Position numbers and translations under genes: made by a program. The notes under the pieces are model-generated. The model had not been told where the DNA came from, did not search any database, and saw only the letters and a list, made by a program, of their open reading frames with translations. A DNA stretch of 63,985 nucleotides, counting the filler, from Globobulimina sp. (taxonomy: Eukaryota): assembly GCA_003354225.1 (NCBI GenBank). It is 45 parts of 45 records of this genome, joined end to end, with 100 filler letters (N's around TTAATTAATTAA, not from the genome) between each part and the next. Parts side by side here need not be neighbours in the genome. Positions count along the whole stretch, not along the records: positions 15,676 to 17,000 come from PIVH01018626.1; 44 more parts are not named here. The stretch is one strand, 5' to 3'. Of the stretch, positions 1-63,985 are shown in pieces; positions within the stretch are counted from its first letter, which is position 1; every line of letters starts with the position of its first letter.

Positions 1-2
1 AA

Positions 3-233
3 GGAAGTGTTGATGGCTCAGATTGGGAGCTTCTCAAAAAACATACAAATGATACAACAATTAAGGCAGCAAAACAATGTCATTCATGGGACATTTCAAA
101 TTGTAATAAATCATATAGAATGTTCAGAATATATATCACAGGAAAGAATTCAGGATATTATATATTTGGTGGTACTTATCACATAAAATGTCATGGATTT
201 GAGATTTATGGTCTTTCAACAACTCAAAACTAA
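3..233 (+). CDS. 3' end of a galactose-binding-like (SUN / F5-8 type C) domain protein, HECTD1-like domain
   Basis: Frame 3 reads GSVDGSDWELLKKHTND...YRMFRIYITGKNSG...CHGFEIYG, ending in TAA at 231-233; not in the ORF track. Confidence 0.65.
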   Translation, partial: GSVDGSDWELLKKHTNDTTIKAAKQCHSWDISNCNKSYRMFRIYITGKNSGYYIFGGTYHIKCHGFEIYGLSTTQN

Positions 234-436
234 ACATCAACAATAATTTAATATATATTGTAAATATAGTACCATTTATACAGAAAAACGCAATTAATTT
301 ATCCTTGCACAATACGGAAAAAACCTTTCAATTAAGTAAAAAATATTCGGTCATAATAAGTAAGTAAATAAATTTTGTGGTTACATGCAACATTTGTTTA
401 TTTATTCACGATGCGGACGAACAAAGTGAATGGAAT

Positions 437-1325
437 ATGATATTATCACTAAACGATGAGCAGAGGGACATGACCTCGACACATTTGAGCCAATCCAAAC
501 ATGCATATACAGCCAGCAAATATAAAATAGCAAATAACGCATTGACGAAATCAATATTGAGAATCCAGAAAGCATTGACAATTGGTGTTCGAACTGGTGT
601 GACTCAAACAGTGGACTCAGCCACCTACATAGTTCTGGGATCTTTCATGGTCATTGCTTCCAATGTTGTGATGACTCGTCGCACCATCGCTGACATTGCG
701 GCTGAACCAACACTCAAAAGCGTAGCCACAGCACCTTTGAGAATTCCTCTTTGGGCGTGTATGATTTTGGTGGGAGGTGCATTGGGCGGCGCATATGTCA
801 TCGCAGCGGTGCCCATTCAGACTGTTGGCACTGCCGGTTTTTACATATATGATGGAAGGCAGACAGACGATGTCATGGATTGGCGTGGTTGGACCAGTAT
901 GTTGCCGACATTTCGAGGAGTGATAGATTGGATAACTGAGGAATACGTTGCGCAAAAAGCAGTGGTACTGTTCAAAAAAGAGCACTCTTTGAAGGAAAGG
1001 AAAGAGGAATCCAATAGAATTTTGACTAAATATCCGAATCGAATACCTGTTGAGTAATATCAATATGTGGCAGTTGTTGTGGATTATTTGTGAGCCGCAG
1101 CCACGTGCTTATATTCCAGGGGAAAACATAAAAAAAAAATATTTGGTGCCAGCAGATCTAAGTGTTGGCCAATTTGTTTATGTGATTCGGAAACGATTAC
1201 AGGTGGCACCGGAAGAAGCCATATTTTGTTTTGTAAACAATACATTGCCTTCGACCGCAAAGGTGATGTCTGAAATATATGCAGAGTATAAGGACGAAGA
1301 CGGATTTTTATACACTTCATATTGA
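437..1325 (+). CDS. ATG8: ATG8/GABARAP-family ubiquitin-like domain with a long hydrophobic N-terminal extension; short intron from 1048
   Basis: [26 protein letters not shown], then IICE...[23 protein letters not shown]...[11 protein letters not shown]...YKDEDGFLY. The start codon is uncertain. Confidence 0.85.
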
Positions 1326-1425
1326 NNNNNNNNNNNNNNNNNNNNNNNNNNNNNNNNNNNNNNNNNNNNTTAATTAATTAANNNNNNNNNNNNNNNNNNN
1401 NNNNNNNNNNNNNNNNNNNNNNNNN
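1326..1425. other. Artificial contig linker N44-TTAATTAATTAA-N44 (first of 44, recurring every ~1424 bp)
   Basis: Identical 100-nt spacer with stops in all six frames; flanking contigs are 1325, then 1324, then 1323 bp (length-sorted). Confidence 0.99.
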
Positions 1426-1822
1426 GACAAATGTCCAGCAAATATCTTATTATTGTTTCTATCTGACAGTATATCGTTGCCATACGACGGTGTATTGTTT
1501 CTATTTGTCCATATTATATTTGCAAATTAATGGTATTTTCAGTACGCATATTATTATTCTATGTACAATTTCGTTTTTCGTGATACAAAAACAGAGTTCC
1601 CAATTTAAGGTTTGCGGGATGACTCCGAAATTTTATGTCATATGTTATTTGTTTGGTCTGTCTTTTTATTTGTTTTCAGATTGCTTGGATAACCACACCC
1701 AGCCCCTTTGTATACATTTCATGCAATTAGAATTTGCAAACTCTCAGTTTGAATTAAGAAAATATTGATAAATATATACACAGTATAACAACAATATAAT
1801 TTATACAGATGAACAAGCCAAT

Positions 1823-2750
1823 TTATGCTTCGTTTCTGTTACCCACAGGAGGATAAATATGAGCTACATCATAATCAACTCGCACTACGGTCCCATTTTT
1901 AGTGAAAAACGTTACCCACTGTTCTATTTGATTCCGATTGGTTGTAATTGCTTTCAATCCAATTTCATTCTCAAATTCTAATTGATATGGTGATGTAATG
2001 CCTGAATCAACAATGTTAAGTATTTGTAATGTACTGGGTATGTTTACAAGTCTTGTTACATATTTGCAGCCTTCCATAGCAAAGTACTTTGCCATTGTAA
2101 GAGTAGAATTACATGCAATGAAATCGATAACTCCTTGAATTGGATTATTAGAAACATCCACCACCTCCAAAGCGATCGACATACCAAATGTTTCATCATC
2201 TAACCGTGTAAACTTATTATCGGCAATCGACAAACATTCAATACTACCAAATAAAAACTTTTGTAACGAATATAAATTATTACCGTTTAATTCAACCTCA
2301 GAGAATGCTGGAAAGTCAGGCCCAGGAATTTTAAGTGCATGGTCAGCAAATTCCAAATATTGTAACACGTCTTGGTTTAAATACCATTTATTGTTTAACG
2401 TTAAAACCACACCGAGATCCCACTGACATTCTATTATTTCTCTAATCAGTGAAGGAATGATGTTGGAACAGGTTGTTTTGATTTGCCTTTTGAAATTCTG
2501 ATCAAAATGTAATCTTTTTGCGGTGCGTGCAATTGTACCATTTTGTTTTTCTTCTCTCATGAATGCAGTTATTAATCGTGCGTAATCCTGTGAGCGTAAT
2601 GTAGTATTTCCAGTTCCTAAATCTCTTTGTTTCATTTCAGACTCTGCCGCTTTCCTAAAACGAATGTTTCCATGATGTAAATATATGTTTACTAATTCAT
2701 CGGATGGTAACCATTGATAGATGTGACTCAATAAATCATCTGTTACTTGC
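1823..2750 (-). CDS. F-box-like plus leucine-rich-repeat protein, 5' truncated
   Basis: N-terminal TDDLLSHIYQWLPSDELV (F-box-like); LRR motifs VELNGNNL, LSIADNKF, VDVSNNPI. Confidence 0.6.
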
Positions 2751-2850
2751 NNNNNNNNNNNNNNNNNNNNNNNNNNNNNNNNNNNNNNNNNNNNTTAATT
2801 AATTAANNNNNNNNNNNNNNNNNNNNNNNNNNNNNNNNNNNNNNNNNNNN

Positions 2851-3993
2851 CAATGTACTAACCATTAGTAAAAAGAAACCAGCATAAATTAGTGGAATAC
2901 CGGGATCTGATTTAATTTGGAGTCCCGTTGAACTAATTATATCTGTTAATGTAATTGGAAAGTTCGAATTAAACGTTTCATTTAATTCAAGATTACCTAA
3001 AAAGGTTCCTGTATCATTATAAATTGACGCATAACCTTCTAAGTTATCAACTAATACAGTAACACCTGTTTTCAATTCCGAATCAAATGGAATCCAAGTC
3101 AACCAAACTTTACTTCTGTTATTTAAGACACTAACTAATGGATATTGAAATGGGGTTTCATCATTTGTTTGAGCACGTAAACCAATTAAATTCCAATCAG
3201 TTTGATAATAATCAACTCCTTCGTATTTAATAGGAGAATTCACAAAAATTGTTTTTCGCTTAATTTCACTTCCGTCAACATTTAAAATTGAAATATCTGA
3301 ATAAAATTGAGAAACTGTCGTTTGTTTTGTATATGTAATCCAAAAATCATTAACACGTGCAGATACATTTGGTATTTTTGTTAATTGCCCATTACTTAAT
3401 ACATTTTGAATATGAAATGTTTCAGTCTTTGGAACAATTTCTTGTGCCTTAAATCCATTTAATGAACCAAAGACAGCTCCTAACAAAATAAGAATCATAC
3501 TAAAGTGAACAATAATTGGCGCAATTCGCCCAATTAAACCTTTATAACAATACGCAATGTCTTTTTGTTGAAAAATTGAATACTGACTTTCTTTGATTCG
3601 AAAGAGTAATTTAGTCAGTGATAAATGCTGTAATTTAGTTGAAATATTTAATAAACGAAATTGATTTGTTAAACGAAAAAATTGACAGCGTTTCGCGATT
3701 TTTAAAGATGGAAGTTGTTGTAAAAACGTGCAAGTTAATAAACTAATCCCAAACAATAAAATGAAGGTTATAAACCACCACGTGGTGTAAACATGATCAA
3801 ACCCAAATTTTAATATAATATCCCACGATAAAAACCCAAAAACTCGATTTGTCAAAGGGTAATTTAATTTATATGTTTCAATAGATTGGTCTTGTTCAAT
3901 AACTGTCCCAATAATACTAGCGGATGCGATAATCAGAAGGATTGTAATTGCAAAACGTAAATCTGCAATAATTTTAAAAATACTTTGTCTCAT
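2851..3993 (-). CDS. ccs1: Plastid cytochrome c biogenesis protein Ccs1 (ycf44), diatom/red-lineage type, 3' truncated
   Basis: ADLRFAITILLIIASASIIGTVIEQ, DHVYTTWWF, KGLIGRIAPIIVHFSMILILLG, QFYSDISI, YQTDW, STGLQIKSDPG; no introns. Confidence 0.95.
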
Positions 3994-4001
3994 TGATAAT
4001 T

Positions 4002-4175
4002 TTAATTAGTCGTATTAGTTTTTGAAGATGCTAAACGAATCCGTCCGGATGAAGCCCAATTTTGAAGTTTAAGAGTTTGATTATTTTCTAATTGAGCTAA
4101 AGGAATTAATTCATTTAAAGCTAAACAGATATCGTCAGTGGTAAATTCACGTTCTTCATCAAATGCATGATACAT
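4002..4175 (-). CDS. ycf46: Plastid Ycf46 (AAA ATPase), 3' end
   Basis: MYHAFDEEREFTTDDICLALNELIPLAQ...LQNWASSGRIRLAS; stop lies 8 bp before the ccs1 start. Confidence 0.88.
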   Translation of the reverse strand: MYHAFDEEREFTTDDICLALNELIPLAQLENNQTLKLQNWASSGRIRLASSKTNTTN

Positions 4176-4762
4176 NNNNNNNNNNNNNNNNNNNNNNNNN
4201 NNNNNNNNNNNNNNNNNNNTTAATTAATTAANNNNNNNNNNNNNNNNNNNNNNNNNNNNNNNNNNNNNNNNNNNNTTATCGTAACAAAGTACTATTCACC
4301 GACAGTGAATGACGTAATTAAAAGATATATTAAAATTGCCGTATCTACAAATCGACGTGCGTTTGATGATTGGGAATTGGACCCAAATCTTCTTTAATAA
4401 GATGCTCTTCTTGAGCTATCATCAGTATTTGGATACGAATAAATCAGAAATTTATTGAAAATTCCATGGATCTACATTACATAATATTGATGAAGACAAT
4501 GTCTTAAAAATGGGCGATTGTAATACATTGATTTACTTTTCCAACTCAGAACCCATTGTTTAAATGTTTTTTAAATGTTTTGATCTTTACTTAAAAACTT
4601 CTTCCACTTCCTAATCACTTCCTAATTAACTAAAAACCACAGAGAACATTACAGGAGTATTCTTAATTGTATTTTGTGATGCGGCTCAAATAATGTTTCG
4701 CTAGATCCATCATTAAAAGTTTTTTAGCTTGAAGTTGATTTTTAATTTAAAAAACAGTAATA

Positions 4763-5519
4763 ATGAATTCACCACTAACAACTCCAATAGTTACCCCAAT
4801 GATTACCCCAATGATTACCCCAGAAGTAGCCCCAGTGTCACCAAGCGATAAACAGGAAAAAGCCCTATTACCTATCCATATCGATATCGGTGCACACACA
4901 AATGCAACAAAAGATAAAACAGATCTAGACCTAAAAGTAATGACGCCGCAAATATCAGCCATTGAGCGATGGTCCTACGACGAAGGCGCCGATGTAGAAA
5001 CATTAGACGCATCCGATGGCCGTACATATACATTTCGAAAACAAAACCAAACAGCACGAAAAATATACTTTTCAATGAAAATAAAACGTTTCAGTGATAT
5101 TGATAATGTACGCGAATCATTCCGAGTACGCTTTCATTTATATCTAAATTGGATCATTACACAAAAAGAATATGAAAACTATATAAAATTTAAAAAAGCG
5201 GCAGCAAAAAATAAAAAACGTATGAAATGGGAACCAAAGTTCAAACCAAGGATAGAATTTGTTAATAACGTATGACTATGACATAGTTTATAATTTGATG
5301 TCTAATAATTTTATAATTGTATAGGTGGAAGAACATCATTTCGAAGCAGTGGATTACCCACCGGATGGCGCGTATCGTGTGCAAGTTTTTACAAATTGGA
5401 TGGACGCGGCCGAGTGTGGCTTTGCTTGCCGTGAGACCTTATTTTGTCGACAAAAATTAGAATGTGACTACACTTTCAGTGAACAAATGGAATTACGAAG
5501 TTTCCCTTTTGATTGCCAG
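4763..5519 (+). CDS. Pentameric ligand-gated ion channel (Cys/Pro-loop) ligand-binding domain, partial; intron 5270-5324
   Basis: IKRFSDIDNVRESFRVRFHLYLNW, PRIEFVN, MELRSFPFDCQ; the GT..AG intron joins the frames; next donor GTAAGT at 5520. Confidence 0.75.
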
Positions 5520-5700
5520 GTAAGTTGACGTACACTTTTTTTACAGAACTAATTCAGCGAAAAGCACACACGAAATGTATTTGTTTGTTGAGGACTTTAC
5601 NNNNNNNNNNNNNNNNNNNNNNNNNNNNNNNNNNNNNNNNNNNNTTAATTAATTAANNNNNNNNNNNNNNNNNNNNNNNNNNNNNNNNNNNNNNNNNNNN

Positions 5701-5864
5701 CATATTATATATTCGGAGGAGGCATTGCACCGTAGGAGGGAGAGACGGTGGGTGCATCATATTATATATTCGGAGGAGGCATTGCACCGTAGGAGGGAGA
5801 GACGGTGATGCTTTTTATTATATATTGGGTTGGAAAGCGAGCATTGCACCGTACGCAAGGGATT
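5701..5864 (+). repeat. Left tandem array of a 57-bp hairpin-containing unit (two copies plus one degenerate)
   Basis: Unit CATATTATATATTCGGAGGAGGCATTGCACCGTAGGAGGGAGAGACGGTGGGTGCAT; runs off the contig edge. Confidence 0.95.
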
Positions 5865-5923
5865 CAAACAAAGCATTTGCTGTTTTTTTATATTTATTAT
5901 TTTTAATTTAAACAATTTAAATA

Positions 5924-6652
5924 TCACTCAACAATAAGGTCATCCTCATTTTCGTCATCAAGCGGCAATAATATTTGTTGCTGTTCTTTTCTTTTATTTT
6001 TCTTCTTTAGACCTCTCAAATTTGCAGAATTTTCTACAAACCTGAGTGGAAATGGAGAGTTATTAAACTGTTTTTTTATTTCCATTGATGTTCTTGTTAC
6101 TAACTCACCAGTTTTTAATGATTGTTGTATATCTTGTTTCATTAGTTTGCTTAAAATCTCAACGAATATGTTACACTTTCCAATATCTCCTTCATCATCC
6201 AATTTGCTTAAAGGCAGATTCACAATTCCGTGATTCCGATCACTTTGTTTATAATTTGTTTTACGTATAAGACGTTTACAAAAAGCAACATCATATCTTG
6301 ATTGTATTTGTATATTATGGACACGAATCATGCGGTTATTAAAGCCTGCCAATGGTCTTTTTCTACATCTTGTTGTCCAACGATTTTTTCTCTGTTTATT
6401 CATAACATATCCTGTTCTTTGTTTTAACTCTCTTCTCCGTTGTTCCCATTGTTTTATTCGCATTTGTTTTGATTTCAGCTTATTAATCCTTACGGTATAA
6501 TTGTCACCTTTTGACCATATTCCAAATGTTATTTGTCCACTCGCAGTTTCAACACTCGGAGAAACGTTTTCTTCATTTTCATCATCAGAAAGTTGTAGAG
6601 CGTTTCTTCTCGGTTTACCGTATCGTCCACTAGTTGGCCATGGTGTTGACAT
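5924..6652 (-). CDS. Hypothetical basic protein (~242 aa), intronless
   Basis: Complete ORF, K/R-rich with acidic patches near both ends; no family recognised. Confidence 0.6.
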   Translation of the reverse strand: MSTPWPTSGRYGKPRRNALQLSDDENEENVSPSVETASGQITFGIWSKGDNYTVRINKLKSKQMRIKQWEQRRRELKQRTGYVMNKQRKNRWTTRCRKRPLAGFNNRMIRVHNIQIQSRYDVAFCKRLIRKTNYKQSDRNHGIVNLPLSKLDDEGDIGKCNIFVEILSKLMKQDIQQSLKTGELVTRTSMEIKKQFNNSPFPLRFVENSANLRGLKKKNKRKEQQQILLPLDDENEDDLIVE

Positions 6653-6877
6653 CAAAGAATGATATGTTGTTTCCAGAGCAATGAAAACATTAAATACAAA
6701 AACTCACTCCGAGGTGACCTCAGCATAAACGCACAAACTAATCACAAGAACATGAAAATATTTGTATTTAATATAAAACATAAGCACACGCACAATAAAA
6801 TCACTTGTCAATCCACCTTATAATTGGTGCAATTCATCGCTTGTTTGGTATAATTGGTGCAATTGTGTACCGTACAA

Positions 6878-7025
6878 TGCATCACCGTCTCCCCCTCCTA
6901 CGGTGCAATGCCTTCCTCCGAATATAGAATAAAAAGCATCACCGTCTCTCCCTCCTACGGTGCAATGCCTCCTCCGAATATATAATATGATGCACCCACC
7001 GTCTCTCCCTCCTACGGTGCAATGC
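6878..7025 (-). repeat. Right array of the same 57-bp unit in inverted orientation
   Basis: The reverse complement of 6928-7025 is identical to 5722-5819; runs off the contig edge. Confidence 0.95.
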
Positions 7026-7125
7026 NNNNNNNNNNNNNNNNNNNNNNNNNNNNNNNNNNNNNNNNNNNNTTAATTAATTAANNNNNNNNNNNNNNNNNNN
7101 NNNNNNNNNNNNNNNNNNNNNNNNN

Positions 7126-7978
7126 TCGAAGGAAAAATCAAAAAAATCAGTTAAATCGCCAACATCTTTGTAAGTACGGATAGTTTCTTCAATATCACCA
7201 TCTTCCAAAGTTATTACGTCGCCCATTCCATTAAAGACATAATTTCCTAAAATAATTTGTGGGAAAATATAGTTTAAAAATGAACCTGGCGCAGATTCTA
7301 AATACAAATTCGAAGTGGATGGGAATAATGCGGTGATTTTTGAATCGTCTTCTTTATAAATTAACGAATGACGATGATATCCATCGAAATCTTTTATACC
7401 TCGCTCGACCGCATGACATATTTCTAGTAACTCTTCAGTTAATATATTATTTGTGTTTTTTGAATAAAAAAATACATTTAAATATATTGACGCGATCGCT
7501 CGATAATAAAAGTCTGAATTTGACCATAATGTATAGCCATAATATTGTTCGAGCCGCCTTCTTCTTATTCTTCTTCTTCCACTGCCTTCGCCATACTCCA
7601 ATGAGCTACACATTGTTTTAGCGAATTTGCGTATAAATTAACAAAAAATATAAATGTACTGTACCTAAATTTTGTGTCTTCTGCTAATGATTTTTGATAA
7701 AAATTGTTTGAAATATCACTATTAATTACCTTAAAATCACTGAAATTAAATGATAAACAAACAGGAAACAATGTGACATAAACTGCACATCCAACCATTA
7801 CAGCAATGATTGTCCAAAAACAACCACAACATCCTGCCGGAGATGCAACGCATGTGGCTATTCCCAGTGCTTTTAATTCTATTGAATGAACATCGCAGTC
7901 TTCTTCTTCTTCTTCTGCTTCTGCTTCAGGTGGATGATGGAACCCAATGGGATCAGAGTTGTTATCAATTCCAATCAT
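7126..7978 (-). CDS. Dispatched/Patched-like membrane protein, N-terminal part; intron 7606-7664
   Basis: First TM helix, RRRRL, then NVFFYSKNTNNILTEELLEICHAVERGI resembling the first luminal loop of Dispatched-like proteins; in-frame GT..AG intron. Confidence 0.55.
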
Positions 7979-8756
7979 TGTGAAGTTCAGTTGCAAGGAT
8001 GAGGACACGAAAAAACTTTACTAATTACTACCTCCCTTCAAAAAAACTTCAATATCTAAGATCACAACCAAAGCATATCCCACACAAGCATTTGCCGAAT
8101 CTGGTATGCGATGGGTGACCCACATTTTACTATGTACAAATTTTTTGGTGTCAATTCTCAAAAAAATCATATTTATATTTTTGCAAATACAAAATCCAAT
8201 TCATCTTGATTGGATGAATTGGAAATTAATTATTGGATTGTTATGATGATAGCACAGTGCATCGCCATTATTTATTGTTTTTGTTCTTCGAACTGACAGT
8301 TAACTCTCAGATATTTCTCCTTGCACACAAAAATTTATTCGTTTCTAAGAATAAAAATTAAACATAAACGCACAGCCTATAATTATGATGTTGATCATCA
8401 TCATATTCATCAAGTTGGTGATTGTAATCAAACTCTAATTTTTCTTTTTTNNNNNNNNNNNNNNNNNNNNNNNNNNNNNNNNNNNNNNNNNNNNTTAATT
8501 AATTAANNNNNNNNNNNNNNNNNNNNNNNNNNNNNNNNNNNNNNNNNNNNAGTCATCAAAATTATCATTTAAAAATTAAAAAATAACTACGCAAAAAACT
8601 TTGAAGTTCTTTGTCGAAAACCTCTGGGTCCAAAACAAAATGTTTTTTTAATGCTTCTTGCCTCCTGGGGACTTGCCTCTGTGCTTCTTGCCTTCAGGCT
8701 TCTTGCCTCTGGGTCTATCGACCCGCAATGCTACTGTGTTGCCCCCTACGATTGAT

Positions 8757-8790
8757 GATATGATCATAACCCCTCATATATATATATATA
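8757..8790 (+). repeat. 34-bp repeat GATATGATCATAACCCCTC(AT)n, with a direct copy at 9735-9768 and variants at 9702 and 9781
   Basis: Exact direct match by eye; palindromic TATGATCATA core. Confidence 0.9.
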
Positions 8791-8819
8791 GCATGCAGCA
8801 GATCGACCAGTAATAAATA

Positions 8820-9152
8820 TCATGCTTTTCTCATCGTCTTTTTTCTTTTTTTTTTCTCAGCGTCTTGTTTTTTTTTTAACAATCTAGAAGACTTAATATA
8901 GGCATCATTGATTTTAATTTCTTCGGCTGACGCAATGCCGAGAGTTTTCACGTTTTCCCAGTTACCGCGCGATAAAATTTTAACAACTGCATATATCTGC
9001 CTTGATTCATATGATCCTAATTTACTGGTATCATTTAATGTCGCTTTCATCCATGTATACACATTGGGATGATCTTTCTTAATAGGGTCAATTCTGGAAA
9101 CTCTTAGACCACAGTAAATATACTTTGGGTCATTAGATAAGTATGACATCAT
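8820..9152 (-). CDS. Hypothetical protein, paralog of the divergent neighbour; partial ASCH/PUA-like
   Basis: Shares IYC-x-(L/I)-x-V, I-x-A-x-V...W and EE-x-x-IND-x-YIK with the ORF at 9186. Confidence 0.55.
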   Translation of the reverse strand: MMSYLSNDPKYIYCGLRVSRIDPIKKDHPNVYTWMKATLNDTSKLGSYESRQIYAVVKILSRGNWENVKTLGIASAEEIKINDAYIKSSRLLKKKQDAEKKKRKKTMRKA

Positions 9153-9185
9153 TTGAAAACTTTAATCGAACTAAGCATATTTAAA

Positions 9186-9782
9186 ATGTCTGACAGTGGA
9201 GACGGCGACATTTTCAATGAAGAGGATGATTCAAAACAAAGCATTTACTGTGCAATTCAAGTCAACACGTCTAGTCTAAAATCGATTCTCGCCCTTGTTC
9301 AAGTAACTGGAGTAACAGAATGGAATAAATTAAAAAATGTAATCGAAGAGGAAGAAGTTATGATCAATGACAAATACATTAAGAATATAATACAGGGCGA
9401 AGATGAAAAAAAGAATTGTGTATTTTATGCATACGAATATGGAGAAATTATAGTATTAAACAAACCAGTCTCGCACACAAGTGCTGAATCAGAAGGATTC
9501 AGCCAATTAAATTTGGTAGATATACTTAATATAATCCGTGATAAAAAGATCGGTTTCAAATTTCTGGATAAAGTAATACGATTTTGTACATTATCTGCTG
9601 ATAAAATAGCATATGATCGCATGATTGGAGGTAAAAAACATTGTGAACTTCAAATGCAAAAACTGAATATTTTAGATCCTCATTGTAAAGTTAAGTGCAA
9701 GGATATGATCATAATCCTCATATATATGCGCAAGGATATGATCATAACCCCTCATATATATATATATATATATGTGCAATGA
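9186..9782 (+). CDS. ASCH/PUA-like domain protein; 3' end probably spliced near 9689
   Basis: ILALVQVTGV...FYAYEYGEIIVLNKPV and TLSADKIAYDRMIGGKKHCELQ (GxKxxE motif). The ORF tail runs into repeats after a GTTAAG candidate donor. Confidence 0.5.
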   Translation: MSDSGDGDIFNEEDDSKQSIYCAIQVNTSSLKSILALVQVTGVTEWNKLKNVIEEEEVMINDKYIKNIIQGEDEKKNCVFYAYEYGEIIVLNKPVSHTSAESEGFSQLNLVDILNIIRDKKIGFKFLDKVIRFCTLSADKIAYDRMIGGKKHCELQMQKLNILDPHCKVKCKDMIIILIYMRKDMIITPHIYIYIYVQ

Positions 9783-9975
9783 TATGATCATAACCCCTTG
9801 TAACATAGCTTTGTGATCATATCTAGTTTTGATCATATTATAATATCACAATATGATCATATATATATATGCAATNNNNNNNNNNNNNNNNNNNNNNNNN
9901 NNNNNNNNNNNNNNNNNNNTTAATTAATTAANNNNNNNNNNNNNNNNNNNNNNNNNNNNNNNNNNNNNNNNNNNN

Positions 9976-11011
9976 TTATGGATATCTTATGTTTGCCACC
10001 TGAGGCGGCACACCATTTAGTTTGAGAGACACAATGACTCAGACTCCAATTATGTATCTTATTATTATCATACACTGTAATGACATTATTGTCGATGCCG
10101 CACCATTCTGATGTTTTCCATGCATTGCTTTGACATTCTAACCTGTGCGCTTTTAATTTTTTTCGTTGTTTAAATGCAACTTTACTACAAATATTGCATT
10201 GGAATGGCAGCTTATTATGCTTCCTTTGTGTATGATTTGTGAGTCCACTTTGTGACGGAAATGATGATGTGCAATTATATGGACATTTAAATGGTGTCTC
10301 ACCTGAATGAGTTCGGGAATGTATAGTTAAGCTACCTTTACTCGCAAATGATTTGCCACAAATATTACATACATGGCCTGATCCCGGTGGCTTTAACTTA
10401 TTTTTTAGTTTATTTTGTGTAATTTGTGTAACAATAATTTCATTTGATGGCCATGGGTTATAATCTGAATCGGAATTACTATCACACTCATAATGAGAAT
10501 GAGTGATTATATGTCGATTTAAACGTTGTTTTGTGTCAAACGGTTTGAAACAATATTCGCATTTAAACTGTTTTTGTACACTATGAATGTGTTTATGTTG
10601 TATTAATTTATGAATTTGATTGAAGGTTTTCTCGCAAATATTACATGTAAATAAATGTTTATTTTTTGTCCGGATGCTACGTATTCTATAGAAATTCGTG
10701 GATTGTGTTGTATTTACTTGTTTTTCCTTATATTTGTGTGGATCTATGTTGATGTTTCTGATACATAATGCGTTTTTTACTGGTTTTGATGCTGTTGATG
10801 CAGTGGGCGTAATTTGAATCAACTTATTTTTAATAATAAGATCAATTTTGGCAAATTGTTGATCGTATTGTTGACGAATTTGGTTAGTGATAATTGATTT
10901 TTGTTGTAACAGTTGATTGATTCGATTCATATAATCAACATTTAATTTTTGTAGGGCTTCATCACGTTTTACTTTTAGCTGCGACTTGCATTGATACAAC
11001 CTTTGCAACAT
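9976..11011 (-). CDS. Multi-C2H2 zinc finger protein, partial
   Basis: Five CxxC...HxxxH-type fingers with an HSGETPFKC linker; N-terminal coiled coil. Confidence 0.9.
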
Positions 11012-11400
11012 AATATGCTGGGCGGTATTATATGTTATATATGCAACACTTAGAAAACTTCACAGTTCAACTTTAGACAATGCGTTCAGGTCACAAAATT
11101 TAAACTCGTCTGTGTTGTTGATGTGGTGTTGAATCATTGTAAACTCTGTTTTATCCTTTAAATATGGCATCAAATCAGCCTTATTTATAACCAAAACACC
11201 ATTATTTGATGTACAGATATGGCAATTTATGGGCGGATTCCATGACAATAGTTCATTGATAATAAATTGTCTTAAATTTGCATTTTTATTTTTATGACCT
11301 NNNNNNNNNNNNNNNNNNNNNNNNNNNNNNNNNNNNNNNNNNNNTTAATTAATTAANNNNNNNNNNNNNNNNNNNNNNNNNNNNNNNNNNNNNNNNNNNN

Positions 11401-12714
11401 TTAAATTATGGAAAATATGATAAGATTGGAAATTGGAATCCAATTCCAAAAATTCATAAAAAATATAAAGACGGACCAAAGAAAGGAATGCAAAAACCTG
11501 CCGTAAGACCCATTATATCATTAAAGGGCACTTTATTAGAAATATCAGGTAAAATATCAATGGAAGGAGCAAGAAAAATAAATTATGGCTTAATGTATTA
11601 TCACACGGATAAAACCTTTGAATGTGATGACATCCGTGATATTGTATTAAAATTAGATAATATCAATGAGTCAATAACATTAAACAAATATGACAACATT
11701 TTTATTTCGGATATCAACGTAATGTATGACCATATTGATGGTGACATGGTACATACATCTTATAATGAAGCAATATCACATTTATTGCCACCTAACTACG
11801 TATCTGACATTGAAGCAGATCTATATCACAAAGCAACAAATCATGTCTATGATAATGCCTACTTTGTCTATCACGACACCATTAAGAAAATAATAAACTC
11901 ACAGGTTCAAGGCAGTAAATCAGGCAATGATAACTGCTCAATGGTACTACGAGTACATGAGATTAAAAACTGTAGTAATTTTAACAAAAACTGCAAATCA
12001 TTAATAAGATACAAGGATGATATCAATGTAATTCCGCGGAATTATATATCCACAGAGTCAGAAGCTAATAATTTAATAAAATTATTATATCCACAATTCG
12101 ATTTTGAAACTGAGTTCGATTTAGAAAACAGAAAAACAGAAATGTGCGACATGACGATATCTATTAATGACAATAACAAAATATCATACGAAACAACAAG
12201 AAACTCAAAGAAAGTAAGATCTTACGTTTGTAAATCATCCAATATCAAACAAGATATCAATGGAATACTACTTACATTACAAGAAAGATATATTATTATT
12301 AATGATAATGAAAATAAGTATTTATCAATGAAACAAACTGTTTGCGATACATTCATTAAATGTAATGAGTGGAGCTCTTATGATATAAGAAAATGCAAAC
12401 ATATTAAATATAATCAAAGAAATAATTTATTAAATAAATATATTAAGAATAAAACAGTAAAAATCAAAAAATATATGAATAATAATAAGATTTATTTATT
12501 TGATAATGACTGGTGGAAACCAGACGAAAATAAAATGATAATTAATGAGTATGCAACATATCAAAAAACACTCATTAATATCAAATTATTAAATCAGATT
12601 TTATTTAAATCAATGGAAAATTTACCTGTTGAACTAAGAAATAAAATCTCTTTGAATATATATTATAAATATCAACAATCAATATCGAGATTGATACGAA
12701 AAAGAAGAAAATAA
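11401..12714 (+). mobile_element. Penelope-like reverse transcriptase, 5' truncated, no C-terminal GIY-YIG
   Basis: Open from the contig edge: PKIHK...RPIIS (motifs 1-2), SDINVMYDHI (A), QGSKSG (B), RYKDDI (C), MCDMTI (E), then thumb and stop. Confidence 0.8.
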
Positions 12715-13027
12715 TCATTTTATTTNNNNNNNNNNNNNNNNNNNNNNNNNNNNNNNNNNNNNNNNNNNNTTAATTAATTAANNNNNNNNNNNNNNNNNNN
12801 NNNNNNNNNNNNNNNNNNNNNNNNNAAGTACCCCCCCCACACAAGGTCAATTTACCACCCCCTTAACCTTATCTTGGTTCATGATCTACTTTTCTTAATG
12901 ATTTGTGAATTTCTAGAGAAAAAGCTATAGTAAATTGTTCATCTCATGTTTTATTACAAGACTGCAAAATTAAATAAGGATGATATCAATGTCAATTTTT
13001 AACATCGCATGCATTTCGATTCGATCT

Positions 13028-13564
13028 TTACAACCAATTTTTGTATTTATTTATAACTTTATTCACATAAAATTCCCATAATATCAAAAATATTATCAGA
13101 ATTAATGCACCATCCATATGAACAGTTTCCCCTTCTCGCCTGAAAGGGACAGCTTTTCCACCCGTCATTATCACAAAAACAGAGGTAACAATCAAGTTAA
13201 AAATTCGAGTTATCTGATAAGCAGTGAGTCCATCTTTATTTGCTGCGAAAGCACCATAAAAACCAGCAATTGCAACAATAATACCAACAATTTGTAGCAG
13301 TGTACCTTTTGAACCAAATGCTATGAACAGAGATAAAACTGCTAACAATTTAACACCAACTTCAATTGGAACACAACCACAACAATCACCAAGGTCTTGT
13401 TCTTGTTGTTCAAGTTGTGCCACCTGTTGGATAGTAACAATTGTTTGTTGTTGTTCTGGTTCTGGCTCATTTGCATAACTCGGTGCAGCATATACTGGTT
13501 CTGGTGCTGGTATAGGTTCGCCTAATTTTATTGTTGTTCCTTTTGTTGCTTGTTCAGTATTCAT
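13028..13564 (-). CDS. Small four-TM membrane protein
   Basis: CCGCVPIEVGVKLL followed by four hydrophobic helices; complete ORF. Confidence 0.7.
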   Translation of the reverse strand: MNTEQATKGTTIKLGEPIPAPEPVYAAPSYANEPEPEQQQTIVTIQQVAQLEQQEQDLGDCCGCVPIEVGVKLLAVLSLFIAFGSKGTLLQIVGIIVAIAGFYGAFAANKDGLTAYQITRIFNLIVTSVFVIMTGGKAVPFRREGETVHMDGALILIIFLILWEFYVNKVINKYKNWL

Positions 13565-14672
13565 TTTATTTCTTCTTTAAAAACGGAGATTTGCTGCGAA
13601 TCAAAATAATTTTAATGAGGATACACGTGTTGCGAATATTGCTAAAACGTTCAATAATTGCAGCTGCAAAATGATTTCCCTCCTTCTTTCTGTCAAATGT
13701 TTTGCATATATTATTGCATAATGCTTATATGAAAGAATGGAAATGGAAAGATATTTTCAAGTCAGATGATTACGATGGAAGCTTATCCATTTTATGCAGT
13801 GGTACAAGTTGTGTCAAATAAATAGCCAGGAACAGGTGTTGCTACAATAGGGTTTTTGCTTTTAGTTAATTTCTTCAATCAACATTTAAATTTTCTATTT
13901 TTACTAAGATTTGAGTGCTTCACTTTGTAACTAAGTATGCTGACCATGGGCAATAACTCTTTGGCAAAATCCCCCAGATGGTCGAATCGATTGTGTTTTC
14001 ATTGTAGAGATACATTCAATCCATCATTACAGATGCAGTTTATTGGTGAATATTGTTTGTTTATACTTATTATACACAAATGTATGTCCGTAGAATACAT
14101 GATGTCATTTCTCAGTGTGCTATTTGTTCTTTTATGCGGCTACGCCGCATNNNNNNNNNNNNNNNNNNNNNNNNNNNNNNNNNNNNNNNNNNNNTTAATT
14201 AATTAANNNNNNNNNNNNNNNNNNNNNNNNNNNNNNNNNNNNNNNNNNNNGCAGCAGAAAGACTATTGAGAATTGCATACATATTAAACCCAAATAGTTT
14301 AGCTGTGCAAAATGGTTTGATTGGCTTATTTACACAAACACATCAATTCCAAATGATTCATTTTGTTCACGAGAAGCAACCTTTGCCTGTCCTCAGTTAA
14401 TCAACAAAATTTGTCAAATATTTATATTTATGAAACTGTCTATATTGTTCAAAACAACAAAATATAAACTTGTGATCAACTTTTCCAAAAAGTGAAAATT
14501 TGATAATTCTAACTTTGTCAAATCGAAGAATTGAAGTCTTTCCTTTTAGAATCTATCTGATTGATACAACACACACACAATACCAAACGCACAAAGCAAG
14601 CAAAATGACGAAAGAGTTAGTGTGGTCAAGCCTAAGTATGATGATTTTCGAGAGATATCTCTACTGAGTACC

Positions 14673-15451
14673 ATGGCATTCTCCTGCTACGTATACAAAC
14701 AACTATTGAAATTTTGGCGACAAGGCACTTTCCTATTGATTATTATGTGGATGTTTGCCCATTTTATGTACTTTGACAGAAAGAAAGCAACATCGATATT
14801 GACAACACAAGATTTGGGAATATTAACAGTTAATGCACAAAATACATCATATCCTATTGAAGGGAATATCGTTGGTCAGATAAAGATTAGGTTTAATATA
14901 TTTGATCTGATCGAATATGAATCAATTGACTCCACCAAATTTAATAAATACCTGACTCCCACAAATAAATTAAATGAATGCAAACCATCAATGTATAATT
15001 TACTGTATCATGAATGTTGCGCCATACAATTGGCAATCTTTTATTTATATTCATTGGGATTCACACAAATCAAACAAATGAAATTCGATAAACATAAGGT
15101 AAACATTGCAAACAATCACAAAACAATGCACAATCACAATAATAATACTGTGGCATGCCTTGGCTTACAAATACAATTAAATTCGTACAGAGCTACGTTT
15201 CGTCAATTTGAATGCTTAAGCGATAAGACACAATCTTACAAACACATTATGACATATTGTATTCAACATAGCATTGTAGATTACTGTCAATTATGGCTAC
15301 CAATGAGCTATGATTTGCAGATAAGCACACAGCGGATTGCTTTTTTTCGACAGCTGCCTTGTGATAATGAGGCAAATCCGGACTGGCTGCTTAAAAGCGA
15401 TGCACATGGCGGTGATGGCATTTTCTTTGTTAAAAACAACAATTATTTGAG
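14673..15451 (+). CDS. Tubulin-tyrosine-ligase-like ATP-grasp protein with an N-terminal signal anchor, partial
   Basis: LSDK...WLPMSYDL...WLLKSDAHGGDGIFFV matches TTL-family motifs; hydrophobic TFLLIIMWMFAHFMYF near the N-terminus. Confidence 0.6.
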
Positions 15452-15675
15452 GTATATCATATGCCATATTTATGAAATTCTATACCAACGTTTATTTAAC
15501 GCACTTTTTCAGAAACGATGCTGTTCGTTATCTTGGCTCTCTTGGGTCTGTTTCGGGAGCCATCTTGGCTCATCTNNNNNNNNNNNNNNNNNNNNNNNNN
15601 NNNNNNNNNNNNNNNNNNNTTAATTAATTAANNNNNNNNNNNNNNNNNNNNNNNNNNNNNNNNNNNNNNNNNNNN

Positions 15676-15870
15676 CTTCTCTGGGGTGTGTTCTGTCTGC
15701 TCTTTTGTGTGTGTCGTCTAACCTAAACTCTAAAAATAATTTTTTTCTGATTGATTGACTCGAACATATGTGTGATCACTTTATGACGCTCAGAACACAC
15801 ACCACACAAAAGAGAAGACAGAACACACACAAAAGAGCAGACAGAACACACCCCAGAGAAGAGCAGACAG
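15676..15870. mobile_element. Short non-autonomous terminal-inverted-repeat element inside DNMT2
   Basis: 15676-15714 is the exact reverse complement of 15823-15861 (39 bp); arms are built from ~23-28 bp CTGTCTGCTCTT...GTGTGTT subunits. Confidence 0.75.
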
Positions 15871-16188
15871 AGCTTTTGATCTTTCATCGTTTGAACCTTT
15901 TTGAATTCCCGCTCGACTGTAAGGTTGACACGGCGGTGACATTGTAATTATAAAAGGTTTCATCAGATCGAAATGTTTGGCAGTTAAATGCTCAATGTTT
16001 GAATTGTTTGGTTTAATGCTAAAATTGTGGTGGTATAATTTGTTTGCGTTGCAATTATTATCAAACGGAAAAATTTGCAATGTATAGTTTTTGAATGACT
16101 TTGATGATTCAACCAATGATTTGAGTGCTAAATGAAATCCACCGATGCCACTGAATAATTCAACCACTGTCATTATTTTGTGGGTCAT
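15869..16188 (-). CDS. DNMT2: DNMT2/TRDMT1 tRNA cytosine-5 methyltransferase, first exon
   Basis: VVELFSGIGGFH (motif I), ANKLYHHNF, NIEHLT, MSPPCQPYSRAG (motif IV), DERSKAL. Confidence 0.88.
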
Positions 16189-16278
16189 TCACTACCTTGA
16201 AAGGATAAAAAAACTCAAACTTTCAAAACTTTAACTCCTCTTTTTTGCTCTCATTCTCTTGCATTTTGAAAATCCAAA

Positions 16279-16947
16279 TTGCTCCAATATATACTGCATA
16301 GTAATACAAACCATACAGTGTTAATGGAAGGACTTTGGAACATGGTATCATGTGTAATGATGTCATTACCAACCAAAGCATTTGAACCAGGTGCTGTGGA
16401 ATGTAATCATAACAATATATTCCAACGCATTAATTCACATTTTAATCGCACGTCATTTCGTAATGTGATGTTAGAAACGTGTAAGGATTTTAACAATGGA
16501 TATTTCTTTCTAATTTTCCAATTAGTATTATTAGTGTATTGCCCATCCGTCGCTTTGTCAATTATTTATCAATCGTATGACTTAGAAGTGCAACAGCAAC
16601 AACCTCAAGATATTGATGAAGAACAATTAGATATATTCCAACAATGTCCATCCAGACAACCTTATATGAAACAATATGAAATTGAACAAAAACAGATTCA
16701 AATGCAAACACCTACGCCATCTTCGATACAGTTCCAATTAACACAATTATTAGAGCGATTAATGCAGAAACAACAATTATTTGAGCAACAATCTCGAGCA
16801 GCAGTTATGATTAAATCCGCACAAACAAGCAATGAGAATGGAGGTACAGTAAAAGTCAAAGTAACATTACAAATATCGGTACCATCACAAGAACGCCAGG
16901 TTAGTGGTAAAATGCTGATTTGGCAAAAGTTTATTATTACATTTTAA
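16279..16947 (+). CDS. Hypothetical Q-rich protein, divergent from DNMT2; exon limits uncertain
   Basis: Long ORF with a Q-rich C-terminal half. Confidence 0.4.
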   Translation: MLQYILHSNTNHTVLMEGLWNMVSCVMMSLPTKAFEPGAVECNHNNIFQRINSHFNRTSFRNVMLETCKDFNNGYFFLIFQLVLLVYCPSVALSIIYQSYDLEVQQQQPQDIDEEQLDIFQQCPSRQPYMKQYEIEQKQIQMQTPTPSSIQFQLTQLLERLMQKQQLFEQQSRAAVMIKSAQTSNENGGTVKVKVTLQISVPSQERQVSGKMLIWQKFIITF

Positions 16948-17100
16948 GCAATAAAATAAAAAAAAAGATCCATGAAAATATATGTAAGAATTGACAAAGC
17001 NNNNNNNNNNNNNNNNNNNNNNNNNNNNNNNNNNNNNNNNNNNNTTAATTAATTAANNNNNNNNNNNNNNNNNNNNNNNNNNNNNNNNNNNNNNNNNNNN

Positions 17101-17526
17101 GCTCTTATAACTTAGCCTATGCTCAAAAAATGGCAAATAAAATATATCCATATATACATCCAAAGGAAAAAAAAAGATGAAAATAAAAATAGTGACGAGA
17201 AACAACAAGAGAATGATAAAGACATTGATTTTTGTAAAATTTTACAAAATTTTGTAAAACTTCAAGTGCCTCAACAAGAAAATAGTTATGATTGTGGAAT
17301 GTATGTGGTTGAATTTAGCAGATTTGTGGCAAAATATTATGTGGAACATAGTAAAAAAAGCGATGATGGTAAACACAAACAATTTCCATGTGTTTCAAAT
17401 GCTGCATTTTTCAACAAACAATTTAAATTTGACAGTGATTATATTATTCAAATGAGGAAGGAGTGGAAGCTAATCATAGCTGATATGTCCAAACAATTGC
17501 AAGTCGAAAACGGAACAAAAAACTGA
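17101..17526 (+). CDS. Ulp1/SENP-family (C48) protease, C-terminal part
   Basis: VPQQENSYDCGMYV catalytic Gln/Cys motif. Confidence 0.8.
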
Positions 17527-17734
17527 CGTAAGTCCGATTCCAGATAAATTAAATACAACTCTTTTGATGACTTAGTTGATGCATTTCGTGAGAATCTTAA
17601 AATATTTCGTGAGAGTCGTTAATTTGTAGGGTGATAAGTGATAACACTGATTTTAAGATTTTCGTGAAGTTGTTTAACAAAAAAACAAATGCAACCATTT
17701 TTTACACGTCTTCATTCTTTTTCTTCCTTAGCCG

Positions 17735-18425
17735 ATGCATTCCCGCCCGCAACAACCGAAACCAGACAAAGAGAAAATTGAACATGACACATTACGCCAC
17801 TTTATCCGAATTACGTTGCAAAAAAACAATCAAAATAATTTGCTTCAATTAATCAAAGAACTGGATTGTATCACAAGTTACAAACCAGACTCGACCAGTA
17901 AATGGTATTTAGCATTGACAGAGTGTGTCCCCCTATTACAATTAGATAGATACAAACCATTATGGTCTGTCATATTTGAACGTTTTAGATGGGATTTTCC
18001 ACGATCAACACTCGATGCATATTGTAAATTTTGTACAGTATTAATGTCAAACCATCCAATTGCAATTAAACCTGTATTACAGTCCTGTTCTGCCAATTTC
18101 ATGGAACGCTTTCAAAACGAAAAAAGTCCCGCACACCAAAGTTTAGTTTGTTTTAACCTCAAAACACTATTTTTTTGTGATGAATCCGAGCGCAAAGTAT
18201 GATTTTAATGATTATACACACACTTTACTCACCAGTAACACCTGATTTATATAAAAAATAATAATTTATTTTGATTACTATAAATATCCTTGCACAGCAC
18301 ACATTTTTTATGTTTGAATAAACAGAAATTGGCAACGAATTACGATACGGAATGATCCATAGATTATTGCAGCAGACCCACTCCAATATACCGACAATGT
18401 GTGGCTTATTAATGAATTGCTTAAT
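17735..18425 (+). CDS. RRN3: RNA polymerase I initiation factor RRN3-like, N-terminal exons
   Basis: WYLALTECVPLL...W...LDAYCKFCTVLMS...IKPVL; a second exon after 18326 reads IHRLLQQTHSNIPTMCGLLMNCL. Confidence 0.65.
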
Positions 18426-18525
18426 NNNNNNNNNNNNNNNNNNNNNNNNNNNNNNNNNNNNNNNNNNNNTTAATTAATTAANNNNNNNNNNNNNNNNNNN
18501 NNNNNNNNNNNNNNNNNNNNNNNNN

Positions 18526-18938
18526 TAATAATGCTTTGTGTTTGCAAATAAAGTTAAATAGCCATATACGTTATATTCACGACAAAATTGTATTTTTATT
18601 TGTGATTTGTTGTTTGAGCGATAACATTCTATCAATGAGTAACCTGCAGATTTCCAAGTGTTTTCTGACATATTTGGTGGGGGACCACAGAGAATAATTT
18701 TTTCAAATAAAAATTCATTTTTGAACCATGTGTATCCCAGGTTTCTATCCCCACACTCTCTGTTTTGTTTGTTTTCGATAGGTATTGAATCTGCATTTGA
18801 CAGCAGATAAATATGACTGGTATCTGGAGACGCAAATACATATGGAATCAGTAAGAAATATGCACTAATCGTCACAAATATGCATAATAAGAGGAACGCT
18901 TTAGAATTGCGCTGGTACCATGCTCTTTTGCTAGACAT
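18526..18938 (-). CDS. Hypothetical type II membrane protein, partial
   Basis: N-terminal signal anchor FLLLCIFVTISAYFLLIPYVF. Confidence 0.5.
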
Positions 18939-19030
18939 TTATGGGCAAAAACCTCAAATGCCAGTTAAATCATGCATCAATTGATCATATGTCTCATCTC
19001 CCAAACACTCCGTAGCGTTTACAACTAATC

Positions 19031-19850
19031 ATGTCAATAGAGACCAGGCCATGGAACATCCACGACACAAACCGTATGATCGCATCAATGGTATGACTTA
19101 AAAACGAATTCGTGTCCACAGAAACGACTCAATTCATACTAATTCATAGACATCGGGGTTTGTCTCATCATTGGTAGGCCATCCAATCGATTCCATCAAA
19201 GTGCAAATGCAAAAAAACGCGTCAACCTATGCCAAACCAGACAATTTGTTAAAAACAACGCTCAAAATGTATCGGAAAGATGGTGTCAGAGTGTTTTTCC
19301 GCGGCGCTTTCTCGCCAGCAATGGGGAAACTGGTGTCATTCTCTGTATTCTTTGTGACCAATGGTTATTTAAAAGATTTGTTATTATCATACCGCAAACC
19401 ACAAAGTGGTATATTATCCATAACAGACACATGCTTCGTCGGCGCAGTGTGCGGCATCGTATTGACGCCGGTTTTGTGTCCGGCCGAAATGATTAAAATC
19501 CAACTCCAATTTGATAACCAAGGACCGCTGAAATATAAAGGAATGGTCAGTTGTATTCGCAAATTAGTTAAAAACAGAGCATTATACCGAGGCACTTTGA
19601 TCACAGCAATGAGATTGTCGCCTGGTATGTTGCTATATTTGTATATTATAAATTCGTTTCTGATGAATGTGGTTTTTCCGAACTGTTTGCTGTTTGCGCT
19701 TTGCCTATAAAAGCATGGGGAGTTTATTTGGCGACGTATGATGCGGTGAATAGATGGTTTAATCGGCGAGCTACGTTGGGCGAAATTGATACTTTGTCGT
19801 CGTTGTCTGCCTCTTCCTGCGTCATATTCGGCGGCGGCGTGGCTGGCATT
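19031..19850 (+). CDS. Mitochondrial carrier (SLC25, carnitine/ornithine-like), partial; introns 19091-19149 and 19625-19713
   Basis: Px(D/E)xxK motifs GHPIDSIKV and CPAEMIKIQLQ, plus FFRG and LYRG; both introns restore the frame. Confidence 0.9.
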
Positions 19851-19950
19851 NNNNNNNNNNNNNNNNNNNNNNNNNNNNNNNNNNNNNNNNNNNNTTAATT
19901 AATTAANNNNNNNNNNNNNNNNNNNNNNNNNNNNNNNNNNNNNNNNNNNN

Positions 19951-20608
19951 GTTTATTCGCCAAAATATGAGGAATAATGCGCAGAATAAGAATAAAGTGG
20001 TGTACAATACACAATTAATACAGACATTAATTGAAATGCTAACAATTGCAAAATTTGATAATTTGAAAGTGCAAACTGAGATATTATATATTCTGAAATA
20101 TATCGCACATAGAAATTGTGAGTCCATCTCAAGATTTAATAAAATATTTATTGATTTAATAACAAATTATACTGCACCAAAAGCAGCATTATATATTGTT
20201 GCTAAAATATCGCATGACTCCTCATTTAGAGATGTTTTATTACAAAATGATATTTTATCTGCACTGCTCAACATATATGGTTATAATGGGGAGGATTTTC
20301 CATTAGATGTTGATTATGAAACCGTTGGACAAATTGAACTTATTCTGTCCAAAATATGTTGTAATTTTGAGGATAAATCTTTTTTCGATGTCAAATATGT
20401 ACCAAAAGTATTGACATTGTGTGGCATAATTATTGACCCAGAGGTTTGTGGACTGTCTTATTCTGAAACAATGCAGAAAATATTTGCGTATCTAACTGAA
20501 ATGAATGAGACACAAAAACTATTTGAAGGTAATATTTTATTGAATGAAACAAAATTTATCAAACAACATAATAAACCACGAAATATTTTGTTTGTATTTG
20601 ATAATTAG
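19951..20608 (+). CDS. ARM-repeat-like helical protein, 3' part
   Basis: Helical pattern such as VQTEILYILKYIA and FRDVLLQNDILSALL. Confidence 0.5.
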
Positions 20609-21082
20609 CGGGACAAAGTCCCAACGATTGGAGGAAAAACTAAACTCTGAATAATTGGATGATTATAACAAAGCAACCAACTATGACATAAATCAGAATG
20701 CATAACTCCGAATGCATAACTCCGGATATGTGCAGAGTATAAAAACCAAATACCAAAACGGTACCATGGTCTTACTCTCCAAAAAAGGAGGTCTAACAAA
20801 GTTAGATAGTTTTTTGTAGCGTCTAGTCTTATAAATGAAATTTAAAACTAGTTCTCTGTAAACAGGCTACTACAGACATATTCTTTCTAGATAATATAAA
20901 AGGATTATCCGCAAAGGTCGTCTAAACCTATAAAAAGAAAATTCGATTTAAAATTTCAATAAAATCGAATATTCTTGAAAATTGTAAACCAAATCAAAGC
21001 AGTAAAAGCGAAAAATACGCGAAAACTTCAAGTTCACTGAGGTTTTAGTCGTACAGTGATGTATCGGATAAGATGCAGACGC

Positions 21083-21262
21083 TATGACCAATATGACCAA
21101 TATGACCAAATATTACTGGACCAACTTTTCCTTGCTATGATCAATATGACCATGATATGATCAATATGACCATGATATGACCAATATGATCATGATATAT
21201 GATCATAATATGATCAAACACATATTTTGCGTGTAAATAGGACATATTTTGATCATATCATA
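21083..21262. repeat. Degenerate TATGA(C/T)CA tandem repeat
   Basis: About ten TATGACCA/TATGATCA units at the contig end. Confidence 0.8.
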
Positions 21263-21374
21263 GTCTAATTCACANNNNNNNNNNNNNNNNNNNNNNNNNN
21301 NNNNNNNNNNNNNNNNNNTTAATTAATTAANNNNNNNNNNNNNNNNNNNNNNNNNNNNNNNNNNNNNNNNNNNN

Positions 21375-21447
21375 CTTTTCCTCCTTTTCTGAAACGTTTG
21401 GCACCGCCTTTTCCCAAACCTTTGCCTCCTTTACCACGACCGGACAT
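21375..21447 (-). CDS. H4: Histone H4 N-terminal tail, truncated by the contig edge
   Basis: [24 protein letters not shown]; not in the ORF track. Confidence 0.9.
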
Positions 21448-21774
21448 TATTGATTTATTAATAAATTAAAGTAAAATGGAATGGAATATATTAATATTTA
21501 TATTTATATGAAAGAGATTGATGTTGTTTTGGTGAAGAAATGACAATTGCAAAGACATCCAATATATCATAATTCGCAATATGTTGGTGGTCAACAATTA
21601 GAAACACAATTCTATTTTATTGGTCCGCTCTCTTTCTCAATGTGTTCGAGTGTTGCCAATTCGCGTGATTATCGAGGGTAGATATACATGCTATTAATCT
21701 TAATGCGATATACATGGAGAGTACGTGCCATGTTTTTGATTAATCTTTCTGAAAATCGGAAATCTGCTCAGACA

Positions 21775-22698
21775 ATGCAACTTACACTCATCACATTGAC
21801 ATTTGCAATAATCTCATCGTTTGCAGAAGATGAATGTTGCATCGATCCTGTAAAAGCATTCAGATTGAACTCATGGTCTGGACCTTGTTCTGCTCAAACC
21901 ATCACACAAAAATGGAAGAGATACAAAGATTGGATTCAACTCAATAATGGATATATTCATCCACACATAACGTTTGATTTTGTGCATGCATCAGATACAT
22001 CGAACAGAGGCATATTCTCCACACAGAATAAACATATCATCCAATCGCAATCTATTTTGATGCAGATACCTTTTTCAATATCATTCACTCAATTCACTAT
22101 TTCAAAATATATACAAAACTCTACCAACATTCAACTGTTTGGTGCTACTCACAATGAACAGATATTACTCCCCAACGAGTTTCCAGATTACAATGCTTTT
22201 ATGTTAGAAATAAAGAAACACCATTCCCAATTTCAAGGAGATTTCAATTTATTATCGCCATCCATCGCTGTTTGGATGGCTTTGGGCCTTTCGTGGATCA
22301 AAAAAAACACAAATGAGTTATTGCCATGGTTAGATTTGTTGCCATCACCATATTATTTGCCATTTTTATTTGAAGATAAACAATATTTGTTCAAAAATAC
22401 AGAAATTGAAATTTTTTTAAATGCAATGGAATATGATTTTATTTTGGTGTATAAATATTTGAATATATTACAGGTTTCTGAGCAAACAGTGCGTGAATTG
22501 TATGCTTTATTATATTCGCGATTGTTTCAAATTGATTTTAGTCACATTGGAGGCTTACAAAATTCGCCTGCTATTCCCTGCGGAGCTGACTTTTTTAATC
22601 ATGATAGCTCCGTAATGTCTGAGTTTCCTTTTTATGATGAACTGTTTGGACAGCATTTTTATGCAAAAACTGAGAAGAAAAACAGCGAATATCATCCT
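21775..22698 (+). CDS. SET-domain lysine methyltransferase (SETD3/SETD6/LSMT class) with a predicted signal peptide, partial
   Basis: WIQLNNGYIHP, NRGIFS, LMQIP, PWLDLLP, YSRLF, PCGADFFNHD. Confidence 0.8.
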
Positions 22699-23010
22699 NN
22701 NNNNNNNNNNNNNNNNNNNNNNNNNNNNNNNNNNNNNNNNNNTTAATTAATTAANNNNNNNNNNNNNNNNNNNNNNNNNNNNNNNNNNNNNNNNNNNNAT
22801 CTTATAATGATAATCAATTCTAAATTTAAGATAAAAATAATATAATTAATAAAATGATAATAATTTGGGCTCATTTATTGCGGATCTGCAATGTGGAGCT
22901 TTTGGTGGTGGGGAACAGCTTTGTGGAGGTTTTCGAACTGCGCCTCCAAGCGTTTTCATGTTTAACATTAAATGCTCGACATTAAAAACTTTACCTCTGT
23001 AATGTTCAGC

Positions 23011-24122
23011 ATGCAGTCATCTTCTCGTTCGTCTGAAAGTGAAGGCGAACCGCAAAGTCAGTCATTGGATGATTGTGAATTGCAAATGCAATATCAATCC
23101 AATGCCCAGTCATCAAACTCCTGCCTAGCTCAAGTAGAGCACTGGATAGATATATCCAGAAGATTCAGGTTCAAAGCCTGAGGCGGCCCCAACAAATTAT
23201 TTTAATTTATTATGGGTATTTATTTTAATTTAGGTGTTTTATTATGGGTTATTATGAGTATTTATTATGGTTTATTATGGGTATTTATTATGGATATTAT
23301 GGGTATATTATTATGGTATTTATTATGGGTGTTATTATGGCCATGTTATTATGGTCAAAGCATAAGAAACTGAGCCAGTTTGATGAGACAGACACGTTGG
23401 AGCAGGCCATGAATATCCAAATGAGTCCGCATAACAACGACTTGTTGGCCATCACTCCGCATATCGATGAAAATACAAAACTCGACATATGCGTGCTTGG
23501 AGGCGGTTCCTTTGCCACCGCGTTGGCAACAGCTACAGCACGACGTGGCCATACAGTCACAATGGTTGTCAGATATGACTGGCAAGCAACCTCCATCAAC
23601 ACTGCCCATATCAACAATGAATTTGAATGGTTAAAAAACACAAATTACTGGCAAACATAACCGCAACTATTGACATCAAAGAAGCCATGCAAAGCAACCC
23701 AGCAATAATAATCTACGCATTGTCAACCCAAATGACCCCCAAATATCTCTCCTCCGTCGCAGCCTCCCTCCCCTTACACATTCCATTTATTTGTTGTACA
23801 AAAGGCATACACTTAGCATCGCAATCATTGCTCTGTGACATCGTTCCAAATGCATTAAATCGCAGTGACCCATCACAAGAACGGATTTTATATTTAAGTG
23901 GCCGTCATTTGCGGCAGAAATAATGCTAAAACATCCCGTGGCATTAGCCTGTGCAGCGCATAATATCGAATGGCGTAAGTAATGTGCAAACCGCCTTAAA
24001 TTCCATCTATTTTCGTATATATTATTCCAATGACGTAGTGGGTGTGGAATGTGGCGGCGCATTAAAAAACCCCTTAGCAATTGGTGCGGGTATCGCCGCT
24101 GGTTTAGGTTACGGCAAATCGA
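23011..24122 (+). CDS. gpsA: NAD(P)H-dependent glycerol-3-phosphate dehydrogenase with an insertion/intron (23134-23360) and three apparent frameshifts
   Basis: [22 protein letters not shown](P)[25 protein letters not shown]; frame shifts near 23635, 23903 and 23975. Confidence 0.85.
23118..23354 (+). mobile_element. tRNA-derived SINE-like element with a (TTATTATGGG)n tail, flanked by a TCAAA duplication
   Basis: Box A TAGCTCAAGTAG, box B GGTTCAAAGCC and cloverleaf arms in 23118-23191; homologous copy at 36820-36890. Confidence 0.75.
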
Positions 24123-24222
24123 NNNNNNNNNNNNNNNNNNNNNNNNNNNNNNNNNNNNNNNNNNNNTTAATTAATTAANNNNNNNNNNNNNNNNNNNNNN
24201 NNNNNNNNNNNNNNNNNNNNNN

Positions 24223-24686
24223 TGGTAATTATCAGCATTATGAATTATTTTCGAAACCGTGTCTGTTGCAACGTGCAGCAGATAATGCAAATTTATTCGA
24301 GAATGGACAAGTTGAGCAAAGAGAAGGATTTGCAGGAAACAAAATGGAGAGATTTACACTTTGCACTTTCTAATTTTTTTTGGAGAGTTGCCAGCAGATC
24401 TTGTAACAGAACAAATTCAAATTTTGTAGCAATGCCAGCAGATCTTTTTGACAGAATGATGCAGAATTTGATTGATTATGGATCTGGTGAACAATGTTTG
24501 AAATGGTTGATATGTTCACTTCCAAAGAGGTTACGCAATACACATTTTCAACAGAGCCTGTTTGACACTTTGCAACAGAATCATGAATTTATTACTTTAT
24601 GGAAGAATATAACCTCAGTTGTGGGTGTAACACAAAACATTACATTCAACGGACTTCTTCAAAACAAGTTGATATGTGCTATCTAA
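24223..24686 (+). CDS. Hypothetical protein, 3' part
   Basis: Open frame ending in TAA at 24684-24686. Confidence 0.4.
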
Positions 24687-24919
24687 AAATTGATCAATAA
24701 ATATAAGTCCAATTATGAACAGAACACAACAAAAAATCTAGAAATTCAACAACAAAAATACAACATCTTACAAAAGGCAAATTTTATCATTGTTTATATC
24801 AATATACTTACTACTCTGTCATAATACAATTTTGATAAGAAATATGACTTTTTAATAGTAAATGTTTCTAATGTTTTTATTGAACAATAAACAATTTAAA
24901 TGACCGAAACTTTTATACA

Positions 24920-25402
24920 CTATGCATTTACATTTGCCATTGTTTCTCTTCGCGCGCATCTCGCAACATGCCATCCTTCAAAAACAATATAAATTTGTAG
25001 CAAAAATATTGCCGCTGCAGTGACAAACCACTCTGTTGTACTGAATCCTCCCTACATATATTTTAATGTGTTTCTGACGCAAATTCGCAAAAAATCAAAT
25101 CATATACACTCAACTCCTCCGGCAGAAGAATATACAGCAATAACTCTTAAGACTGCAGCAATGAGCACAGCAAATAACAGGGTCAATCCAGCACATCGAG
25201 GTATCATCCACATCAACACTAATATGGCGCAAATACCACCAAAAACACCCATCATAAGACCAGATATCACTAAAAACCAATCTGTCCATTCCCATTGGTC
25301 TGGACCCGATGATTCCAATCGAAACAACGCATCAATTATCACCAACCAAATGGCCATAACTAATGTTATGAAAAATATTCTGATGCGTGCTCCAAATTCC
25401 AT
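24920..25402 (-). CDS. Small four-TM protein, two exons
   Basis: A GTTGAG..TGTAG phase-0 intron joins three TM helices to GGFSTTEWFVTAAAIFLLQIYIVFEGW...stop. Confidence 0.65.
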
Positions 25403-25646
25403 GATGAACAAATAAAGCGGCTTGACTGTAATTAAACGGTGCTACGATGTTTAAAATTAAGTGACTCAAAAACCTTTCTCTTTTACTCAATTTTGTATGT
25501 TTAAAAGCCCGACATTTATCAATCGCAGAGATTAAATCAATTTATCNNNNNNNNNNNNNNNNNNNNNNNNNNNNNNNNNNNNNNNNNNNNTTAATTAATT
25601 AANNNNNNNNNNNNNNNNNNNNNNNNNNNNNNNNNNNNNNNNNNNN

Positions 25647-26896
25647 TCGATCGATCAGTAAAATTCAGTCAGATTATCATCACACTCATCGTACGGTTTT
25701 AAATACAAAATCTGGTTTTTCCTTCAAATTCCGTACCTGTCAATTCATTTCTAAACACCAATCATTCATTTCTAAACACCGACAGATACAGTTTTGACTC
25801 AGATGTAGTCTCTTTGTATGATTCGATGATTTTAGATCAATGCATAGAGATTTTGCAGTATATTCAGAAGGATTTATGTTACAATCATTTCAAATTCCAT
25901 TTTCTCATCGAATCATTATATTTTTTCCGGGATAACACATATATTAAATATAAAAAATGGACGCGTCGAATGATAATTGGTATTGGAACAGGTACATCGC
26001 ATTCCGGTCCATTAGCAAATTTAGTATTATATGGCTATGAAATTAAAAATTTAAATATCTTTTTGCATCAAATCAAATTCAAAATTAATTGCGATATTCC
26101 ATTAAGGAAACGGTACATCGACGATCTTAAAACGATTATCGATGTCAATGATGACCAATTTAATGATGAAATTGAAAAATTAGGATATTTAGAATCGATA
26201 TCAATTGCATTAAATGACATATATCCAAAGAATTTAGTTTTGAAGACAGTATTTGCCAAAAGATCAATATTTTTGGATATGAAAACTATTATATGTCACC
26301 AAACAAATACAATTGTAACATTTATGCATGAAAAGCCATTGAATCTTCATATTAATTTACATTTCAATTCAAATAATCCATTCAATCAAAAAGAATGTAT
26401 TTTTTTCTCATTTCTATTCAGATCAATTTGTTTAAATGATCATGGATCAAAACACAAATCATTTACCAAAAAATTGATAAAAAGAATGTTAAATCGGGAC
26501 TTTCCTCCCGCTGTAATCAGAAAAATCCTAAAAAATCGAAAATTGCCACAGTATTTAAACCGTGATAAGTATTTGAATAAATTGGACATTAACCGACAAA
26601 ACAAATTTTATCGCACATTTTTAAAGGTTTATAATGATAACATTTGGGGCGATGACAGATTTTTAGATGATGAAGAATTAAATTTATTACACATTAAATA
26701 CGACGAAGACGAAGACATTGATGACGTAAAAACGATTTATTTCAAGAAAACATATCAACAGTTATTCGATGATGATAATCGATTTAGAGAAATATTAAGA
26801 CAATTTAAGGACATATTACCTATTGATTTTGCAGAGAATATTAAGCTATCTCTTTGCAATAAAACTGATGATAAACTCATGAGATATTTAAATTAA
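25647..26896 (+). mobile_element. Penelope-like reverse transcriptase, 5' truncated or frameshifted, no C-terminal GIY-YIG
   Basis: SDVVSLY (A), GIGTGTSHSGPLANL (B), RYIDDL (C), IFLDM (E), and PLE-type thumb HEKPLNLHINLHFNSNNP...NRDFP. Confidence 0.88.
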
Positions 26897-27070
26897 ATCT
26901 TTTGTGTTTGTTTTATATGTTTTTTACCTATTTAATTCTCATATTTTTTCTATGTATAGATACTTTGTAANNNNNNNNNNNNNNNNNNNNNNNNNNNNNN
27001 NNNNNNNNNNNNNNTTAATTAATTAANNNNNNNNNNNNNNNNNNNNNNNNNNNNNNNNNNNNNNNNNNNN

Positions 27071-28391
27071 AGTTTCTTACGAAAAAGCAGTAAAAATATC
27101 AATAAACTCAGTGCGCTTTTTTTTTATCATTACTGGATTGGCAAACTTTTTATATTCCTCACGAACAGCTGTATGGATAGAATATGCTAAAACATTTGAC
27201 GATTTTTCACATATTGCCGTTTCATTAGTATTGTATTTGGATTCCATATTAATTGGGATTGTTGGTACATTTTTTGCATCACTGGCTGATTATATTGGTT
27301 TTGATAAATCCATTACATACAAAATAGTATTAATTTGCATTGGATGTATAGTTGAAGCATTTGCTACTAATTTCAAACTATTATGCCTTGGTTTTATCAT
27401 CAGTCAAACTGCAACGCAGTACGTCGCCGCTGGATATATTGCATGGATATTACCAAAGAAAAGAGCAAAAACACAAATATCATTAATGTATGCTGTGATT
27501 GGTGCATTTTATTTATTAGGTCCTCTATTAAGCGGCATTTTGTATAAAACATGTAATAATTATAAAATAATATTTGTCTCGAATGCAATTATAATGACAG
27601 TGTTATTGCTTTTATCTGTAATATGTTTATACGGGAAACAAAAACAATTACAACTGGTCCAAATTGCGTCGTGTTCAGAAATGGTTGAAAATACTCCGCA
27701 TGCACAAGATCAATTATTCCCATCGTATATTGCCTATAAAAAAGCAGAGCGTGCTGCGGATACTCCAAATAACGATAAAATGTCTGCCTTTCAGTGGTAT
27801 GTTATAATTAATATATTGATAGAATATGGTTTATTATGTTTCAGTGCTGTATTTATTACATTTTATTTACCATTTATTATCCGGAAATATCCCAACAACG
27901 ATAAACCAAATTACAACTTGGTCTTAGTGGGCAGTATGCAAATTGTGGTTGTGTCATTATCAGGAATGATTTCTGCAGTTTTTATCTCAAAATATACTCA
28001 TTTGTATAATAAGTATACAATCAGCAATCCCCATTTATTGCTAATTATTGCTGTCATATTATTTAATATCTCATGTGTTTTGCTGTTGACTAATAATTAT
28101 CCAATCGCACATGTTTCATATTGGATATATTGTATACTGATTGGCATATTTGTGCCGTTTCCGCATCTTATTTTTAGAATTTTTATTGATCGAATTGCAA
28201 CCACCACAGCATGCGGGCAAAATAAATGGACTGAAAGCAATGATATTGAATATTATTCGGGGACTTTATTTGTTGCTGATTGGCTTACTTTGGCATGTTA
28301 CATTGCATGCCATTCTTTATGTTGTCTCATTTGGATGTGTTATAATTGTGATTTTACATTGTTTCATGTGGATACTGCAAAAATATAATAA
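27071..28391 (+). CDS. MFS transporter with one apparent frameshift in a T-run near 28172
   Basis: About 12 TM helices, ASLADYIGFDK (motif A), LLGPLLSGIL; the shifted frame continues LIELQPPQHAGKINGL. Confidence 0.8.
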
Positions 28392-28518
28392 ACANNNNNN
28401 NNNNNNNNNNNNNNNNNNNNNNNNNNNNNNNNNNNNNNTTAATTAATTAANNNNNNNNNNNNNNNNNNNNNNNNNNNNNNNNNNNNNNNNNNNNCTACAT
28501 TTTACTTTGAGTTTAACC

Positions 28519-29632
28519 ATGACTTATTTCTCAAAAGCTGGAAAATATATGACCATCAAAGGAGACACTGTCTCAAAGGATGGTGGTGATTATAATTGGA
28601 ATACAGCATACGGTGTACACAAGATCATCATTGGAAAGAAAGATCATCAAGTCGATGGAAAGAAAGATCATCATTGGACATTAAAGGTGATACAGAGACA
28701 GGATAATCAGATATATGTTGGAATAGCATCAAACACAAAACATTGTGATAGTCATCCTTACTACAAACAAGATACAGAGTATTATGGATTTAAAGCGAAT
28801 GGATGCAAATATGACAAAAAAGGCTTTTCTCAATATTCAGAGAAATATGGGTCAGGAGACACTGTCCATATTATATTGGACTCAAAAAACAAAACAATAT
28901 CGTTTGGTAAAAATGGAAATAAGCCAAAGGTCGCATTTTCAAATATAGCACCAACCGAATATATTTTGGCAGTGTCTCTTTCTCGAAATGGTGATGCTGT
29001 CAAAATATACAAAGAAGAATTCGAAGAAAAGGTTTGTTTTGTTTTTTTTATGCGGATCAAAACAATGTTACACTTACACTGTTTATTTTATATTTTTATA
29101 ACAGGAAAATTCGAGAAAAAACACAAAAATCTCATCTCTGCAAAAAGAGAATGAGACCTTACGAAAAAGGCAGATTTTTCTTGAAGCGCAATGTAAGAAA
29201 CTTGAGGTATTGATAATATATAAAATAATATGGATTACCACTACAAACAAAAAAAAATTGCAGCGAGACGTTGCAGATTTAATGGACGATGAAAAAGATC
29301 GAGAAATTAATTTAAAAAGAATGGAAAAGGAAAATAAAGAGTTAAAAATGAAGAATATTGATATTGCAAATTATGAGAAATGGAATGTGGAGGAGATAAT
29401 TCTTTGGATTTTATCATTAAAACAAGGAAAATATTCAAAATATACAGAAAAATTACAAAAAGCAATGGTTGAGGAAGGAGTGAGAGGGTCCGATCTAATG
29501 GAGATTGAAGAGTCCAATTTTAAAATGTGGGGAATCGTTAATTTTCGAGATAGAAAGGATTTGATCAAAGAAATTCAGAAAATAACAAAGCAACAAATCA
29601 ATGATGAAGGAGCACAAACTATATATCACTAA
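28519..29632 (+). CDS. SPRY/B30.2 plus coiled-coil plus SAM domain protein, multi-exon
   Basis: HHWTLKV, IYVGIA, GDTVHIILD, ISFGKNG (SPRY); WNVEEIILWI...GVRGSDL...WGIVNFRDRKDL (SAM). Confidence 0.8.
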
Positions 29633-30025
29633 AAAGTCTAAAATTAACACTTTTTTGTTCTTAACACTTGTGAAGTTTTGGAAATGTTCGGAAGGAAAAT
29701 ACATATCAAAACAATATTGGGTATAGTGTGTTTTGTTGAACAATGTCTTATATATTGTTTTGTAATATTCGTAAAACTTGGACTTTTTTCGGAGTCATTT
29801 TAAACAATGTCATAAACANNNNNNNNNNNNNNNNNNNNNNNNNNNNNNNNNNNNNNNNNNNNTTAATTAATTAANNNNNNNNNNNNNNNNNNNNNNNNNN
29901 NNNNNNNNNNNNNNNNNNAAATTAAATGATTATCATAGACATGGACCATCAACCAGGCAAACCAGTACGTTATATATGATGGGTATGCAATATAACTGTC
30001 TGTTTTTACTGATTTAATTTCCGAA

Positions 30026-31242
30026 GAATTATACAATACAAAGGCACCATTATACAATTACATCAATTTTATGCTAAAACACTATGGCGAAAAGCGTGTG
30101 ACGATTTTCTATGCAAACTCATACAAATTTGGTAAAGTGTTGTGAATTCTAGTCACACCTATTGAGCTAATTTTAATTTCAACTTTTGGATTTGATTTAT
30201 GGCAATAAATATTATGAATACTCAAATGTCTAACAAACATCATATTATATACGTCATTTGCATTTAGAACTTTATTATCATTTGGATGTTCATCTCATCT
30301 CTTACTTATAACCTCCTATAATTACCCATATTAATGTCAATAGACAAATTCGAGATGTTATCTCAGATAACTCTCACTTTCGTACAGTACACAATAAGTC
30401 CGATCACCACACACCGCAGTCACACCGCAGTGAGCTAATTTATTGTGGTGAGCAAACAATTAAAATAATATTTCGTTCTTTTAGCTACAATTGTTATAAT
30501 TACTGATTTATGAATCTGTATAATTACACTGAGATATCAGTAAAACTGACAGATAAACGTTGTCAATATAAAACTGCGGACCAGCACAAACACTTAACAC
30601 TACATCCACTCATTCAATTAACCACACAAAAATAAGTTTAAGTACTGGTGATTGGTGGATCGATAAAGTTGAAAGAGCCCAAAATTATGTTAAAAAATGT
30701 GGAAAATGATATTAGAATATAAATTGAATGGAAACAATACAATAAGAAAGAATCTATAATATATAGTGCCTCATTCTTGGTTTAAAAATTAAAACTTTTT
30801 TATTTTGTAATCATTGCTTGAATCAATAGCTATATTTGTGACTGCATTGGCTAAATAATCACTGCGCCATATTTCACAATCATAACATAATTTATTTGAA
30901 GTCCGATCGCCACAATGAAAATTAATTAGAGGTGCTGCGCGTACGAAAGTGAGATTTATCTGAGATAACATCTCGAATTTGTCTATTGACATTAATTTGG
31001 ATTGTTATGGGTGGTAATAAGAAAGAGATGAGATGAACATCCAAATGATAATAAATTTCAAAATGCAAATGATGTATATAATATAATGTTCGTTAGACAT
31101 TTGATTCATGGGTACATACACTGATGCACGTATCCATAACATTTATTGCCATAAACAAAATACTATTTCGTTGTTTTAGCATAAAATTGATAATTGTTGA
31201 TTTCTGTAATTTTTAAATGGCGCGTTTGTACAGTATAATTTC
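30026..31242. repeat. Long imperfect inverted repeat (arms ~30026-30385 and ~30941-31242)
   Basis: 30330-30385 matches the reverse complement of 30941-30996 with about one mismatch; further collinear blocks lie outward. Confidence 0.85.
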
Positions 31243-31985
31243 NNNNNNNNNNNNNNNNNNNNNNNNNNNNNNNNNNNNNNNNNNNNTTAATTAATTAANN
31301 NNNNNNNNNNNNNNNNNNNNNNNNNNNNNNNNNNNNNNNNNNATTTCCTATTTTTTTCTCTTTCTTTTTTGTACAGGTTTCAAAATTTCATCGTATGCAC
31401 AGATTTCATATTATTTTTTTGTACAGTTTTTTTTTTATCGATTGCATGTCCCAAATTTAATTAGCTTCATATTTTGAGCAATTTTTCAATTTATGATGCT
31501 CGTTAAATTTGTTTGTTGTTTTCTGGTTGATTCCCTCCAAGGATTTGAGGAATATGTCATATGCTGCATATAGCGCATATAGATAGGACTTTATCCCCAA
31601 ATCATATATGTATTGTATTGTATTCTGTGCTGTTCATACATATTTCAATTTATGTCTTTGAAAATACATTTTTTTGTTGTTGGTATTTTGCTGAAATTTA
31701 TGGAATGACTTGTAAATTGAAATTGCACCCATTTACTAGAAACAAGAAACGGATTTTGTCTATATATCTTTCCGCAGAACTGCGAAATCGCATCGGGAAA
31801 ACACTGTTTACATTCCCATAAATGATTTTCTTTATTGCATTGTTACAAATGCTTTTGTTTCACAATACGTGTTATTTATTGAGTAATTAATCTGTTTTTT
31901 TTTTTGGAATTGTTACTGTTATTATAATTCCCATTTTACTGCACATATAGCTAGCACACGCAGTCACAATTATTTTACTGCAGTG

Positions 31986-32666
31986 TTACAGCTTGCTTTC
32001 AATTGCAATGTTTTGTAATATTTGCTTGTATTTGATTATTAAATGATTGTTGTGTGATTGTTGTTTGTTTGCATCACTTTTGATAATTGAATTTGAGTGC
32101 ATTCTTCCAGCAGCTGTAATTTTCATTGTTTTCGAATCAACTCTCTCATAATTCTTCTGTGCATCTTCCAATGTTGCTCCATATTTCATTTTTCTCTCTG
32201 CCAATCTATTGCGCATATTTTCTTTATTTGCATCCATAAAAACAATATAATCCAATAACTCTTTTACCTGTTTCCAATATATATATCATATAAAGTCCCT
32301 CAAATATTATTATTTGAACATTATTTTTAACCTCAATCGCATTTGGCACTGGATCATGAATTACACGGTCATAAACTGGTAAATATACAGATATCGATCG
32401 CATTCGCAATGAGTCGTTTTTCAATTGTAAAATATCATTATATAATTGTTTATTATTCATGGATTGAGGCAAACCTTTTTCATCACGGATTTTCATTTTA
32501 ATTAATGTTTGATTATCATAATGATATCCATCAGAAGATATGCATATATTTTTGATATTTAATTTTTCAGTGATATATAATGATAAAATTTTACTGAATA
32601 AAGTCTTTCCACTTCCTGGACCACCTGCTATACCAATAATGGTCCGAATGCCCTCTGTATGTTGAC
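31986..32666 (-). CDS. P-loop nucleoside/pantothenate kinase-like protein (YggC-like), 5' truncated, frameshift near 32280
   Basis: IIGIAGGPGSGKT, SDGYHY, KGLPQS, PVYDRVIHDP, IIIFEGLY, DYIVFMD. Confidence 0.85.
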
Positions 32667-32766
32667 NNNNNNNNNNNNNNNNNNNNNNNNNNNNNNNNNN
32701 NNNNNNNNNNTTAATTAATTAANNNNNNNNNNNNNNNNNNNNNNNNNNNNNNNNNNNNNNNNNNNN

Positions 32767-33979
32767 TGAACGCTTTCGAAAAGCATCTGAAAAAAAGAAG
32801 AAAACGCAGCAGAAAGTCACTGAAAAGGTCATCAAAGACGACGTGCGGAGGGAGGAAATATTGCTATTTAAAGAGTACCAGCAACACGAAAAGAAGTCTG
32901 CTTTGATGGAGAAACAGGTCGCCGCTGAGATCCGTAAGTTGCAAATTGCGCAGAAAATGACGCAGAAAGCGGCCAACACCGACAATAAAATCAAGCACAT
33001 ACAGCTGAAGAAGCAGCATAAGCGGTTGAAGCAGAAAGAGTTACACGATCAGAAATTGTTAATGGCTGCGAACAAACGCAGAGAAATGGGCGCGACGCAC
33101 AAAAAGAGGCTGAGTAATAAGAAGAATAGGAAGAGGAACAAAAAAAATAAAGGTAAAAATGTGAGTAAATCTGAAATGTTGCGGTCAGAAATTTTAAAGT
33201 CTGACAAAGTGAGTGTGGATCGCGAGGTGTTGGGGAATGCGAATGGGGAATATTTTGATGAGCGTGTGATTGCGGAGGGGTTGAATGCATATTTGTCCAT
33301 TCCCAAATTAGCAAATGCTACGAGCATTGCTGCCGATCAATTGCATCATTTTTATGGCAAAACGAAGAAATTAATGCATGGCTTAAGGAGTGAGATCAAT
33401 TCTAAATTGTTGGAAGATGCGATGGGGAAATTGTTGAAGTCGACTGTGGGTATAAATTTTTCTGATATTCACTATAATAATGATGTGTTGTTGGCGGTGA
33501 ACAGATTGATTGATATGGATATTCTGGATGTACTTACTGGGAATATGTCGTTTAAGTGTTTTAAATTAAGTGTTAATTGTTTGGTATTGTTTTGTGTGAA
33601 TGATGTTGGCGCACAATTGTTATGTGTTAAATATTTGGAAAAGTTGTTGGTTTTTTATAAGCATTGTATTGATGAATATGTGTTTAATAATAATGGATCG
33701 TATAAAAGTGTGTTGGCTCAGACAATGATAATATTATCTCGCGTTTTGAGTGTATTTGATATGAAATCGGATGATAAGTCTACGTGTAAACAATTTAAAT
33801 TACATTGTATTTATTTTGCGTGCTTTGAGTTGTTTAATGCGGAAATATTGAGTAAAATAGCACATTTTTCTAAATTTATAGATGTTGGGAAAATAAAGGT
33901 TTGTGAGGATAACATAGTTGATGGATTTGTATCGATTTTGATTGGAATTGCGGATTTATTGAAAACTGGTTATAAGTAA
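32767..33979 (+). CDS. Coiled-coil plus helical protein, partial (weak SCAPER-like resemblance)
   Basis: Long open frame with a K/E/Q-rich coiled coil followed by a helical region. Confidence 0.45.
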
Positions 33980-34190
33980 CAGCCTTCAAGCCTGAATAGA
34001 TTCCTGGCACTCTTTAAGTTATCCGCATTTAATACTACACAACAAAAAGATACATCTGGTGTCATGATGACACCAGATGTATCCCGGGCTNNNNNNNNNN
34101 NNNNNNNNNNNNNNNNNNNNNNNNNNNNNNNNNNTTAATTAATTAANNNNNNNNNNNNNNNNNNNNNNNNNNNNNNNNNNNNNNNNNNNN

Positions 34191-34717
34191 GTGTAGCTGC
34201 AATTTGTATTAAGTTTCCCCGTATAATATGCAGCTTTGATGTACGGATATTGCGGACTTTGTGGATTTGGTAAACATGTGTCATATATTACATCCTCAGC
34301 AATATAATAACTTTGTTCTCCAGCATAGCATCCCTGGTAAAAATCTGGTGGAGAAAAGGGCAGTGTGTCTCGTGTTAGTACATAATCATCAGTCAACAGG
34401 AAAGTAGTCATCGACACAGTATTACACTCTCTATATGCTGTGTAACAGGGTCTGTCTGTGACACGTATCAAAGAAAACACTTCAGATGCTGGACATCCAG
34501 ATGTAGAAAAGGTACGATACGCTAGATATCCTGAAGCATCGCAATATATCTGCAATGATTCCCATCCCGCTCCTGCTGGTGATGGATAATACATTTCTTT
34601 ACATTGGTCCAACTTTACAGGTATATCAGCATTAGTGCCAGAAAATGCATAGCGACACTCTGGATTTATTACATGGAAAACCGCCGACATATATGTCAGT
34701 ATTTGTGTTGCTTTCAT
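34191..34717 (-). CDS. Predicted secreted Cys-rich protein, partial
   Basis: Signal-like N-terminus and spaced cysteines with an internal repeat (LDQC / YDTC). Confidence 0.55.
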
Positions 34718-35117
34718 TTTAAGTGAACTTTGTATGAAAGTTACTCACACTGAAGTGAACTTTAGGGGTTAAAATCATAAAAATCCTAAAAACATCAGCT
34801 TACTATTAACGCAGCTGAGTGTTGCGGCACAAGCAGAAACACTACAATTCGTTAATAAATTATTGGATGGGAAGAATAATATTATTATCAAAGCATTATT
34901 TAAAACAAAGCAATGGTTCCCGAAGTATGCATAATTAACCATCGAAATTGCCAATGTCCTTTTAATACAAATATGGAATCCTTGTTGAAAAACCTGACAT
35001 ATTTAATAAACAGAAATTAATTCCATACAATTTGCAAAATATAAATATTATCTTTTGTTTATCGCATTGTATTTGGTATTTCTATTATTTGCATCTGATG
35101 ATTACATTATTTCCATG

Positions 35118-35166
35118 AAAAAGCAACATAAAAAGCAACATAAAAAGCAACATAAAAAGCAACATA
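35118..35166 (+). repeat. 12-bp tandem repeat (AAAAAGCAACAT)x4 immediately upstream of tRNA-Ala
   Basis: Directly visible. Confidence 0.9.
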
Positions 35167-35170
35167 TAAT

Positions 35171-35243
35171 GGGGAACTAGCTCAATCGGAAGAGCGCAAC
35201 GTTCGCAACGTTGAGGCACCGGGATCGAAACCCGAGTTCTCCA
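35171..35243 (+). tRNA. tRNA-Ala(CGC)
   Basis: 73-nt cloverleaf; acceptor GGGGAAC/GTTCTCC with G3:U70; anticodon arm CAACG-TTCGCAA-CGTTG; eukaryotic Ala-type ATCGA T-loop; oligo-T terminator downstream. Confidence 0.93.
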
Positions 35244-36170
35244 TTGTTTTTGTTTTTTTTTATACTTTTGAATGCATGATTGAATGACTACTAAATTTAA
35301 CAGATTAGGTCACTCACTCCACTAAGTCAATAGCTCACTCACTCACTTTTGGATTTTGGAACATTACTCATTTGGCTGGGTTTAGAGTTTAGACCCAAAC
35401 TCCAGCCATCAATAATACCATATCACTATAAAGTATAACAAATAAATGTATAAATAGAAACAGAAATAGATACTTAATTGAGTGATGTTACGATCATTTG
35501 ATGATCGCATTTGGNNNNNNNNNNNNNNNNNNNNNNNNNNNNNNNNNNNNNNNNNNNNTTAATTAATTAANNNNNNNNNNNNNNNNNNNNNNNNNNNNNN
35601 NNNNNNNNNNNNNNCATTGCAATGAATTGTATGAAATTAAAATAGAATTAATTGAAAACTATGGATTTGCAAATTGTTTAATATTAAAAAGACTGTAAAT
35701 TTAGCCATCGACATTTTAATTGTAATGCTAAAGCAAATAAAGAAAATAATGTAAATGAGCTCGAAATGAAAATAATAATAATAATAATGATAACGATGAT
35801 TATATCGATTGTTTTGGTCGATTTGAAACTGAAAAAAATAAAAATATAATTGGTCCATTTGAAACTGAAAAAAATAATAATAAATATAATATAAATATTT
35901 TACAAAATACACAAAATGAGAAAGATAAAGATGAGACAACATTTATTGAGAAAATATTTTATTGAGAACATTTATTGAGAATAAGGAATGAAATGAAAGA
36001 AACCGATGTCAACAACAATATGATTCTGATGCACTTAAACAAGATATTTATGATATGAATGAGTCGAATATTTATTTACATACAAACAAAGTAATCAAGT
36101 CATATGAATTGTGTTTTTTGTGGCGAAATTATTTTTATTCTGATGGAATGTTTAACATTTGGATACATCT

Positions 36171-36636
36171 GGGAATGTACAAAACAATCCAACATTACTT
36201 TACCATGTGCCCTGCCAATAGAACTATGTCAATTAATGGCAAATCATATATTATTTACTGTGTTGGTAGAAACCAATGTGGCGAATTTGGTCTTGGTAAT
36301 TGCCTCAAAGCAAGAAAGTATGAGTCTCCACAATATATATACACACAATTCGAAAAATTCTATATTCAAACTGAAGCAAATAGAATATACTATGCTGGCC
36401 TTGATACCATTAGCAAGGAGTTTATTTCTCAATTTAAGCAATTAAAATTGTTCAAAAAAAAAACAAATGGACACAAAAGCAATATATTATCGATAAGTGA
36501 TGGATTTCAGGCAAATCATACATTTTTTGTGATACAAAACACTGAAAACAGGGAAAATAATATGTTTGTATTTGGTAATAGCTATTCAGGACAGTTCGGC
36601 ATTGGTCATAGAACCAGAAAATATGAGAATATATAA
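36171..36636 (+). CDS. RCC1/BLIP-II repeat-like protein, short or degenerate
   Basis: IYCVGRNQCGEFGLG and HTFFV...MFVFGNSYSGQFGIG. Confidence 0.65.
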
Positions 36637-36819
36637 TTTATGAATACTGTTATTTATTGAAGATTTTTCATCACCTTTGATTTTGATTAAGTAAGTTGTT
36701 GATTTTGATTTTTGATTTGGCTCAAGTACTACTACCGCTCATGTCTGCTCCCAGCAAAGTCACAAACCACAGTATTACAAGCATTGATAATCAGCAATTG
36801 ATGATTGAAGCAATTGATT

Positions 36820-36890
36820 CGTCGCCTAGCTCAAGCAGAACACTGGATGCGTCCAGAGATTCAGGTTCAAATCCTGAGGCAACTCCAACA
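36820..36890 (+). mobile_element. Second copy of the tRNA-derived element head (pseudo-tRNA with a 4-nt anticodon loop)
   Basis: GCCTAGCTCAAGCAGAACACTGGA-TGCG-TCCAGAGATTCAGGTTCAAATCCTGAGGC...CCAACAAA aligns to 23123-23196. Confidence 0.75.
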
Positions 36891-37263
36891 AAATACAAGC
36901 ATTAAAATTGGATATTATAATGAATTAAAACGGTTATCNNNNNNNNNNNNNNNNNNNNNNNNNNNNNNNNNNNNNNNNNNNNTTAATTAATTAANNNNNN
37001 NNNNNNNNNNNNNNNNNNNNNNNNNNNNNNNNNNNNNNATTATTGTTTCTGAGAAACGAAGGCAAACCTATATAATTTTTGCCTTTGTCAGTCACCAGAA
37101 ACGGTTTGCATCTACCTTACCCCAATAAAAATCTGACGCTGAAAACCGGATGCTCTTATTAGCTCGCAAACAAGTGGCAATTCTAGTTAACATACATCAA
37201 AAAAAAGAGAGTAAACGCTTAAGCTTAAAAACAGTTTAGATACATCTTTGAACATTCATTTGA

Positions 37264-38037
37264 TTATATAAACTGTGTAGCATTTGCTGTTTCATTTGCT
37301 TCAATTATCATATCATTCTCCACATCGATATCCAACATCTTACCTATTGTTTCCTGTACTGTTCCAATTATATCATCCACGGAATTTTCAACTTCCATTT
37401 CATTGACGTCAGTTGGATCTCCCTCACTTGTTATTTTTTGAGTGTCATCCATTGCTTCATCCTCCTCTGATATACATTGTATATTCTTCACATTTATACT
37501 TTGTATTTGCGAGTCAATCCGGTGTTTCTTGACTGATTTATATAAACAACAAAGAAAAACAACGATTAAACATAGAATACCGATGGCCATTATAATAATT
37601 ATTAATGTACTGGCATCTGTTAATAATTCCTTATTCTTGTTATTTATTCCATCATTCTCAATTTCTGTCGTTGTAATTTCAGAATCATTCACTTGAATCA
37701 CTTCAACCTCCAACTCATTCACAACAGTAACTGTCAACACATTGGTTGTATCATCCACTGTTTCTATAAACCTTTCTTCCAAATCATTTTGCATAAAATT
37801 AATAATCAATGTATTGCCATTTATGCATTCAAGACAGATGCTTGCATTTATATTTGCATTATTTAAGTTATCATTCAATTTGATGGAAACAAAATACTTT
37901 CTAACATGACAATTTACAGAATCATCAATCACTGTTTCTATAAATATTCCCGCTGCGTTCGATAAAGTATCAATCACTGCATCTCGCGAACTTAACTCGT
38001 TTGTCAGTATGTAATCAAACGATATTTGTAACATCAC
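37264..38037 (-). CDS. Single-pass membrane protein, C-terminal part
   Basis: TM LIIIIMAIGILCLIVVFLCCLY followed by a basic stop-transfer and an acidic tail. Confidence 0.65.
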   Translation of the reverse strand: MMLQISFDYILTNELSSRDAVIDTLSNAAGIFIETVIDDSVNCHVRKYFVSIKLNDNLNNANINASICLECINGNTLIINFMQNDLEERFIETVDDTTNVLTVTVVNELEVEVIQVNDSEITTTEIENDGINNKNKELLTDASTLIIIIMAIGILCLIVVFLCCLYKSVKKHRIDSQIQSINVKNIQCISEEDEAMDDTQKITSEGDPTDVNEMEVENSVDDIIGTVQETIGKMLDIDVENDMIIEANETANATQFI

Positions 38038-38462
38038 ATCGCCAGCGTTGCCACATTGCCTTAATTGGTGTCAATCTGTGATTTTTATAAAAGTAGAATG
38101 CAATGATAATATTTTGCATACGTTGGTGCATTGGAAGTTGTTGGGTTTGATGTTGTCGCCAATTGTCTGTAATATATATACGTATAAATATCGCATAATG
38201 CATAATATGTCAAACACATATAATGTACTCAACAAATTTAAATACTGCCACGTTTTAACAGATGTTATATTTTTTTTAAATAGCTGCCCTCCAAACGCAT
38301 AAATTGTTGCATTCACCAAAATAACTCCAGAATGGTGTACAGAATAATTCAAATTCGCAGCANNNNNNNNNNNNNNNNNNNNNNNNNNNNNNNNNNNNNN
38401 NNNNNNTTAATTAATTAANNNNNNNNNNNNNNNNNNNNNNNNNNNNNNNNNNNNNNNNNNNN

Positions 38463-39786
38463 TATAAAAAAGAAGGAATAAATATGCAAGAGATTGCATT
38501 TGAAAATAATTTGGAATGTATTGAAATGGTTGAAATGAAAGGTTTAATCGATATGCTTTCAGAAGAAGTGAGTTTAAATGGCAGTGATAAAACATTTAAA
38601 CAAAAGCTTGATAACAGATTTAAGGACAATGCATATTATCGGCCATATTTGAAACAAGACTCAGTATTTACAATATCTCATTATGCGGGAAATGTAAATT
38701 ATGATAGTACCGGTTTTCTGGAGAAAACCAAAAATGTATTAATGCCACATTTAATTGATTTGGTCAACACGTCAGATCATCCGATATTAAATACTTTATT
38801 TAAAAGTTCGTCAAAAAATAACAATAAAAACAAATCTAAAACATTAGGCAAACACTTTATTTCTGATTTATCCAAATTAATAAAAGCAGTCAATGCAACC
38901 AAACCAACTTACGTTCGATGCATAAAACCCAACGATGAGAAACAGAAACATATTTGGAATGCGTCAAAGGTATTAAATCAGATGAAATGTGGTGGACTAT
39001 TTTCAGCAATATCAGTAAGACAGAAAGGATTTTCATACAGACAGCATTTTGGTTATTTTGTCGAGAGATATAAATGGTGCGTAAAAGATAAGGGAATTAG
39101 AAATAAATTTGATGGTGACACTGATTTCAAGAAAATATGCGAAATAATTATTAATCACATACGAGATAAATTGAATGCAAATGATATTCAAATTGGGGAA
39201 ACAAAGATATTTTATCGTGAATCACAATTAGTTATTTTAGAAAATATTCGAGATGAAAATTTAAAATTAATATTTGTTTCAACACAAAAATTAATTCGTT
39301 ACGCAAATGTACTGAGACAATTAGCTATTTTAAAAAAGATAAAAAAGATTTTAAATGATGGATTTGCGGAGAACAATAAAACGAAAATACAAAAGGGCAT
39401 TGAAATATTTTATGCGTATAATAAAAAAGAAGTGAATTTGTTCAGAATGGATGAAATTGACAAAGCGGAGGAATTTATGAAAAATGCTGGTGATGAATTT
39501 GACGAAGTTGACCAAGTTGATGATGGTTGTAAGCAAATGGATATTGTTGATGCAAATGATTTGAGTGTAGATTTGACTCCAGAAAGAAATTCAAACAATT
39601 CAACAAGTTCAGATTCAAAATATATTGAAGCATTTGTGGAGGATGTCGATGATGACTTTAGTTCATTATGTGTTCCATCAATAAAACAATTTGATTCGAT
39701 GTCAATTGTATCAACAATTGATGATGAAATAATACGTGAGTTAGAAAGAAGTGACAGTGATTTAAATGTATTAATTGCAGAAGAAT
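38463..39786 (+). CDS. Myosin heavy chain, C-terminal half of the motor plus tail, partial
   Basis: FTISHYAGNVNYDSTGFLEK, YVRCIKPND, VLNQMKCGG, IGETKIF. Confidence 0.95.
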
Positions 39787-39886
39787 NNNNNNNNNNNNNN
39801 NNNNNNNNNNNNNNNNNNNNNNNNNNNNNNTTAATTAATTAANNNNNNNNNNNNNNNNNNNNNNNNNNNNNNNNNNNNNNNNNNNN

Positions 39887-41210
39887 GAAAATGCTGCCAA
39901 CACGTCCTTTTCCTCATCACTCTGTATATAATTTATAGAATGTTTCCGCATCATTTCCTGCGGATAGCCCGCGTATTTAATAAAATTCTCCTCTTCCAAC
40001 AAAATAGACGCACGAAAATCTAACCTCACGTCGGGCACATTGCTTTGATAGATATTATTCCCCAAAGAACCACGCTTTTCGTAATTTTGGCCGATACAAT
40101 GTTGCTTGAAGGAGACGTCAAAGCCGCTGTGCAACACTGAGTTCCTCGCCAATTCACACAAATCAATGGATGACAAATTGTACACTTGAGCTGCGATGCT
40201 GTACTCTTCCAACAGTGCATCCTTTGTGTAATGTATCAATAATGGGTCGTCCGTCGATAATGTGATATTCAATCCACGTTTAAAAAAAGATGGCAACGGA
40301 TTGTTGTCGTATTCTGTAAATAAAATATTATTCGATAGCGGACTCATTGCTGTGGAACGAAGTACATTTGTAAATAACATGGAACATTCTGCAGTGCTGT
40401 ACATATATATAGTTATTTATACAAACCTAAACCAATTTGCTTCAAATAATACAGGTATTGCAGTACCGGCGCATGCTTCAGCCGTATCCCATGAGCTATG
40501 GAGTTTGCTAACAAAAAAGCAGAGCCTAAGTGGTCAAAATCGCCCGCCTCCCCACAATGCGGCCGAAAGGAAAACACATTCATGTCACGCTCCTCGCGCA
40601 ACCTATTCAATTTGCAGATATTCACCCAAGTGTAATACAAGTAATATATGTATGGCGGGTTCTCTTTTTGTTTCCACTGCGACGGATCGGGATATTTTCG
40701 CCGCTTTTGTTCCGGCTGACTTTCGTCATCAACGCTATCAAAACCAACCACAATCTGTAAAAATAAATGCAGACTGGGATGAGACGCCGGATTCAATGTC
40801 ACCTCAAACAGCGGAGTGAAGAAATTCGACAGCATGTCGTTGAAGCATTTAATCGATGGAATGCCAATCTTTCTGAAAATGGTATATATCCGCGGCATTT
40901 GTATCAACCAACGCGTATTGGAGGAATACAGCCCATTGTTGCAGATCCAGTCACCCATAACATCCCATTCCTCCTTTTTCTTGCCATAGATCGACAGTCG
41001 ATACTCAGCATACTGATACCTCGAATCTTCCAAACCGTGCGCGACTTCCTCGGTTATCTCAGCCAAATATCTCCCTGCGAATGGATATGAATTCTAACTT
41101 CTAAGTCAAAAATAAAGTTATAACATAGATACCTTCGATCAAATTGTCAGTCTTCAAAAATATAGTCCTTAGCTGCGCTTTTCCCACAGGATTGTACTTC
41201 GCGTTGAATT
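39887..41210 (-). CDS. AMPD: AMP deaminase, partial, multi-exon
   Basis: [47 protein letters not shown]. Confidence 0.95.
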
Positions 41211-41310
41211 NNNNNNNNNNNNNNNNNNNNNNNNNNNNNNNNNNNNNNNNNNNNTTAATTAATTAANNNNNNNNNNNNNNNNNNNNNNNNNNNNNNNNNN
41301 NNNNNNNNNN

Positions 41311-41943
41311 TGGCGGGGCGATTCACCCAAATTAATACGCATTTTATTTGAAATGGCGCGATATTATGCACCTTCTGTTATATTTTTTGATGAGATCGAT
41401 GCCATTGCATCTTCGCGGAGCATGAATGGTGGCAATAATCATGATTCATCGAGACAGTTATAATTAAAATCTGAGTTATTAATACAAATGGATGGTGTTG
41501 GCAGTTGCAGTGACATTGGAAATGTGATTGTGTTGGCAGCCACCAATTATCCATGGTTATTGGACGAAGCATTACGCAGAAGATTAGAGAAAAGAATCTA
41601 TATCGATTTGCCTGATACTGATTCTCGAATATCTTTATTTAAAATGTATTTTCAAGATTTAGATTTAGAAAAAGATATTGATTTCGATAAACTGAGTGAA
41701 ATAACCCAAGGGTACAACACATCGGATATTCAAATAATTTGTAGAAACGCTTCAATGGTTCCAATCAGAAAAAAATTACAAAATATTGATGTGACCGATT
41801 TACAGAATTTCAAAACATCTGACATTGATACAAAAATAACGCATGCGGATATTGAGAATGTTATACTTAAAATTAAATCTTCTGTTTCAAAGCAGGATGT
41901 TGCGAAACATAAGCAATGGTTTAATCAATTTGGTAGTCTGTAA
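41311..41943 (+). CDS. Katanin p60-like AAA ATPase, 3' part, with an in-frame TAA at 41461
   Basis: [64 protein letters not shown], and C-terminal WFNQFGS. Confidence 0.88.
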
Positions 41944-42734
41944 CATTTTCTTTTATTTAATATTTAGGTATTTGTTGAGGTGTCTGTTTATAGGAGAGGT
42001 TACTTTAAGTACTGTCTATAAATGTATCCTCATCACTTGTTTTATCATTCTTTGCTGGTGCTTTCTAATAATTGTCAAAATCATTGTCGCTCAGTTTCTT
42101 TTCATAACCAATTGCAAAAATATCACGGGAATATTATTTTTATTATGCAATCACTGTATGGTCTTTTTATGGGTAAAACACTGTACCCATATTCAGTATC
42201 GGATCTTGACTGGTAACGTGTTTTCAGACTCGATTTACTGAATATGGGTAAAGTACTATCATATCAAAATGTTTGTAAACACTTTAATTAGGATTTACTT
42301 TAAGCTCAAAACTTTTAGTCATTTAACAATCCACATCACGTGAGAACTTTTGAGAACTTTTCGTGTAGATGGTCAAAAAGAATATGCTGATTATTTGAAT
42401 TAATCTTGATGTGGAATCAACGATTCATTTGGAATATCACATATCATGGATAATATCATGTGCTGAGCAAATAAAATTATCATTTCAAGCAATTTGAATT
42501 TTACAGACGAATTAGCAATTGGGACACATTCATGTCCTCCGAAAACGTTTTTTCAACGCAATGTGAAAACCATTACGAACCAACCATCATCGGTCGGCAG
42601 ATATTTTTCAGACTCTGTACAGACCAGGGATGGANNNNNNNNNNNNNNNNNNNNNNNNNNNNNNNNNNNNNNNNNNNNTTAATTAATTAANNNNNNNNNN
42701 NNNNNNNNNNNNNNNNNNNNNNNNNNNNNNNNNN

Positions 42735-42747
42735 CTGTATACAGAAC
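42735..42747. promoter_or_regulatory. Candidate palindromic operator upstream of the IclR gene
   Basis: Perfect palindrome CTGTATACAG about 30 bp before the ATG; cut by the contig edge. Confidence 0.3.
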
Positions 42748-42770
42748 ATTAACCAAACAAAAGGTTATTC

Positions 42771-43553
42771 ATGACCACACAGGAAAAAAAATCAACCTAT
42801 AACCCAACTTCTCCAGCCGTAGAACAGGCTGCACAATTATTGTTCTGTCTTGGAAATAACACATCAGGAGATATGGGGGTGACAACCATCTGCAAAGAAA
42901 TCGGTATCCATAAAAGCAAAGGATACTCCATTTTAAACGCTTTGGTACACTATGATCTGATTACAAAAAATAAGTTAACAAAAACGTATTCTCTGGGACC
43001 TGCCCTAATGCCATTGGCAAGAAAAGCACAGGAAAAACTGGATATAACAACCATTGCCAAAGATCACTTGCAAAATTTAGCAAACAAAACCAATGCCAGT
43101 GTTCTGCTCGGAATTATAAGCAACGATCAATTCTATATTGCCAATAAATATGATGGCAATGCAAAATTATCGGTTACTGTTCGCCAGCACCAATCACTGC
43201 ACATCACACATGGCGCCCATGGAAAGGCAATTTTTGCGTTTTTAAAAGAGAAAGAGCAAGATCGAATCATCCAGTCAGGCCAACTCGATTTCCACGGTGA
43301 AACAGTCGATTTTGATCCAAACAGACTCAAACAGGAACTCCAATCCTGCCGCAGAAATGGATATGCCGTTGATAATGGGGAAATCACCCATGGGATTAAA
43401 GCGATCAGCTCTCCAATTTTCGATTCCAATAACAGTGTGACAGCAGCCATAGTGCTGGTTGGTACGTTTAACGAGGAATCCTTTGAAAAATTAGGAAAAA
43501 TGGTTTCTCAAACAAGCAGAACAATTTCTAAAAACCTAGGAGCAAACATTTAA
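42771..43553 (+). CDS. Bacterial IclR-family transcriptional regulator
   Basis: HTH GVTTICKEIGIHKSKGYSIL...YSLGP; effector domain GAHGKA...GYAVDNGE...AISSPIFD. Confidence 0.95.
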   Translation: MTTQEKKSTYNPTSPAVEQAAQLLFCLGNNTSGDMGVTTICKEIGIHKSKGYSILNALVHYDLITKNKLTKTYSLGPALMPLARKAQEKLDITTIAKDHLQNLANKTNASVLLGIISNDQFYIANKYDGNAKLSVTVRQHQSLHITHGAHGKAIFAFLKEKEQDRIIQSGQLDFHGETVDFDPNRLKQELQSCRRNGYAVDNGEITHGIKAISSPIFDSNNSVTAAIVLVGTFNEESFEKLGKMVSQTSRTISKNLGANI

Positions 43554-44058
43554 TGGAAAAAGATAAAACAACCATTGTAAAAACCACCACCTGGTCTGCA
43601 GGCCCCGGATGCCATGGCGGTTGCGGCGTACTCGCCCATATCAAAAACAATAAATTGGTAAAGCTGGAAGGCGATCCCGATCATCCCTGGAACCAGGGAA
43701 GACTTTGTGCCAGAGCACTTGCCATGACCCAGTATATCGATCATGAAGACCGGCTTACTTCTCCTTTAAAACGTGTGGGTAAACGCGGAGACGACAAGTT
43801 TGAAAAGATATCCTGGGAAGAAGCCTTTGATACAATTGAAGAAAAAATGAAAGATATCCGGGAGGAATTCGGACCTGAAAGCATGATTTTCTCCATGGGA
43901 ACAGGAAGAGACATCGGTCGCTGGATATGCATGTTGGCTTATGCGTATGGCAGTCCTAATGTCATGTTTGCATTGAGTGGTAATGCCTGCTACAGCCCGA
44001 GGATTGCAGCGTTGGACACAATCCAGGGCGACTTCAGTGTGTTTGATGCAGCACAATG
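43553..44058 (+). CDS. Bacterial molybdopterin (bis-MGD) oxidoreductase catalytic subunit, N-terminal part
   Basis: WSAGPGCHGGCG...EGDPDHPWNQGRLCAR...DRLTSPLKRVGKRG..FEKISWEEAFD; TAATG stop/start overlap and AGGAG RBS. Confidence 0.93.
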
Positions 44059-44158
44059 NNNNNNNNNNNNNNNNNNNNNNNNNNNNNNNNNNNNNNNNNN
44101 NNTTAATTAATTAANNNNNNNNNNNNNNNNNNNNNNNNNNNNNNNNNNNNNNNNNNNN

Positions 44159-44456
44159 CGATCCAGCTATCCACCACTCCAAAATGGCAGGTCACATAAC
44201 AAGAATGTCCTGCTGGGACACCACACCATGCATTGCCTGTGTCATTGCGAAATGTAAAAACCAATCCCGTGTGATGTCGCCAAGTATGTGCTCCTAATTC
44301 TGATTTGCACCAATCAGCTTTGGTCATTATAAGTTTATCGAAACTTGCTTGAATCGGCATGGGATTACCTCTACCTGTTCTTGATAGAGCATATATATGG
44401 TATTTCTTTCTCTTATCACGATGGTTGTCGGCGCCTGAAGAGCTTGAGCTTCCCAT
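44159..44456 (-). CDS. Hypothetical protein with an N-myristoylation-like start, partial
   Basis: MGSSSSS N-terminus; divergent from NDUFS7. Confidence 0.5.
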
Positions 44457-44732
44457 GGAGTGATTAGTCAGTTGATCGAGTGAGTCAATTCAGCAAAAAG
44501 TTTTAAGTTTACTATCATCTCGCATTAAGATGATCGCATCAAGCAGTTTATGAGGTGACATTGATTGGAATGGATTGTTATTGTATGTAGCATTTTGTTT
44601 TGAATCTTGATTGTTATATTATTGTCCATTGAATTATGCGTCCCTTAATTAATTACTCGACTTCTCCGACTCAAAAACACAGATACAGAAGAATACAATT
44701 TTCCACGTCTAGCAAGTGAAGTCAGCGTCTCA

Positions 44733-45482
44733 ATGCGCTCTCATTACGTGATGAAACACCTAAAATTAGTGAACAAATTAGCATTAAACAGCAACATCTC
44801 GCCAGTCTCCTATCGAGTGTCATGTAGGTCATTCACAAATTGGCCAACCACATTTCCAGCATTAGAAGAAGCAATGCAAAAAGTGCCAGGACCCTCGCCA
44901 TCGGAAGCCTTGGCCTCGGCCTATTCCTCTCCAAAAGCAGACTCATTGCAACAATTCATGAACAAGGCCTATCCCGCCGGGCCTCGCAATACTGCCGAAT
45001 ATGCAGTGTTTGGCGCGGACAAAGTGTTTCAATATTTGAAGCGCAATCAATTGTGGTCATTGACCTTTGGTTTGGCGTGTTGTGCGGTGGAAATGATGCA
45101 TACTCATGGCGCCAGATACGATTTCCATCGCTTTAATATGATCCCGCGAGCCTCGCCTCGCCAGGCCAGAGTCATGATCATTTCTGGCACGTTGACCAAC
45201 AAAATGGCGCCCGCTTTGCGCACAGTGTGGGACCAAATGCCTGTGCCCAAATATGTTGTTTCTATGGGAAGTTGTGCCAATGGCGGCGGATATTACCATG
45301 TTAAGTGTAGTCTATTTCATGTGTATGATGTATGCAATGTGATATGTGATATGTATTTGTGTCAGTATTCGTATGCTGTGGTCCGTGGATGTGACCGTAT
45401 TGTGCCAGTTGACATTTATGTGCCGGGATGTCCACCGAGTGCAGAGGCATTGTTGTATGGTATGATCCAATTACAAAAGAAA
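44733..45482 (+). CDS. NDUFS7: Complex I PSST subunit (NuoB homolog), nuclear-encoded with a transit peptide; intron 45300-45365
   Basis: [68 protein letters not shown]. Confidence 0.97.
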
Positions 45483-45584
45483 NNNNNNNNNNNNNNNNNN
45501 NNNNNNNNNNNNNNNNNNNNNNNNNNTTAATTAATTAANNNNNNNNNNNNNNNNNNNNNNNNNNNNNNNNNNNNNNNNNNNNTT

Positions 45585-46646
45585 GGTGGTGGTACTACAG
45601 ATATCTGCAAATTAGAGGGATCTTCAAGCCAACAAATAGAACATACGAATATTTATACAGAGGAAGGATCAAATGATCTTAAAATATCCACTGTCAAAAC
45701 TATAGGGACACGAATATTTTGTGGGAAAACATCTGGATTTTCTTGTATTTTAAATACAAATGGAGATGGATGCGATTCTGGACAACCAACAATATGCGAA
45801 AATTATATTAGTCCTACATCTGAACCTACGTTGGAACCAACATCATATCCGTCATCATATCCAACCGAACCTACATTGGAACCAACATCATATCCGTCAT
45901 TATATCCAACCGAAACATCAGTATATCAAACATTATATCCATCATTATATCCAACAAAAGCTGAAACAACAACAAGTCGGGCTAATACTGACAGTTTTGT
46001 TGAAAACAAAGGCAGAAACGATATTGATTCAACATTGCTTATAATCATTGGAATATTAATACTTTCCTTTATCATTGTTGTATTTGTCGCAGTTTCATTG
46101 TTTTATTGTTACAAACCATGGAAAAAACAAAATATTAAACCAAATCCAGACAAGAATATAAACAATGTTGAAATTGTAAAAATGGATGATGAAGATATTG
46201 TGACCGCTATAAATCGAACAGATATTGGATTTGTGGGAACATCGGATGGTGATTATGATATTGTGGCCGCTATAAATCGAACAAATATTGGTAACTCTGA
46301 TGAGTATGCAATGAAACTCATGCAAATGAATAGTATTTCAACGCGTGATACAAATGATGGCAACACGGACGAGGTTGATAAGCAAGCGATGGATGTAAAT
46401 GATGTCAGTGCCGTACATGAGGGAGTTAATTATAATTTAGATGAAGATGGAGCAAAAGAAGTGAACTTATGGTTGAAGTCAATGGGATTTCTTATGTATT
46501 ATGATACATTTATGCAGAATGGATTTGATTCAATGGAATCTATTCAAGAAATCACGGATAAGAATGTATTCAATGATATTGGTATTACGTTGATAGGGCA
46601 TCAGTTGAAACTCATGAAATATATCAAAAAATCGAAAGCAACGTGA
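45585..46646 (+). CDS. Single-pass membrane protein with a PT/PS-repeat stalk and C-terminal SAM domain, 5' truncated
   Basis: EPTSYPSSYPT repeats, a TM helix, and WLKSMGFLMYYDTFMQNGFD...IGITLIGHQLKL. Confidence 0.8.
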   Translation, partial: GGGTTDICKLEGSSSQQIEHTNIYTEEGSNDLKISTVKTIGTRIFCGKTSGFSCILNTNGDGCDSGQPTICENYISPTSEPTLEPTSYPSSYPTEPTLEPTSYPSLYPTETSVYQTLYPSLYPTKAETTTSRANTDSFVENKGRNDIDSTLLIIIGILILSFIIVVFVAVSLFYCYKPWKKQNIKPNPDKNINNVEIVKMDDEDIVTAINRTDIGFVGTSDGDYDIVAAINRTNIGNSDEYAMKLMQMNSISTRDTNDGNTDEVDKQAMDVNDVSAVHEGVNYNLDEDGAKEVNLWLKSMGFLMYYDTFMQNGFDSMESIQEITDKNVFNDIGITLIGHQLKLMKYIKKSKAT

Positions 46647-47006
46647 AATTTTTGTATATTCATTATGTATCAATACCATTTTTGTGTTTTGTTTTGGTGA
46701 TGTCTTCGTTTTGCGATTTTTCTTTTTTTTTTGTATTATAATTATCAACAAAAAAACAAATATTTCTCTATATCATTTGTAATGTTTCTCTGCGCTTCGA
46801 AGACAATGTGACTTTTGGAATAACATGATATCATCAATGAAATTTAATGAACAATTTCTGTTTGGTGAAGTATAATGAATGTGATGTTGATCTGGATTTG
46901 AATGAANNNNNNNNNNNNNNNNNNNNNNNNNNNNNNNNNNNNNNNNNNNNTTAATTAATTAANNNNNNNNNNNNNNNNNNNNNNNNNNNNNNNNNNNNNN
47001 NNNNNN

Positions 47007-47493
47007 TGTGTTAACTATGCACAAAGAAAAGATACCACGTGTATCCTTACCTGAAGTATTAGAATCTTGTCAGATCTGCCCAGGAAATCCATGCTGCACA
47101 GATCTCAAACGACATCTGAGATTTGTTCACTCAACAAATGCACCTCATCCACCTTATTATCATTGTGACAAATGTTTGGAAACATTTTTTACTGAGTTGG
47201 TCCTAAAGGAACATATATGTGATGGTTTACTAGCCGAAAAAGATCCATATAAAAGATTTTTCTGTCCATATTGTGGAAGTATGGGATATGAAAAAAAGAG
47301 TAATCTTGTTCAGCATATGAGAGAAAAACATTCTGAAAACCCTCCCTCATACAAATGTGAAAAAGAAGGTTGCAAATTTTCAACATATCGAAAATGGAAT
47401 TTGAATTTACACTTGTGTAATCCCAATCGAGATTTGTACATGATTTCAAAAAAACATCGTCAACCGACCGAGTATATAAACAGTCAAGATTGA
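47007..47493 (+). CDS. C2H2 zinc finger protein, 3' part
   Basis: Four CxxC/HxxxxH-type fingers. Confidence 0.8.
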
Positions 47494-47528
47494 CCACCAG
47501 CATCATTCATTCAGTTTATAGTTTAATC

Positions 47529-48074
47529 ATGGAGCCGACAGAAGCCATGCACGCTCTTAACCCGAAAATGAAGTCTAAAAATAAAAAAATGGTGAATAAT
47601 TTTCCACAAATCGATTGTAAATATTGCAGTCTGCTTTGTATGCTGATTATACTTTTGCTGGCCGAGTTTATGCTAAGTACACCTATGAAAGTTAATGTAT
47701 CAGAAGGAGAATGTTATGACAAACGCGATATTTCATTGGATTCCAATGGTACATACAGTATAGTTTTATGCAAAAACTATATCGAAAGTAGAAGGTATCA
47801 TAGTCTACATTTCAAACTATCTGGAGAAGTGTACAACTTCAACCAAATCGATGCAGAATCGTTAAGATATTTTCTGCTATGGTGCCCACATCAAGGAAAA
47901 GTTTGTGATAATTATGTCACAAACAGAAATGGTTGTTACAAAGCATTGAAGTACAAAGAAATAACGAGCTGCTTTGGAAATCGAATGGAATTGATTTATA
48001 TGACCATTGGAAATTCAACATTAATCCCTCCTCAAGCGAAAAAGTTAGAACAAGTTGTGATTTACTGGTTTTAG
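47529..48074 (+). CDS. Hypothetical type II membrane protein, Cys-rich
   Basis: One TM helix followed by a Cys-containing domain; complete ORF. Confidence 0.5.
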   Translation: MEPTEAMHALNPKMKSKNKKMVNNFPQIDCKYCSLLCMLIILLLAEFMLSTPMKVNVSEGECYDKRDISLDSNGTYSIVLCKNYIESRRYHSLHFKLSGEVYNFNQIDAESLRYFLLWCPHQGKVCDNYVTNRNGCYKALKYKEITSCFGNRMELIYMTIGNSTLIPPQAKKLEQVVIYWF

Positions 48075-48643
48075 AATTGATAAATGATCAAAAATTATTT
48101 TGTCTGTGTCTATTTATGTTTTGTAAATAAAATTTAAAATGATGCAAGTTCGGTTTTTGTTTCTTACACACCAACAGCATAGAGAAACCATAAAATTTAA
48201 GAATATTGATTGATAATTCTAGTTTTAGCGACAGTCAATATCATTTTCCCTACGCCAGTAAAAATTTCTAACGAGCAAACAAAACAGGCCTGCATCATAC
48301 TGAAAATTTAAATTTCGATTGAGTGGTTGTNNNNNNNNNNNNNNNNNNNNNNNNNNNNNNNNNNNNNNNNNNNNTTAATTAATTAANNNNNNNNNNNNNN
48401 NNNNNNNNNNNNNNNNNNNNNNNNNNNNNNACATGTGATGAGAAACACCACTTAATAACATCGATGCGATTATATTTCCACCACTGGAATACGTACATAA
48501 TACGTTGTTTGTTCCAGCAGAATACTTTGTTTTGCAAAAAATCTGAGGTTGACAAGGGGGGCTTTTGATATGATACTTTTTTGAGGTGGTTTTTGTTTGG
48601 TCTTTGTTTTTTTTAATTGTCTTGTTTTATTTTGGAAAAAAAG

Positions 48644-49754
48644 ATGTTAAATCTCGCAAATAAAGAAGAAAAACATAACCAAGAACATTATTGTTGGATT
48701 GAAAAATGTCGCAAATCATTATTAAATTCAGAAGAACAAAATCTGCGAACCCGTGCTTTGTATTGGACACAAATTGTAAATATGAAAACTACTGAATTTA
48801 ATAATCAATTAAATATAAGATTTAATGTCTTATTTAAACCATTTGAATATAAAATATCAAATCCAATCGCATCGCATTTAAGTTATTTAATATCATGGAA
48901 AGGTTTACGATCCGACAAATTACTCGTAATTCCCAAAAAATATCAAGAGTTTGAATTCAAAGCCAAAAATTGGCTCTGCGGTCGAAGAGCTCCAAATTAT
49001 GCAAATACATTGTTTCCAGAAATGATATTAAATGCAGAAAATTATTCCAATGAATTGTCATCATTTATGTTTAAAGATTGTGCTGAAATTGCAAATTTAT
49101 ATAAAATGGGCCTAATGTTCGGATATTTATCATGTTTATGTTCAGAAAAGATTTCATTAAACGACCGATCAAAAAAAACATATTTAATGTTTGAAAATTG
49201 TTTAAAAAATAATAAAAATCGAACTGTTAAATTATTACAAAAATATGCCATTGATATTAATCCAAATCTTAAATTTCCAAATAATAATCAATGCGCCTCT
49301 CAATATTTTAAATCCAAATATCATCATTTTCTATCTGTATTACATAAACCGATTTTATTATTATACCAAAAACGACAAGAATTCGAACATAAACACAATG
49401 CATCGATTCCTCAAAACCAAAATCAACTCTGTTTGCTCATTAATAACTTATTATATTTACAACAACAGCAACAAAATACTATGCAGCATTTAACATCACG
49501 TGTGCACCAATTAGAACATATATTGCTTTCTCAATTAAATGTATGTAATTTACATTTATATTATGTCACTCCTTTTTTTTGTCCATATAATCATATTTCA
49601 GATTGATTTGAATGGTAATAATAATGCACATATTAACAGCACGTCAATGGATACGAAGATGAATGATGTCTCTCCTCATTCTTGCCATTCACCAATAACT
49701 CCAATTGGTGCATATGGTAATATTAATTTAAATGCGTTTGGTTTAAATACAAAT
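48644..49754 (+). CDS. Hypothetical protein with a Q-rich coiled coil, multi-exon, partial
   Basis: Long ORF; a GTATGT..TTTCAG intron at 49541-49600 joins the next frame. Confidence 0.5.
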
Positions 49755-49976
49755 NNNNNNNNNNNNNNNNNNNNNNNNNNNNNNNNNNNNNNNNNNNNTT
49801 AATTAATTAANNNNNNNNNNNNNNNNNNNNNNNNNNNNNNNNNNNNNNNNNNNNAACTTTTGAACACGTAAGCCTTAACAAGATTAATTAAAAAGATGAC
49901 AAGGATGAGTAGTAATACAACGGTTTGTTGATTTGTTTTTATTGTTTTAAAATTACACAATACTATTATTAATTAG

Positions 49977-51178
49977 GATATCCAAAATCCAGAAAAACAA
50001 TTCAAACAAATACAATTTTACATTATTTGCAGATTAAGCAAATTACAATCAAAAACAAAATATAAAGAATCTGATGGTTATAGCTATTTAGCATACAACA
50101 AAGATTATAAAATAACGCGATTGAAAATAGCTGCAGGATGGACAGATTTAGAGATTGGTGCTTGGGTTGAATTCGTTGATTGTGAATTATTTTATACTGC
50201 TTTAGTATTTTATCATATGAAAATCAATTCAGATGTTTTGATTAAATGTTGTAGTATTAATAAAAAAACACCAGAGATAAATATTGATGTATTAAAAAAT
50301 TTTTTACCTCTTTATCAAAAATCCATACAGCGTATTATTGATTATAGTATTGGCATTGATAATCTTAAAACAGCTGAATTTGATGGGTTATTATTGGATT
50401 CCACAATGAATTTAATCAAACATAAAAAACAAAAACAAAGATGTAATTTATTAGTTAATGTTGGACAATGTAATAATTATAAAACATCAAAGGGAAAATG
50501 GTGTTATGTTTTTAATGTTAATATGGAAATTTATAAATGTAGTATTATTCAATGGGAGGATTGTCAACATAAAGCCTATGTGGGTAATGATATAAAAAAA
50601 GGTAAACCTGTCATTTTTGTTGATGTTGCGTTTTCATTGATTGGACCAAATATTTATTTTCGAATAAAACCATCATCATTCGTATTATTTGATTTTTGTA
50701 CGGAAGTGAATAATTTTTTTCGGGATGGGCATTATAACAATTATAAATGTAATGATATTCAATATATTTGGCCACCATATAATGGAGATATGGAAAATAA
50801 ACTTCTCTTTCAAAATATTGTCATGGCAAAATATTATAATTTAAATGTTGCAAGGGCTGAAGGTAGAAGAGTTGTTGATAATCCAAAACCGATGATATTT
50901 ATTTTAAATAGTAATCAAATCACTGAAATGTGTGATATGGAATGTGTATTTAAATGTTTTTGTCGACCGTGTAATGAGGTATCTATCGGTCTTACAACAA
51001 ATTGTTGTTTTTTAAATAAGGTAAGAAATAACCCATGGGTTGAGGGTACGGCAATTATTTGTTGGAATTACACCCAACAACAAATATCATCATTATATCC
51101 ATACAAAAATAGTGATTCTCATAAAATTATTATAGGTTTACCTGCATTACAATTGATGTATATTGTTTCATTTTCAGT
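49977..51178 (+). CDS. Hypothetical protein, possibly tandem OB folds, partial
   Basis: Two beta-rich segments with LEIGAWVEFVD and IKKGKPVIFVD. Confidence 0.35.
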
Positions 51179-51457
51179 NNNNNNNNNNNNNNNNNNNNNN
51201 NNNNNNNNNNNNNNNNNNNNNNTTAATTAATTAANNNNNNNNNNNNNNNNNNNNNNNNNNNNNNNNNNNNNNNNNNNNTGTAATTGTAATTGAATATAAA
51301 TTGATCAGATACATAGAGGCCAATCCCTTAAAATTGAAGATAATAATTATTACTTTAATACTTGCAAAAAACAAACAAAAACACATTGAAATAATAAAAA
51401 AAAAAATAAAACAATCAACTCACAAAACAATGTAAAAAAATGTTTGTTTCTTTATAT

Positions 51458-52601
51458 TTATGTCTTACATTTTTCTAATATTGATTGCATTTTTGAATCA
51501 ATCGAATCTTTGACAGACTCATAAAAAAACAATGACTTGAATTCTTTTAACAAAACAGTTAATTCATTTTGCCATTGTTCAAATACAAATTTATATAAAT
51601 TACATGAATCAATTCGATGTATATTAAATATTATATCCTCCAAATACTGCCACTCATTCTCCACACTCTCATTCCCAATCGCTTCATGTCTCTCATTAAT
51701 TGCATTTAAAATGTTCAATAAAAGCTGCGAATTGGAATTCTCTGCATCTCTTTCGACAATTTCTTGTATCCCACTGATAAATGATTGATATAATAACTGC
51801 GACGACAGCATGGTCCATAACTTTTGGATCTCGTCAATATCATCAAATTCATCCATATTCATCCCCGACGCAATTATCTCAAATATCATCTCTTCATTAT
51901 TCCCATCCAAATCATATTCCAACTGCTCATGTTCTGGCTCTCTATGACTCGTACATTCATGTCGATGTTCACCTATTTTCGACAGGTTAACATTTTTCAT
52001 CTCGCTGTTATTTGCCGACAATCCGTCGAAAATAGGATGCATTTGATAGCCGTAGAAAACCTGATAATTTTGCACATATAAATTGCTTAATTTCGATAAA
52101 TAAAACGGAATGGAATACATATACAACGTAGCGTCGTTCAGCAAGGCTGGCGAGCTGTCATTTAATTGCCAGCCACAGGCAAAATGCAACGTATATGACG
52201 CTTGAAACACACTCGCATCAAATAATAATTTGTTATACGATAATATGACTCGGCCCGGCTTCGCACTGCGAATGTAATCGTCATTCATGACATCGTCAAT
52301 AAAATACGACAAATATTCATCATCGCCGCTCTCACTGAAATCCATATAAATTATATCCGATATATTATACAAAGCGCGCACTGACGGCGCATATAAGTCT
52401 ACATTGATAAGCTGAATACGCTCCGATAAGCCCGCTCTGGCAATGTTCATCTCCGCATAGCGATATTTCACCTCACTCGTCCCAGTGATGCATATGCCGC
52501 GAATAGTGGTGAAATTCTGCAATAAATAGATCAAAGCATCGCCAACACCGCAGTTTATATCCAATATTGTATCGCCTTCGTAAAACCATTGCGGCAATTT
52601 G
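51458..52601 (-). CDS. Class I SAM-dependent methyltransferase-like protein, 5' truncated
   Basis: TILDINCGVGD, AGLSERIQLINVD, KPGRVIL. Confidence 0.7.
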
Positions 52602-52701
52602 NNNNNNNNNNNNNNNNNNNNNNNNNNNNNNNNNNNNNNNNNNNNTTAATTAATTAANNNNNNNNNNNNNNNNNNNNNNNNNNNNNNNNNNNNNNNNNNN
52701 N

Positions 52702-54024
52702 CCCTTGTCAAACAAACCGTTTATGGAATTTCAAAATGTTCAAAACTTTGAAAGTGTCAATATGTGTTTTTAAAACTTTTTTCAATTTTGGGAAATTCTT
52801 ACCTCGGCTGGCACGTGAAGGGCAAACTGGATGGTTTGGCAAAAGAGGCACATCGTGGCATATTTTTGTTGCTGTTATAAAGGATGAAGATGGGAAAATT
52901 ACAAAAAGGACATATGTTCACGTTTTTCAACAAGCCAGCCAGATAAGTAGCGAAGTGACCGCGATTCTTGATCATGTGCTGCACAACATCAAAGAGGAGA
53001 AACCACATATTGAAAAAGCAACTATTAGATCTGATAATGCGGTAAACTTAGTAATTTTATCAAGACATAAAATAAACTAATATTTATAGGCACATTATAA
53101 ATCCTCATCCGGAATAGCATCAATTGAAAACTTGTCAAAGGGACCGATTTTGGTAAAGCGGTGGATTTTCAGCGAGCCTCAAGTAGAACAATTTTGATTT
53201 CTATATTTTTATTTCATTTTCATTTTATGTATTTAGACTGGAAAGGGCCCTGCGGATAGAGCAGCTGCTCGAATTAAACGTCAAGTCTACATGTATGCAG
53301 TGTTTTATCTTTTACAATTTCTACAATTAATAGTGTCCACAATGTTTTAGGTATGTTGACGAAAAAAATGACGCTGTCACAGCAGAAGAATTTGTTGTAG
53401 CGGCAAGTTCACACAATGGTCTAGCAGATGTAAGCATGTTCGTTGGCAGAGTTGAAATTCCACAGGATACAACTACTGCTGGAGGGAAGCCTGAGGAACA
53501 GCCAGTGAAGAAAACAAAGACACCAACGATAAAGGGAATTTCAAAATATTATGATTTCAAATTTCGCTGGATCGCTCACCAGCCGTTGTACCTTGGTGAA
53601 CTCAAGGCCTGGCGAATGCCTGATATCGGAAATGGAATTATAATTGACCGCAAATTTTGGGCTGGACATGGCAACAAAGATAAGTTTATTTCAACATTTG
53701 AACGTCATGAGAATTCTGACCACAAAATCAATGGATATGATTATTGGAAGCCAATTGGAGAAACACAGTATCCCAGCGGAGAGCAACTGCAAGGTGCCAG
53801 AAATGAAGCAGATGAAGGCTTTGTCGACAATGAAGAAGATGTGGATGAACCGTACATCCCTAACCCACATGATGACACTGAAACTGAACTAGATTATGAG
53901 AAAGAGAATGAAAATGTTTTATTTGATTGCCCAGAGCCCAACTGCATCAAAAAATATCAATTCTATGGGAATCTGATCAGGCACCTGGCCAGTGGAAAGC
54001 ACCAATACAAACCAGAACGACCGT
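52702..54024 (+). mobile_element. Intron-containing RNase H-fold DDD/E transposase with a C2H2 finger (Sola-like, tentative)
   Basis: Three short introns splice to give WFGKRGTSWH...IRSDNAAHY...FSEPQTGKGPADR; downstream CPEPNC...HLASGKH. Confidence 0.65.
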
Positions 54025-54124
54025 NNNNNNNNNNNNNNNNNNNNNNNNNNNNNNNNNNNNNNNNNNNNTTAATTAATTAANNNNNNNNNNNNNNNNNNNN
54101 NNNNNNNNNNNNNNNNNNNNNNNN

Positions 54125-54413
54125 AGCTGGTTTCTGCATTGGCATCATTGAAAAAGAAGGGGTTGATTGAATATGAAAGTTTAAAAAGACCGGGTTCGAT
54201 TGAGTTATTGGAGGTTTGGATAAAATTGATTGGGAACAAGTGGCTGAACGGCGAGAAGCAGCGATTCAAAAAGAAAAGCAAATGAAAATGTTGATGAATA
54301 CCACAAGTTGTAGAAGAAAATATTTATTGAATTATTTCGGTGAAGAATGTCATAAAGACATAAATTTTAAATGTTGTGACAATTGTGAAATTATAAAATG
54401 TGTTTCAAAATAG
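54125..54413 (+). CDS. RecQ-family helicase C-terminal zinc-binding region
   Basis: CRRKYLLNYFGE...CCDNC. Confidence 0.8.
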
Positions 54414-54444
54414 TAATCTAACTGTAAACCCTAATTTTATACTA

Positions 54445-54700
54445 TTATTACATTTTCAGTTTTTATAACAACAGGTACTCATCTGACAATAGTATTTTGT
54501 ATATGAAATCTCAATATAACTTTTTGGAGAGGCCTCGACTATAAGGAGCTGCCTCGACTATAAGGAGCAGCCCAGGGACCCTTCATAGTTATGGGTTAGA
54601 TCCAATAGGAACTTTTCTGAAATAAAAAGATATTGAGATTTCATATACAATACTATTGTCAGATGAGTACCATGTTGTTATAAAAACTGAAAATATAATA
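54445..54700. mobile_element. MITE-like palindromic element 1 (~65-bp imperfect TIRs, internal 18-bp direct repeat)
   Basis: ATTTTCAGTTTTTATAACAACA-GGTACTCATCTGACAATAGTA...TGAAATCTCAATA is inverted at 54631-54694. Confidence 0.75.
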
Positions 54701-54737
54701 TATGTTCAATAAAATAATATATGTTTAATGCAATTTT

Positions 54738-54909
54738 ATTATTACATTTTCAGTTTTTATAACAACAAGTTGTACGAAATTTCATATACAAAAAAAAGTT
54801 ATTCTAAATATAACTTTTTTGTTTGAGAAAAGTTATATTTGAAATTTCATATACAAAAAAAAAATTATTCTGTACAACTTGTTGTTATAAAAACTGAAAA
54901 TGTAATAAT
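54738..54909. mobile_element. MITE-like palindromic element 2 (38-bp perfect TIRs, same terminus as element 1)
   Basis: 54738-54775 is the exact reverse complement of 54872-54909. Confidence 0.8.
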
Positions 54910-55723
54910 TGGTGAATATTTTAATATTTAAAATAAGCAAATTATTTTCTCCAAATACATATAGCTATTATTTCCCCGTTACTGTACGTATTAATTATTT
55001 AATTATTTGTGCATCAGCTATGAATTTATATGTGTGTACATACCATATTTAATGGATCCCTTGTGTGATTGTAGTAACGTGAATCTTTGAAAATTAAAAT
55101 CTTACAATTTCGGCCCCATATAGGCTTAGTTCATCGAAAAAAAAATATAATCATTACTTAGTAAAGATGTCAAGTTTAAGTGCAGAAGAAATCGTGGTAA
55201 AAGTAATATTATGTATAATTTGACTATTACCCGCACTTTCAGGCCTTTACCGAGCAGTAAAACCAATCCAATCATTGAAATTACTTCAAATCACTTTAAT
55301 CAAAGAAAAGCCGCAAAATGAAATAAAACGGAAGGAAAATAGGTTATAAATAAAATGTTAAAAGATAACATTTTATTAATAATGTTAAAAACGTTTTTTT
55401 GAAGCATGATGAAATATGAAATGTTAATTATACTGTATATTGTTTATNNNNNNNNNNNNNNNNNNNNNNNNNNNNNNNNNNNNNNNNNNNNTTAATTAAT
55501 TAANNNNNNNNNNNNNNNNNNNNNNNNNNNNNNNNNNNNNNNNNNNNTCTGGATGATTTTGCCAAAGAGTTATTGCCCATGGTCGGCATACTTAGTTACA
55601 AAGTGAAGCACTCAAATGTTAGTAAAAATAGAAAATTTAAATGTTGATTGAAGAAATGAACTAAAAGCAAAAACCCTATTAGGAGCTGTGAGGTTTTTGA
55701 GTTTTTTCAATCAAGTTTGTAAC

Positions 55724-56870
55724 ATGGCTACTCATCGCCGTCATCACTCTGAACAAATAATATCGATTTCGCCGAAACTCACACAATTTACACTGAATAA
55801 AGATGACGATATACTGCATATTTTACGTGGTACAATAATTGATATAAATCGTGATATATCATTATCAAATTCATTCATGGACTCAGAGGAAGAATATATA
55901 TTATTAAATGAATTCGAAATTATTGAATGTTGGCAAAAAGAACATTACGATGCACATTGGTTCATTTGCATTGAAAAAGAAGTATTCATCGCTCAATTTA
56001 CAAATACATTCAATGTATCCATATTAACCGCAATCAAATTATATAATCGATTGAAAATAAAAATATTGCGTGCGAATAAAAATAGATATAATATGCTTTT
56101 AGACGATGAATTAAAACAAAAAGATATTAAAAAATCAAAACATAATGAATATTATCCAGAAAAATTTGTATTTATTTGGGATAATACAATCAAACAAATA
56201 ATACATTGCAACCATAAACATTTCCTATTGATTTGTTCAGACATTATTACTAAAATAAATAATATAAAACTAAAAACTTATAAATATCCATTATTTGACC
56301 GATATAAAATTTTATTATTTATACAACGCATAAATATGAATGGATTATTATTTACACACATAAATAAAAAGACATTTATTAATTCTGTAAAATATTCAAT
56401 GGTGCAATTATTGTCTAAATATAAGCATATAAATATGTTAATTATTAAAAATTTAAATGACGAAACACCGATAAAATTTGCAGAAACGTTTTATGATAAA
56501 ATATGCCAATATAAATTTAATACAATTGCAAATGATACGATTTGTACATTAAATCTTAACGAAAACGATACAAAATGGAATAATAACCCTAATGTATTAA
56601 ACTTCAATGAAACTGGATCAAAGATGGACAGTTATAACCCACCAAAAACATATGTTTCTGAGCAGAAAGTTAATGTTTCTCCGAAAAAATCCGAACAGAA
56701 ATTGCAAGTAAAGCAAAATGAAATTGGTGACAAAAAATGGTGTAAAATGACGAATTTTGATGATATAGAAACAGTGGGATATATTTGTGATGATTCTATT
56801 GTTGTCATCGGACATATTATGGATAAAACAAGCAATCAAATAAAGTTAAAATTTAAAACAGATTACTTAT
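55724..56870 (+). CDS. Hypothetical protein, 3' truncated
   Basis: Open frame of more than 380 codons in very AT-rich DNA. Confidence 0.55.
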
Positions 56871-57228
56871 NNNNNNNNNNNNNNNNNNNNNNNNNNNNNN
56901 NNNNNNNNNNNNNNTTAATTAATTAANNNNNNNNNNNNNNNNNNNNNNNNNNNNNNNNNNNNNNNNNNNNATCAATATGCCAAACACAGGGTGCACGTGC
57001 ATTTGATACACAATTCCTACAATTCCGATATCCGCAAATGTCCGTCGCATTTTCCTTTTTTGATGAATATAGTTGTTAACATAATGAAATGAATGGGTAC
57101 TTTTTCTCAAAGTATGTTAAAAAATAACAGTTTGCATTAGTTTGCTATGCATACTCGCAACAAATGACTTCTTGTCATCATACTTCTTGTTTTTTTCAGC
57201 TAGCGGCCCACTTAAGTCTTGAGTGATA

Positions 57229-57867
57229 ATGGAAGAGTTTGAAGAGCTTTGGCAAGAATATAAACGTGAATACACATCAAATTCAGAACAACTAGTAGCA
57301 ATTATCCGTGTCATCCCCACCATAGCAAGCTCACAACGTGATGACTATGAAGAACAGGGAAATGAATGTTTACGCAACATAGAGCGTTCAATTGCAGATT
57401 TAAACCAATCATTGCGGGAAAATAGAGCATTAACAGGGAAGGATAAATACAGGCAGCAATTAAATATATTTAAACAGCAATTAAAATCACAAAAATCAAA
57501 TCTCAGTCAAGCACTTCAAAAACAAAGATATAAATCATATTCAATGCATGAACGCGAAGACAGACAGAATTTATTGCATGGAAATGAAATAATTGACAGC
57601 ACACAAAATGCATTGGATCAATCAAAAGTAATCGTTGCAGAAACTGAGATAATCGCTATTGATACTTCTGATAAAGTGAATATACAAGGTGTAGAATTAC
57701 AAAATGTTTTGGAAAATGTTCACGAAATAAATGAAACATCAGCGAGAGCGAGAAGGATTATGTTAGGGATGGCGAGAAGATTAATGACTGATAGAATTAT
57801 TCAAGTTATTATTATATTTCTTGAATTTGGTATCATTGCAGGATTATTATATTGGAAATTCAGATAG
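57229..57867 (+). CDS. VTI1-like Qb-SNARE
   Basis: Habc-like helices, SNARE motif ETEIIAIDTSDKVNIQ...ARRIMLGMARR, and a C-terminal TM. Confidence 0.85.
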   Translation: MEEFEELWQEYKREYTSNSEQLVAIIRVIPTIASSQRDDYEEQGNECLRNIERSIADLNQSLRENRALTGKDKYRQQLNIFKQQLKSQKSNLSQALQKQRYKSYSMHEREDRQNLLHGNEIIDSTQNALDQSKVIVAETEIIAIDTSDKVNIQGVELQNVLENVHEINETSARARRIMLGMARRLMTDRIIQVIIIFLEFGIIAGLLYWKFR

Positions 57868-57973
57868 TACTTGTAATGCTTGCTTTAATTCTGATTTTAT
57901 TTTGTTTGTTAACATCTTAAGGTTTTGAAGAAGAAGAAATAATACTTTGCACTGAAGTGACTCAAATTGTATA

Positions 57974-58293
57974 ATGGATGATACTATGTCAGTACAATCA
58001 TTCTCAAGGGATGATGCCAAACAATCGTATCCAAAAGAAAGCCCAGTTCATGACGAGCACCCAAAAGAAAAGAAATGTGCTAATTTAACATTTAATTTCA
58101 TATATCAAATATGCGACATCTTGGTTGCATTGTCATTGATTTTTTGGGCGTATTGTTTATCTCCAAAGAGTTTTAATACGTTTTCAAACGAAGCATCATT
58201 GGCAATGTTTATGTCACGTTTGCTCGTTACATTATACTTTGCAGCATTCAGTATTACGATAATATTATGCACATTTTATTATCCATTCAAAAC
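57974..58293 (+). CDS. Small multi-TM protein (TVP15/COPI-associated-like, tentative), partial
   Basis: Two TM helices before the contig edge. Confidence 0.4.
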
Positions 58294-58393
58294 NNNNNNN
58301 NNNNNNNNNNNNNNNNNNNNNNNNNNNNNNNNNNNNNTTAATTAATTAANNNNNNNNNNNNNNNNNNNNNNNNNNNNNNNNNNNNNNNNNNNN

Positions 58394-59716
58394 ATTTCTC
58401 CAATTTACGTTGCTGTAGTTCTTTGCCATTATTAATATTATTGACATCTAATTTATCTTTGTATTTCTTATCATTTTCAACAATATTCCTCTCCCATTCT
58501 TGATGTTTTTTGTTTGCCCTTTCTTCCATTTCTTTCCTTTCTTCTTCATATTTCCAATGTATTTCCTCTTCTTTCTTCAAACCAACATAGCTCTTAAACT
58601 TAAATACAAAATAAATAGCCGCAGCCCCCAGAAAAAGAGCCAATGCAATCATTGTAAAATCTGGTGGATGTTTGTATTTATTTCTGTTTTCTATTCTTAT
58701 CGGTTTGAACCATTTCAGATCCTGTCTGGTCACCGCATTCTTATCTGGTTTATCCAACCAATTTGTGGGTTGTTGCAAACCCAAAAAGGAGACAAATGCA
58801 TTTGCCGTATATTCAATGCCTCCGGAAAAGCCCAACGAAGACATCGAACTTCTTTTGCGTATTGTTGCACTAAAATGTGGTATAAAATATACATATAACT
58901 CTCCATTATCCGGCATAAATGTCTTCCAATTTGTTGCTCGCAGACAAAATTTAACCGTATTCTCTGCGCTCAAACCGGGAATAAATGATTGTAAATTGAA
59001 TAATTCATCAGAACATATGCGAAAATTTCTTGATATCTCCGAAAAAGAAAAGGAAAACTCAGCAATTGATATTTTAGATGACATAGTAAATTCAGAGTGG
59101 TCTTCGCTATTTGTATTGGCCATTATTTCTTCACTCTGTTTATCGGCATTTTGTTCACCACTCTCTCCAACTAATTGTGCTTCGATGAATATGCTGATAC
59201 TCACTCTCAACTTGCTCGGCTTAAATATTTCAACATACTGTGGGTGCTGCAATGCAGTGATACAGTTTGCTTCCGATACATACAAACAACCTAAGAATTG
59301 TTCATCGGAATTGTCTGTGCAATATGTTGCAATAAATTGGTTGTCCGCATCGGAATAAATCATTGCTGTTTTTGATTGTTGCTGCGATAATATTGTGCAT
59401 GATTTTTGTCGCGAAGCACTCCAATAATACGATATTCCATACATATCTGATGGGCACTCCTCCGCATTTCTAAATGTTTTGTTATTTTCAGAGGTTTTAA
59501 TGTATCCTAAGTTTGATGAGTCGAAAGTGGTTACGTTTATATTTCTGCCCGTTGTGTCATTTGGTTGCTTGATGTGTACGATTTGGTTGTGTGGAAATAA
59601 AGAGATTCCGGATTTTAATGTTTTGAAGTCAGAACATGGAAATTGTGGGGATAGTGTTGGAATATAAACAATTTCTTTCAATTTAATATCAGAATTCCCA
59701 TAGCAATTCGAGGTGG
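58394..59716 (-). CDS. Single-pass membrane protein with a coiled-coil tail, partial
   Basis: Frame open across the contig; TM MIALALFLGAAAIYFVF. Confidence 0.6.
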
Positions 59717-59816
59717 NNNNNNNNNNNNNNNNNNNNNNNNNNNNNNNNNNNNNNNNNNNNTTAATTAATTAANNNNNNNNNNNNNNNNNNNNNNNNNNNN
59801 NNNNNNNNNNNNNNNN

Positions 59817-60697
59817 TTCGAATTTAAAAGTGAACCTAAAAACGTTGCACTATAACCAGCCAAATCTAAGCCGCTCCATTTTATTCTCACATCGCCGACA
59901 TTTGGCTCATCATAACCCTCAGAACTCTGTGTCTCATAATAAATATAACCATGCCTCATATTCCATTTCCTTCCTTTTGATGAATGATGTTTATTATATA
60001 CATTCTGTGTGATATCATCCCATGACAATGAAGCATCTGTTAACATGGAACGAATATGATTTGAAATATAATATTCCCCCAACATAATTTTTGAGGACCA
60101 AAAATATTTGTTTTTATTTTGTGCGGATATAAATTCATTATTTTGTGGATTGTAGTGATTTTCTTGGTGTTTAAACCTTGAATTACTATGATATTCAGAA
60201 TCCCATTTTTTATGATAATCATACGTTGTAACTGTACGTTCTTCTTCTCCGTCATATGATGTTTCCTTTTTTTTTGTTGTTTTTTCAAACCATTGAAACA
60301 TTTCGATATCTTTAGCCATTACAAATCCTTTGTATTTTACACCAGAATCAGGATCAATGGGTGCCTGTGAATCTGGTGATAAATGTAATGAATCAGTGAG
60401 ATATATTGGATCCGAGGCGGAGATTGTTTTAAAAAGATTATAATTATTCATATTGATCACAGTTTTTTGTATGGTATTGATATCTTGCAACCGTGAGATG
60501 TAATTTTGTTCAGTTGTAAATTGTACAATTATAGCACTGATAATCATTGCAAACCCAACAAATGTTAAACATAATGCATCGCTGCATGTTGTTGTTGAGC
60601 CACCGTACTGTCCTCTTCTTCTCCTACGCGATGCACCATACTCTGTAAATTGATTAGGCCCTGTTTGAGCTGGCCGAGTATTTCTTCTGTAAGACAT
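59817..60697 (-). CDS. TMEM43: TMEM43/LUMA (DUF1625) family protein, partial
   Basis: DIEMFQWFE, YDYHKKWDSEYHSNSRF...HYNP, PNVGDVRIKW. Confidence 0.85.
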
Positions 60698-60777
60698 GTT
60701 TTTACTTAAAGTCAAGGCTGAAAAAACCGTCAGGTCTTATTTTACAAAAAACAAAATGTCAAAAGTCAAAGCAACCG

Positions 60778-61139
60778 TCATACAGATGACGGACTAATAA
60801 AAAACATGTCCTTAAACTCTTTAGCTGATACCGACTCAAATGCAGTTGTTGTTATACCTGCGAATATCGCATTATATTTTGGTATTATTATATTGCCATA
60901 AATAGTTTCTTCATTTCTTATTGGATCGACTGATAACAATCTCCAACATTTTGCTATAAATTTCAATTGTTCGTCTGTAAATTCATTATCTTTGTATTCA
61001 TCATCTACAATATTCAAAACATCCAAGTTACCCATAAAAATATCCTCCTTTGTCAATAATACAGGTAATAAATCATGAGCCATATCCACTCTTTCTTTGC
61101 TCTCATAAATGTCCGAATATTTATTCAATTCATTAATAG
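60778..61139 (-). CDS. Hypothetical protein, 3' end
   Basis: Open from the contig edge to a stop. Confidence 0.4.
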
Positions 61140-61239
61140 NNNNNNNNNNNNNNNNNNNNNNNNNNNNNNNNNNNNNNNNNNNNTTAATTAATTAANNNNN
61201 NNNNNNNNNNNNNNNNNNNNNNNNNNNNNNNNNNNNNNN

Positions 61240-61910
61240 TTGGTTCTCGTCATGTTCGCAAAGGTATGAAAGTTCTTGATGTTGGTTGCGGTCAAGAATT
61301 ACCATTTCTACGTAGTCTTGGCGGTTCTAATCCAAACACAATTCCAGACCTTTACGTCGGTGTTGATTTGAATAAAATCAAAGATATCCCCAAACGTAAA
61401 TGGGCTACTGTGTTACCTGAGTTCAACTTCATTGATGACTATGAAGAACTTGAAATGAACTATGGTGAGTTTGATATCATCGTTAACTATGAAGTCTATG
61501 AGCATATTACATTAAGCCTATCTCGTCTTCTACTGAAAAACATGCGTGCATTACTTGCTCCAGGCGGTAAAGTATTCTTCAGCACCCCAGTCTATTGTGA
61601 TTCATTTAAAATGGCACGTAACCACATTAATGAATTGCGTAAAGACGAAGTTGAAGCTGAACTTAAACATGCAGGTTTCAAAATAGTTAAGCAGTTCGGC
61701 ACATTCGGTAATTTGCGTGATTATAAAAAAGTTGCAACCGAAGAAGAAATGGAAACCTACCAAACAGCGCGCGAGTTCTACGGCGACGATTTATTAGGTT
61801 GCTATTTATCCCCTAAGTATCCTGAAGCATCTCGTAACATAACTCATGTATTAATGCGTGATGACGAATTAGATGTCGATGAGTGTGTTCTGAAGGACTC
61901 TGTAGTATAG
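61240..61910 (+). CDS. Phage-like class I SAM-dependent methyltransferase, 5' truncated
   Basis: VLDVGCG, YVGVDLN, EVYEHI, LAPGGKVFFSTP, NHINE, QFGTF, YPEASRN; intronless with prokaryotic codon use (CGT, GGT). Confidence 0.8.
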
Positions 61911-61929
61911 TATTCCATTAATCAATAAA

Positions 61930-62382
61930 GTGAGTAACAAAATGTTATTATCAGATCTAGTAAAAACAATGCACAAGAAGTTTCAAATCGCACATAGCGG
62001 TCCAATTCGTAGTCTGTCGGTTGACGAAAAAGAGTTCCGTGTTAAAGCAATGCAAGAAGAACTCGACGAGTATCGTGACGCTGAAACTCTTGAAGAAGAA
62101 TTTGATGCATTAATCGACTTAAAGGTTTTTGCAACAGGTACTTTGGAACGTCAAGGTATGTTGGGTATTTTACATGAAGGTATCTTGCGCGTCATGCGAG
62201 CTAACATGGCGAAAGAAATAACTGGCAAAGGTAATGAAAAACGTGGTGGTTTCAAACTTGATTTAGTTAAACCTGAAGGTTGGACTCCGCCGAGCCACGC
62301 TGATTTAATTGAACATGGCGGTAATCCAAAAGGTATAATCTTGCTTGAAGGTCCTGATGCAAGTGGCAAATCAACGTTGGCT
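61930..62382 (+). CDS. MazG/DR2231-like all-alpha NTP pyrophosphatase fused to the start of a P-loop NMP kinase
   Basis: EELDEY...DALIDL...VMRANMAK...VKPEGWTPP, then IILLEGPDASGKSTLA. Confidence 0.8.
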
Positions 62383-62562
62383 CACTTGCTTGTCGGTAAT
62401 GCCATACCTGAATCAGGTCATGTGCGAATTGATGGTGCTGATATGCATAACTGGAATCGTAGAGACCGTGGTAACCACCTGGGGTATCTGCCACAGGATG
62501 TAGCGCTGTTTGATGGCACAGTGAGTGAAAACATTGCCCGTATGGGCGCTTTTGAGGCTGAA
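62362..62562 (+). CDS. Type I secretion ABC ATPase (PrtD/AprD-like) fragment joined at the Walker A motif; probable chimera
   Basis: GKSTLAHLLVG...SGHVRIDGADMHNW...LGYLPQDVALFDGTVSENIAR. Confidence 0.75.
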
Positions 62563-62662
62563 NNNNNNNNNNNNNNNNNNNNNNNNNNNNNNNNNNNNNN
62601 NNNNNNTTAATTAATTAANNNNNNNNNNNNNNNNNNNNNNNNNNNNNNNNNNNNNNNNNNNN

Positions 62663-63958
62663 TACCACTGTCCGTTTTTGACGGTCTGGGTTAATTACTA
62701 TATGCAAACAGCTCGGATGCTGCAGCTCTGTTTTGCCTATGCTACAGTTTATATTTTTAAATTGCTGTCCATGCGCTAACACTGCAGTTTCTACAGTTAT
62801 ATCACTGTTTTTTTCTGGCAGTATACATATTATTGATAAATGTTCAAAACATCTATTCTTTAAACAATATAATATTTTATCAATCAATAAAAAAGACAAA
62901 TTAATTTGTTTAATCTCAATTTCTTGTAAATATGGAAATAATGCATTCACCTCTTCCCTTTTAAACCATTGTTCCTTTCGACAAAATATCAAATTCAACA
63001 AAAATGAATGCTTGGTTTTAAATGAAATACTGATTTTCTGTCTATTTTGAAAATACGTATTTATGAGTTGCTTTCCATAAACTGACAAAGAATTAAATGA
63101 TTGATATGTTTGTGGCAATTTGTATGATAATTGATTGGCCACTAACTGATTGATTAACGATTGCATTGACTCTGTAATTGCATGTTCCTCTTCTTTTCCT
63201 TCACATATTACATTTTCAATCATGTTCAAAGCAGCAAAAATGAGTTTATATTCCAATCCGGATCGCACATCAACAATATCAACAATATGCAATGACGCCA
63301 GACATTGAATGAATAAATATTCCGACTCATTGCCATAGTCAGAAAGCCACGACACAGAAAATGATTTCGCATCAAATGATGTCGCAAAGCCAAATTCTAC
63401 AATAATTCCTTTATTTTGCTTTGTAAAATTTGCAGCAACTTCAAAAGATGAAGATGTTGATAATGGCCCATGGATTATAACATTGCTACCAATGATGGCT
63501 GGAAACAACAAATGTTCAGCCATTCCGTGATAAAGTGATTTAATATTTTGCTCATTACACATCGCACCGAAATCATGAACAGCAATTTTCAAATATTTCG
63601 CAAAATAGTAATAATTATCATGTTTGTCAATATCATTTCGATACGTTTTACTAAATTTATGCTGTAAAGTGTCAAAATTACAATAAAGCATTAAAGAAAG
63701 CAACCATTCCACGTTCATTTTTGCATATTGTTCCTTTCGATAATTACTATTAAAATGAATTAAAGCTTTGTTATATTCACTGTTAAATTGTTCAACATTG
63801 ATTGTATGAATGTCATTCGTTATTAATTCATCTTTAAAACATTTATATTTTGCAACCACTGTTTTGGTATCACGGCCGCGGCCATGAGTCCGTTCACCAT
63901 AATAATTATAAACAAATTCTTGTCCAAAACTATACATTTTGTTGTCTAAATATTTCAT
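62663..63958 (-). CDS. ADP-ribosyltransferase-like (ARTC fold) domain protein, partial
   Basis: LSLMLYC...LYHG...LSTSSSFEVAANF...GIIVEF...VSWLSDYGNESEYLF. Confidence 0.65.
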
Positions 63959-63985
63959 TTCAAATTGATTAAATTTTTTTGATGT

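Follow-up and report, generated by a model that had tools for sequence, protein, structure and literature searches.

A non-coding repeat of the foldback type inserted, not long ago, into an exon of the DNMT2 gene of Globobulimina sp. (assembly GCA_003354225.1, here G000), where the spliceosome probably removes it with splice sites chosen at the locus rather than fixed at the ends of the element. The insertion is recent, as two runs that diverge from this sequence by 2-3% read straight through the site. The repeat is one of about 30 or more copies that make up a young family. The intron gain in DNMT2 appears to be imprecise, and the predicted product is a slightly shorter enzyme. How new introns originate and are tolerated is a long-standing question. 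Few gains have been caught with a filled site, an empty site and a transcript, and the DNMT2 locus offers all three in outline.

A foldback-type repeat interrupts the first coding exon of DNMT2

The window, which is the whole 63,985-nt stretch of DNA that we analyzed, consists of short contigs strung together with N spacers. The contig at 15676-17000 (G000:C18626, locus L001) bears the element, with the insertion at one contig end. On its minus strand, an ORF runs from an ATG at 16188 to an Ala codon ending at 15871. This 106-aa stretch (15871-16188) is the original part of the first coding exon of DNMT2, the tRNA C38 methyltransferase, and contains motifs I-IV. The ORF matches PF00145 (E 9e-17, Pfam), C5-methyltransferase motifs are present, and its five best PDB matches are DNMT2 proteins. 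The initial annotation had placed the end of DNMT2 homology at R-S-K-A, where the element starts, with a GT at 15868-15867, and Pfam, PDB and the sequence agree with it on both points.

The closest named homologue is a Bolivina argentea protein (P0001; 70% identical in the N-terminal part and 74% in the C-terminal part), and we therefore regard the host as foraminifer-like. Homologue searches returned no near-identical DNMT2 protein. The C-terminal part sits on a separate contig (L033), and we infer that it belongs to the same DNMT2 gene as the contig at 15676-17000. The middle of the protein (about 90 residues, including the ENV-type motif) was found in G000 neither by a protein search with P0001 residues 113-207 nor by a 24-nt pattern; the assembly is fragmented, and this absence shows nothing. 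Because the middle was not found there, the far junction of the insertion, with the terminal CAG foreseen in the initial annotation, cannot be read in G000. Three C5-methyltransferase fragments (L030, L031 and L032) resemble restriction-modification enzymes, not DNMT2. A plus-strand ORF at 16324-16947, about 207 codons long and in part Gln-rich, lies head-to-head with DNMT2, about 135 nt away, and is covered far more deeply than DNMT2 in runs X5, X6 and X7.

All parts of the insertion are described on the minus strand. The left half of the target, AAAAGCT, occupies 15871-15877, as placed by the window sequence and by the loose ends of X6 and X7 at 15871. The uninterrupted site reads AAAGCTTT. 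At the insertion point the element-free runs read GCT-TTG, and for this reason the CTG in the window is assigned to the element. GCT or AGCT fits both the target and an arm module, a microhomology. The near arm (15791-15870) is built of tandem modules of about 21-26 nt, with a TCTGTCTGCTCTT block and GT-rich spacers. It is followed by a unique core common to the family (15715-15790), the central 70 nt of which are 96-99% identical in the 20 other copies cut out, of 25 tried. The far arm (15676-15714) is a perfect 39-nt inversion of 15823-15861 that is cut by the contig end, which bears out the earlier report of an identical inverted pair. The same report called this structure a TIR; the arm is indeed inverted, but it is a tandem array of modules rather than a simple TIR. 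Folded as RNA, the element reaches -94.2 kcal/mol (z -10), and 0/200 shuffles were equally stable. Rfam returned below-threshold miRNA hairpin matches and one sRNA match, which we rejected as generic.

The repeat belongs to a young multi-copy family

The element had been proposed to be a multi-copy repeat, and the searches of G000 confirm this. A pattern for the core gave 34 matches, compared to 0 for a control pattern, and an arm motif gave 157 compared to 9. The element as query gave 114 BLAST pieces. Family members are about 170-330 bp long and without an outer domain, and the number of arm modules varies between copies. The first 30 nt of 51 ends contain on average 5.3 GT and 4.7 CT, compared to 1.4 GT and 1.2 AG for the window, so that GT and CT are about fourfold denser in the arms than in the background. 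In run X1, summed depth over the core is 240-413 compared to about 5, which fits tens of copies and is not itself a copy number. One further complete copy (L101) comes from an independent metagenome record; it is at a different locus, with a left end and flank that resemble those of L003. Viral contigs gave 0 element matches.

Among 15 other contigs with the arm motif that were examined, nine have single isolated matches and six have arm pieces. Two loci that seemed to hold other interiors (L096 and L099) proved to be half-copies cut within the core, with no long ORF facing the arm. Just upstream of the half-copy at L099 (G000:C17564, about 373-617) is a separate, nearly perfect long inverted repeat. 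L021, L022, L023, L027 and L029 form a subfamily with a tandemly duplicated core and a linker of about 20-45 nt. At L043 (G000:C7594, 2107-2293), at least seven 26-nt arm modules run to the contig end in a minisatellite-like expansion.

Sequencing runs contain an empty site and a join consistent with splicing

Four of 10 listed runs (X1, X5, X6 and X7) were examined, all as contigs, which cannot show strand, ends or RNA level. Cover in X1 is flat (3-12) over the unique part. Cover in X5, X6 and X7 is alike uneven, with the neighboring gene high, DNMT2 low, and little or nothing between. In X5, there is no cover at 16216-16260 and 648-7350 per bin on the neighboring gene. No listed run is recorded as RNA; X6 and X7 are guessed to be RNA, and X5 is called RNA-like from this cover profile only.

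Compared with the window, X6 has 7/317 and X7 has 10/294 different DNMT2 letters. From 15871 both run straight into L-H-H-F-C-H-Q-I-L-P with no element letters. The 30 old-exon letters that encode these residues contain zero AG, and there is no GT at the join. We read both as element-free sites, since precise splicing at this point would require a donor that starts with CT.

X5 is nearly identical in genotype to the window and gives a different join. Its record 10 (1068 nt, depth 62.7) runs unbroken from 16180 to 15852, with 1 other letter in 329. Past 15852, the contig reads x-H-L-P-N-Y-I-M-L-E, which is DNMT2 coding sequence that matches P0001 and P0007. The join is in frame and leads into the codons just before the ENV-type motif, as the initial annotation had anticipated. 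The window letters after the break are GTGTGT, and the join probably reflects a splice from GT 15851, at a 5' splice site GG/GTGTGT (15846-15851) inside the arm. The X5 junction falls exactly here. This counts as modest evidence, because GT is common in the arm (17 in its first 90 nt), and the splicing case at DNMT2 is that of one contig of one RNA-like run. The contig keeps 19 nt of the arm (15852-15870), which would be exonized as six codons and one further base; about 12 codons of the old exon are skipped, for a net 6 residues fewer. In this form, the segment has 7 residues, compared to 13 in 5/6 homologues and 12 in the remaining one. Introner-like removal with the frame kept thus appears to hold, with GT 15851 as the probable donor in place of the GT first proposed (GTCTGC, 15867-15868), which is unused in the junction seen.

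These data suggest the following route. A non-coding foldback-type repeat landed in the DNMT2 exon, and the spliceosome would leave from the internal donor GT 15851, keeping 19 nt of arm. Read inward, the arms are GT-rich and their complement is AG-rich, which would supply several donors and acceptors in either orientation. The acceptor could be an old-exon AG some 36 nt beyond the site of insertion, or an AG of the arm beside a target deletion like the probable one at L053, and we consider these two about equally likely. An old-exon acceptor is consistent with the absence of AG from the 30 old-exon letters seen.

Other exonic copies differ in how they could be removed

Exonic copies occur in DNMT2, in an insulysin gene (L048), in a sulfotransferase-like gene (L053) and in an unnamed gene (L017). 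At L048, L017 and L053, a complete copy sits between collinear halves of one gene. The L048 element parts open frames of 749 and 180 codons; residue 114 of 120 in exon 1 aligns to IDE 806, and residue 2 of exon 2 to IDE 814. Removal as AAAG/GT...AAG/GTTT would be length-neutral against solved IDE chains. At L017, removal as AATG/GC...CAG/ATTT would give F-A-F-P-N-D-F-N-T, with the spacing of P0014, P0015 and P0036, and the resulting Asp would match two of these three homologues. No L017 paralogue was found in G000. Since the arms are dense in GT and CT, an in-frame option is by itself weak evidence, and the length-neutral fits at L048 and L017 are stronger evidence than that.

No length-neutral splice solution exists at L053. 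This gene lacks 4 codons relative to a 60%-identical homologue, and arm-like letters code for aligned residues on both sides, which points to a target deletion with microhomology. The paralogues of L053 are too distant to fix the junction. Pfam named no ORF beside L002, L003, L012, L017, L021, L050, L051 or L052. At L051 (G000:C4631), the copy has a repeated exon stretch of about 22 nt on either side, the two occurrences being some 65 nt apart, and in-frame GC-AG and GT-AG options are available by hand count. At L049 (G000:C46), an X5 contig joins arm to flank, and part of that copy may stay in the RNA.

Copies have variable ends and no TSD signal

Ends were compared for 51 boundaries from 40 loci, of which 15/51 were adjusted by hand; the counts exclude L047, where the core is decayed and no clear arms are present. 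The 51 ends have 23 different terminal 4-mers. According to the initial annotation, one CTGT...ACAG terminus would supply both donor and acceptor. Ends beginning CTGT number 0/51 by the automatic rule and 1/51 after hand adjustment, and the X5 contig leaves the element at 15851; these data do not support the proposal. In a low-depth assembly such as this one, amplification chimeras may inflate the variety of ends.

The 11 complete copies gave no TSD signal, with a mean of 2.8 nt for own pairs and 2.8 nt for cross pairs (P = 0.56). The longest loose flanking repeat among them is 5 nt. The two ends of one copy mirror each other (at least 7 nt in common) in 6/11 copies compared to 9/110 cross pairs (permutation P = 0.004), a result that hand-adjusted boundaries may favor. 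AAA lies within 7 nt outside 29/51 ends, compared to a background of 17%. In an extended set, AAA is found at 31/58 ends, preceded by C or G in 26/31 and separated from the end by 0-3 nt. Ends that start alike share three or more outside letters in 37% of cases compared to 9%.

Counting family members in exons, as had been suggested, does place copies there, with 24/48 ends (flank of at least 300 nt) touching 80 or more open codons. This is below the 61% obtained for random places, and the family is therefore not exon-enriched.

No coding interior was found among the fetched arm-bearing contigs; of the 157 arm matches, 100 were listed. G000 has 87 matches to PF00589 (tyrosine recombinase), unusually many for a eukaryotic assembly, and some may be bacterial. 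Of these, 25 loci were fetched, and 0/25 have BLAST similarity to the element. Among the loci fetched, no autonomous partner was found and no mobilizing gene could be linked to the element. With less assurance than for splicing, we suggest that microhomology-guided integration accounts for the heterogeneous ends of near-identical copies, the lack of a TSD, the microhomology and the weak S-AAA preference better than DDE cut-and-paste does. Joining would then take place at S-AAA-N(0-3), by host break repair or by a tyrosine recombinase.

Alternative explanations for the join and for mobility

Long inverted repeats are prone to deletion, and the X5 join could mark a genomic deletion allele that has lost part of the hairpin and some exon, in which case the allele with the full insertion may just be a broken gene. 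Such an allele would yield an identical transcript, X5 is RNA-like by profile only, and half-copies cut within the core do exist (L096 and L099). We nevertheless consider a deletion unlikely, as the break falls exactly at a GT in a donor-like GTGTGT context, the frame is kept, and L048 and L017 have splice-compatible, length-neutral ends inside long open frames. Removal from a fixed CTGT...ACAG terminus, with donor 15868 and a terminal CAG acceptor, can point to the GT present there, to the mirroring of ends described above, and to a hand count in which mirroring of the far end and duplication of GCT would give an in-frame join that adds two codons. It is the most improbable of these readings, given that the X5 contig passes 15868 unbroken to exit at 15851 and that the ends are so varied; the 15868 donor could persist at most in a minor isoform lost from the contigs. 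Template switching typically leaves microhomology junctions, and artefacts might account for the data if the hairpin was skipped during reverse transcription in X5 and the variable ends came from chimeras of whole-genome amplification. The hairpin is very stable and the assembly is fragmented and of low depth (48,370 contigs; X1 about 5x), both of which would favor such events. A hairpin skip, however, should leave mirrored far-arm letters and the start of the old exon, neither of which is in the 30 letters seen past the X5 break, and the join has no evident long direct repeat. The complete copies between collinear gene halves and the independent metagenome copy also argue against an artefact, which we regard as very improbable.

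For mobility, one alternative is that the family is a standard DDE cut-and-paste foldback or MITE (Mutator-like or Spy-like) that lost its original ends by erosion once inserted. Its modular inverted arms and non-coding middle agree with foldbacks as described in the accessible part of one study (PMC4079207), and AAA beside ends recalls the AAA/TTT site in the portion available of the Spy study (PMC4122938), L035 being the closest case. Cores that are 96-99% identical leave little time for erosion, however. There is neither an 8-10-bp TSD nor a conserved motif at the termini, the gap between AAA and the end ranges over 0-3 nt, AAA is missing at 27/58 ends, and the empty site at DNMT2 is AAAGCTTT, not AAATTT. 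On balance, we regard an eroded DDE element as unlikely.

Relation to introners and foldback elements

The comparisons that follow draw on the openly accessible portions of the cited work. Some introners are described there as taking one splice site, or both, from the TSD or a neighboring exon (10.1101/2022.06.06.494994, Gozashti et al. 2022), and the same source has cases with codon gain or loss on record. Site-co-opting introners have been reviewed by Mikina et al. 2024 (PMC11282704), and the types listed in a further source are TIR, LTR, helitron and Crypton (PMC12130899). Like introners, the present family consists of multiple similar copies with inverted repeats that have inserted into the exons of unrelated genes, with candidate GT/GC-AG splice ends. 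Introners as so described have one boundary arrangement per family, whereas here ends and splice sites vary by copy. A donor seen 19 nt inside a tandem arm, the lack of a TSD signal and the lack of exon enrichment are further differences.

Each of the other systems compared shares some features with the family, as far as the available text of each paper describes them. Long inverted arms, variable tandem modules and a middle domain are shared with the foldback transposons FB and Tetris (PMC4079207). The outer flanking domain and the 8-10-bp TSDs of Tetris are both missing in the DNMT2 family, which appears to be spliced. Inverted repeats, no TSD and AAA next to many ends are shared with Spy (PMC4122938), but the precise AAA/TTT insertion, the GGANNNNG terminus and the TIRs without subrepeats given for Spy are all absent here. 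Identity with Spy was rejected, as no end begins GGA, the arms are tandem modules and the empty site is AAAGCTTT. Cryptons (PMC3212892) similarly have ill-defined ends, no true TSD and known non-autonomous derivatives; unlike the DNMT2 family, they are without TIRs and mostly have 4-6-bp direct repeats. Intron gain through capture of DNA at double-strand breaks (PMC3020277) also gives junction microhomology, with or without short direct repeats, but predicts unrelated filler DNA, whereas the DNMT2 element recurs at 30 or more sites.

The DNMT2 insertion therefore appears to be an introner-like intron gain from a foldback-type repeat. Because it has neither a fixed boundary nor a TSD, we keep the element outside the described families. 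A broader model, which we put forward tentatively and ourselves rather doubt, is an intron-making element without fixed ends. Its arms would be latent arrays of donors and acceptors from which splice sites are picked at each locus, and it would spread by TSD-free microhomology at S-AAA sites, possibly with the many tyrosine recombinases of this genome acting in trans. If this were true, splicing would occur in either orientation, sometimes perfectly and sometimes rewriting the protein, as in DNMT2. The family would then be the first introner-like one in Foraminifera within the literature searched, observed at a stage when it is still polymorphic, and a family of this kind may be overlooked by introner screens that rely on boundaries.

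The data also suggest that early gains can be imprecise and alter a conserved enzyme while sister insertions look seamless. What limits the surprise is the small size of the family, together with the fact that introns derived from transposons with co-opted splice sites are already known. In the supplements of two introner screens, as far as available, Reticulomyxa filosa, the one named foraminifer checked, scores 0, and a foraminiferal family would thus widen the known range of introners. The terms "rhizaria" and "foldback" are both missing from the accessible main text of these two screens, and the part available of a study on another rhizarian gives no introner signal (PMC13746701). A search that lay mostly outside subscription papers and supplements returned neither an introner described from Foraminifera nor a foldback family described as spliced. 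Elsewhere in the window, a tRNA-Ala(CGC) at 35170-35244 (plus strand) is preceded by four copies of a 12-nt repeat.
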